The translations under genes were made by a program, and so were the position numbers. Positions 1-64,000 of a DNA stretch of 64,000 nucleotides are shown piece by piece (positions within the stretch are counted from its first letter, which is position 1; each line of letters opens with the position of its first letter). The stretch lies in the NCBI GenBank assembly GCA_950097015.1, contig CATNEN010000032.1:310001-374000 (forward strand), written 5' to 3'. The notes beneath the pieces were generated by a model. The model worked only from the letters and a program-made list of their open reading frames with translations. It made no database searches and was not told the origin of the DNA. The DNA is from Macrostomum hystrix (lineage: Eukaryota > Animalia > Platyhelminthes).

Positions 1-545
1 TCTAAAGTTCCCACCTGAAGATCTAAAGTTCCCACCTGAAGTTCTAAGGTTCCAACCTGAAGTTCTAAGGTTCCTATCTGAAGATCTAAAGTTCCCACCT
101 GAAGTCCTAAGGTTCCAACCTGAAGTTCTAAGGTTCCTATCTGAAGATCTAAAGTTCCCACCTGAAGTTCTAAGGTTCCTACCTAAAGATCTAAAGTTCC
201 CACCTGAAGTTCTAAGGTTCCTACCTGAAGATCTAAAGTTCCCACCTGAAGTTCTAAGGTTCCTACCTAAAGATCTAAAGTTCCCACCTGAAGTTCTAAG
301 GTTCCTACCTGAAGATCTAAAGTTCCCACCTGAAGTTCTAAGGTTCCTACCTAAAGATCTAAAGTTCCCACCTGAAGTTCTAAGGTTCCAACCTGAAGTT
401 CTAAGGTTCCTACCTGAAGATCTAAAGTTCCCACCTAAAGTTCTTAGGTTCCTACCTGAAGATCTAAAGTTCCCACCTGAAGTTCTAAGGTTCCTACCTG
501 AAGATCTAAAGTTCCCACCTGAAGTTCTAAAGTTCCCACCTGAAG
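1..545. repeat. Tandem array, ~21-bp unit alternating as a ~42-bp dimer (tctaaagttcccacctgaagt / tctaaggttcctacctgaaga); runs off the window start
   Basis: Direct periodicity in the sequence. Confidence 0.95.
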
Positions 546-766
546 TTATCAAGTTCAGACCTCAAGTTCTAAGGCACACACCTCAGCATAAAGCTGAAGT
601 TTTAAAGCACTTGGTTTGTGAATTGGGGGAATTATTATGAAGTTTCGTCCCTAAATTATTTAGAAAAGAGATATCGGCGCCTATTCAATACTCCAATCCT
701 TAATATTACAATAGGAAATCAACAAGCTCAAATAGTACAATCAAAGCTCAGCAGCGAGTCGGTGGC

Positions 767-1899
767 TCAGCTGGGATCCTCGGAGTCAAAATAGCTGTCC
801 TCTTTGTCTCGCGCGAACTCCGCCGACAGGTCCAAACTGTCGTCGTCGTCAACACCGGCATAGTTGAAATGTTCGCCGTCTTCGCCGGACAGAAAGCGGC
901 GTTGCATCAGGGCGAGAAATTCGGATCGGAGCAGTTGGCGCTCAGGATCGGGAAGAAATCTGCCGGCTAGGGGATCTAGATCCTCTTCTTCTTCATCGTC
1001 CTCAGAATTTGAAGAATTTTCTGCATCCGCTGCGGCGGAAGCATCATACCTGAGTTGGTGGATCAGCGAGGAGCAAAAAATAAGAACATTGCTAATTTAA
1101 GTGGATTGCTAATCTATCCCATGACTGAAGGAATAGAATGGATTGCTAATCTATCACATGACTGAAGGAATAGAATGGATTGCTAATCTATCCCATGACT
1201 GAAGGAATACAATGGATTGCTAATCTATCCCATGGGTGAGGTAATGGAATGGATTGCTAATCTATCCCATGGGTGAGGTAATGGAATGGATTGCTAATCT
1301 ATCCCATGGGTGAGGTAATGGAATGGATTGCTAATCTATCCCATGGGTGAGGTAATGGAATGGATTGCTAATCTATCCCATGGGTGAGGTAATGGAATGG
1401 ATTGCTAATCTATCCCATGGGTGAGGTAATGGAATGGATTGCTAATCTATCCCATGGGTGAGGTAATGGAATGGATTGCTCACCTGGCATTCTCTTCCAC
1501 ACGCCGGCAGTGGCTCAAGAGAAAATGCGACATAATGCGCTCGCCGCGGCCGTCGGCTGCCGTCGCCGCAGCCGCAGCAGCCGAGCTCTGCCGCTGCGCA
1601 TCCTCCCTAGTCAGGTAGCGCCCAATGTACTTGTGAAATAGGTACGGCTCGCGGCTGCGCATGCTCTCCTCAGAGAAGTAATCGCCCTCGGCCATGAGGC
1701 GCCGCATCGCCTGATACCTCCGATTTCTAGTTGAACTGCCGCGCGACCCGCGGCCAGCCGTCTGCCGGGAGCTCCGGCCGAGCTGGCGCCAATCGTCTGC
1801 CGCCACGGCCGCCGCAGCGTCAAGAGTGAAGTCCGCATCCTCAGCGGAACCAGGACACGCACCTGGGTCCGGCCCCAGCTCCCGGTCGTCAGTCTTCAT
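767..1899 (-). CDS. CCDC97: Coiled-coil domain-containing protein 97 (DUF2052), ~232 aa, 2 exons
   Basis: Exons 1899-1484 and 1049-767, GT-AG, frame preserved (AG|G=Arg). Motifs RNRRYQAMRRLMAEGDYFSEESMRSREPYLFHKYIGRYLT and ERQLLRSEFLALMQRRFLSGEDGEHFNY..VDDD..LD...RDKEDSYFD match remembered CCDC97. Confidence 0.9.
1103..1481. repeat. 37-bp minisatellite family X (atggattgctaatctatcccatgggtgaggtaatgga), ~10 units, fills the CCDC97 intron
   Basis: Direct periodicity; same family at 51252, 52115 and 53468. Confidence 0.95.
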
Positions 1900-1994
1900 A
1901 GGTAAAAGGTGCAACCCTTTTTTGCTTTACTGAAACAATAAAACTATTTCTGCTAAAACTAGAAGCCTTTAGGCTTTAGGGGAGGTTCAAGAAC

Positions 1995-2323
1995 GGGGCT
2001 GTGGCAGAGCGGTCTAACGCGTTCTGACCTTGCCTCTCGCACCAAGGTCTCCGAGTTCGATTCCGCGACGAGGCCACATTTATTTGAGAGAATTGGCTTG
2101 GGGGCTTGTCGTGCAGTTTACGCGATTTAGGGCCAACCTACAAGGCACAGTCAGAGTGTACACTGCCTGACGATGAGAAAGTCAGGGCGCAGATGTACGC
2201 ACCTGTGTGAGTAAGTCCTCAGGAGTCAGCGAAATGGTCAGAATTGCCTCCTCGCTGGCTGCGGGTCTAGTGTCAGCAAATGATGTGCCAGTACCCATAG
2301 TCTTGCTTCAAATCGTATTATTA
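1995..2323 (+). mobile_element. SINE family 1 (tRNA-derived), copy A
   Basis: A-box TGGCAGAGCGG, B-box GAGTTCGATTCC, body shared with 6 other copies, (TTA)n tail. Confidence 0.85.
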
Positions 2324-2703
2324 AGGTGCGAGAAGCTTGTTAAAGTGGTCACGTGTTGTTATATTTCTTTGTTTCCCTTTCTCATAAACTTTTCCCAGTC
2401 TAAAAGCTGGGGTAAATAGCGGGTAGAACCATCAGAGTGGGCCCAGATGTACAGCTAGTGCCACAGCTGCAGCTATTTAAGACTACAAAACAAAGACACA
2501 ATAGAATATAATGACGAATTCTTGTTTAGTGAGGGAGTGCAACAGTATATTACAACAGACAGAAACACACATTACAATATTATATGGCATTTAAGTTACA
2601 ATAAAACTGGGCTCGTATGTTGGACAACTGTGGAAAATGCAACGCGACGATAAGCCACACAAGGCAGGGAACGAGAATTGAACAAAATCTTGTTTTTTAT
2701 GTT

Positions 2704-2709
2704 TTTTAT
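2704..2709 (-). terminator. Putative AATAAA polyadenylation signal of the TASOR-like gene
   Basis: TTTATT on the + strand ~270 nt past the stop codon. Confidence 0.4.
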
Positions 2710-2975
2710 TAAACAGGTAACAGTTCCATTGAGACCCGGCTATTAGACAATAACCTACGAATATTTAAATAGCACGAGAAAGCACGGGATTTACAATATA
2801 AATAAATTCTAACCATCTAGAATAATATTAAACAGGAAGTTAGGCTCCGATCACGATCAAGTAGGTTCTTGTTGCTATGCTGTTTCTCAACTATTTGGCC
2901 ATAGACAAAGACCGTTCCATAGATTCTATGTCACCTGTATCGAATACCTTGATTGAATATTGAGAAAACACTTAT

Positions 2976-5900
2976 TTAAAATCGATCATAATATTGACGC
3001 GATGGTGCACCGTCCCGCCTTCCAGGCTGGCCGCGAAAGCCACCGTGACGACCGCCACTGCCACCGCCACTGCCACCACGCGAGGAAGCCGACGTCGGAG
3101 GCCGAAAACGCAAAACGCCAACAGGAGCTTGGCCGCCACTGTTATAAATTGTTGGCATTGATCGCGAATTACCGAATCCGAACCGGGCGGGTGTCGAAGA
3201 TTGCTGATGAAACGTCGCTTGCCGCAGAAGCGACGGAGCTGGACCTCGGAATGGCGCAGTGCCGCGACTGTCACTGCTAAGTCGATTAGCTGACGAACTG
3301 ACAGGACGCGGCTGACGCTGCTGGACTACTGGCGACTGGTGACGAGGCCGCGGCACAGGCGGTGGCGGATGCGTTGGAGGCGGAGGCTGAGGAGGCGACG
3401 CGGAAGTCACGCTGCGACTTAGCAGGCTGTTGGGATGCGGCAGTCGATTGACACCCCGGCAATTGTTGACGGTGGCGGCTGACGCTGTCGGTGGCGGCGC
3501 TATTCGCCGCATATCGATGTCGCCGCAATCTTCCGGAAGTGATGGCGGCGGGGGTCGGCTCCATCGACGCTCGTCAATGTCGCCTGTGCCGCAGTCTACC
3601 TGCTGATCGCCGAAGTTGACGCCCGACGCGGAACTACTGTGGCGCGCAGGCCAAAAGTTTTGGCTAGCAACCAGATTTGCAGTTAGGACGTCATCCTGGT
3701 CCTCGTTATTAACATCGTCTTCTGCTCCGCGATCGATAATTTCAACTGGCACCCGTCGACGTTCTTTAAGGTCCCCCGAAGCCGAAATGGCCAGCTGAGG
3801 ACGATCGTGGACATCAGCATCGTTAATCGTCGGCGAAGCCGGCGGCGACGGCGACGCAGGCGCGTCTGTTAGGCGAACTGGCGGTGGAGTCGAAGGCGGC
3901 GACGGAGACGGCGACAGTGGCGACGGTTGGACTGCAGTGGATAGAGGATCAGCCGAAGTTCTCCTAGCATTGGCTAGCACCATTTCGGGAGTTGGCAGAA
4001 CCGACTTTGGCTGCGGAGGCGGAGAAGCCGGCGACGATGAAGACACATCGTTGTCCTGAAGCTGAGCTAACTGTTTTTGGATTAATCTCTGCCGTTCAAC
4101 ATTGTCGCGCAGGCTGGCAATTTGTTGCTTCAACTGGCTGATAAAGTCTTGGCTCTGCTGCTGCTGCTCCCCGTCCTGGCGAGGCCTTTTTCGGGCATCA
4201 ATGTCGGAGTCAACTCCCGAGTTGGGATGTCGCCGCTTTGCAGCGGACGAAGCAGCTAGATTTGGCTGCGGCTGCGGCGGATCAGGCAGCACCGGCAGGT
4301 CCAGCAGCAGATTGTCGTGATAAGACACAGGCGAATTATCCAAAGCTTCGCCGTTATCGTATTCTATGGCCAAGTTAAAATCATCATCAATCTGATCAGT
4401 GTCTGGAGAATCCGGCGGCTCATCAAAGACCAGTTTGGCAGGCCCGGCAGGAGGAGGAGGAGGAGGAGGAGGAGGAGGAGGAGGAGGCGAAGCTGAAGGC
4501 GGAGGAGACGTCGAAGAACTGAACCTTTTAACAAGATCGCTGGAAGCTCCAGTAGGCTGATTAACGCCATTTTTCTCATCCTCAAATTTTGCCTCATCGC
4601 GTCGATTGCTAATAAAAGTCTTAGATGAAGGCGGAGGCAGCCTAGGCAGCGGCGGAGGCGCAGGCAGGTCGGCTAGCGGCTGGTAGGCCAGGCCAGGCTT
4701 GCCCACCCGGGCCTGCAAGACGCGCCTCTGATCGGCCGCCTGCCTGGCGAGGTGGCCTATCTTGTCGGCAGCCGAGGCGTAGGCCGAGTAGCAGGTTCGC
4801 CGATCGGAGCGACACTCGGCAGCCCAGAATGCTCCGACTCCGCAGGGCGGAGTTGCCACAGCAGGCATCGAATCGCCAGTTGATGGCCTAACAAATGCGG
4901 CACCATTGCGATCGAAGAAGCAGTTCTCTCTGGACACTGGCAGCCAGATGAGCGCGTGCAGCTGGTGACGACCGCCGCGATCGGCTAGCTTTCTAGCTAG
5001 ACGGCCCAGGCTGAGCCGGTCGGCCGGCCCGCTGTCGGATGGCACCAGATAGCACAACGGCAGGCGACGTTTCAAACCGCTGCTGGCCGATGTCAGGGGA
5101 CAAAGAAGGGCGCGCCGACTGAGGACAAGCTGGTTGCATAACCTGGCCAGAGCGTGGGTGCCGTCTGGGGTAGCCAGGCCAACCAGGTAGCTGATATAGC
5201 CGGGGTCGCTGGCAGCGGCGACTTTGGCGGAGATGTCTGTCGGAGCGGTGGCTGACGCTGAGGTCTCTCGGGAGCCGTGGATTTGACTGAAGCCGGAGAG
5301 ATTAGACAGGAGATTGTCGAATTCGATGAAGCGAACCTAGGGGGTAGTAGGGATGCTACTTTTACTTATCTTCATCAGTGAATGAGCAATGCACTCATCA
5401 TTGTGTATTCTGTCAAATTGAAAAAGCTGACCTCTAAATCGGCCCCGTCCTGCTGCAGACAAGGGAACACAAATGGTGACGCTTCCAGTGAGACAAGGTC
5501 CAGGCACAGGCTGGCCAAGCCGGGCAGGTTGAGGCCGAGGCTGAGCCGGCCTACGAGGGTACCGCCACCAGGACGGCTGGCTAAGAACGGCAGTCGGCCC
5601 AGGGCAGCGGAGCGACCTGGCTCATGACGACCGTGACTGCTATTAGACTTGGATAGCGCTTGATTCAACTGATCACTGTGCACATTTAGCAACTGTTTTT
5701 GCTGCTGTAGCTGTTGCTGCTGCTGCTGCTGTTGTAGCTGTTGCTGCTGCTGTTGCTGCTGCTGCAAAATACGACCGGAGAATTCGTAGCGCACTAGAGC
5801 CACGGGCACTATCTGGCGAGGCCGATCTAGTAGGTCGAAATCTTCTGAATACTCGAACAGAAATATCTGCAGGGAGTTTTAATCAGAGTTGCTACGATAT

Positions 5901-8900
5901 TCGCAAAACTCAAAATAAGACAGACTCACAAGAAGGTACACTATAAAATACCCTCTGACTAGATGTACTATAGAAGGCCCACTGACTAGATAAACCATAG
6001 AAGACCCACTGGCTGCTTACGGTACTAAAAACTCACCTGGCTAGAATGAAAGGCGTCCAGTAAAGGCAGGTGAGCAAGGCCGTCTGTGCGGGCTCTCATG
6101 CTAACGTGACAGTCGTACTGCGGCTGCGGCTCAGCCACGCTGTCACCCTCCGGCCAGCGACAGACTCGACTGCGGAGGTAGCGCAACACCAGAAGCCAGC
6201 CGGTCGGTGCAAGGCCGCGTGAAGGACAAGTCCGATCAACGTATTGACACAGGCTGACGCCTGATTCGCCGGTTGCTAGGCGACTATCCGGCAGGTTGCC
6301 CTTAGCAACGCCGCGTTCGGCTATAGACCGAGCTTCAGCTTCGGTGGCTACGGCTAAGTAGGCGTAGTGCTCCGTTGGGCCAGTAGGGGCGGAGGCTAAG
6401 TCATCCGGCCCGGAGGAGGAAGCGGCTACCGAGGCGGCGGCGGTTGACGCGGGGGCGCAAATGGCGGCCTCCGCTTCGGCGGCTGCTGCAGCTGAGCGCA
6501 TTTCAGTTCGCTTGGCTCGAAACTGCCGGGTGGTAGATATTAAATAGGAAACTGAATGCTATGGGCAGTAGCGGTGTTCTGCTGAGGGTTCAGGGAAGTA
6601 GCGGTGTTCTGCTGAGGGTTCAGGGAAGTAGCGGTGTTCTGCTGAGGGTTCAGGGAAGTAGCGGTGTTCTGCTGAGGGTTCAGGGAAGTAGCGGTGTTCT
6701 GTTGAGGGTTCAGGGAAGTAGCGGTGTTCTGTTGAGGGTTCAGGGAAGTAGCGGTGTTCTGCTGAGGGTTCAGGGAAGTAGCGGTGTTCTGTTGAGGGTT
6801 CAGGGAAGTAGCGGTGTTCTGTTGAGGGTTCAGGGAAGTAGCGGTGTTCTGCTGAGGGTTCAGGGAAGTAGCGGTGTTCTGCTGAGGGTTCAGGGAAGTA
6901 GTGGTGTTCTGCTGAGGGTTCAGGGAAGTAGCGGTGTTCTGTTGAGGGTTCAGGGAAGTAGCGGTGTTCTGTTGAGGGTTCAGGGAAGTAGCGGTGTTCT
7001 GCTGAGGGTTCAGGGAAGTAGCGGTGTTCTGTTGAGGGTTCAGGGAAGTAGCGGTGTTCTGCTGAGGGTTCAGGGAAGTAGCGGTGTTCTGTTGAGGGTT
7101 CAGGGAAGTAGCGGTGTTCTGTTGAGGGTTCAGGGAAGTAGCGGTGTTCTGTTGAGGGTTCAGGGAAGTAGCGGTGTTCTGCTGAGGGTTCAGGGAAGTA
7201 GCGGTGTTCTGCTGAGGGTTCAGGGAAGTAGCGGTGTTCTGTTGAGGGTTCAGGGAAGTAGCGGTGTTCTGTTGAGGGTTCAGGGAAGTAGCGGTGTTCT
7301 GTTGAGGGTTCAGGGAAGTAGCGGTGTTCTGTTGAGGGTTCAGGGAAGTAGCGGTGTTCTGTTGAGGGTTCAGGGAAGTAGCGGTGTTCTGCTGAGGGTT
7401 CAGGGAAGTAGCGGTGTTCTGTTGAGGGTTCAGGGAAGTAGCGGTGTTCTGCTGAGGGTTCAGGGAAGTAGCGGTGTTCTGCTGAGGGTTCAGGGGAGTA
7501 GCGGTGTTCTGTTGAGGGTTCAGGGAAGTAGCGGTGTTCTGTTGAGGGTTCAGGGAAGTAGCGGTGTTCTGTTGAGGGTTCAGGGAAGTAGCGGTGTTCT
7601 GTTGAGGGTTCAGGGAAGTAGCGGTGTTCTGTTGAGGGTTCAGGGAAGTAGCGGTGTTCTGCTGAGGGTTCAGGGAAGTAGCGGTGTTCTGCTGAGGGTT
7701 CAGGGGAGTAGCGGTGTTCTGCTGAGGGTTCAGGGAAGTAGCGGTGTTCTGCTGAGGGTTCAGGGAAGTAGCGGTGTTCTGCTGAGGGTTCAGGGAAGTA
7801 GCGGTGTTCTGTTGAGGGTTCAGGGAAGTAGCGGTGTTCTGTTGAGGGTTCAGGGAAGTAGCGGTGTTCTGCTGAGGGTTCAGGGAAGTAGCGGTGTTCT
7901 GCTGAGGGTTCAGGGAAGTAGCGGTGTTCTGCTGAGGGTTCAGGGAAGTAGCGGTGTTCTGCTGAGGGTTCAGGGAAGTAGCAGTGTTATGTTGAGGGTT
8001 CAGGGAAGTAGCGGTGTTCTGCTGAGGGTTCAGGGAAGTAGCAGTGTTCTGTTGAGGGTTCAGGGAAGTAGCAGTGTTCTGCTGAGGGTTCAGGGAAGTA
8101 GCAGTATTCTGCTGAGGGTTCATTGTATACATTTTCAAGGGTCAGGGCTCGAGCCACTTACTTCTTCGTTGAGCGCGCAATTCTCAATCATGAAGGAATC
8201 TTTAATTTTAAACAATTTCTCCTGCTCCCGATTCAGAAATCCGCTGCGCAGCTGCCTGTCTATCTCGGTCCTGAATTCCTTGGAGTCCGGGTCCACTCGC
8301 CGAAGGATTTCTAGGAAGGAAGAAGTGAAAACATAAATGACAGTCTTTAAGTATAAAAATGGGGATCTGGGAAGATAGAGGCTCTAAAAATTGGGATCTG
8401 AGAAGACGGTGGCTCTGAAAATGGGGATCTGAAGACAGTGGCTCAAAAATGGAGATCTGGGAAGATAGTGGCTCAAAAATGGGGATCTGGGAAGATGAAT
8501 GGAGGCTCTGAAAATGGGGATCTGGGAAGATGAATGGAGGCTCTGAAAATGGGGATCTGGGAAGATGAGTGGAGGCTCTGAAAATGGGGATCTGGGAAGA
8601 TGAATGGAGGCTCTGAAAATGGAGATCTGGGAAGATGAATGGAGGCTCTGAAAATGGGGATCTGGGAAGATGAATGGTGGCTCTGAAAATGGGGATCTGA
8701 AGACAGTGGCTCAAAAATGGAGATCTGGGAAGATAATTGGAGGCTCTGAAAATGGGGATCTGGGAAGATGAATGGAGGCTCTGAAAATGGGGATCTGGGA
8801 AGATGAATGGAGGCTCTGAAAATGGGGATCTGGGAAGATGAATGGAGGCTCTGAAAATGGGGATCTGGGAAGATGAATGGAGGCTCTGAAAATGGGGATC

Positions 8901-10465
8901 TGGGAAGATGAATGGAGGCTCTGAAAATGGGGATCTGGGAAGATGAATGGAGGCTCAAAAATAAGGATCTGGGAAGATGGAGGCTGAGGAAGATGTGGGT
9001 ATCAGAAGATATTTCCAGATCCTAAATATGAGGATCAGGATAGATAAAGGTTTCGAAAGTGAGGAGATGAAGACTTTGAGTTCTAATATTAGGAGGATGA
9101 AGCAAATGTCTAGAACGCGGGGCTACGCAGGATGGAGTATTTGAGAACTTACATCCCAAACCATATGATATAGGAGTGACAAATAGTATGAAGGCTACAG
9201 TGGGGTAACAAACACGCAGATTATTCTCGTCATAATGCGAGTTCAGGCTTGCTATTTGGATTATTTCTGACACTAATCTGGTTGGTAAAGATGACAGAAT
9301 AACAATAAGTAGCACACGGCACAGTCGAAAGAAAGCAAAGCTAAACAAACATTTATTGAACTAACGAAACCAAATAACAAGGCCCCTTCATATTTTATTC
9401 TCAGCCCTCACTCCAACATCCTCCCCCTCACTCTAACATCCTCCCCCTCACTGCAACATCCTCCCCCTCACTGCAACATCCTCCCCCTCACTCCAACATC
9501 CTCCCCCTCACTCCAACATCCTCCCCCTCACTCCAACATCCTCCCCCTCACTCCAACATCCTCCCCCTCACTCCAACATCCTCCCTCTCACTCCAACATC
9601 CTCCCCCTCACTCTAACATTCTCCCCCCTCACTCCAACATTCTCCCCCTCACTCCAACATCCTCCCCCTCACTCCAACATCCTTCCCCTCACTCCAACAT
9701 TCTACCCCCTCACTCCAACATTCTGCCCCTCACTCCAACATTCTCCCCCCCTCACTCCAACATCCTCCCACTCACTCCAACATCCTCCCCCTCACTCCAA
9801 CATCCTCCCCCTCACTCCAACATCCTCCCCCTCACTCCAACATCCTCCCCCTCACTCCAACATCCTCCCCTCACTCCAACATCCTCCCCCTCACTCCAAC
9901 ATCCTCCCCCTCACTCTAACATTCTCCCCCCTCACTCCAACATTCTCCCCCTCACTCCAACATCCTCCCCCTCACTCCAACATCCTTCCCCTCACTCCAA
10001 CATTCTACCCCCTCACTCCAACATTCTGCCCCTCACTCCAACATTCTCCCCCCTCACTCCAACTTTCTGCCCCTCACTCCAACTTTCTCCCCCTCACTCC
10101 AACTTTCTCCCCCTCACTCCAACTTTCTCCCGCTCACTCAAACTTTCTCCCGCTCACTCAAACTTTCTCCCGCTCACTCAAACTTTCTCCCGCTCACTCA
10201 AACTTTCTCCCGCTCACTCAAACTTTCTCCAGCTTAAGTTAACTTCGCCCCTCTATTAAGTCTTCAATTTTCGAATGTCCGACTTCCGAATGTTTGAACA
10301 CTCACCAGCCGGATTCTGCACCCTCCTTGGCACTCGAAGCGCCTTCAACACGGAAAAGTCCACAATCTTCTCGGCGGCCTCGTCCGCGGCGCCGCTGCGT
10401 CCCTTCTGCATCATCGATAACAGATCGACCCGACCGCCCGACGCCCTGTCGCTGTCGGCAATCAT
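2976..10465 (-). CDS. TASOR: TASOR/FAM208-like protein (DUF3715 PARP-like domain + SPOC-like domain + long P/S-rich tail), ~1196 aa, 5 exons
   Basis: Exons 10465-10306, 8310-8162, 6522-6037, 5866-5432, 5336-2976; all GT-AG, phases consistent (3591 nt). Motifs LRVPRR..ILRRVDPDSKEF, ENCALNEEFRAKRTEM, YAYLAV, GVSLCQYVD, EPQPQYDCHVS, SQIFLFEY..RPRQIVPVALVRY and LCNQL..RRALLCPL..LCYLVP..QLHALIWL align with remembered TASOR DUF3715 and SPOC. Confidence 0.8.
6561..8122. repeat. 30-bp minisatellite (gggaagtagcggtgttctgytgagggttca), ~52 units, fills TASOR intron 2
   Basis: Direct periodicity, highly homogeneous. Confidence 0.97.
8360..8990. repeat. 35-bp minisatellite (ggaggctctgaaaatggggatctgggaagatgaat) in TASOR intron 1
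   Basis: Direct periodicity. Confidence 0.95.
9405..10230. repeat. ~20-bp C-rich minisatellite (ccccctcactccaacatcct) in TASOR intron 1
   Basis: Direct periodicity; the unit drifts to cccgctcactcaaactttct at the right end. Confidence 0.95.
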
Positions 10466-10649
10466 TTGACGATTGTAACAAGCCGGTGTTTAAGATCAGC
10501 TGAGAGTGAAAACCTAGGTAACTATAGTCGGCTCCTGCTGCCGCATTTAAATTACATTTCCCACTGAAAATTAATGAATAAGAGGCGATTAGCGAAACAG
10601 ATTAGTGCAGTAAGTCTAATTCTAAAACCATTCAGATAACTTGGAAGAT

Positions 10650-11710
10650 AGTGAGATAGCTGGGGAGAGAGGCAGTGAGATAACTGGGGATAGAGGCAGT
10701 GAGATAACTGGAGAGAGAGACAATGAGATAACTGGGGATAGAGGCAGTGAGATAACTGGGGAGACAAAGAGGGACACAACTCGTAAGAATGGGAGTGAGA
10801 TTAATGGGGGATCGAGGGAGTGAGCTTATTGGGGAGACAGAGAGTGAGCTTATTGGGGAGACAGAGTGAGCTCATTGGGGAGACAGAGAGTGAGCTCATT
10901 GGGGAAACAGAGAGTGAGCTCATTGGGGAGACAGAGTGAGCTCATTGGGGAGACAGAGTGAGCTCATTGGGGAGACAGAGAGTGAGCTTATTGGGGAGAC
11001 AGAGAGTGAGCTCGTTGGGGAGACAGAGATTGAGCTCATTGGGGAGACAGAGAGTGAGCTCGTTGGGGAGACAGAGTGAGCTCGTTGCGGAGACAGAGAG
11101 TGAGCTTATTGGGGAGACAGAGAGTGAGCTCGTTGGGGAGACAGAGTGAGCTCGTTGGGGAGACAGAGATTGAGCTCATTGGGGAGACAGAGAGTGAGCT
11201 CGTTGGGGAGACAGAGAGTGAGCTCGTTGGGGAGACAGAGTGAGCTCGTTGGGGAGACAGAGTGAGCTCGTTGGGGAGACAGAGTGAGCTCGTTGGGGAG
11301 ACAGAGAGTGAGCCCATTGGGGAGACAGAGAGTGAGCTCATTGGGGAGACAGAGAGTGAGCTCGTTGGGGAGACAGAGTGAGCTCGTTGGGGAGACAGAG
11401 TGAGCTCGTTGGGGAGACAGAGTGAGCTCGTTGGGGAGACAGAGTGAGCTCGTTGGGGAGACAGAGTGAGCTCGTTGGGGAGACAGAGAGTGAGCTTATT
11501 GGGGAGACAGAGAGTGAGCTCATTGGGGAGACAGAGAGTGAACTCGTTGGGGAGACAGAGTGAGCTCGTTGGGGAGACAGAGAGTGAGCTCATTGGGGAG
11601 ACAGAGAGTGAGATTATTGGGGAGACAGAGAGTGAGCTCATTGGGGAGACAGAGAGTGAGCTCATTGGGGGGAGAAAGAGGGTGAGATCTGGGAGAGAAA
11701 GAGTGAGATC
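10650..11710. repeat. 22/24-bp minisatellite (gagtgagctcrttggggagaca[ga]) between the TASOR 5' acceptor and the upstream gene
   Basis: Direct periodicity. Confidence 0.95.
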
Positions 11711-12468
11711 TGATTAGGCAGCAAGACAACAAAGAAGTCCAGACTAAAACCTTAGTCGTGTCGAAAAACAGAAGCTGTTATTCTGTCTATTTTTATTGAA
11801 ATAATCAAGTTACAAGCAGCGTACGCAACAGATGCTACTGGTAGTAATTAACCAGGAATACCCCTGTTAGGAAACTTTAACAGGAACGACTATGAATAAG
11901 AATTACTGGAGAACTAACATTTTTTTAAAGTCACAATAAGCGAAAGTTTGTTACTTAATTGCAAAGATTATTAGTATTTTCACCGAGTATTCAAACAATT
12001 CTACTTGGATGAATAGGTCTTATTAAATATGCTTATTTTAAAAAAGCAGAACGTCACGAGTTTCGAGTTCCGAGTAATTAGCAATTTTATGCTATACTCG
12101 TACAAAAAAACGTTTCACAATGCTTGTACGAAATTATGATAAGCATTAAGATACAGAACTTGCAGACAGAATGTCAAACATTTCCTGTTTAATACATAAG
12201 TGACACATTATTCCCTCAGTTACTGCTCAGAGGGCCTTGGATCCAGGTCGGGTTTGAGGCTAAAAAACTATCCTATATATATCGAAACAATCGTATGTTA
12301 AGTATAATATTTTTTTAAAGGATCAGTCAGTTGGATTCTCGGTTGAGTTAGGCCGATATGTATTGAAATAGTTGTAGTTAGTCGTAAGGGTTACGCTTTT
12401 CGAGTTAGTCATTAGAGACATATAGCCAAGATTAGCAAGTGAATCATTACAGTTCGTTAAAATTAATG

Positions 12469-15400
12469 TCACTCAGTATCTTCGGTCAGAACTTCCACGA
12501 TGGTTGCCTCCAGCCAGTCGGCGACGTTGCTACCGACGTTGCCAGCGACGACGCCGCCGCCGCCACCAGCGCGAGGCGGGGCAGTCCTAGAGCAGAAGGC
12601 TTTGACAAAGTCTCGCATACCGCGAGCCCGCAGTTTAGCTTCAGGCAAACTGTACCGATAATGCTCGCCGGGCTGGCACAGGCGCAGCCTGAGTCGATAC
12701 CAGAACAAAGACTCCAGCAGGGCGGTGTTAAGCAGCTGGCTGCACACGACATCGCGCGGCGCCTGTTTGGCCAGAATCTCATAGCCGCCGCAGCAGGAGA
12801 CGAATGCGAAGTAGTCCCGATAGTGGAACAGGGTGTCCACCAGGCGGCGCATGCTGTGATAGGTGGCCATATGCTTGTCCGTGAGCTGGCGGCGAGCGGG
12901 TTGGAGGGAGAGGAACAACCAGGTTTTTTATTTATATATTAGTGCCTCACCCGATATGTATTGAAAAACACAAAAACTACGCAATAGCTCCAAACGAATA
13001 TTCATAGTAATATACTACGCTAATTCACATTGAGGGATTGTGTCGGGCTGAACAAGGGTGATGTGTGGCACAGCGGTTAACGCGTTTATCTCTCGCACCA
13101 AGGTCCTGAGCTCGATTCCGCGATGAGGCTACATTAATTTGGGCCGCAGCCGCGTAGAGAAGGCTTGGGGGCTTGTCGTGCATTTACGCCCCTTGAGGGC
13201 CAAACCCCAAGGCACAGTGAAGGCGTACACTGCCTGACGATGAGAAAGTCAGGGCAGATTTACACACCTGTGTGAGCCTGTGCCTCCTCGCTGGCTGCTG
13301 GCCTCCCAAGTGTCATAAAATAATGTGCCATTGCCCGTAGTCCTCCTGCAATTATTATTTTAACTATTATTACGTTGGAACAAGTCGGAGTCATTCTACT
13401 CGCTGCGCCGATTTCCATTTTGATCTTGATTCTCAACCAGATATGTTTTGAAAAACAAAAAGTTGAATTTTTACAATAGAGAAGATGGACACTACACCTA
13501 GTCCAGCACTAGAGAATAAAATGCGCCACAGGTTTAAGCTCCCATTCTAACGAAAAGCTTTCAGAAAAATGACACATTCCCATCCAGAGGACTCCCAGAA
13601 GACTCACAACAACAGCGTGGCTAGGCCTAATATCCAGCGGCTCCCTGTGGCACTGCATCAGGGCGGTCAGGCAGTCGCGTTCGAAGGCGCGAAACACGCC
13701 GACCCGCCTAGAGAACTTTTCACAGCTGGCGTCAGTCCAACTGGTCACCAGGGTGATGTTTTTGAGCACAGTCTCCAGCCCGGGCTCTACGACAATCTCA
13801 GAGGCGATGGTTTTTATCTCGGCGAGAGCAGCCAGCAGGGAACGCATGTAGGGCACGCTGAGCTTGGACCGGCGATCGCCAACGATTCTCTCCAATATGC
13901 CTGACCAGAATTCGTTCAGTGTAGCGGACAGCGTGGCCAATGCGACCGGCACAGATTCGTCAGTCGTGGCCAAGTATTCGACAACTGCTTGGTACAGCAG
14001 CGAGCCGGAGAATATGCTCCAGCCGACAAAGCCGAACCGACTGGCCCACATGGCCAGGGCGCCGGCTTTGGAAGCTACGTCCGGATCCACACTGCTCTGA
14101 ACGGCCTTGATGTCAATCGAAGCGCTGCTGCTGTCGTGGAAGCCGCCGCCGTCGCCGTCAGTGGTCGCTGGCTTGGATGTCGGCATGAGAGGGCGATGAA
14201 TGCTGAACTCCAGCAAGCCGTAGCGCCTACCGAGGCGCCAGTCGAGGTGACGATCGGCGAACGCCGCCGAACTCACCGTCGCCTCCGGCCCGTTGTCGAC
14301 AATGTCGGCTTCAAGCCTGACGGTGTAAGCCGGCGCAGCAGGTTGACGACCGCGGAATGCGGCTAGGCAGATTCGTCTTAGGTTGCTCTCGTCCAGGATG
14401 CCTGGCGGGACGGTGGCAGCCGACAACAGCTGTCGTCGAAGCTCGGACTCGGAGGGCCAAATCTTGGAAATGGGAGTCTTTGTTGCCATGCAACAGAGAA
14501 CGCCGATTTCTAGACCGGAATTGACGCAGGCCATGCCGTGAGACCATTCCGTTGTGCCGCGGCAGCGCGTCAGGGTCTCGTCAATTAGGAGACGAATAGG
14601 CAGCGACGTCGACTCAGACGGCGAGGCAACAAAGTCAGCGACGAGGTGACTGATGCTGAGGCGGTTGCGACGCAACCAGGCAGCGGGCGGCTGGCCGCGG
14701 AATTTCAACAGCTCCTCGGCGACAGAGTCGGGCAGAGCGTCGGTCTTTGGATCGCGCAGGGCATCGTCTCGATCGTCGCCGAGCAGCTGACCGAGAAGAT
14801 CTGGCTTATCCGAAGATTCCAGCAGGGACTCGGCAATAGCGTCCAAAATTGGCCGGACTTGATCGGCCGAGTCGAAGGCTTCAGCGAATGAGCGAGCTTC
14901 GTCTAGGCGACGATGAATATCCTCGGCTGCTGTTAGGCGACGACGCGAATACGGGGTCAGGTTGAGCATCACAAGGCACTCGATGAAGCCGGCAGCCAGA
15001 GCTGGTCTGACGTACGCGATGACGGCGGCCTTGGCTTCGGCGGCAGCTTTGGCGGCAGCCTCAGCCTGAGGATCAACAGGGGCGTCAGGATTGAATTCGG
15101 CCGGCAGTTTCGGAGCCTCGTCGCTAGTTTCATCGCTGGTCGGTTCGACAGCTGCGGCCTCGTCGGCGCCGGTGCTTTCACTGACGTCGGCGCCGGTGCT
15201 TTCACTGACGTCAGCGCCGATGCTTTCATTGACGTCGACGCGTTTTTCCTGAACCCTCGGTTTCGGCCAAGAAGCAGATGCGGCAACAGCGGCGGCCCGC
15301 TTGCGCTCCAGGTCGCGAGGGGGATCGGCCAGAGCGGCGCGCACCCTGGCTATGGAGCGCTCCAAGTGCCAAACTGCGGGCGAATCCTCGCTGTCGTCCA

Positions 15401-16689
15401 CTTTCACATTCGCAGCGTAGGTTAAGAAGCAGGCGGCTATGGAATCTCGCACACCGGAAACCACATTATAGGGCAGCGGGATGGTCCGCAGACTGGGCAG
15501 TTCAATCTTCGACTCCGTCAGTTGGGGCAGCTGCTTCAGCAGCGCCGGCAGGAGGTCTGGCGCCTCAGTCCAGTCGATTGATCGGCAGGTGGTTGCTCGG
15601 TTGAGCTGCGGCGGTGGCAGACGCTCGGACAGGGCGGCGAAGTTCTCGGCTAATAAGCCGGCAGATGCGGACAGACGGAAGCCGAAATCCTTGGCTACGC
15701 GGTTGACTTCGGTAAGGCCGATTCTGATTGGACGGAGAGACGGCATGGCGCCGCCGCCGCTGGACCCGCCGCAGTGCTGAACTGGCAGATGGCGCACCTG
15801 ATGAATAAGGGATGAATTAAGGGGCCGTTGGCAGAGCGGTCTTACACTCGCACCAAGGTCCCTGAGCTCGATTTCGCGGCGAGGCCACATTCATTTGGGG
15901 CGCAGCCGCGGAGAGAAGGCTTGGGTGCTTGTCGTGCAATTTACGCCCTTGAAAGCCAACCTCCAAGGCACAGTGAGAGTGTTCACTGCCTGACGGTAAG
16001 AAAGTCAGGGCAGATGTACACACCTGTGTAAGCGTGTGTCTGGGTGTGTGTGTGCTCAGGAGTCAGCGAAATGGGCAGAATTGACTCCTTGCTGGCTGCG
16101 GGTCTAGTGTCACGACTAGAAGTGCCATTGCACGCAGCCCTCCGGCAACTATTTTTATTACCTGATGAATGAGCAAGCGGCTGAAGCAGGCAGACATCAG
16201 GTCCACCGCGACTTCGGTGTCGCCAGCATCCGGTGGAGCGTCATTCGCATCGCCATCGGGATCGGCCAGCAAGCCAGCCAGGCAGCAGCTGAGGCGGTCG
16301 GGGCTGGCGGCTAGGAAGCGGCAGAACGCGCCCGGCCTGGCGACTAGTCGAATTGCGTCGGCGCTGAAGTCCAACAGACGGGCCTTGACGCCGGCCAGCA
16401 GGTTGGAGTCGCCATCGGCCGGTCCGACCAGGTCAAAAAAAGTCCGATCCGTTGCGGGCCGGAGCTCCGATGAAGCCAGCAGTCTTGGACGCTTGGCCGG
16501 AGCGCCGCCACCGCCGCCGCCGCTTCCGTTTTGCCTAGCCAAAGCTGCCTTGCCGCCAACATCTTCTTCATCGTCGTTGGAGACGGTCGGTTCGGCTTTG
16601 CGCTTCTGACCAGCGGCAGTCGCCGGCTGGCTGTCGGTCTCGGCTGACAGCGATTCAGCTTTCAATTCAGCATCAGCTTCTTCGGACAT
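12469..16689 (-). CDS. Uncharacterised, mostly alpha-helical protein, ~1044 aa, 3 exons, with an acidic/basic N-terminus (NLS-like KRK, KRPR)
   Basis: Exons 16689-16162, 15797-13608, 12885-12469; GT-AG, all phase 0; long GC-rich ORFs; putative AATAAA at 11792-11797. Family not recognised. Confidence 0.75.
13056..13372 (+). mobile_element. SINE family 1, copy B (intronic, internal deletion)
   Basis: A/B boxes, shared body, (TTA)n tail, possible GAACAAG target-site duplication. Confidence 0.85.
15821..16159 (+). mobile_element. SINE family 1, copy C; makes up essentially the whole 364-nt intron 16161-15798
   Basis: Full-length copy flanked by the 11-bp direct repeat ACCTGATGAAT (15796-15806 and 16160-16170). 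Confidence 0.9.
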
Positions 16690-17725
16690 TGTTTAGCGCA
16701 ATTTCCTGGCTAGCTATTCGTTTAACTGAAAAGTACCAGGAATAACTTTTTAATAATTGTTCAGACTTATCCATTTTTCGCTACATATCGGATGGGTAGG
16801 GACATGTCAAGATTCAAATGATTATTCTCGTCTTTTCTCTATAAATATCGTCTCTAAAAACCAAGTCGTTTAAATGATGTAAAAGCAGTTTTAACAATGT
16901 CACTTGCTAAAAATAGGGATTTCGACGATATAAATGTATCGTTAGCAAATTAGAGTTTATTTAATACAGAACTGTAAGCAATACAAATCACGCTGAAAAT
17001 GCCTCATTAATAACTAATTAAGCACAAAATTTCATTATACAAAAATCGCCATAAAAAATACAATCAATTGTAAAAAAAATTTGATATAATTAGCAGAGAG
17101 CATTGGTCGACGAGAAAGAATACAAAGAAGAGGACACAAAAATGACAATGACATAATAAAAGACGAGCATGGCACAATAAGCGCCAACAGTAATATTTTC
17201 GGGCTAATTAACTGTGTAAACTGGGTTGATTGAATGAATATTCATTAAAAAGCGCACTTAAAAAAAAGCGGTGTCCGACAATAAGCGGAATTAAAACTGT
17301 ACATACACTACTTCAAGTAGCAATATGTGCAAGTAGAATAAAAGATAACTAAAAAATATAATCATTTTAGAAGATGCATAGCTTATTTAATTTTATGAAA
17401 CAAAAACTATTACGTTTTTTAAAATTCACAATAATACGAATAAATTATTTAGCACAGCAACAAAAAATCGGTGTGAACAAAATGAGACGATATAAAAAGT
17501 ATTTCAGTAAGTTGGCTGGAGTCAATGATAATGTATAATCGAAATAATTATTTAGCAACTTCTTCGCTTTAACTAAAAATGCGTTGAATATTGTAGGTGC
17601 ACTACTTACAGTAGGAATTAGGTTTGTAATACTACCAAGATAAATAAGGCCTATTCGCAAAGCATAGAATCGCCAATGTATATTAAAAATGCATCCCAGA
17701 GTCGGATTTTAATCGTAAAATCAGG

Positions 17726-18505
17726 GATGGGGCAAATAGGACGCAGAATGGGATAAGAAACTGAAGGATCGGGTTTTGGGATACTGGACAAAATGGGATA
17801 AGAAACTGAAGGATCGGGTTTTGGGATACTGGACAAAATGGGATAAGAAACTGAAGGATCGGGTTTTGGGATACTGAACAGAATGGGATAAGAAACTGAA
17901 GGATCGGGTTTTGGGATACTGGACAGAATGGGATAAGAAACTGAAAGATCGGGTTTTGGGATACTGAACAGAATGGGATAAGAAACTGAAGGATCGGGTT
18001 TTGGGATACTGGACAGAATGGGATAAGAAACTGAAGGATCGGGTTTTGGGATACTGGACAGAATGGGATAAGAAACTGAAGGATCGGGTTTTGGGATACT
18101 GGACAGAATGGGATAAGAAACTGAAGGATCGGGTTTTGGGATACTGGACAGAATGGGATAAGAAACTGAAGGATCGGGTTTTGGGATACTGGACAGAATG
18201 GGATAAGAAACTGAAGGATCGGGTTTTGGGATACTGGACAGAATGGGATAAGAAACTGAAGGATCGGGTTTTGGGATACTGGACAGAATGGGATAAGAAA
18301 CTGAAGGATCGGGTTTTGGGATACTGGACAGAATGGGATAAGAAACTGAAGGATCGGGTTTTGGGATACTGGACATAATGGGATAAGAAACTGAAGGATC
18401 GGGTTTTGGGATACTGGACAGAATGGGATAAGAAACTGAAGGATCGGGTTTTGGGATACTGGACAGAATGGGATAAGAAACTGAAGGATCGGGTTTTGGG
18501 ATAAT
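17726..18505. repeat. 45-bp minisatellite (atgggataagaaactgaaggatcgggttttgggatactggacaga), ~17 units
   Basis: Direct periodicity. Confidence 0.95.
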
Positions 18506-18591
18506 AGAGAGAATCAGCCAAGGATTAGAAGCTAGATGCCCTCAGTAACCAATAGATTAATTAGTTTCCATTTGAAAGGCTTATCGGCAGC

Positions 18592-20848
18592 TCAGATCTC
18601 CGAGCAGCGCTTTCCAGTGGGCGGATACGGGGCGGTCACGAGACCCGGCAGGCGAGCGTAGGACAATGGCTGGCAGGGATTAGCAGCTGAAGCGGCGGAG
18701 CCTCCTTTCAGCGCAGCAGACATTGTTGTCAAAGTAGCCGTAGCCGTTGACGGCGCAGCTGTAGTCATAGTGTAGACACCGCGACTGCCACTATTGAAGC
18801 CAATCTTGGCCAGTAGGCCGGTTAGTTTACGGAAGCCGCCAACCACTGCGTGGGTCCTGGAAGGCGGCGGCTGCTGCTGCTGCGGGCGGTGGCGTGTACT
18901 GTTGTTGGTATTGTTGCCACTGCGTAACTGCCGATTGAACACATCCGAGAGGCGATGCGGCGGCGTCAACAGCACCTCTTGCTGCAGCTCCAGCGCTATT
19001 AGAGGCGACGGCGCCGCCAATGTCGGAGCCGGAGTGTTGCGCCGAACTGGCGTCGAAGTTGACGCGGTAGACGGTGAATAAGTCGCCGGCGTTAACGGTT
19101 CATCAGCGGCGAAATTGTTCGATTGGCCAGGATGATCCTGATGTTGATCATGACAATAATAGAGCAGTTGGTGAGTGTTATGCGTGAATCAGAGCCTATA
19201 TGCATAAGTCAGCTTTCCCATGTCTCACGTCTCCCTCATCTCTCTACTGTCTTATCTCTCCACTGTCTTATCTCTCTACTGTCTCATCTCTCTACTGTCT
19301 CATCTCTCTACTGTCTCATCTCTCTACTGTCTGATCTCTCTACTGTCTCATCTCTCTACTGTCTGATCTCTCTACTGTCTGATCTCTCTACTGTCTCATC
19401 TCTCTACTGTCTCATCTCTCTACTGTCTCATCTCTCTACTGTCTCATCTCTCTACTGTCTCATCTCTCTACTGTCTCATCTCTCTACTGTCTCATCTCTC
19501 TACTGTCTGATCTCTCTACTGTCTCATCTCTCTACCGTCTCATCTCTCTACTGTCTTATCTCTCTACTGTCTTATCTCTCTACTGTCTCATCTCTCTACT
19601 GTCTCATCTCTCTACTGTCTCATCTCTCTACTGTCTCATCTCTCCCTGTCTCATTTTTCTGGTGTTTCATTTCTTTTTCTAATACCTTTCCCGTGTCTCA
19701 CCTCTGTGTCTCATCTCTCCCCCTGTTAAATGCGGCCCGCTCAGGTCTTTCGAATCCTTGCTTTGAAAACCGCGAGGTACATAGGATTAGCAAACCCTGA
19801 ACTTAGGCAATCAGCCTTTATAGAGGCAAAAGGCACAAACCTTGCTGCCTAGCTGCTGCTGAGAAGGCAGATCGAAGCGAATGCGTCGGCGAGGCGGCAC
19901 AGCAGACGCCACAGAATTCGACAGTTCAGCCGCGTTGTTCTTGTCGTTGGCTGGAGCTGCGGTGGCGGCGGCGGCTGTTGTTGTTGGAGTCGCCGCAATG
20001 AACGAAGCCGAACAATTACCCGCGCCCCCGCCGAGGCCAAACAATTTCAGCCGTTTCCTTCGCCCCCTTACATCGTCGGGATCTTCCAGTTCGCGACGCT
20101 TAGCTTTGCGTCTAGCGGCCGTCAGCTCGTCGGCAGCGGAGCAGGGCACGCTGTTGCTGCCAGCGGCAATGCGGCTATTCAGCAGTCTGGTCAGTTTCTC
20201 TCGCAGGCGGGTCACAATGCGATCGAGCTCCGTGTTGATGACGGATTCCAGCAGGCGATGACCAACAATGGGATGCAGAGGAGCCGAGGCGGCGGTCAGC
20301 ACGTTGACAGACATGTCACACCAGCGATGCCAGGCGGCGCGAATTGTGTCAACGCTGGGTGGAGACACCATCGACTTGTTCAGAGAGTCCGACATGCACA
20401 GCTGCAGCTGCGGCTCCAGGGCCACCTTTGGAAATGTGCGGAATGGTTCAGAGAGCAGTCGGTAATATGTTTAGCAAATAGCGGACTGCAGTTTCATCTA
20501 GAACACATTGCATCTCTACATTTCCCCTACGCCCACTTTTCCCAGAATTTCTCTCTGTCGTGTCCAACGTGTCCCGCATTTCGTGCAATTAATTCGCACC
20601 TTGACAAAACAGTGCACCAGAGCGGACACAACCAATCGCCTGCACTCGGCCTGAGTTGGCGCGGCGGCCCGCAATTTCTGCAGACTCTGCCGCACGGCGC
20701 TCATCATGACGGCGCGAGTCTCCGGTCGAACCTCGTCTGGCAGTTGAAACCATTCAACGGCCAGCATTGGCAGAAGATCGGCCAGCAGGTCTCTAGGCAG
20801 ACTGCGAAGCTGATTGAAACTGTCATCGTTGCTAGCCGCGGAGTACAT
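18592..20848 (-). CDS. Uncharacterised protein, ~459 aa, 3 exons (helical N-half, bipartite NLS-like RRKAKRR...RRKRLK, S/T/P-rich tail)
   Basis: Exons 20848-20600, 20425-19841, 19137-18592; GT-AG, phase 0. Start codon uncertain (upstream acceptor near 20915). Confidence 0.7.
19225..19648. repeat. 16-bp minisatellite (tctctactgtctcatc), intronic
   Basis: Direct periodicity. Confidence 0.95.
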
Positions 20849-20987
20849 TTCTGTTCCTCGACGCTTTGCGACTCTACTTTTCAATTTCACAACGTTTAAA
20901 AGTTCATTTCTTTGACCCGCGACTGAAATGAGAAAGCATATTGTGAGGCAAACTATAGCCAAAGTTTTAGGAATTAAAATTTAACAA

Positions 20988-21259
20988 GGGGTTGTAGCCC
21001 AGTGGTAAGAGCGTCGGACTCACGACTTGAAGGTCGGGGGTTCGATTCTTGACTTCACTGGAAAAATTTTTATTCTTTAGCTCTTAACTCTGCGTGTGCT
21101 TCAGTTCACCCAGTAACAGAATTAGGTGGGGTAATTGAGGGTGGGTGTGGCGTGCCCTAGTCCATGGACTGAACAGCCGTAAGGGAGTCTTCAGATGCGT
21201 GCTGTTGGCTGCACATCTGGCTTAATTGGGGCAGGTGTAATCAATTACTATTATTATTA
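20988..21259 (+). mobile_element. SINE family 2 (tRNA-derived, CORE-like centre), copy 1
   Basis: A-box TAGCCCAGTGG, B-box GGTTCGATTC, (TTA)n tail, AATTTAAC target-site duplication. Confidence 0.85.
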
Positions 21260-22059
21260 ATAATTTAACTAAACTCGACAATAGTTTTGTAAATAGCAGA
21301 AAATAATATCATCAAAGAAACATTTTATCTTCCAGAAAAAAACTATTGCAGTGTATGAATTTTGTTGCATTATTTTACCAACAAAAAACTTTAAACGGCG
21401 CATAGAACAGAATTCCTTCAAGCCCGATTCAGTATCTCACATTTTCTTTGGAAAAAAAAATAACTTGACACGTGTCGGGAATTGATGGTACAAAAATGCG
21501 AAACAATACGTCACCGAAACGGTCGTAAGCAAGAGTGTGTGAGTTGCAGAATTAACAAATAAAAATGATGTCAGCAGAACAAATGCTATGTGTTTTATCG
21601 TTTATCAAATGCCAAGTTTTGTTGCACATAAACTATTTAAAAATATGATAATGAGCAGGCTAGTTTGTTAGTCCATGCTCCGCATAAAAATAAACTAACC
21701 ACAACTGCAGCCGCTTTTGCAGATCACACTGAAAAGTGGTATAATGATTTAGCTGGTAGTATGCACAGCGAGATACAGCTTTAACCATTCAAAGGCTTCA
21801 TGTGATTGGAAGGCAGTGTGATGTGAAGTCTTTGATTTGTAGACCCGATACTAATTAAAGAATTTGATGTAAAAAATTCAAACCTAATTTCTAATTACAA
21901 TTTTAACCGCCAGTAGAATAGTATGAAATGTTTTGCCATAAAATGCATTGAAATTGGCGGCACAGGGTGGTGTTATAAAAATAGACCCAAGCAACCAAGC
22001 TTCAAGAAAAAACACTCTTAACAGTAGGACAACCAAGCCATTTGCCGCCCGTTTTTATA

Positions 22060-22604
22060 CCAAGGGGGGGAATTCCCCCTCCCTGAAAATTTTTTTGCCA
22101 GCGCCTGAATGCTTTGGGGGTGACTGATTGGTTGACAGACTAGTCGAGGGTGTCCTGTGGTTGAGCTGTGCCTAATAGTTAGGCTTGAACAGTGAAATTG
22201 GAGAAATTCGCGTCAGGGTGTCCATAGTGGCCTAGTTCCACCTGTTGTAGCTCTTGAAGGTTTAGATAGATAAAAGAGATAGATCTAGATAAAGGTCGGT
22301 GACCGCCGAAGTCGGAGATAATGCAAGCACATTCGGGTGACATGCTGATAAAGTTTGAAGGTCTGGAAAGGCCGCACTGAGGCGCAGTGCGAATTCGTGT
22401 ATAGGGGTGTATGAAATACACTAGCTCTTATGGGAAAAATCGGACCTTCGGCCAGAAACATTGAATATCTTGACGGTCTGAAGAGCTGGCGACTTGTTTC
22501 TTGTTTCAGAAGATGCGCAACAAAAAGTTGGCCCGTGTTCTTGAGTTTCGTGTGCTTGCATTGTTCCGTTCGGGTGCAGCAAAAAAATTGTCCCCCCCCC
22601 TTGG
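22060..22604. mobile_element. Putative MITE with imperfect TIRs (CCAAGGGGGGG...AATTTTTTTG) and TA flanks
   Basis: TA|CCAAGGGGGGG at the left end, CCCCCCCCCTTGG|TA at the right end, no coding capacity. Confidence 0.5.
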
Positions 22605-22703
22605 TAGTTCTACTGTTAATTAACTATCTGGCATGTAAAACTGGCAAAAACAGAAAAAATTACAACTGAAATCGAGGCTGATCAATGCAACTATTCATCA
22701 GAA

Positions 22704-25547
22704 CTATACAGACAATAGTAACTGACGCAAAGCGTGAAAAAGATAGTGACAGTTTAAAAACTGGGCCTCAGCTAACTGCAGCAGCTGAAGCAGCAGAGAT
22801 CGCTTGTTTAACTGATCAACGGCGTTTAAAATCCGGCGACACTCGTTCACAGCCTGCGAAATGTCTGGAAAAAGGTTATGGAAGCATTGGCACAGCCTTA
22901 CCGAAATGAAGATTGCTTAATTGATGCACAAAAATGCGACTAATCTAAAGCGACACACTCACCTAGTCGGCCATTAGCGTTTAGTCTCACGCAATGCGTC
23001 AGTCCGAGAAGACAATGCCAGTCAGGCCTAGACAGTGTCATTGGGATCCGACATCGAATTGCAACGACAGACTCGAACAGACTCAAATCAGCGCCAGGGC
23101 GCAACCGACTAGCATTCTGGCTAGCGTGGCTAGCAACGGCTTCGGTGAATCGCGCGCCGCAGTAGACCCTAGCTTCGCTTAATATGCGAGAAAGGCTGGC
23201 TAAATCATCGGCTAGGAATGCGGCAAGAGAGGATTTCAGGCAGGCTTTGTAGCGAGCTATTTGGCTGTGAAAGGCCGGATCTAGAATGAGCCGAAATCTG
23301 TTTACATCGGAGGCGATCGGGCAGCGTTCAAGCTCAACGATGAGGCAATGAAAAACTTTGTCGATGAAAGCTAAAGCTTTCACCTCGAAGCCATTGTTGA
23401 CTAGTTCTAAGCGCTGAATTGCCATATACCAGCAGGCGCGCTCCAGACCAGAGTTGACAGCTAGAAGTTTGTCGATGAAGCCAAGACTGCGGCCGCACAC
23501 GCTAATAATTTTGAGTAAGTCGACACTGAAACGACTATCCGTTTTAGTTAAAAAATGACTTGACGCCGAATCTGACGGTACATAATTGTGAACTAGTTCG
23601 GCTACGGCATCGACTAAACCACGCTGCTCCAACGCGTAAGCGGCCGGGCAGTCGTTCGGATCGAGCCGATGCAGCATAACTTCGTCGATAATTTCTGGCG
23701 AAATCGGCCACATTGAAGATGGACCTTCTACGTCTAGAACGGCGTCAGTTTTCAGGCGCGCGTTAAAAAGTTTCTCAAAGTCAGCTAAGTACATTGACAA
23801 TGGACTACGGCAAATGCAGCCCAGGTGAGCAGACAAGATAAGGCTCTGATCTAGCTGCAAACTGGTGCGACCGCTCATTGCCCGCTGAATGAAGCAGAGA
23901 TTCGGAGGTCGACTAGGCCCATCTGGGCAGGCCTGCAGAAGCAGCGCCGGTCCGTGGCTCAGCACCAGACGCAGAGTGGCACCAACTTGCTCATTAGACA
24001 AGCCAGCAAGAGCTGACCGACAGGCAGGCCAGGCGTCAATGAAACATTCGGCCGGCAGCTGGGCTGCGTGAATTAGACGTCGAAAGGCGAGGAAAACATC
24101 GCCAGATACTGCGGCAATGTCGCGCTGGTAGGCTAAGTCAAATTCAAAGCCAAGTACGCAATCTATGTCGCGCAGAACGCTGTCTGAAGACCGAATGCCG
24201 CCACTACGGCGAGTGTTAAAACGCTCCGTTACGACGAACTGCTCAACAGCTAGGCTCAATGCCAGCCTAGACGTCAGAGCGGCCGCCTTGACAGTATAAC
24301 TTCGCTGTCGTCGCCTCAGACGCATCAACAGATCAGAGCAGCTGTCAGCATCCGCAGACGAGAGTCGCAACAATCTACCAAAGTAGGCGTGGTCAGTGCA
24401 GCGGCTGCAATCACGCAGGGCGCCAATCAAGCTTTGAAAAATATTCCAAGACTTGACGGCCAATAATGGCACTAGCAGAGAAAAGCCATTCTCTAAGCAT
24501 GAGTTAAGGACCTCCTCGCTCTTATCAGCCGGCTCCGATGGCCAGGCGTCTAATAGTCGACGAAATTCTACTAAGGCCGCATCTAAACTGTTCCCGTCGG
24601 ACGCGGAAGCGAATCGCTTCAAGCAATCAAGCATTGAATGCCAGTGCGGAGAGCTGCGACTGACTACTGACGCCGGGTATCTGGAGAAACACCAATGACG
24701 TCACAAAAGATTTGGGTTTTAAGATTCTGCCTATTTTTATTCGAAAATAACTTTTTACTAACTGCATAATTAGTAAAATGTTATTAGTCAAAACAGGGAC
24801 TTGAATATTAAGGATAATACTAATAATAATATTTGAAGGAGGGCCACAGGCAATTGCAAAACATTCGGTGACATTAGACACGCAGCCAGCGAGGAGGCAA
24901 TAATGCCCATTCCGCAGAGCACACAGGGCACAGATACTATGCACAGGCACACACTCACTTTCTCAGCGTCACTTTGAGTACACATTAAGTTTTGATAAGG
25001 ATTCAGAAATCTAGACAATTGAGATTTGAGTAGATCAGAATCTAGAAAAGTTTGGATCAAGATAGAAATAAGAAGATTGGGAACAAAGGTTTATATAATC
25101 AGGATCTAGCAGATAGAGACAATCGAATGCTCTAAAACACTTAAGTAATGCACAAAAAAAGATAGGGTCTATATTTTTTATCTACCGAAAAAGTAGCTGC
25201 CTGAGCGAGCCAAAGCAGCCTATGGACTTTTTGTGGCTGTGCTTTTCACTGGCATTTTCAAGCTGACTCAGCACAGTTGGGAGCAGGTGCCCCTGCGTTG
25301 GCGGACTTGGCGAACCAATCTTGGTAGTGATGGCATCGGCCTCCGCCCAGTCCAGGCTGCCATCTAACGACTCTTCGGCGTCGCAGATTAAGACGTCGAT
25401 GTCATTTTCGTCTGGAGAGGCCGGGCTGGCACCACTGGACTGTGGCTGTGAATTCACTTGCTGGCCAAAGCAAAACTTAGCTCTCTTAGAACACAGATCA
25501 GGCCCGCAGTCTCCCTTTGTTCTATCCTCATCTCCGCTTATTGACGC
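22704..25547 (-). CDS. Uncharacterised protein (acidic disordered N-part + ~620-aa helical region), ~746 codons, no ATG in its first identifiable exon
   Basis: Exons 25547-25186 (donor uncertain), 24680-22963, 22864-22704; phases consistent; phase-0 acceptor tttcag|GCG at 25549/25547. Confidence 0.7.
24815..24975 (-). mobile_element. SINE family 1, copy G (3' part only, intronic)
   Basis: Minus strand reads ...ctgagaaagtgagtgtgtgcctgtg...gggcattattGCCTCCTCGCTGGCtgcg...tattattatt. Confidence 0.8.
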
Positions 25548-25565
25548 CTGAAATACAGATGGAGA

Positions 25566-25902
25566 TAACAACAATGGATGAGTAGCTTAACTGGCTAACA
25601 ATGGGACACCAAACTGCACACTGAATGAGTAGCTTAACTGGCTAACAATGGGACACCGAACTGCACACTGAATGAGTAGCTTAACTGGCTAACAATGGGA
25701 CACCGAACTGCACACTGAATGAGTAGCTTAACTGGCTAACAATGGGACACCGAACTGCACACTGAATGAGTAGCTTAACTGGCTAACAATGGGACACCGA
25801 ACTGCACACTGAATGAGTAGCTTAACTGGCTAACAATGGGACACCGAACTGCACACTGAATGAGTAGCTTAACTGGCTAACAATGGGACACCGAACTGCA
25901 CC
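25566..25902. repeat. 47-bp minisatellite (atgagtagcttaactggctaacaatgggacaccgaactgcacactga), ~7 units
   Basis: Direct periodicity. Confidence 0.95.
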
Positions 25903-26218
25903 TAGTTAGTTTGATTTTAATAAAAAAGTATTAAAAATAGAACAATTCTTTCACAAGAAATCTAGCTCACTGAATGCCTGGTTGGCAGATAAAGTTTCGT
26001 AAATTTTTGGTGCAAGTAAAACAGGCATGCAATGAACCAACCGTGCAAACAGAAATCATAACAAGATTAACAAGAAATATTCACAGTGTTTGATACTGTT
26101 AGTTTGACAGGTAAAATTAACTTAGAACAGTAGAAAGACCACGGAGTTCGGGTATTTGAAATAGCGTGGTTTTTCTACTGTTAAATCATTGCCGTGATAT
26201 GCAAATTTGCGAGCTCTG

Positions 26219-29200
26219 TCAACCGGCATTGACAATTCTATGTAGATTTGGATCGAAAATCGACCATCGACTGCATTCCAAATCAAAATATGCCAATTCC
26301 CCGTCCAACAGCATAGCGTCTAGCTCAGCTTGCAGGTTGGCATCCGGATCAACTAGTTCGCTTTGATAGGCCGCTTCTAGTTCTTCGGGAGTCGGCTCGG
26401 GCTGAGCAGCAGGCGGCATCATCTGGGTCATTGCTGACGACGGCAAAGACGGAGGCGGCTGATTAAATGCCATAGGGAAGGCTTCTGGGTTCTGGTGCTG
26501 CTGATACTGCTGCTGCTGAGAACTATACAATTGAGCATAGTAACAAGCCCACTGGTGAGCAGAATAAGGGCCGTATTGAGGCAGATAGGATGCGTAAGCC
26601 TGCTGATAATAGGTATAGGCCGGGTCGCTAGGCAACGGCGGCACATCCATGCTGCCTGAGAAATGCGACGGCGGCGGAGGCGCACCACCTGGATCGGAGC
26701 TATAGTAGCCAGGCGACGGGCCGGCTGCCGTTGCGGGATTGTCCGGCCGTTTAGGAGCAGCCAGAGAGACCCTAATTGGCTTGCGACCCAAGTGAGGATA
26801 ATTCTGCATCTCGGTCATGGCTCGTTTGTGATCCTTCTCGTCGGTAAACCGGACAAAGCCGTAGCCGCGGCTGCGACCATTGTCTAGAACCACCTGTGCA
26901 TGTTATTGATGCGTTAATTAGGTGATTAGGTAAGGAGGTTGTAGCCTAGTGGTTAGAGCGTCGGACTCACGACTTGACGGTCGGGGGTTCGATTCCTGAC
27001 TGCACTGGAACAATGTGTCCTTTAGCAAGACACTTAACTCTGCATTGCTTCAGTTCACCCAGCTGTCAAATGGGTACCAGCATTAGCTGGGGTAATTGAG
27101 GATGGGTGTGGCGTCCCCCCAGTCCATGGACTGAACAGCCGTATGCAGCCTTCAGATGCGCCGCGCTGTAGGTGCGGCAGCGCTGTCGGACGCACATCTG
27201 GCCCGATCGGGGCAGGTGAAATCAATTAATTATATTATTATTACATTAATTAGGTGAGCTGCGATCTAATAAGGGGCTTGTCATTTGCCTGAGCTGTCAA
27301 TCAATAAGGACTCTCATCTGACTGAGCTGTCAATCAATAAGGACTCGTCATCTGACTGAGCTGTCAATCAATAACTGGACTCTCATCTGACTGAGCTGTC
27401 AATCAATGAGGACTCGTCATCCGACTGAGCTGTCAATCAATGAGGACTCGTCATCTGACTGAGCTGTCAATCAATAAGGACTCTCATCTGACTGAGCTGT
27501 CAATCAATAAGGACTCTCATCTGACTGAGCTGTCAATCAATGAGGACTCGTCATCCGACTGAGCTGTCAATCAATGAGGACTCGTCATCTGACTGAGCTG
27601 TCAATCAATAAGGACTCTCATCTGACTGAGCTGTCAATCAATGAGGACTCGTCATCCGACTGAGCTGTCAATCAATGAGGACTCGTCATCCGACTGAGCT
27701 GTCAATCAATGAGGACTCGTCATCCGACTGAGCTGTCAATCAATGAGGACTCGTCATCTGACTGAGCTGTCAATCAATAAGGACTCTCATCTGACTGAGC
27801 TGTCAATCAATGAGGACTCGTCATCTGACTGAGCTGTCAATCAATAAGGACTCTCATCTGACTGAGCTGTCAATCAATGAGGACTCGTCATCCGACTGAG
27901 CTGTCAATCAATGAGGACTCGTCATCTGACTAAGCCGTTATCCAATGAGGGATGTAATTTGACTTCACAACCATTTTGTACATAGCAGGCGTACCTTAGC
28001 AGACCTACAAGACGGATAGCGTTTGAAAGCATTGTACAGAGCCAAATCATCCACATCTTCGCTGAGCTCGCCGACAAACATAGAGTATTCTTGCACATTG
28101 AGATGCTCCTTGCCGTAGCTAGCGTGATTTAGTTTGAATCGCCTTGGCGGACTCGAACCCGGGATCTCCTTGCCATTGAGTTTTAACATGGCATTGCGTC
28201 CGTCTTCAATATTGTTGAATTCGACAAAACAATAGCCCATTAGCTGCATGGTGACTTTGTTCCGAATGATCTTAACAGAGACCACATTCTCGCCCATGCT
28301 GGTGAATGCCTGCTTTATAAAATCCTCAGTCATGTAGTGGTCCAGCTAGATTAAAGATTAAAAGAGGGAAAAACTCCATGTTGCTTTTGTATTTTGACTT
28401 TCAATTACTGCAATGTGTTTTAAAATGCTTTGTGTGCATGTAACTACATTGTAAATTAAACCCTTGAAGCAAATATAATTAATTATGCAATAACTTATGT
28501 GGATAGAATGGTGGTAGCAAGAAAATGTTTGAGAAGTGATACATTACATTTGTTGAACATAAACAACTAATTGTTGGCACTTAATTCAATTTTTTTTCAT
28601 AACACAGTCTTCTTCCACCCCACATTTGCATGCTGTCATACAATCACTTTAGTGAGTTGCTAATTATTATTTTTTACATATAATATATTATTAGAGTAGT
28701 TTCTGAGAATAAAACTATAGTGTAAATACTAGCTGCAATAGCTAGTCCTAATCTTATTAACATCTAGAATAAGATGTGTAAGCCTGCTGATAATAGGCTT
28801 ATGCCAATTCTTAGTCCAAAATATGACCATGCCTAGTTACACTTTTAAACCCCACATTTCCAACAGGGCAATTTTATTACTACTTTTGCAAAGTTTAATG
28901 ACTGGAAAGGAAATTCTCATGTGTCTAACAGACTAACACTATAATGCTTATTCACCATTTTAAGCCTTACATATTGCAATCTGGCATATAAGTGACTTAA
29001 TTCTTCACAGCACAGAATGTTCTAGCCAATTTATTTTAGGAAAATAAAAGTTGCATATGTCAAAAAATGCCCACTCCATGGGTGATCCTTTTGTTATATT
29101 AATTTGGAGCAATTGTTTATAGCATGGTAAATATTGTTATTGATCAGTGTACTGCTGAGAAGTCATCTGGTCCTTCTAATTTGTGGCCGTTTTCATGGGG

Positions 29201-31361
29201 CTATTTTTATGAGCACTGAGGCTAATACATGTATATTGGCATATAATTGGCATTGGCAAATTAGGTATATTTAGGAATGAAAATAGAAGTAACAAGCTTA
29301 AAAACGATAATACTAAGCAGTATTACCCTTTACAAAATTTCTAGAGAAAAAAAAATGCACAGAAAAGAAGACTACTTAATATAAATACTATGATCAACAC
29401 AGATTTCTACCCTTGAATTTTTATAAACCTTAGAGAAAAGCTCTTTGTTTTTTGAGGTTAGGTAGACATATTTTTTTGTGCATGAAATTTCAAGAATTTT
29501 TTAGGGTCCAGTGTGATCATGATTGTAAAATTAATGTTTCATGTTCATTTTAACAGAATTTAGTAAAAGCAATATTTTTGCTCAGGCAAACAGCCCATTT
29601 GGCCTATATTAAATATTAAATACACTTTTATCAGTTGTACAATAATCACTTGTACTTATGATTATAAAACTGTTGACTTTTGAACTTATAAATTCTTTTT
29701 ATTTTCATTAGGTTTAAAAATATATGAATTAAAAGTTACTATGTATATTATATAGCAATTTCAGTGAACTAATAATTTTAGAACATAAGCAGTAAAACAT
29801 AAAAAATATATATTAAATTACTTGTGCTTTAAAGCAAGAATTCAAGCATTATTTTAATGTATTTTAGGTTAAAAAGTTTTCTTAGTTGTATATAATTGCT
29901 TTCAAAGATTTCCTTGTGTCATTACTTTTTTGTTAGAGTTCAGGGTTGAAATATTTTTAACAAGTTTTTTCATGCTAAAATTAGTAATAAACTAATACTA
30001 ATAAGATATATATATATATATATAGTTAATTCACAGTGTAGCAAAATCTATCAATCAATAAATCACAAATCACTAACAAGTTCTTAGAAATCAAATTTGT
30101 GAAATAAAGGGACATAAAATTCATGAAATTTTGATCCTATTTGTGATCACATCCAAGATCTATTTTTGAGGGGCAGGAAAATTATAGATAATTTTCATAT
30201 TGAAAGTCATTGTTATTAGTCAGACTCATATTACTTTGTTGCATATGCACATAAGTAACTTTCTCTTTTGCACAAGTGTCCAAGTGACTTATTCCAAAGG
30301 GGCTGTACCTACAGAAACAGAAAGACAATAAAATATAGAGGTACTTATTCCCACGGTCCCGTGCAGATAATTTCAATTTTATCCACACAGATCCGTGCCA
30401 ATAATTTTCTGCTTATCCACACGGCAGCTTGTATGAATAGGTCTACTTTCAAGTCCCTACCTATTCTTCTCTGAGCATAAGGCTTTTGCTTCAGAGTATA
30501 GGGTATAGTGTACACTATCAATGCATAATGTAAAATAATAATAATGATGTGTGATAATGTGTGACGAGTTTGGTGCTGACTAGAATTCTGCTGGTTGACT
30601 CGTATGATTTTCTTTGATAGACTTCTTACTTTTTAAGTCAATACAATTCGAATGAAAACATGTAACGATGACAAAAGATGTAGTAAGTTGTTATTACAAT
30701 AATTAAAAAGGATGACATTAATGTCGGTTAATGAATGTGTAGGTTGAAATGTAGCACACATTCGTAACACACTGGCAACTTTGTCGATCTATTGGCTCGA
30801 GGGTTCAACAAAATGTTCAAACCTGAAATGGCTTCATTTCAAAAAAACAGAACCGTGTGGATAAAATTGAAATTAACAGCATGGCATATTTATATAAAGA
30901 GTTTTAGACCTATTCATACAAGCAGCCATGTGGATAAGCAGAAAATTATCAGCACGGATCCCTGTGGATAAAATTGAAATTATTGGCACAGGACCGTGGG
31001 AATAAGCTCTGCCATAAAATATTGCTATAGGCCTATCCCTAAAACAAATTTAACAATAGACTGAACTATAGTTCACAATGTAAATCTTCTTTACAGGAAC
31101 TTGTAATGAAGAAATAAATTGTTTTGTGATATTCTATATAATATATATCTTAGCCTAGGCTATTGTTGGCCCAATATAGTTATGGATAGCCTATGTCCTA
31201 ACCTGCCTTAAAAGACCTTGCATTAGGGGCCTAATTAATTTAATAATAGAAATCTATACAATGATACTTTAATGACGATGTACAAGATACTATTTCTGTA
31301 AGTTTGTTAGAATACTTACATCACCCATCCATATGGTATGCGAAAAGTTTTGTTTAGACAT
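26219..31361 (-). CDS. TRNAU1AP: tRNA selenocysteine 1-associated protein 1 (SECp43), 2 RRMs + Tyr/Gln-rich and acidic C-terminus, 355 aa, 3 exons
   Basis: Exons 31361-31320 ([14 protein letters not shown]), 28345-27995, 26893-26219; all phase 0. [73 protein letters not shown] and the C-terminal LECSRW closely follow human TRNAU1AP. Confidence 0.95.
26934..27243 (+). mobile_element. SINE family 2, copy 2 (best preserved; in TRNAU1AP intron 2)
   Basis: tRNA head; centre GTGTCCTTTAGCAAGACACTTAAC...CTGTCAAATGGG; CAGTCCATGGACTG palindrome; 12-bp duplication TTAATTAGGTGA. Confidence 0.9.
27290..27932. repeat. 34-bp minisatellite (gactgagctgtcaatcaatgaggactcgtcatcy), ~19 units, TRNAU1AP intron 2
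   Basis: Direct periodicity. Confidence 0.95.
30338..31009. mobile_element. Putative MITE with ~100-bp TIRs (30344-30445 / 30905-31006) in TRNAU1AP intron 1
   Basis: cttattcccacggtcc...ttatccac...gcttgtatgaataggtcta is the reverse complement of the right-hand block; internal TTATCCAC repeats. Confidence 0.7.
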
Positions 31362-32701
31362 GGGATTTCAGCTCTGACTCTCTAATGCCCTGTGGCACGA
31401 AGGCTTAGCTTTTTGTAATGTAGCTGAGTATAAGATTAAAATAAATAGTTAACGTCTAAATTCTTTTTGCCGTGTCGGAGGAAAATTATATAAATCTTAT
31501 GCACATATAACAGAATGTATATAATTGCATTGTTTAGTTGCGTGTTCAGCCGTTTTAATCTGCGAAAAAGCTTAGGTACGTACAAAATTTGGTAGTTTAA
31601 TAGGAATTTTGTTAGTTTAAAACTTTTTGACATTTATTCTTAGAACGTGGAAGAAAAAACAAATGGAGAGTAAAATATGTTGTTTGACTAGTTAGTTCAA
31701 GCCATTTTTGCATGAAAAAAGGTAAGCAAAAATATGACTAAATTTATGATTGACTCAACCTTCAAGGACTAACAGAATTATTCTTTCGTAATAAGTTTAA
31801 TTGTACTTATCGAGAATGCAACGTCCCATTCCCTCCTGGTACATGACCTTGAGTTTCGGTCTAATGTTTACTTATTTTAAGACAGCTCCCATTTAACTGG
31901 AGAAATTACGACGCCTTACAATCTTCCGACCGACGCAATCGTAATCCAATAGTTATATCAATTCAATAAAGTTTAATTTTAGATGCAGGGGGCTAGTGTC
32001 TGCTTATATTTAGTAATCAACAGTTAATCTCAGTCGCGACCGAGCTCGTCTCTGGGACGTAAAATTACATTTACACTGTACCCTGTATTGTAATTGAAGT
32101 AGAACTTAGTGTGTCTCTAAGTTTTAGTTAACTTTTAATTGTTTAAGAGCCACTTCTTCTTATGAAGATCATTTAACACCGTAGGATGTTTGTAAGGTTG
32201 TGCCGAATGGACGACTCTCGCATCCTCGCTGTATCCGAGAACCACCCTACAGCTATAGGGAAGTCAAAGACGGTGTTTTCTAAGTTATTTAAACCAATTA
32301 CACGTACCCTAATATTGCTACATTTGTATATTTGATAAGCAATATATTTTGCGAAAGTTAGACTCGTTTTATTGATTAAAAATGAGCTACGCTAATAGCG
32401 TTTCTATGGTTAGTGCGCTTACATTTGCCATATTCTAATTAAATAATTGACATTATCAATTTTCTAAAGGGTATGAATATTGTTCCGAGAATACAATTTT
32501 GCCAGAACTGTCAATCGTGAGCGCGAAAATGTTAAATAACATTGAAATCAAATGAAGGCAAATGATGCAAAATAAAAAGGCGATGTAGAAACATATTGTA
32601 CAGAAAGCTCCCTTTGTTCTTTATCTGTGGATAAAAAAGACGTAAAATTATAGCTACCACAGTACATCTGTGCATTCGTACAGAAAGAATGAGTTCCAGT
32701 G

Positions 32702-33627
32702 TCACGCGGATCTCGACCTAACAATGGTTATAGTATGGAGTAGCGATGATTGCCCATGAGACAATTCTGAATCATTTCGCTTTACTCGAACATTGGCATT
32801 TGGAATCGTTTTATGCGACGTGGTCAGCTTTCGTTTCGTCGGATGTCCTTCAGCTGTCAGCGGTTCGTCGTTTTTCGTCGCTGAGTTTGTCGAGCTTGGC
32901 GGATGAGACAGCGGCTCGGCGCCTGTTTGAGATTGACGTGGCGATGAGGCTGTGGCTGCAAACAGAGAAGTTATTAGCTGAAGTCCATATGAGTTAAAGT
33001 ACAAGCTTGTGGTCCTAAAATAATCTGACTTGCTCCCCAGCAGGTCCGGCAGTTGCTTAAAATCAACCCCACCTGGTCCCACAGTAGTTAGACCTCCACC
33101 CCAGCTGGTCCCACAGTAGTTAGACCTCCACCCCAGCTGGTCCGGCAGTAGCTTTGTCACGCATCCTAGTTACTCCTAGCTCGTACAGTAGGTTGACCTT
33201 CGTCTCCAATTTTCTTACCTGGTCCAGCTGGTCGAGATATGCAAAGTTTCTTGCGCAGATACCGAACTTCCAACTGAAGCAGTCGATTCTCCTGTTTTGG
33301 ACAAAATTATTATTCTAATTAGCCTACTTCGAGTAATAGTAGCAGTGGCTCATGTAATTTCGCTTATCTTGTTTATCAAACCTGTGTTAGATCAGCAATC
33401 ATTTGCTCCATGGCGGCGTCGTTAAGTCGACGTTTCTCTCGACTGCGTCTGGCCGCCTCGTTGTTCCTCAGCCGTCTGGCGAGGTACTTCGCCTTGTCTA
33501 CTTCGTCGACAGTCGATTCGCCGACATCTCCCACTTCGACATCGATGTCCTCGGTTGAATCGGAGCCGATTGCACTGGGCCTTTGTGCGGCCATTTTTCT
33601 GCAAACCGGTTTTACACTATTGGGCAT
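32702..33627 (-). CDS. NFIL3: NFIL3/E4BP4/vrille-like bZIP transcription factor, ~190 aa, 3 coding exons
   Basis: Exons 33627-33382, 33291-33219, 32955-32702. Basic region KYLARRLRNNEAARRSREKRRLND plus zipper MEQMIADLTQENRLLQLEVRYL; RSREKRRLND is typical of NFIL3/vrille. Confidence 0.75.
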
Positions 33628-33679
33628 TTTAATATGTAAGAAAACCGACTACTAGTTAGTAATTATTAATTACTCATAA

Positions 33680-34700
33680 ATCTGTGTGAATGAGATTTTG
33701 CGAATGCGAGTGTGTGAATGAGGGTGTGTGAATGAGAGTTTGTGAATGAGATTTTGTGAATGAGAGTGTGTGAATGAGATTTTGTGAATGAGAGTGTGTG
33801 AATGAGATTTTGTGAATGAGAGTGTGTGAATGAGGGTGTGTGAATGAGGGTGTGTGAATGAGAGTTTGTGAATGAGAGTGTGTGAATGAGATTTTGTGAA
33901 TGAGAGTGTGTAAATGAGGGTGTGTGAATGAGGGTGTGTGAATGAGATTTTGTGAATGAGATTTTGTGAATGAGAGTGTGTGAATGAGGGTGTGTGAATG
34001 AGAGTGTGTGAATAAGAGTGTGTGAATGAGATTTTTTTAATGAGAGTGTGTGAATGAGAGTGTGATAATGAGAGTGTGAGAATGAGATTTTGTGAATGAG
34101 ATTTTGTGAATGAGGGTATGTGAATGAGTGTGTGAATGAGAGTGTGTGAATGAGAGTGTGAATGAGAGTGTGTGAATGAGAGTGTGTGAATGAGGGTGTG
34201 TGAATGAGAGTGTGTGAATAAGAGTGTGTGAATGAGATTTTGTGAATGAGAGTGTGTGAATGAGAGTGTGTGAATGAGAGTGTGTGAATGAGAGTGTGTG
34301 AATGAGAGTGTGTGAATGAGAGTGTGATAATGAGAGTGTGAGAATGAGATTTTGTGAATGAGATTTTGTGAACGAGGGTATGTGAATGAGTGTGTGAATG
34401 AGAGTGTGTGAATGAGAGTGTGTGAATGAGGGTGTGTGAATGAGAGTGTGTGAATAAGAGTGTGTGAATGAGATTTTGTGAATGAGAGTGTGTGAATGAG
34501 AGTGTGTGAATGAGAGTGTGTGAATGAGGGTGTGTGAATGAGAGTGTGTGAATGAGAGTGTGTGAATGAGATTATGTGAATGAGGGTGTGTGAATGAGAT
34601 TTTGTGAATGAGGGTGTGTGAATGAGATTTTGTGAATGAGGGTGTGTGAATGAGAGTGTGTCAATGAGATTTTGTGAATGAGGGTGTGTGAATGAGATAC
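33680..34700. repeat. 14-bp minisatellite (tgtgaatgagagtg)
   Basis: Direct periodicity. Confidence 0.95.
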
Positions 34701-35704
34701 AATGTGAATAGGAGAGTAACAATAAAATTCAATGGAGAAATAACTGGAGATACTAACTTTCTTGGAAGTTAAAAACGGCAAGCTTGTCGCATACAATGGT
34801 GACAAAGTTCCCACGTATTTTACGGGACTTGTAACAAAATACAACTTGCATTATAATTCACGCACACACAGTTCGACTGCTTTGTCATCTGCTTAAATGT
34901 ACTCGCAATTCACTTTAACATTGCGTACACACACAGCCTTCGAGACTTTGACTATGGCAGAACATGCAACAGAACTCTAGAGATCTAGATTTTAGTATCT
35001 AAGCGAGCCAGGACATTGTCTTGTTTTGTTTGGATATTGTATTGATTCAACACAAAGAATAAATTTTGTCTACGTATGTAAAAAGCTTGATAAACTGGAG
35101 GCCACGGGGTGTTCAAGGGTCAAACCCGGAAGAGCGAATGTGGGATGCGGGACATACACATGCAGGCTGAGCTGACTGTCTCCCACACTCTGAACACTGC
35201 TTTTATGGCGCATAGACCCACCCAAGGTGTCCTCTTTTACTGCGAATTCGAAATAAGCCATGACGTTACGCAATCGACTGAGCTCAGCCCCAGACTTTTT
35301 TTGCGAAACAGCAGTGGAGTGAAAAAAATAAATTTTCAAACTGAAAGTCTGGAAGACGAGCACCTCTAGAAGAGATAATAAGGCAAAGCAGAACAAAGAA
35401 GACTTTTGGGGGCAGATTTGAAAAGTTGGCGAAATGGCATAACAAAAAAATTCCCCCTCAGATCCCAAATCCCTGCCGGCAAGCCTCTTTGTTCGACTTG
35501 GTTTTTTATTTCCAAGACTGCTCCATGTGCCACATCTCAGCCACACAGCTTTTTTATAAATCCGCCCGTTAACTCTAATCACTGCTTTGTTTTTTTCTAT
35601 CCTAATTTGCTCACTCTTTGACAAGTCTGAGGCTATGAAGTTTGCTCGAAACCTCAAACTTGTTTTTTACAATGTGTCAACTTAAAAAGTTCGACGCTTG
35701 GCTA

Positions 35705-36455
35705 TTCAAGAACTAAAAGATTCAAGAACTAAAAGACTCAAGAACTCACAGATTCAAGAACTCACAGATTCAAGAACTCACAGATTCAAGAACTCACAGA
35801 TTCAAGAACTCACAGATTCAAGAACTCAAAGACTCAAGAACTCAAAGACTCAAGAACTCAATGACTCAAGAACTCAATGACTCAAGAACTCAATGACTCA
35901 AGAACTCAACGACTCAAGAACTCAAAGACTCAAGAACTCAACGACTCAAGAACTCAATGACTCAAGAACTCAATGACTCAAGAACTCAATGACTCAAGAA
36001 CTCAAAGACTCAAGAACTCAAAGACTCAAGAACTCACAGATTCAAGAACTCAAAGACTCAAGAACTCAACGACTCAAGAACTCAAAGACTCAAGAACTCA
36101 ATGACTCAAGAACTCAACGACTCAAGAACTCAAAGACTCAAGAACTCAAAGATTCAAGAACTCAAAGACTCAAGAACTCAATGACTCAAGAACTCAACGA
36201 CTCAAGAACTCAACGACTCAAGAACTCAAAGACTCAAGAACTCAATGACTCAAGAACTCAACGACTCAAGAACTCAAAGACTGAAGAACTCAAAGACTCA
36301 AGAACTCAAAGATTCAAGAACTCAAAGACTCAAGAACTCAAAGACTCAAGAACTCAAAGACTCAAGAACTCAACGACTCAAGAACTCAACGATTCAAGAA
36401 CTCAAAGACTCAAGAACTCAACGACTCAAGAACTCAAAGACTCAAGAACTCACAG
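35705..36455. repeat. 16-bp minisatellite (aagactcaagaactca; 8-bp subrepeat)
   Basis: Direct periodicity. Confidence 0.95.
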
Positions 36456-37211
36456 AATAGAACGCAATGAACAAAGGATGTTTCTTTAGACTTTCTCACA
36501 GGAAAAGTCACTTCTCATTGGAGTCTCACGGTTAGATCATCAGGAAATATGTTTCGGATTGCAGCGAGAGATGCTATCTCGAAGCCATTGCTCAATCCAT
36601 AGGCAAAGCTTGTGTGCGGAGTAAAAACCATCCCGGACTTGGGGAAAATTTTGACCGAACGATTTTTTTGTTGCGTAGTTACGTAATCACCTTTATTTAC
36701 ACCCACCCCATCCCCGTGGAGTAACTATACGATAGTGAAAGCGACTAAGAGGGTTAGGGAAAGAGCGGGGTCATTTCGTGTCAACCCCTCCTCCCCATTC
36801 TATCTTGCTTCTAGGAGCATTGCGGTGGCCTAATCCCATAGGAACTGCAGAGCTTCTAACAAAGAAGAGTGTGCTTGTGTGTGTGGGGCGAGTGTGAGAC
36901 CACCGGACCGCTGCCTGATATTGATTGCGTAACCTCTACGCCGACCCTCTCGATCCCCTCTATATATTTCTCTCTGTTTCTCCGTCTCTCACCGAGGTCA
37001 CCGAGAGGCACTTCTGGGTCTCCAAGGCCATATCCATTCTTACTGGGTTTGTTGACGCTGTCCAGCGGGTGCACCTGAGGACGCGAACGCTGTGTGCCAG
37101 GGTGGCGGGGTGGGCTAGCCGGGTGGCAGTGACGCAATCAGTCTTTACAGTGAGTGCGTGTGAGTGCGGGCCATTATTAATAATGTGATGCCACATCCCT
37201 TCTTACTTTTT

Positions 37212-37560
37212 ACATTATCTGGAGCTGCACATTATCTGGAACTGCACATTATCTGGAACTGCACATTATCTGGAACTGCACATTATCTGGAGCTGCACAT
37301 TATCTGGAGCTGCACATTATCTGGAGCTGCACATTATCTGGAACTGCACATTATCTGGAGCTGCACATTATCTGGAGCTGCACATTATCTGGAACTGCAC
37401 ATTATCTGGAGCTGCACATTATCTGGAACTGCACATTATCTGGAACTGCACATTATCTGGAACTGCACATTATCTGGAGCTGCACATTATCTGGAGCTGC
37501 ACATTATCTGGAACTGCACATTATCTGGAGCTGCACATTATCTGGAACTGCACATTATCT
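37212..37560. repeat. 17-bp minisatellite (ctggarctgcacattat)
   Basis: Direct periodicity. Confidence 0.95.
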
Positions 37561-37671
37561 AAAACATTATCTACTACAAACAATACATTATGGGAAACTA
37601 ACAATTTCATTAAAAGTTTTAAAAATGCATTTAAAAACAGCAGAACAAAAATTCAAGAAATTCAGATACTC

Positions 37672-37760
37672 ACCAGTAAATGTTAGTCAGATTGCAATAC
37701 TTGTCCAGTCAGTTGGCTTTTGCCTGCAGTCTGAGATAGCTCAGCTGTGATCAAGTTCGG
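37672..37760 (-). other. Probable non-coding 5' exon of the NFIL3-like gene
   Basis: Strong donor TG|GTGAGT near 37672, no long ORF, lies upstream of array-filled sequence leading to the bZIP ATG. Confidence 0.3.
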
Positions 37761-38529
37761 AGATACGATGAAAAATTAACGCGTGCGATTATTAATCTCC
37801 GGCTTTTGGTTAATTAGAATGTCACTGTCGTTCGTTCTCTGTCCATATTTAATGTCATCAGGGATTGGCTCACAAGCGGTCTGAGAGAGGATTGTGGGGG
37901 GAATTGTTAGAAAAAACTATTTCTAATTCTCTTCCCTCATCTATTTCACAAGCCCCAGCTTTTTCAGCCAATCAGAGACCTCTTGCGTAATCAGAGAGCC
38001 CTTCAACGGAAATGCCTTATTTTTTGTCTCCTTTTTTAGACCAGATCGTGTTGTGCAGCTAAAATGCATTATAAACAAAGGTTGGGTCTTCATTAACTTA
38101 CCTGGTCCAGCAGTAATAGAAGAACATACATATGATTACGCAACAGCGCATTGGTGTAAGCGTAGAAATATAGTAAGAAATTCTGACTTTGGCATCCATA
38201 CTCGGTTTAATGGTATATCGTTGTACGAATTGTAGATACGAGTAAATAAGTGAAAAGTGGTGATTTGCCAGATCTTGACCTAGCCTTGTCAACGCTGGCA
38301 ATAATAGTTGACTCACAAAGAATTCTTTGTGTTAGTGACCTCCTTGTTCTTCAAAGATCCAAAGAAGGCTGTGCTACTAGAAGTTACTCTTTTGAGAAAA
38401 TTGTTTTGTATTTCCAATCGTTTGAATGAGCTTCAAATTTCATTTTGCTTTGCCATAAAACACTTTAGGGCAATATTTACAGCATTACAGCTTCTCTGTC
38501 TCTCTGCGTGTCCTGAGTGTCTTTGGAGT

Positions 38530-38551
38530 GCTGTCTGTCTGCCTGTCTGCC

Positions 38552-38584
<33 letters not shown>

Positions 38585-38890
38585 GCCTGTCTGTCTGTCT
38601 GCCTGTCTGCCTGTCTGTCTGCCTGTCTGCCTGCCTGTCTGTCTGTCTGTCTGTCTGTCTGCCTGTCTGTCTGTCTGTGCTGGGAGTCTGTCTGTCTGTG
38701 CTGGGAGTCTGTCTGTCTGTCTGCCTGCCTGTCTGTCTGTCTGTCTGTCTGTCTGCCTGTCTGTCTGTCTGTGCTGGGAGTCTGTCTGTCTGTCTGTCTG
38801 TCTGCCTGCCTGTCTGTCTGTCTGTCTGCCTGCCTGTCTGTCTGTCTGTCTGTCTGTCTGCCTGCCTGTCTGTCTGTCTGTCTGCCTGCC

Positions 38891-38929
<39 letters not shown>

Positions 38930-39303
38930 GCTGGGAGTCTGTTTGTCTGTGCTGGGAGTCTGTCTGTCTGTGCTGGGAGTCTGTCTGTCTGTGCTGGGAG
39001 TCTGTCTGTCTGTGCTGGGAGTCTGTCTGTCTGTGCTGGGAGTCTGTCTGTCTGTGCTGGGAGTCTGCCTGTCTTTGCTGGGAGTCTGTCTGTCTGTCTG
39101 TCTGTCTGTCTGTGCTGGGAGTCTGTCTGTGCTGGGAGTCTGTCTGTGCTGGGAGTCTGTCTGTGCTGGGAGTCTGTCTGTGCTGGGGGTCTGTCTGGGC
39201 TGGGAGTCTGTCTGTGCTGGGAGTCTGTCTGTGCTGGGAGTCTGTCTGTGCTGGGAGTCTGTCTGTGCTGGGAGTCTGTCTGTGCTGGGAGTCTGTCTGT
39301 CTT

Positions 39304-39336
<33 letters not shown>
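38530..39336. repeat. (CTGT)n microsatellite with interspersed GCTGGGAG units
   Basis: Direct periodicity; same composite at 58801-59004. Confidence 0.95.
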
Positions 39337-39337
<1 letters not shown>

Positions 39338-39348
39338 AAGCTTCAAGC

Positions 39349-40372
39349 TCAGTCCATGGACACAGTTGACAGCCATCTGGAACGCTGCTCTGCCTGCTCC
39401 CCAAGCTTCCCAGGATCGCTGGGCCACCGTCGGCCAAGTCGGCGGTGTCCGCCGCCGCAGCAGCCGTCATCAGCCAGCAGCCGTTCCACCGCAGCTCTGA
39501 GCAGCACCGCAGCGGGGCAGAGCAGGCCAAGCAGTCCTCGCATCGCTCTGCCACTTTTGGCCTCAACTCCGGCAAACTGGATCACCAGGCAGCCGCCGTT
39601 GACCACACCGAAGCCCACAACGCACCTCGGCGGACAGCGCAATCGAACTGTGGAATTCACGTCGATGAGTTCCAGTCCGGACTGCCGGCTTAGACGCAAT
39701 CCGTGCAAATGAGCGGGCGGCAGACCCAGCCTACTGGCGGTGAAGTTAACGACAGGCTGAACGGCCCAGGTGGCTTCCTCAGCTGAGTCAGAAGCGCAGA
39801 GCCGATTTGCCGTACAGTTGGCCGCTTGAATTAAACAGCAAAGCCGATCAATCTGCAAGCAGCTGGGGCTGTACACAGTTAGCCAACGCCGACCAATTAG
39901 AAGAGCCGGCCTGCAGATCCGAATTCTGACAGCGAAAATGCCCAAATTTTCCGTTTCTTTTAAGTAGAGCTTCGACCTTCTTGGCAGATTAACTTTGATT
40001 AGAAATCGTTCATTTTCGAACTCTCGATACCCCGCCTTGATCCGATGTCGTCTGCTGGCCTTTCGTCGACTTCGTCCTCGATTGTGTCGCTCAATAGTTG
40101 CCGAGATATCGCCGCCCAAGCGGGGAAATCGCCGATTTTTCCTATTGAAGTCGCTCTTCAGTTCGTCGGCTTGGGTAGGCGCTAGGCGCAGCTCGGGGGT
40201 CGAGCCGCGACCACACAGGCAGACGCTGGCTCGAACTGGCTGCAGATCGTCCAGATCCACCGCACTAGACGCATCTGGCCCGTCCGAGCAGAACCCGCTC
40301 TGTTTAACATAGACCAGGGCACAGTCCATCTGCTGCTGCTGAGATTGAACTCTTTCTTCTTTTCTTTTGCTT
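39349..40372 (-). CDS. Uncharacterised protein, large terminal exon (~340 aa, basic R-rich stretch then beta-rich region); 5' exon(s) unresolved near 40430-40520
   Basis: 326-aa ORF, pyrimidine-rich acceptor at 40374/40372, GC-rich coding composition. Confidence 0.6.
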
Positions 40373-40616
40373 CTAGAAGAATATTTTTTGAGAAGAGAAA
40401 TAAAAGAGTGCCCCCTTGAGTTGCATGCTCAAGTGCTTCTGCAGCTTGCTCTTGCATTCTTCTGCTCTTGGCTTGCTCGGAATGAGCAATAAGCTCGTCT
40501 CGTCTTCTCCTTCTTATGCTACCATTGTTCGTGAATCACTTTTTCTAGTCTCACTTGTCGCACATCCAGCGCTTATTTCAGTACACATTCTTGCGCTATG
40601 CATTTAGACATGTGGT

Positions 40617-41081
40617 TCCAGATCCCAGGTGTCTCAGATCCCAGGTGTCTCAGATCCCAGGTGTCTCAGATCCCAGGTGTCTCAGATCCCAGGTGTCTCA
40701 GATCCCAGGTGTCTCAGATCCCAGGTGTCTCAGATCCCAGGTGTCTCAGATCCCAGGTGTCTCAGATCCCAGGTGTCTCAGATCCCAGGTGTCTCAGATC
40801 CCAGGTGTCTCAGATCCCAGGTGTCTCAGATCCCAGGTGTCTCAGATCCCAGGTGTCTCAGATCCCAGGTGTCTCAGATCCCAGGTGTCTCAGATCCCAG
40901 GTGTCTCAGATCCCAGGTGTCTCAGATCCCAGGTGTCTCAGATCCCAGGTGTCTCAGATCCCAGGTGTCTCAGATCCCAGGTGTCTCAGATCCCAGGTGT
41001 CTCAGATCCCAGGTGTCTCAGATCCCAGGTGTCACAGATCCCAGGTGTCTCAGATCCCAGGTGTCTCAGATCCCAGGTGTC
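40617..41081. repeat. 16-bp near-perfect minisatellite (gatcccaggtgtctca), ~29 units, between divergently oriented genes
   Basis: Direct periodicity. Confidence 0.97.
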
Positions 41082-41200
41082 CCATTGTATGTACGAGCGT
41101 ATTATTCGCGCCTTGTATCATTTACCAGAGTTGAAAAAATATGCTTGAACCAATACTCATTTGGCAACACGAACTTCATGAATCGGATATTTTCAGCGCG

Positions 41201-42380
41201 ATGGCCCTGACAGAGAACTTCCATCCCGAGACCATCGAGATAAGCATGGATCTCGTTGAAGCTGCTAAGCAGCAGTTGGACTTCCTGCAGCTGGTTGACG
41301 GAGAGGCTCTACTGCACAGCAGCGAGGCTGTGGCGAGCCGGGCTCTGCATCGCTATGAGGCCCTGTGGCTGCCGCTGCTGGCGCAGCACCGGGAGCTGTG
41401 TCACGCCATGCTCCCTCCGCTTGACGTGGCTTGGGCCGCCCACTGCCACAAGCTGGCGCCAGCGATCTACAAGTCCGACGTCACGAGCCTGATTGGTGAG
41501 TTGTGTCCTTCATGCATGCTTTGTGCATTCCATGGCTAATAGGCATTCCCCGCTTAGATAATTTGGAATCTGGTACGGAAAACCATCCGAAAGGCTTCGT
41601 GCCAGCTGTTCCATCGCCGACTGCGGACAGACTGGCTGCTGAAAAGCTCGGTCGTCAGCTGTGGACTGGCGCCTATCCCCTGGAACCGTTTGACTTGAAC
41701 TTGGAGGCCGCAGCAGCTTCTGAGACTTCATCAGCGGCCAGCCAGCTGAAGTACAGCATTCGCGAGGCCATGCAACGGCAGAAGGTGTTCTACAGCAACG
41801 TATCGCAGCCGCATTACCGCGACGACGACTTCCTGCGGGCCAGCCTGGCTCGCTACAAGCAGTTCCTGCGCCTGCACCAGCTCTTCCCGAAGCTGTTCAT
41901 TGTGCCCTGCCATGACATCGACCTCATGTGGCACTCCCACCTGCTGAACCCCCTCGCCTATGAGCGGGACTGCCTGGCTCTGTTTCAGGACGCTCTGATT
42001 CACGACGACACCGACAGTGACAAGAGCGAGGACTCCAAGCTGTCCAAGGGCTATGCCAAAACTGCCGAGCTGTGGACTCGCTGCTTCGGCGGCACCTACC
42101 TCGATCACGGGTGAGCCTGCTAATTTGAAATTATTTCTGAGTAGCAAGAAGTACAGGAAAACAGCTCACGGAAGAAGCCGTTTGCTTCTAAAGACATTTA
42201 AAAAAGGAAGTGCTGCTCAACCTTACTGATAGGCGAGGATACAGCATTGCTAACTGCAAAAAAAACTGCGGTGCCTGCGGCGGCATGTGTGGTGGCGGCG
42301 GCGGTGGCGGTGGCGGTGGCGGCGGCGGCGGCGGTGGCGGTGGCTGCGGTGGCGGCTGCGGCGGAGGAGTCGAGAATTGA
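41201..42380 (+). CDS. Glycine-rich domain-containing protein (GRDP/DUF1399-like), ~320-335 aa, 3 exons
   Basis: Exons 41201-41495, ~41558 (acceptor ambiguous)-42110, 42233-42380. Motifs DLVEAAKQQLDFL, RYEALWLPLL..PPLDVAWAAHCHKLAP..Y, RQKVFY, ARYKQFL, VPCHDIDLMWHSHLLNP..Y, HDDTDSD and the C-terminal GGCGGGCGGG match remembered plant GRDP1/2. Confidence 0.85.
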
Positions 42381-42769
42381 TTGCGTCACCAATCGCCGTC
42401 GCAGGACCGCCTGAAAAAGCACTAAAGCCTGTGATATCTTCACACATTACACGTTAAAAATACAAATGTTATTTTTTATAACTCGTAGAAGCAGGTGCAT
42501 ACCAATAGATTAACTAATTAGATGGAAAAAGTGTCGATTAAGGGTTTTCTTTTCTTTTGTAGTGAAAACTTTATATCCTTCTCGTACGACCAGAAATTTT
42601 AACTCCGCCCAATTACAGAACATGGCGTCCTGTACGAGCATTTTGTGCTGTATCCAATTAGCTCGTAATTTATCTTGTATACTCTCGCAGGCTTATAGAA
42701 AAAATAAACGATTGTCATTATATTTTTTCTTGCTGTCCTCTTACTTGCTTTTTACTTCCCAAATTTAAG

Positions 42770-42895
42770 TTGTTCAGTCCATGGACTGGGAGGAAGCCGC
42801 ATCATGACAAATTTCCATTCCCAGCTAATGCTGGCACCGGCTGGTACCTTACAACCGAGCTAACGGAAGCAATGAGGAGTTGTTGAAGACTCTTG
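42770..42895 (-). mobile_element. SINE family 2, degenerate internal fragment
   Basis: Reverse complement contains cattgcttc...ggtaccag...cattagctggg...cagtccatggactgaac. Confidence 0.55.
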
Positions 42896-43449
42896 CCCAA
42901 TGCCTCACTTTAATATGGGAAATAATATCGGAATTAGCGAGGACGACTACTTATATAGTAGTAGTGTATGTACGTGCAATGCTGCTGAAGGGTAATACAG
43001 AAGCACAAGTAGAAAACTTCGCTATTAATGCTACTATCCAAGTAAACTAGATCGAAAAATAATTTTTTCAAAGCCTGGACATGCTTAAAACACGCGTAAG
43101 GTAGAAAATGGGTCAATATTGCATAGCTTTGTTTTAATAAGCTGCAAAATTAATGCAGGATAATCATGAGAATCGCTGAACAGGTAGTGAGTAAAAATTC
43201 TATTGATTTAAATATTTTAGCAATTTTGCAGCCCGGTGTGTTTTCTCTGCCGCAAATTTCTCACTGTAAGCTAGCTCTCTTTGTTGTTAGAGGCAACAGA
43301 TTTGCTGTGCTGCTAAAACCTATTGGTTACTATTTTCTAACGTTGCAGAATCGGGTGGTAGATTTTGATTTTGTTTAAATTTCGAGCCTATAAATGACTA
43401 CTTGATTGAGTTGCTTGATATAGATCTAGATTTGTCAATGGAAGCCGAA

Positions 43450-43785
43450 ATCCCTGAGCTCGAAACTGCGGCGAGAGGCCGCATTTATTTGGGGCTGTGT
43501 CTGGTCCGATTGGGTCAGATGTGCAGCCGACAGCACAACCGCAGTTATTGCGCGGCGCATCTGAAGGCTGCTTAAAGCTGTTCAGTCCATGGACTGGGGG
43601 ACGCCACACCCTCCCTTAATTGCCTCAGCTAATGCTGTTACCCATTTAACTGCTGGGTGAACTGCAGCAATGCAGAGTCAAGTGTCTTGCTAAGTGAGAT
43701 AATTTGTTCCAGTGGAGTCGGGAATCGAACTACTGACCTATAAGTCGTGAGTCTGAAGCTCTAACAACGAGCCTACAACCCTTAG
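43450..43785 (-). mobile_element. SINE family 2, copy 3 (43500-43781, minus) abutting a plus-strand SINE family 1 fragment (43450-43500)
   Basis: Minus strand gives the tRNA head, the agcaagacactt centre and cagtccatggactg; the plus strand at 43450 reads ccctgagctcgaaactgcggcgagaggccgcatttatttgggg like the family 1 head. Confidence 0.8.
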
Positions 43786-44035
43786 GCTACAAAAATGTTC
43801 GTACAATGTTTTTAAGCATTTAATTCCCATTTCTCATTGCTTCAATTTTATCGCTTTCTAACTCTAAAAAAGAGAAACTCAAAGAAAAAAGTATGAATTA
43901 ATAATAGCGTTTTAATTTAGTTCAAATGGAAGACTGGTCCTTTACTTCTAGTAGCTCAAACTCTATTGGCTGGGCGAGCAACCGGCCTTCCAAAAGCTGC
44001 TATTTATGGTACCAAAATGCATCTGCTTTAACTGA

Positions 44036-46337
44036 ATGCCAAGAAATCTTGTGAGCGAGGACACAATGAGCAGCAATAGTTTGCCAGAGCCACAGCTCCT
44101 GGCTGAGTGGTGCCACCAGCAGCAGCAGCTGCAGCAGGAGGGGCCGTTATCATCCGAATTGTCATGGAACTTTACCCCAGCAACAGCTCAGCAACTAGTC
44201 TTGCCGCCAGTCTCTACCTGTTATTATCGCTCACCTACGGAATCGGATGATGTGCAAGTTAGTCTCAACTCGATGACCCCAGATCACCCAACAGTGCTGC
44301 ATCAGTGCTCAACCTCTGCCGTCTCTAGCGAGCTGGTCAAGCCGCCTTACTCCTACATCGCTCTGATCTCTATGGCCATAACTGCCCAACCGGACCACAG
44401 AGCCACTCTGAGCGGCATCTACCAGTTCATCAAGGACCGGTTTGTGCCAGATCACATCGAGTATTAGATTACAAGTATTAGAATAAGTTTTTATACAGCC
44501 CCAGAGCATATCGTTAGTGCTACTTGGTGCAGACGGTTCTCAATAAATCTTCCATAATTTTTTACCTTGGGTCCGCAACGAGGACTGCTTATAAACTGTT
44601 TGTTATAGAATAAGGCTCTTCGCAAATGCTCTCCTAAACTGACCCCTATAGCCCAGTTTGACTGAAGCACCTCACACCTTTCATTGGCCCTTGGTGAGTG
44701 TTAGGTATCGCAGCGTCTTCATTAGGAGTGTTGAAAGGCGTCAATTCTGACAGGTGGCCCGGCTGTCCAGACCAATTCGTTTAATATTTTCTATAAAGCG
44801 AGAGAATAAAAGAGAAGAAAGGCTCAAGCCTCATCGTGCTCAAGTGGACCCATTGGTTGCTGCTCATTCCATGGGGTTCTATCTGTGTCTGCAAATATTG
44901 CAAAATTACCCACCATTCTGCTTGTGCAATTATTGCGAATATCGTTTGAAAAAAGACCGCTCTTAATTAGTTAATTATATCTGGACTGCAAATGAGTGGA
45001 TTAACTATTTTTTAGCTTTTTTCCACTGAGCATACTTCGTGATAATCGTCCGATTTTAATGTGCGAGAGCGTCCGTAAATTATTTGAAAGGGGTCCGTGG
45101 CAAAGCGGTTAACGCGTTTGCAACTCGCATCCAAGGTCCTGAGCTCGAGTCCGCGGCGAGGCCACATTCATTTGGGGCGCAGCCGACGAGAGAAGGCTTG
45201 GTGGTTGTCGTGCAATTTGCGCCCTTAAGGGCCAACCTCCAAGGAACACTGCCTGGCGATGAGAAAGTCAGGGCAGGTGTACACACCTGTGTGAGTGTGT
45301 GCCTGTGTGCAGTATCTGTGCGTATGTGCTCAGGAGTCAGCGAAATGGGCAGAATTGCCTCCACGCTGGCTGCGGGTCTAGTGTCACCAACTGATGTGCC
45401 ATAGCCCACAGCACTCCTGCAAATCTTATTATTAATTATGTACATAATTAATTAATAACAAGTAGACTTGTGGCGTGAGGTGGTTTTTTATATGGCTGAG
45501 AGAACAATAGGAGAAATGTACATCGGATTTTCAACTTGCCAACCCTCGACCTAAAAATCGAATCCAGCTTCCCATACTACCGCGAGAACAAGCAGGGCTG
45601 GCAGAACTCCATCAGACACAACTTGTCGCTGAACGAGTGTTTTGTGAAGGTGCCCCGCAGTGGATCGTCAACTCCCGCTGACAGCGGCGGACGGCCCGGT
45701 AAGGGCAGCTACTGGACGCTGGACCCGGGGGCCTACAATATGTTCGACAATGGCAGCTACCTACGAAGACGTAAGAGATTCAAAAGACAGCGTCTGCAGG
45801 ATCGGGACGAGGAGCAAGGATCGCTATTAAAGCAGGTACGAAACTTGCTCGGTTAGGATAGGCTCTTGTTAGAGAAATTTAGTTAAAGTTTTTTCATTGC
45901 CACGAACCATTTTGTAGGAAAAAACATCATCAGCAGACGTTTCTGAGACGCCTTCGTTGACAATCGACGCGCCATCAACAGCTTCGGGCGCCATCGCTGA
46001 AAGCTTCAACGAAAAAAATATTCAACAGGTAACTTCTCAACTGCCAGATTATCAGTCGCATCAGCAGTCAGACTCAGCATCAGCAACCAGCATCGTCCAG
46101 CATCTGGACCACGACATAAATGAAGCGAAATTGCAGTACCAACACCACCAATTTTACTACTACCAAGCACAGCCGCTAGTGCAGCAGCAACCGCATGAAC
46201 TGCAGCCCCAACACACTCTCGAACTTGATGCAAGCTACTACAGTTCTTACTACCCTTATGGCACAATGGTCGCAGTCAGGGATCAGAATGACCTAAGTGC
46301 CAATTGCATGTACTCGTTAATGCCGATGAATGGGTGA
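44036..46337 (+). CDS. foxC: Forkhead box transcription factor, most like FoxC (FoxL1 not excluded), 363 aa, 3 exons
   Basis: Exons 44036-44439, 45568-45835, 45918-46337 (1092 nt). Forkhead domain [11 protein letters not shown]...YQFIKDR|[30 protein letters not shown]...[28 protein letters not shown]. Confidence 0.8.
45090..45433 (+). mobile_element. SINE family 1, copy D (Fox intron 1)
   Basis: A/B boxes, shared body, (TTA)n tail. Confidence 0.88.
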
Positions 46338-47835
46338 TCCCCCCACTCGCTATACCACGTATATGAGCACTATAATCTAACACTAGAACAAAATCCCCAC
46401 GATTTATAACAGATTTCGAATATAATTTTGTGGCATAAGTATTGCAAGACAATGTGGTACAATATTGGCTTGTATAAATCGTATGAAATGAATATTTAGC
46501 CCTAACATCAGGTTCATAATACTGAATTAACTACGCGCAGTTAGTTGGAATCTGCAGCGATCTCCTTTGGTTTGTATATAGATCTAGCTTTTAGTCCAAG
46601 ATTTATAACATGATTTGGTTCGGTACTAGCTGCTTGTAATTAAATGTCAATCTGCCATTTTGTCAATCATGCGGAAATAAATTTACCATATATATGAATG
46701 TACAAAATATAATGAAATAAATAAAAACAGCATATTAAATATTGGCTTTTTGTCACTGCGGACTTAGCTTCTAATTCTTTCTTGCATTCAGAAGAGGCGT
46801 AGTTGCTGCGGGTTGGTTAACCCAGCAACAGCTCATTCTAATAATTATTTACTTTCCTTCTTTACTTTCCTTTACTTTTACTTTACATCCCAATGTTTAA
46901 AAAACCTTAATAAAACAAATACATGCTTAATCAGATTTCGTCTTTTTTAATTTGAATTCGATTGTAATCACAAAAATAGCGTTGAACTCACGTATTAAGA
47001 TGTTTCAAATAACGAAAAATATAAGAAGATGAAAATGGAATACAACGCATGAACATAGTCATATAATAATTTGCATCATTGTTCTAGTTTATTTTCCTTT
47101 TTACTACGCTTTCATTAAAAATTTGTAAAAAATTATTAACGTTTCTCGCTTTATTTCGTGTTTTTAAATACAACTGTGCAGCATATTTTTGTACTCGCAG
47201 TCAAAGGTTGACAACTAATAATAAGTAGCGAGTTTTTAACGCACGATAAAAAGGTGAGCTAAAACATTTAAATGTATGTCAGTTGAATATTTTATATTTA
47301 TGACCGTGCTTCTATGTCTAAAGAAACATAAACTGTTCATGGGGTAAAACAGTAGTTAATTTCTTTTTACTCAGTGATTTGCGATCTTGTCTTCTGAGTT
47401 TGGACTAACTCGAATTGATGGGTCAATTTTTTTAACAGATGCATTGCAAGGGGAAATGAGCTTTAGAGTTGCTAGTAAATTTTTTAATTTAACCTAATGA
47501 CAAGTGGCATTTTAATTTGCTTTTAATTGAACACATTAGACAGAAACAAAAAAGCTCGTTCAAATTAGAAAATTTTGTCTATATAGCATACATTTGATTT
47601 ATTGCTAGTACTGTATAACAAATTGTTTTAGAGCAGTAGTGTTCAGAGACAAAAGCTGGGCATATTACCAGTGCAAAAATATTTACACATTTTCTGTTAA
47701 AATCTGCAAGCACATGGTCTCGAAAATGTATCTATCTAATGTAAATGTGTCTATAAACAAAAATATTTAATATCTACATAAAATATTTTGTGCCAAATAT
47801 TTTTTTTTAAACTCTAATTTCAAGATCTATCATAA

Positions 47836-50800
47836 ATGGCATCAGCCACGCCAGACGAGTCTGATGAAGCAGATGTAAGAATAAAGTTGCTGATTTTTAA
47901 TTTAGTTAATTATTTGATTGACTACATGTATTTGATTAAATAAATACAAAAATAAATCACAGGCCTTTCAGAACGCTTTTGAGTTCTTGCCTTCGGTCCA
48001 GGCAGAAAGGTTCGTTTCTTTCTATAACTATTTAACGGAAGAATATTGAGCTGATAGAATTTCAATTCATGCTCAAATCACCGAAGAAATATTGCTTCCA
48101 GGAGCCAATCCTCTGATGGAGAATCCGCGCTGGAAGACGAGGAAACAAACAACGAGACCGGGGACAGCGACAATGCGGTGGCTGCACTGCTGCAGTCGAT
48201 TGCTGAAGCCCAAGAGGCCATGGACCTGTTTCTGAATAACCAGTTCGACAAGGCTATTAGTCTGGTGCAACCTCGGTGAGGGTTCAAATTCTAGCTTGTC
48301 GTTAAGGAAGTAATAAAAGTGCTAAGTTGCTAACGAACACTTTGTTAACGAACGAATGAAAAATCATTGAATTGTTCTTTGAGGATCCGAGGTTAAAGCA
48401 CTTTGCAGTAAAAATCTTTCAAGGATGGAAAGGGTTGCAGTTGAAGAATCTGACGGTAGATCGGGTTGCTGTTGAAGAATCTGACGGTAGATCGGGTTGC
48501 AGTTGAAGAATCTGACGGTAGATCGGGTTGCTGTTGATGAATCTGACGGTAGATCGGGTTGCAGTTTAAGAATCTGACGGTAGATCGGGTTGCAGTTGAA
48601 GAATCTGACGGTAGATCGGGTTGCAGTTGAAGAATCTGACGGTAGATCGGGTTGCAGTTGAAGAATCTGACGGTAGATCGGGTTGCAGTTGAAGAATCTG
48701 ACGGTAGATCGGGTTGCAGTTGAAGAATCTGACGGTAGATCGGGTTGCAGTTGAAGAATCTGACTGTAGATCGGGTTGCAGTTGAAGAATCTGACGGTAG
48801 ATCGGGTTACAGTTGAAGAATCTGACGGTAGATCGGGTTGCAGTTGAAGAATCTGACTGTAGATCGGGTTGCAGTTGAAGAATCTGACGGTAGATCGGGT
48901 TGCAGTTGAAGAATCTGACGGTAGATCGGGTTGCAGTTGAAGAATCTGACTGTAGATCGGGTTGCAGTTGAAGAATCTGACGGTAGATCGGGTTGCAGGT
49001 AGAATCAGGTAGAATTGAATTGATTAACTCAACCGAAGTAATCACAACGCCAACCGCAACACCGCAGTGCGGATCAGTCGATGTACCACGCCCTCGTGAA
49101 CTCGGCCCTGTACTACATGCGGGCGGTGCTAACAATGGAGCGCCCCGATCTGGCTCTGGCAGCCGAGGTGGCCAACCGCGCCCTCCGAGTCTGCCACCGC
49201 CGAAGGCGTCGCCGCTTCGCCGTGTTGGCGGCGGTTCGTCCCGAGAGCTTCTCAGATGAGCAGTGCCACGCTGAGCTGTGCTACGCTGAGCTACTGCTCG
49301 AGTCGGCCATCCTAGCCTTCGTACAGGACGAGACAATGGTGTCCTTCCTGAAGGGCGGCCTGCGAGTCCGCGAGTGTCATCAGGTTGGTTCCAGCTAAGG
49401 GCGCTCGACGTGTTTTTTTGGCGCCAAAATCCTGCCCTCGAAATTTGATTACTCAATGATTGACGAAATTCGACGAAAATGTTTCATTCAGTTTGGGAGC
49501 TGTCGTGAAGTAGGCAGTGGGTGTTTAAAATACCCCGTTGTCTTTGTACTGTTAATTAGGGGCGCAGCCGCGGAGAGAAGGTTTGAGTTCTTGTCGTCTA
49601 ATTTGCACCCCAGAGGGCCAACCCCCAAAGCACAATGAAAATGTACATGATGAGATGCCGATGAGAAAGCGTGTGTGTGTTCTCAGTGGTCAGTGGAACG
49701 GGCACAATTGCCTCCTCGCTGTCTAAACGTCGCCTGTCGCCAATTGATTAAACAAAGTGCCGATTGACCACCAAGGACTACTTAAGTAGGACTAAACTAT
49801 AAACAATACTTCAGTCGTCCTTGCCGACCACCCGCAGCTGTACCGGCTCTGTTTCCGGCTGCTGCGCAAGCGCACTTGGTCCAACGAGCGACTGCTGGCT
49901 CAGTTCGAAAGCGGCGCCCGCATGGGTGTCGGCGCCTTCAGCCTGTTCGTCAGCCTGCTGCCGTCCACCGTGCTGCGCCTGCTGCAGTTCATTGGCTTCT
50001 CTGGCGACCGCCGATTCGGTCTCGAGCAGCTGGAGGCGGCTGCACAGGTGGCCAATAGTCTACGGGCGCCGCTGGTCCAACTGTTGCTAGCCGGTTTCCA
50101 TGCCAGTCAGGCGCAGACTATGGGCAGGAAGGACTGCCAGTCCGCTGAGCGCTGGCTGCAGGCCTGCCAGGCCAAATACCCCAACAGCGCCGTGCTGCTC
50201 TACATGCAGGTATGCGCCTCAGGTGCACCCTCTGTCATCCCCTGTGTACAGGCACTAGATTTGCCCAGCAACTTCCCCATCCCACTGTCTCTTCCCCATC
50301 CACTGTCTCTTTCCCATCCACTGTCTCTTTCCCATCCACTGTCTCTTTCCCATCCACTGTCTCTTTCCCATCCCATAGTCTCTTCCCCATCCCATAGTCT
50401 CTTCCCCATCCCATAGTGTCTTCCCATCCCATAGTGTCTTCCCCATCCCACTGTCTCTTCCCCATCCCACTGTCTCTTCCCCATCCCACTGTCTCTTCCC
50501 CATCCCACTGTCTCTTCCCCATCCACTGTCTCTTCCCCATCCCACTGTCTCTTCCCCCATCCACTGTCTCTTCCCCATCCCACTGTCTCTTCCCCATCCC
50601 ACTGTCTCTTCCCCATCCCACTGTCTCTTCCCCATCCCACTGTCTCTTCCCCATCCACTGTCTCTTTCCCATCCACTGTCTCTTCCCCATCCACTGTCTC
50701 TTTCCCATCCACTGTCTCTTTCCCATCCCATAGTCTCTTCCCCATCCCATAGTCTCTTCCCCGTCCCATAGTGTCTTCCCATCCCATAGTGTCTTCCCCA

Positions 50801-53107
50801 TCCCACTGTCTCTTCCCCATCCCACTGTCTCTTCCCCATCCCACTGTCTCTTCCCCATCCCACTGTCTCTTCCCCATCCCACCGTCCTTTCCCCAGGGTC
50901 GTGTCGCAATGCTGCAGGGCCAGCCGGAGGTTGGCTCCGGGTTCCTCGAGCGCAGCGCGACCTCAGCGGGTGCCGAGTGGTCCCAGCTGCGCCTGCTGTG
51001 CGACTGGGAGCTGATGTGGTCTCGAGCCTGCCGGGCTGACTGGCCGGGCGCGCTGACTTTGGCCGAACGTCTGGCGGGCGGCTCAAACTGGAGCAAGGCG
51101 ACAATGGCCTACATCAGGGCCTGCTTTCTCTACCAGGGCCGCTGCGCCGGAAGCGACAGCGCGGTGGCGGACAGTCCAGATGGAGTGGACCAGCAGCTGA
51201 TGCAACAGCTGCAGTCGATGTATGAGCAGGTGAGTGGCGGATCTATAGCGGATCGATTGCTAGCCTATCCAATGGATTGCTAGCCTATCCAAGGGATTGC
51301 TAACCTATCCAATGGATTGCTAGCCTATCCAATGGATTGCTAACCTATCCAATGGATTGCTAACCTATCCAATGGATTGCTAACCTATCCAATGGATTGC
51401 TAACCTATCCAATGGATTGCTAGCCTATCCAATGGATTGTTAACCTATTCAATGGATTGCTAGCCTATCCAATGGATTGCTAACCTATCCAATGGATTGC
51501 TAGCCTATCCAATGGATTGCTAGCCTATCCAATGGATTGTTAACCTATCCAATGGATTGCTAGCCTATCCAATGGATTGCTAGCCTATCCAATGGATTGC
51601 TAGCCTATCCAATGGATTGCTAACCTATTCAATGGATTGCTAGCCTATCCAATGGATTGCGAATCTATTCCTTCGATCGCTAGTTCGATAGCTAATCTAT
51701 GCCTCAATAATCTATATGGATTGCTAATATGTATATATTATTTTTTTGTCCAGGTGCCAAAGCTCTGCCAGCGCCTGGCGGGCCGCACTCTGCCGCTGGA
51801 CAAGTTCGCTGCTAGACGCAGCCAGCGCTGGCTGGAGCAGTCTGGCCGCCTGACCCTGCCCGGCCTCGAGCTGCTGGTGGCCTGGGGAGTCTTTCACCTG
51901 GTCGGCACGGAGCACCTGTCTGGTAGCTTCCTGCCCCTGGTGCAGGCCGAGTCTGACAGACTGGACGCCGAGCAGCGGCGGCAGCAACAGCAGCAGCATC
52001 ACCAGCATGGACACAAGGACCGATTTCCATTCCTGAATGACGATAGAGCCCTGGTGCTACTGCTGAAGGCCATCTGTCTGCGACACCTGGGAAACAGCTG
52101 GGCTTTTCAGGTATTGCAATCCATTCTATTCCTTCACCCATGGGATAGATTAGCAATCCATTCTATTCCTTCACCCATGGGATAGATTAGCAATCCATTC
52201 TATTCCTTCACCCATGGGATAGATTAGCAATCCATTCTATTCCTTCATCCATGGGATAGATTAGCAATTCATTCTATTCCTTCACCCATGTGATAGATTA
52301 GCAATCCATTCTATTCCTTCACCCATGGGATAGATTAGCAATCCATTCTATTCCTTCACCCATGGGATAGATTAGCAATCCCTTCCATTTCTTCACCCAT
52401 GGGATAGATTAGCAATCCATTCTATTCCTTCACCCATGGGATAGATTGGCAATCCATTCTATTCCTTCATCCATGGGATAGATTAGCAATCCATTCTATT
52501 CCTTCACCCATGGGATAGATTAGCAATCCATTCTATTCCTTCACCCATGGGATAGATTAGCAATCCATTCCATTCCTTCACCCATGGGATAGATTAGCAA
52601 TCCCTTCCATTTCTTCACCCATGGGATAGATTAGCAATCCCTTCCATTTCTTCACCCATGGGATAGATTAGCAATCCCTTCCATTTCTTCACCCATGGGA
52701 TAGATTAGCAATCCCTTCCATTTCTTCACCCATGGGATAGATTAGCAATCCATTCTATTCCTTCACCCATGGGATAGATTAGCAATCCATTCTATTCCTT
52801 CACCCATGGGATAGATTAGCAATCCATTCCATTCCTTCAACCATTTAATAGACTTACAATCCAATTTCACCCTCAGTCGGAGCAATGCCTCCTGGAGGTC
52901 ACGGGCCAGCTGGCCAGTCAAGTCCGCCACGACCGTCACTTGCTTGGCTGGGCCTGGCTGGAGCTGGCGGCTCTGCAGGCGGCGTCCGGCCGCTCAGCCG
53001 AGGCGCGGACCAGCTTGGACGCCTGCCGGGCTGTGCGCGGCATCAGCCTGGAGGCGCGCATCCACATGAAGGCGCACGCCATGGCGCAGGAGCTGCGGCC
53101 CGCCTGA
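47836..53107 (+). CDS. TTC39: Tetratricopeptide repeat protein 39 (TTC39/Iml2 family), 8 exons
   Basis: Exons 47836-47874, 47963-48009, 48102-48275, 49068-49383, 49838-50209, 50897-51229, 51754-52110, 52877-53107; GT-AG, phases consistent. Motifs AMDLFLNNQF, SMYHAL, HAELCYAE.LL, FESG..MGVGAFSLFVSLLP..VLRLLQFIGFSGD, SNWSKA, LEARIH. Confidence 0.92.
48432..48998. repeat. 31-bp minisatellite (gttgcagttgaagaatctgacggtagatcgg), ~18 units, TTC39 intron 3
   Basis: Direct periodicity. Confidence 0.95.
49557..49790 (+). mobile_element. SINE family 1, copy E (5'-truncated, diverged)
   Basis: ggggcgcagccgcggagagaagg...gggcacaattgcctcctcgct. Confidence 0.75.
50272..50882. repeat. ~21-bp pyrimidine-rich minisatellite (ccatcccactgtctcttccc), TTC39 intron 5
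   Basis: Direct periodicity. Confidence 0.95.
51252..51727. repeat. 20-bp short variant of family X (atggattgctarcctatcca), TTC39 intron 6
   Basis: Direct periodicity; about 18/20 match to half of the 37-bp family X unit. Confidence 0.93.
52115..52840. repeat. 37-bp family X array in inverted orientation (gcaatccattctattccttcacccatgggatagatta), ~20 units, TTC39 intron 7
   Basis: Direct periodicity. Confidence 0.95.
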
Positions 53108-53467
53108 TTGGCGGCTCCGCCGTGCAGGTGTCCCTACGATGATGGAAGTTTACTAAACTCGTCTGTGCCATCGAGTTGAATTGATTTACTTTTTTTAGAG
53201 CTCAAGTGTGTGATAATTTGTTTTTGTGATAAAGCAAACAGCTGCATGACATTTTTTCATTTTTCGTCTCAATTTTTTTTCTTAAATCACACGTGCTTTT
53301 TATCGAATCTCAGCGTTATGCTGCTTGTTTTTACCTTGCTTTTTTACAATCATTAGAGTGGAGACATTGTCCGGACTCGACAGAAAAAAACAAAAACAAA
53401 CTGAACAATTTTAATTTAATACAAAATGGAATGCTTATTTATCCCGTAATTGAAAGGATACAACAAA

Positions 53468-54718
53468 TTGCTTATCTATCCCATGGGTGAAGAAATGGAA
53501 TGGATTGCTAATCTATCCCATGGGTGAAGAAATAGAATGGATTGCTAATCTATCCCATGGGTGAAGAAATGGAATGGATTGCTAATCTATCCCATGGGTG
53601 AAGAAATAGAATGGATTGCTAATCTATCCCATGGGTGAAGGAATAGAATGGATTGCTAATCTATCCCATGGGTAAAGGAACAGAATGGATTACTAATCTA
53701 TCCAATGGGTGAAGGAATGGAATGGATTGCTAATCTATCCCATTGGTGAAGGAATGGAATGGATTGCTAATCTATCCCATGGGTGAAGGAATGGAATGGA
53801 TTGCTAATCTATCCCATTGGTGAAGGAATGGAATGGATTGCTAATCTATCCCATGGGTGAAGGAATAGAGTGGATTGCTAATCTATCTCATGGGTGGAGG
53901 AATAGAATGGATTGCTTATCTATCCCATGGGTGAAGGAATAGAATGGATTGCTAATCTATCCCATGGGTGAAGGAATAGAATGGATTGCTAATCTATCCC
54001 ATGGGTGAAGGAATAGAGTGGATTGCTAATCTATCTCATGGGTGGAGGAATAGAATGGATTGCTAATCTATCCCATGGGTGAAGGAATAGAGTGGATTTC
54101 TAATCTATCTCATGGGTGGAGGAATAGAATGGATTGCTAATCTATCCCATGGGTGAAGGAATAGAGTGGATTGCTAATCTATCTCATGGGTGGAGGAATA
54201 GAATGGATTGCTAATCTATCCCATGGGTGAAGGAATAGAGTGGATTGCTAATCTATCTCATGGGTGGAGGAATAGAATGGATTGCTAATCTATCCCATGG
54301 GTGAAGGAATAGAGTGGATTGCTAATCTATCCCATGGGTGAAGGAATAGAATGGATTACTAATCTATCCCATGGTTGGAGGAATAGAATGGATTGCTAAT
54401 CTATCCCATGGGTGAAGATATGGATGGAATGGATTGCTAATCTATCCCATGGTTGGAGGAATAGAATAGATTGCTAATCTATCCCATGGGTGAAGATATG
54501 GATGGAATGGATTGCTAATCTATCCCATGGGTGAAGATATGGATGGAATGGATTGCTAATCTATCCCATGGGTGAAGATATGGTTGGAATGGATTGCTAA
54601 TCTATCCCATGGGTGAAGATATGGATGGAATGGATTGCTAATCTATCCCATGGGTGAAGATATGGATGGAATGGATTGCTAATCTATCCCATGGGTGAGG
54701 TAATAGAATGAATTGCTA
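53468..54718. repeat. 37/42-bp family X array, ~33 units, downstream of the TTC39 stop codon
   Basis: Direct periodicity; reverse complement of the 52115 array. Confidence 0.95.
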
Positions 54719-54991
54719 AATTGGCCTTTCAATAAAAATATCAAATGTGACAGCTGCTAGCTTGTATTTGCGGTTTGATATTTTGTCGCGCAGAAGTCTA
54801 ACAAAATGTGTATTTAGTTTTACAGTAATCTGTGTAGAGGAACTGCGTCAGTTTTTTATTTTTAATAAATTAGCATTCACATGTGCTGTGTTATTTCTGC
54901 GGAAAACTGTGTGCGGTTCTGTTTAAGTTATTAGGGCTTGATAATTTAAAGAAGTAAATAAAGCAGTAAACTGCTTCTTCGTCTAGGTTAA

Positions 54992-56053
54992 TTCAGAGGA
55001 CAGTAGAGTGTGATTCAGAGGACAGTAGAGTGTGATTCAGAGGACAGTAGAGTGTGATTCAGAGGACAGTAGAGTGTGATTCAGAGGACAGTAGAGTGTG
55101 ATTCAGAGGACAGTAGGTGTGATTCAGAGGACAGTAGAGTGTGATTCAGAGGACAGTAGAGTGTGATTCAGAGGACAGTAGGTGTGATTCAGAGCACAGT
55201 AGGTGTGATTCAGAGCACAGTAGGTGTGATTCAGAGCACAGTAGAGTGTGATTCAGAGGACAGAGTGTGATTCAGAGGACAGAGTGTGATTCAGAGGACA
55301 GTAAAGTGTGATTCAGAGGAAAGTAGAGTGTGATTCAGAGGACAGTAGAGTGTGATTCAGAGGACAGTAGAGTGTGATTCAGAGGACAGTAGAGTGTGAT
55401 TCAGAGGACAGAGTGTGATTCAGAGGACAGTAAAGTGTGATTCAGAGGAAAGTAGAGTGTGATTCAGAGGACAGTAGAGTGTGATTCAGAGGACAGTAGA
55501 GTGTGATTCAGAGGACAGTAGAGTGTGATTCAGAGGACAGTAGAGTGTGATTCAGAGGACAGTAGAGTGTGATTCAGAGGACAGTAGAGTGTGATTCAGA
55601 GGACAGTAAAGTGTGATTCAGAGGACAGTAGAGTGTGATTCAGAGGACAGTAAAGTGTGATTCAGAGGAAAGTAGAGTGTGATTCAGAGGACAGTAGAGT
55701 GTGATTCAGAGGACAGTAGAGTGTGATTCAGAGGACAGTAGAGTGTGATTCAGAGGACAGTAGAGTGTGATTTAGAGGACAGTAGAGTGTGATTCAGAGG
55801 ACAGTAGAGTGTGATTCAGAGGACAGTAGAGTGTGATTCAGAGGACAGTAGAGTGTGATTCAGAGGACAGTAGAGTGTGATTCAGAGGACAGTAGAGTGT
55901 GATTCAGAGGACAGTAGAGTGTGATTCAGAGGACAGTAGAGTGTGATTCAGAGGACAGTAGAGTGTGATTCAGAGGACAGTAGAGTGTGATTTAGAGGAC
56001 AGTAGAGTGTGATTCAGAGGACAGTAGAGTGTGATTCAGAGGACAGTAGAGTG
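54992..56053. repeat. 22-bp minisatellite (gtgattcagaggacagtagagt), ~48 units
   Basis: Direct periodicity. Confidence 0.95.
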
Positions 56054-56384
56054 ATTACACTTGACTAAGCGATATTTTTCGCGAGTTTTATCAATTTCCA
56101 ACTGAAAATTTCTATTTAGAACTGAAATCAGACTATAGGACGAATACAATCAGCAAAATTTATATATTTTAAATAATAACTGAGCATGAAATTATGAGCC
56201 TTGTAGGACAATAACATATCAGTTTGGATATCCGATGATAAACGTTAGATAATGGCAATTGGATTAGACCGTTGATTAGATAGTGGCAGACTAGCTTAAA
56301 TTTATTGGGTTGGACTAGTACTTGTCACTAGATTAATGATGACATAATGGGTAACATAATGGCTGGATGGGTAAGATCGATAAT

Positions 56385-56915
56385 GGCACATTGGTTTGGA
56401 TAATGGCATGTTAGGTTAGATAATGGTACATTGGGTTGGATAATGGCAGGTTGGGTTAGATAATGGCACATAGGGTTAGATAATGGCACATTGGCTTAGA
56501 TAATGGCAGGTTAGGTTAGATAATGGCAGTTTGGGTTAGATAATGGCAGGTTGGGTTAGATAATGGCAGGTTAGGTTAGATAATGGCAGTTTGGGTTAGA
56601 TAATGGCAGGTTAGGTTAGATATTGGCAGGTTGGGTTAGATAATGGCAGTTTGGGTTAGATAATGGCAGGTTGGGTTAGATAATGGCAGGTTAGGTTAGA
56701 TAATGGCACATTGGCTTAGATAATGGCAGGTTAGGTTAGATAATGGCACATTGGGTTAGATAATGGCAGGTTAGGTTAGATATTGGCAGTTTGGGTTAGA
56801 TAATGACAGGTTGGGTTAGATAATGGCAGGTTAGGTTAGATAATGGCACATTGGGTTAGATAATGGCAGGTTAGGTTAGATAATGGCAGTTTGGGTTAGA
56901 TAATGGCACATATGG
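56385..56915. repeat. 20-bp minisatellite (ggttagataatggcaggttr)
   Basis: Direct periodicity. Confidence 0.93.
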
Positions 56916-56973
56916 TTTGATAGTGGCAGACTATTATGTGATAGTGATTGTGATCAGTTTCACCGAAGGTCGG

Positions 56974-62620
<5,647 letters not shown>

Positions 62621-63026
62621 CTATTAAACAGATTGCTTATCTGCTTCTAGAAGGCTGCAGCCACGCAACAGATAAGCCAGACTGGCCTAGTAGAAACTGT
62701 GGGTTAGCTGACACTTCTAAATTTGAGTGTATGGCTGTGATATCTAACTACACAAAGAGCGACATGGTCGGACCTGCATGACATTCAGCAACAGTGAGTA
62801 TTGTAAATTTTTTATTTCCCAGGGGCTTTCCGTTATAGTAAGTCAGTTCAATCCCTAAACTCAAGCACAAATAGTTGGTGGAGCATAGTTCTTAACTCTA
62901 GCAGTCGGTGAGTCGTATTTCTAGACCCAAACTCGGACTCAAACTCAAATTATAACTGTAATTAAAGATTAAATGCAAAACAGTCAAGCTGTTCAGTGAG
63001 TCACAATCCCTGAATTAAACTGGGGA

Positions 63027-63260
63027 TAATTGAGTTAATGTTGAGTAGATAATTGAGTTGATGTGGAGTAGATAATTGAGTTGATGTGGAGTAGATAATT
63101 GAGTTGATGTTGAGTAGATAATTGAGTTGATGTGGAGTAGATAATTGAGTTTATGTGGAGTAGATAATTGAGTTGATGTTGAGTAGATAATTGAGTTGAT
63201 GTTGAGTAGATAATTGAGTTGATGTGGAGTAGATAATTGAGTTGATGTTGAGTAGATAAC
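63027..63260. repeat. 23-bp minisatellite (gagtagataattgagttgatgtg)
   Basis: Direct periodicity. Confidence 0.9.
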
Positions 63261-63664
63261 TAGCAAGTTTTGCCCCCCTTCGGGGAGCAGAAATACTTTT
63301 AATTCGTCTAGTATATACTTTTTAGCAGCTGAATTTACAGCTTTTTAAAGCTACAATGAACCCCCAGTTGACAATGATCCCCCGTTGATGACAATCTCCC
63401 AGTTGATGATGATCCCCCAGTCGACAATGATCCCCCAGTTGTCGTATAATTATCGGCGTTACTAAGGATATCCCTTTATTGAGTACCTTGTAAACTAAAT
63501 AAATACGATTCAGAAAAATATTCACAGGTTAAAATGAATGCCCTTTTTATCAACACCAACGATAAGTACCGAGCTGATTGCTTAGTGCAGCAAGATGTGA
63601 CGCAGGTGACTACTAATATTCACCTGCACTTGTCTTCACGCAAACTGCTAAATAGAACTCAGCG

Positions 63665-64000
63665 ATGCTTAGACTCACGATGGTGCACCTGGGTTCCGGA
63701 AATGAGCTGCGAACAAGAAAATTGATTGAAGCAGAAGAGGAAACGATTTTGAAGAATTTTGAAGAATTTGAAGAGGACACCGTAGCCCTCGACGGTTTCG
63801 GTGGGGATGCCGGCGAGGGCGACGGTGACGGAGGGGGTGACGGCGAGGGCGGTGGCGGGGGCGGGGGTGCCGGCGAGGGCGACGACGAAAGAGACGGAGA
63901 CGGTGAGGGAGAATTAGACAGTGATGGCGATAGAGACCGAGACAGTGAGAAAACTTCCAGATGAAAATGGCGAGGGCGAGGGCGACGGCGAGGGCGAGAC
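63665..64000. other. GC-rich low-complexity segment, possibly the last exon of a neighbouring gene (Ser/Pro-rich on minus, Gly/Asp/Glu-rich on plus); truncated by the window end
   Basis: Codon-like GC-rich repeats; strand cannot be decided. Confidence 0.25.

Follow-up and report, generated by a model that had tools for sequence, protein, structure and literature searches.

The origin of new spliceosomal introns is a long-standing question. Documented intron gains driven by transposons come mostly from DNA transposons in protists, algae and fungi, and we know of only few cases in animals. That introns may be gained by transposon insertion was proposed early, by Crick (1979) and Rogers (1989), and introns born from transposons are documented for maize (Ds) and for the CatA gene of rice (a p-SINE1-like element), according to the accounts of these works given in PMC3151243 and PMC2394776. 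In human genes four Alu intronizations have been described, all of them alternative and all in the 3' UTRs of last exons, and coding cases were expected by the same authors to be rarer in metazoans (Sela et al. 2007, PMC2394776). Among introner families, about 82% are TIR elements, 12% are LTR elements and about 5% are non-LTR elements, and neither SINEs nor flatworms are mentioned in that work (Gozashti et al. 2025, PMC12130899). A first reading of the DNA studied here, made from its letters without database searches (the sequence-only reading), had called introner families mostly DNA transposons. In the present study, we describe a gene of the free-living flatworm Macrostomum hystrix in which a coding exon is interrupted by an intron composed of a SINE-like retroposon copy and the repeat that borders it. 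We conclude with high confidence that an antisense SINE insertion in a coding exon became an exactly spliced intron by way of its target-site duplication. All positions refer to the window, which is the whole 64,000-nt stretch of DNA that was analysed.

Gene structure and composition of intron 1

The gene lies on the minus strand and consists of three exons. Exon 1 (16162-16689) has 176 codons, from the ATG at 16689 to ...SRLLIHQ with CAG as the last codon, and is covered by transcript contigs that extend up to 16726. Exon 2 (13608-15797) has 730 codons, from VRHLPVQ... to ...RPSHAVV, and is covered by contigs of runs X4 and X5, while exon 3 (12469-12885) contributes 138 codons and the stop codon. 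The summed coding length of the three exons is 1044 codons with an intact frame. Intron 1 (15798-16161, minus strand) is a phase 0 intron of 364 nt with GT..AG ends (GTAATA...TCATCAG); on the gene strand it runs from GTAATAAAAATAG to TTATTCATCAG, and together with its exon flanks the sequence reads ...CTC ATT CAT CAG|GTAATAAAAATAGTTGCC...CCCCTTAATTCATCCCTTATTCATCAG|GTG CGC CAT.... Retention of this intron leads to a stop 32 codons past the donor (ORF 16063-16689). Intron 2 (12886-13607, minus strand) has 722 nt and the ends GTGAGT..CAG. It also houses an antisense, internally deleted copy of the same SINE at 13065-13359, which we regard as a SINE that simply landed in an intron already present. 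The M. hystrix genome contains one copy of the gene, and no paralog or haplotig with an empty site was found in it. Searches of Pfam with exons 1, 2 and 3 separately gave no match, and the protein atlas gave no usable match for the gene product.

Both borders of intron 1 carry an exact 11-bp direct repeat, the 11-mer ATTCATCAGGT, which occupies 16170-16160 and 15806-15796 on the minus strand. The copy on the side of the SINE tail (16160-16170, minus strand) reads ATTCATCAG|GT; its first 9 nt are exonic and its GT (16161-16160) is the splice donor. In the copy on the side of the SINE head (15796-15806, minus strand), the intron ends with the 9 nt of ATTCATCAG, among them the acceptor AG, and exon 2 begins with the GT (15797-15796). 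Exact flanking repeats of 9-19 nt, starting 0-3 nt from the head, are present in 17 of 34 full-length SINE copies. With mismatched flanks as the null, by comparison, a repeat of at least 9 nt appeared in 5 of 1943 trials and a repeat of at least 10 nt in 0 of 1943. Since these null trials never reached 10 nt, the border duplication of intron 1 is unlikely to have arisen by chance.

The remainder of the intron is the SINE-like retroposon copy and a short spacer; the 364 nt hold the SINE copy, the 13-nt spacer and one repeat copy and nothing else. The SINE-like copy (15820-16159, plus strand) is oriented antisense to the gene, with the head (A)GGGGCCGTTGGCAGAGCGG and a degenerate tail, ATTTTTATT, at 16151-16159, which directly adjoins the repeat copy at 16160-16170. 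The spacer (15807-15819, plus strand) is the 13-nt sequence AAGGGATGAATTA between the duplication and the SINE head, and it contains a third GATGAAT, a 7-bp partial copy of the repeat. Positions 15800-15822 read GATGAATAAGG / GATGAATTAAGG, so that 15800-15810 and 15811-15822 make up a tandem pair of 11 and 12 nt, and the spacer probably arose when 12 nt at the head junction were later duplicated in tandem. A spacer of this length is atypical and unique among the copies examined, the others having 0-3 nt at the head junction. On the gene strand it contributes pyrimidines and a TTAAT about 20 nt ahead of the acceptor.

The copy spans the element from head to tail and is 86% identical to a 358-nt family consensus, which was derived from an alignment of 30 copies plus flanks. 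It differs from this consensus by 28 mismatches (about 8% substitutions) and by 21 gap positions in 4 indels, and most full-length copies of the family are 93-97% identical to the consensus. Because of these 28 mismatches and 4 indels, the insertion event is old, not recent; the divergence accumulated since insertion is somewhat lower than the raw count, as a subfamily shares some of the copy's differences. The family has at least 2606 candidate copies in the genome, 40 scored copies are 83-88% identical to the intron, and five further copies lie inside the window. The intron 1 copy has no near-identical counterpart that would mark recent family activity, its best pairwise identity to any other copy being 88%. 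The consensus starts with GGGGGTCGGTGGCAGAGCGGTTAACGCG, ends in an (ATT)n tail and carries an A-box-like motif, TGGCAGAGCGG, at 10-20 and a B-box-like motif, GTTCGATTC, at 55-63. ARAGORN detected no tRNA in the SINE head, and Rfam gave no match to it. Traits of tRNA-type SINEs are present, in that the element is short, non-coding and of high copy number, with a 3' tail of simple repeats and target-site duplications that vary in length. We therefore use the name SINE as a putative label, based on size, copy number, box-like motifs, tail and duplications. No match to the family was found in the 9.7 kb of M. lignano sequence that was searched, which is too little sequence to conclude from.

As a separate observation, the window (1-64000) is unusually rich in minisatellites, with about 25 arrays of 12-47-bp units, some of them with 30-70 copies. 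Examples are found at 6563-8122, 17744-18514, 53467-54719 and 54991-56053, and the strong local swings of GC skew in the window are due to these arrays.

The sequence-only reading had described the intron at 16161-15798 as 364 nt of antisense SINE, spacer and duplication, and each of these parts has been located by its coordinates. Its claim that an 11-bp direct repeat flanks the insert and provides both the donor GT and the acceptor CAG agrees with the exact copies at the two borders, and the lengthening of the donor by the SINE tail is seen in the GTAATA of the gene strand. Two of its descriptions need refinement. What it called a full-length SINE copy does run from head to tail but is not pristine, given its 28 mismatches and 4 indels, and the spacer has the 13 nt claimed but contains the third partial repeat copy and is apparently the product of the 12-nt tandem duplication.

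Transcript joints and the intron-less ortholog

The gene region (5201 letters) was compared with contigs from four runs, taken from Logan. Those that join 15795 to 16160 and skip the 364 nt measure 906 nt (X4), 1159 nt (X5) and 244 nt (X1). The junction is thus supported by three runs from two studies, X1 coming from a different study and under a different organism label. The joint has an 11-nt ambiguity, which is the repeat, and with the cut moved by +2 it shows CT..AC on the plus strand, equal to GT..AG on the gene strand. The bridging contigs carry zero to few mismatches, and across the joint those of X4 (906/906 nt) and X1 (244/244 nt) match the assembly. No other well-supported junction of intron 1 occurs in the contigs, and the spliced form is the only one seen. 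A minor joint, 15772 to 16504 in X4 and X5, was rejected as an assembly artefact, with 21 nt on one side and a location in GC-rich, repetitive coding sequence. The joint of intron 2, 12885 to 13608, is found in X4, X5 and X3, where 722 nt with CT..AC ends are skipped with zero ambiguity. These data confirm that exactly the splice sites proposed by the sequence-only reading are used in X4, X5 and X1, and the transcript joint agrees with its prediction of a 1044-aa gene whose 176- and 730-codon exons are joined as LIHQ|VRHL with a single repeat copy restored.

None of the runs is recorded as RNA. We infer that they are RNA because both introns are removed at canonical sites, because each run has 44-48 million contig letters versus a 220-Mb genome, and because the depth is zero upstream of about 16726 and the unique parts of the introns are uncovered. 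The spliced junction is identical in sequence to that of an empty-site allele, so that RNA data by themselves are no proof of transcription and splicing of the SINE-bearing allele. That the SINE-bearing allele is the spliced one is argued, rather than proven, from the inbred line, the exact contig match at the joint, the age of the copy and the single-copy state of the gene. The assembly, of 220,453,370 bp in 42 contigs, was made from a strongly inbred M. hystrix line (PMC10468722). Contig 20 of X4 has at its 5' end 21 nt that are absent from the genome upstream of 16726. They could be a spliced leader added in trans, and SL trans-splicing has been reported for about 20% of M. hystrix genes (PMC10468722).

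Comparison with M. lignano provides the second line of evidence. A search with exon 2 returned one protein, M. lignano BOX15_Mlig004134g2 (P0001), which has 1045 aa and matches with 48% identity and full coverage. At its locus (L031), residues 1-924 are encoded in one exon, and a single 530-nt intron lies before residue 924. Exon 1 of the M. hystrix gene aligns to residues 35-167, leaving IHQ against RLY (168-170), and exon 2 aligns to residues 171-920 with 48% identity, so that the alignment passes over the boundary of exons 1 and 2 colinear and gap-free. At the site of intron 1, the M. lignano DNA is uninterrupted and reads CTC CGC CTT TAC GTG CGC CAC. Exon 3 aligns to residues 924-1045, and the position of intron 2 is therefore common to both species. 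In an exhaustive representative search with P0001, only P0001 and two fragments matching its C-terminal part were found. The gene may be Macrostomum-specific, as judged from the searched libraries, in which it has no relatives beyond the M. lignano protein and these two C-terminal fragments. The check on orthologs suggested by the sequence-only reading, for which an intron shared at this position would have spoken against a SINE origin, thus found the M. lignano site without an intron and the position of intron 2 shared. From this alignment, intron 1 appears as a lineage-specific gain in the M. hystrix lineage. With one relative compared, the polarity is read as gain rather than loss because the intron holds only the element, the spacer and the duplication.

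Proposed origin of intron 1 and alternative explanations

These results suggest the following origin for intron 1. In the lineage to M. hystrix, a long coding exon would have received an antisense insertion of a SINE-like retroposon of about 360 nt, an element that creates target-site duplications of 10-15 bp. The insertion presumably took place through target-primed reverse transcription with the help of a LINE. The 11-bp target, ATTCATCAG|GT, would have held a proto-splice site, CAG|GT, and the insertion would have duplicated it. The duplication on the tail side would then supply the donor GT, which the reverse complement of the tail would lengthen to GTAATA, and the duplication on the head side would supply the acceptor CAG. 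This acceptor would be preceded by the pyrimidine-rich CCCCTTAATTCATCCCTTATTCATCAG, in which the complemented G-rich head is joined by the spacer and the duplication. The spliceosome would excise the insert together with one copy of the duplication and so restore the frame that existed before the insertion, in phase 0 and with LIHQ|VRHL at the joint. The insertion was then presumably fixed in the species.

Three other histories have to be weighed against this one. The intron could be ancestral, with the SINE inserted later, the remainder of the old intron lost, the repeat coincidental and the intron lost in M. lignano. With two species compared, parsimony alone cannot separate gain from loss, and the copy in intron 2 shows that this SINE also resides in pre-existing introns. 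However, nothing is found in the 364 nt beyond SINE, spacer and repeat; in addition, mismatched flanks never gave an exact repeat as long as the 11 nt seen precisely at both splice sites, splicing leaves exactly one repeat copy, and the M. lignano coding sequence is colinear and gap-free at the site. We regard this history as extremely improbable. Scarcely any more weight can be given to a capture event, in which a SINE cDNA or DNA fragment served as filler in the repair of a double-strand break and the repair itself made the direct repeats. The irregular 5' junction, with 13 extra nt and a third partial repeat against 0-3 nt elsewhere, is what such an event might leave, yet a later 12-nt tandem duplication accounts for the spacer. 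The copy moreover begins at the first G of the head and extends into the (ATT)-type tail, which directly adjoins the repeat as in ordinary copies, and the 11-bp repeat falls within the 9-19-bp range of the family.

A further explanation concerns the source of the transcripts. The insertion could be disabling or polymorphic and remain unspliced, with the mRNAs deriving from a SINE-free allele, strain or species. In its favour, the joined form equals an empty site, with the 11-nt ambiguity, and the records identify none of the runs as RNA from the assembled individual. Against it, the assembly comes from a strongly inbred line, the contigs of X4 and X1 are identical to the assembly across the joint (906/906 and 244/244 nt), and the gene is single copy. 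With about 8% substitutions and 4 indels the insertion is also far older than ordinary polymorphism, and yet the frames that flank it are intact. We consider this explanation very unlikely. An origin by tandem duplication of an AGGT exon segment was rejected, only 11 bp and a 7-bp partial copy being duplicated while about 340 nt are the element. Insertion of the SINE into a coding exon, followed by its exact removal through the duplicated target site, remains the reading that we prefer.

Recurrence and comparison with known systems

Whether the family has formed introns elsewhere was examined at several levels. When 66 SINE copies were excised in silico, only the intron 1 copy joined long reading frames, and none of the other 65 did. 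The pattern AGGTAAT..GGAGGGCTGCG has 14 matches genome-wide. In 4 of them the duplication ends in AGGT, and the intron 1 locus alone is coding. The pattern AGGTA..GCTCTGCCA..AGGT has 11 genome matches, a count of the pattern alone in which coding context plays no part. Among SINEs near RasGAP exons (L054, L057 and L060; RasGAP and SH2 loci were searched), no clean exon insertion was found. Two other loci were noted. In L038 (G000:C3:5591382-5594421), a SINE at about 1174-1524 has a 19-bp target-site duplication that reads ...ATAG|GTAAGAC on the opposite strand; this insertion seems to have copied a donor-like site that was already there, and the flanking open frames are short. In L043 (G000:C29:956911-959957), an antisense SINE with a 10-11-bp duplication, TACTGCAGGT, shows the same AG|GT geometry as intron 1 and is flanked by open frames of 29 and 25 codons, which could be a second case with short exons or a chance match.

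The sequence-only reading had spoken of a retroposon introner and of a family predisposed to intron gain by its TTA tail; in the copies and pattern matches screened, the intron 1 copy is the single one that qualifies. The ends of the element deserve attention in this regard. It is plausible from their sequence that the antisense ends of the SINE would favour intron formation by mimicking the ends of an intron. The complement of the (ATT)n tail would extend the donor to GTAATAAT, and the complement of the G-rich head would give CCGCTCTGCCACCGACCCCC as a polypyrimidine tract. The antisense 3' end of the consensus is CGCGTTAACCGCTCTGCCACCGACCCCC, a pyrimidine tract with TTAAC, and this TTAAC, about 22 nt from the end of the head, could act as a branch point. 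That the family is a retroposon introner in a bilaterian, whose antisense insertions into exonic AG|GT repeatedly became coding introns, is a tentative proposal to which we give somewhat less than an even chance. Should further cases in this genome prove real, M. hystrix would be an animal in which the frequency of such gains, and the sequence features that enable them, are tractable to study.

What makes the locus valuable is that every step can be seen in a bilaterian, from the proto-splice target, the duplication with its GT and AG and the context provided by the element ends to the exact removal from mRNA and the intron-less ortholog. It shows that splicing can immediately neutralise a retroposon inserted in an exon, and that no pre-adapted introner element is needed for this. 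In introners, too, splicing removes a transposable element that entered an exon, and the splice signals come from the duplication and the element ends (PMC12130899). Introner families, however, consist of many near-identical introns in different genes (PMC12130899), whereas one old event is demonstrated in M. hystrix. The human Alu intronizations differ in another way, as their splice sites lie inside the Alu or come from later mutation and the sequence is either retained or spliced (PMC2394776). In contrast, the M. hystrix intron is in coding sequence, owes both of its sites to the target-site duplication and is seen in the spliced state only. In the AGGT tandem-duplication model (Rogers 1989), as presented in PMC3151243 and PMC2394776, the duplication of AG|GT likewise creates donor and acceptor and the message is restored. 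The intron of that model, as these papers outline it, is duplicated exon sequence, whereas in M. hystrix 11 bp were duplicated by transposition and the body of the intron is foreign.

The classical precedent is the p-SINE1-like intron of rice CatA (Iwamoto et al. 1998, 1999), in which likewise a SINE in coding sequence became a spliceosomal intron, although in a plant and from another SINE family. Compared with the rice case as it is described in the papers citing it, the M. hystrix case adds a duplication from which GT and AG both derive, support from transcripts, and an ortholog lacking the intron. The M. hystrix locus is thus not a new kind of intron gain; it is an unusually clean animal example of a route that is known and rarely documented.
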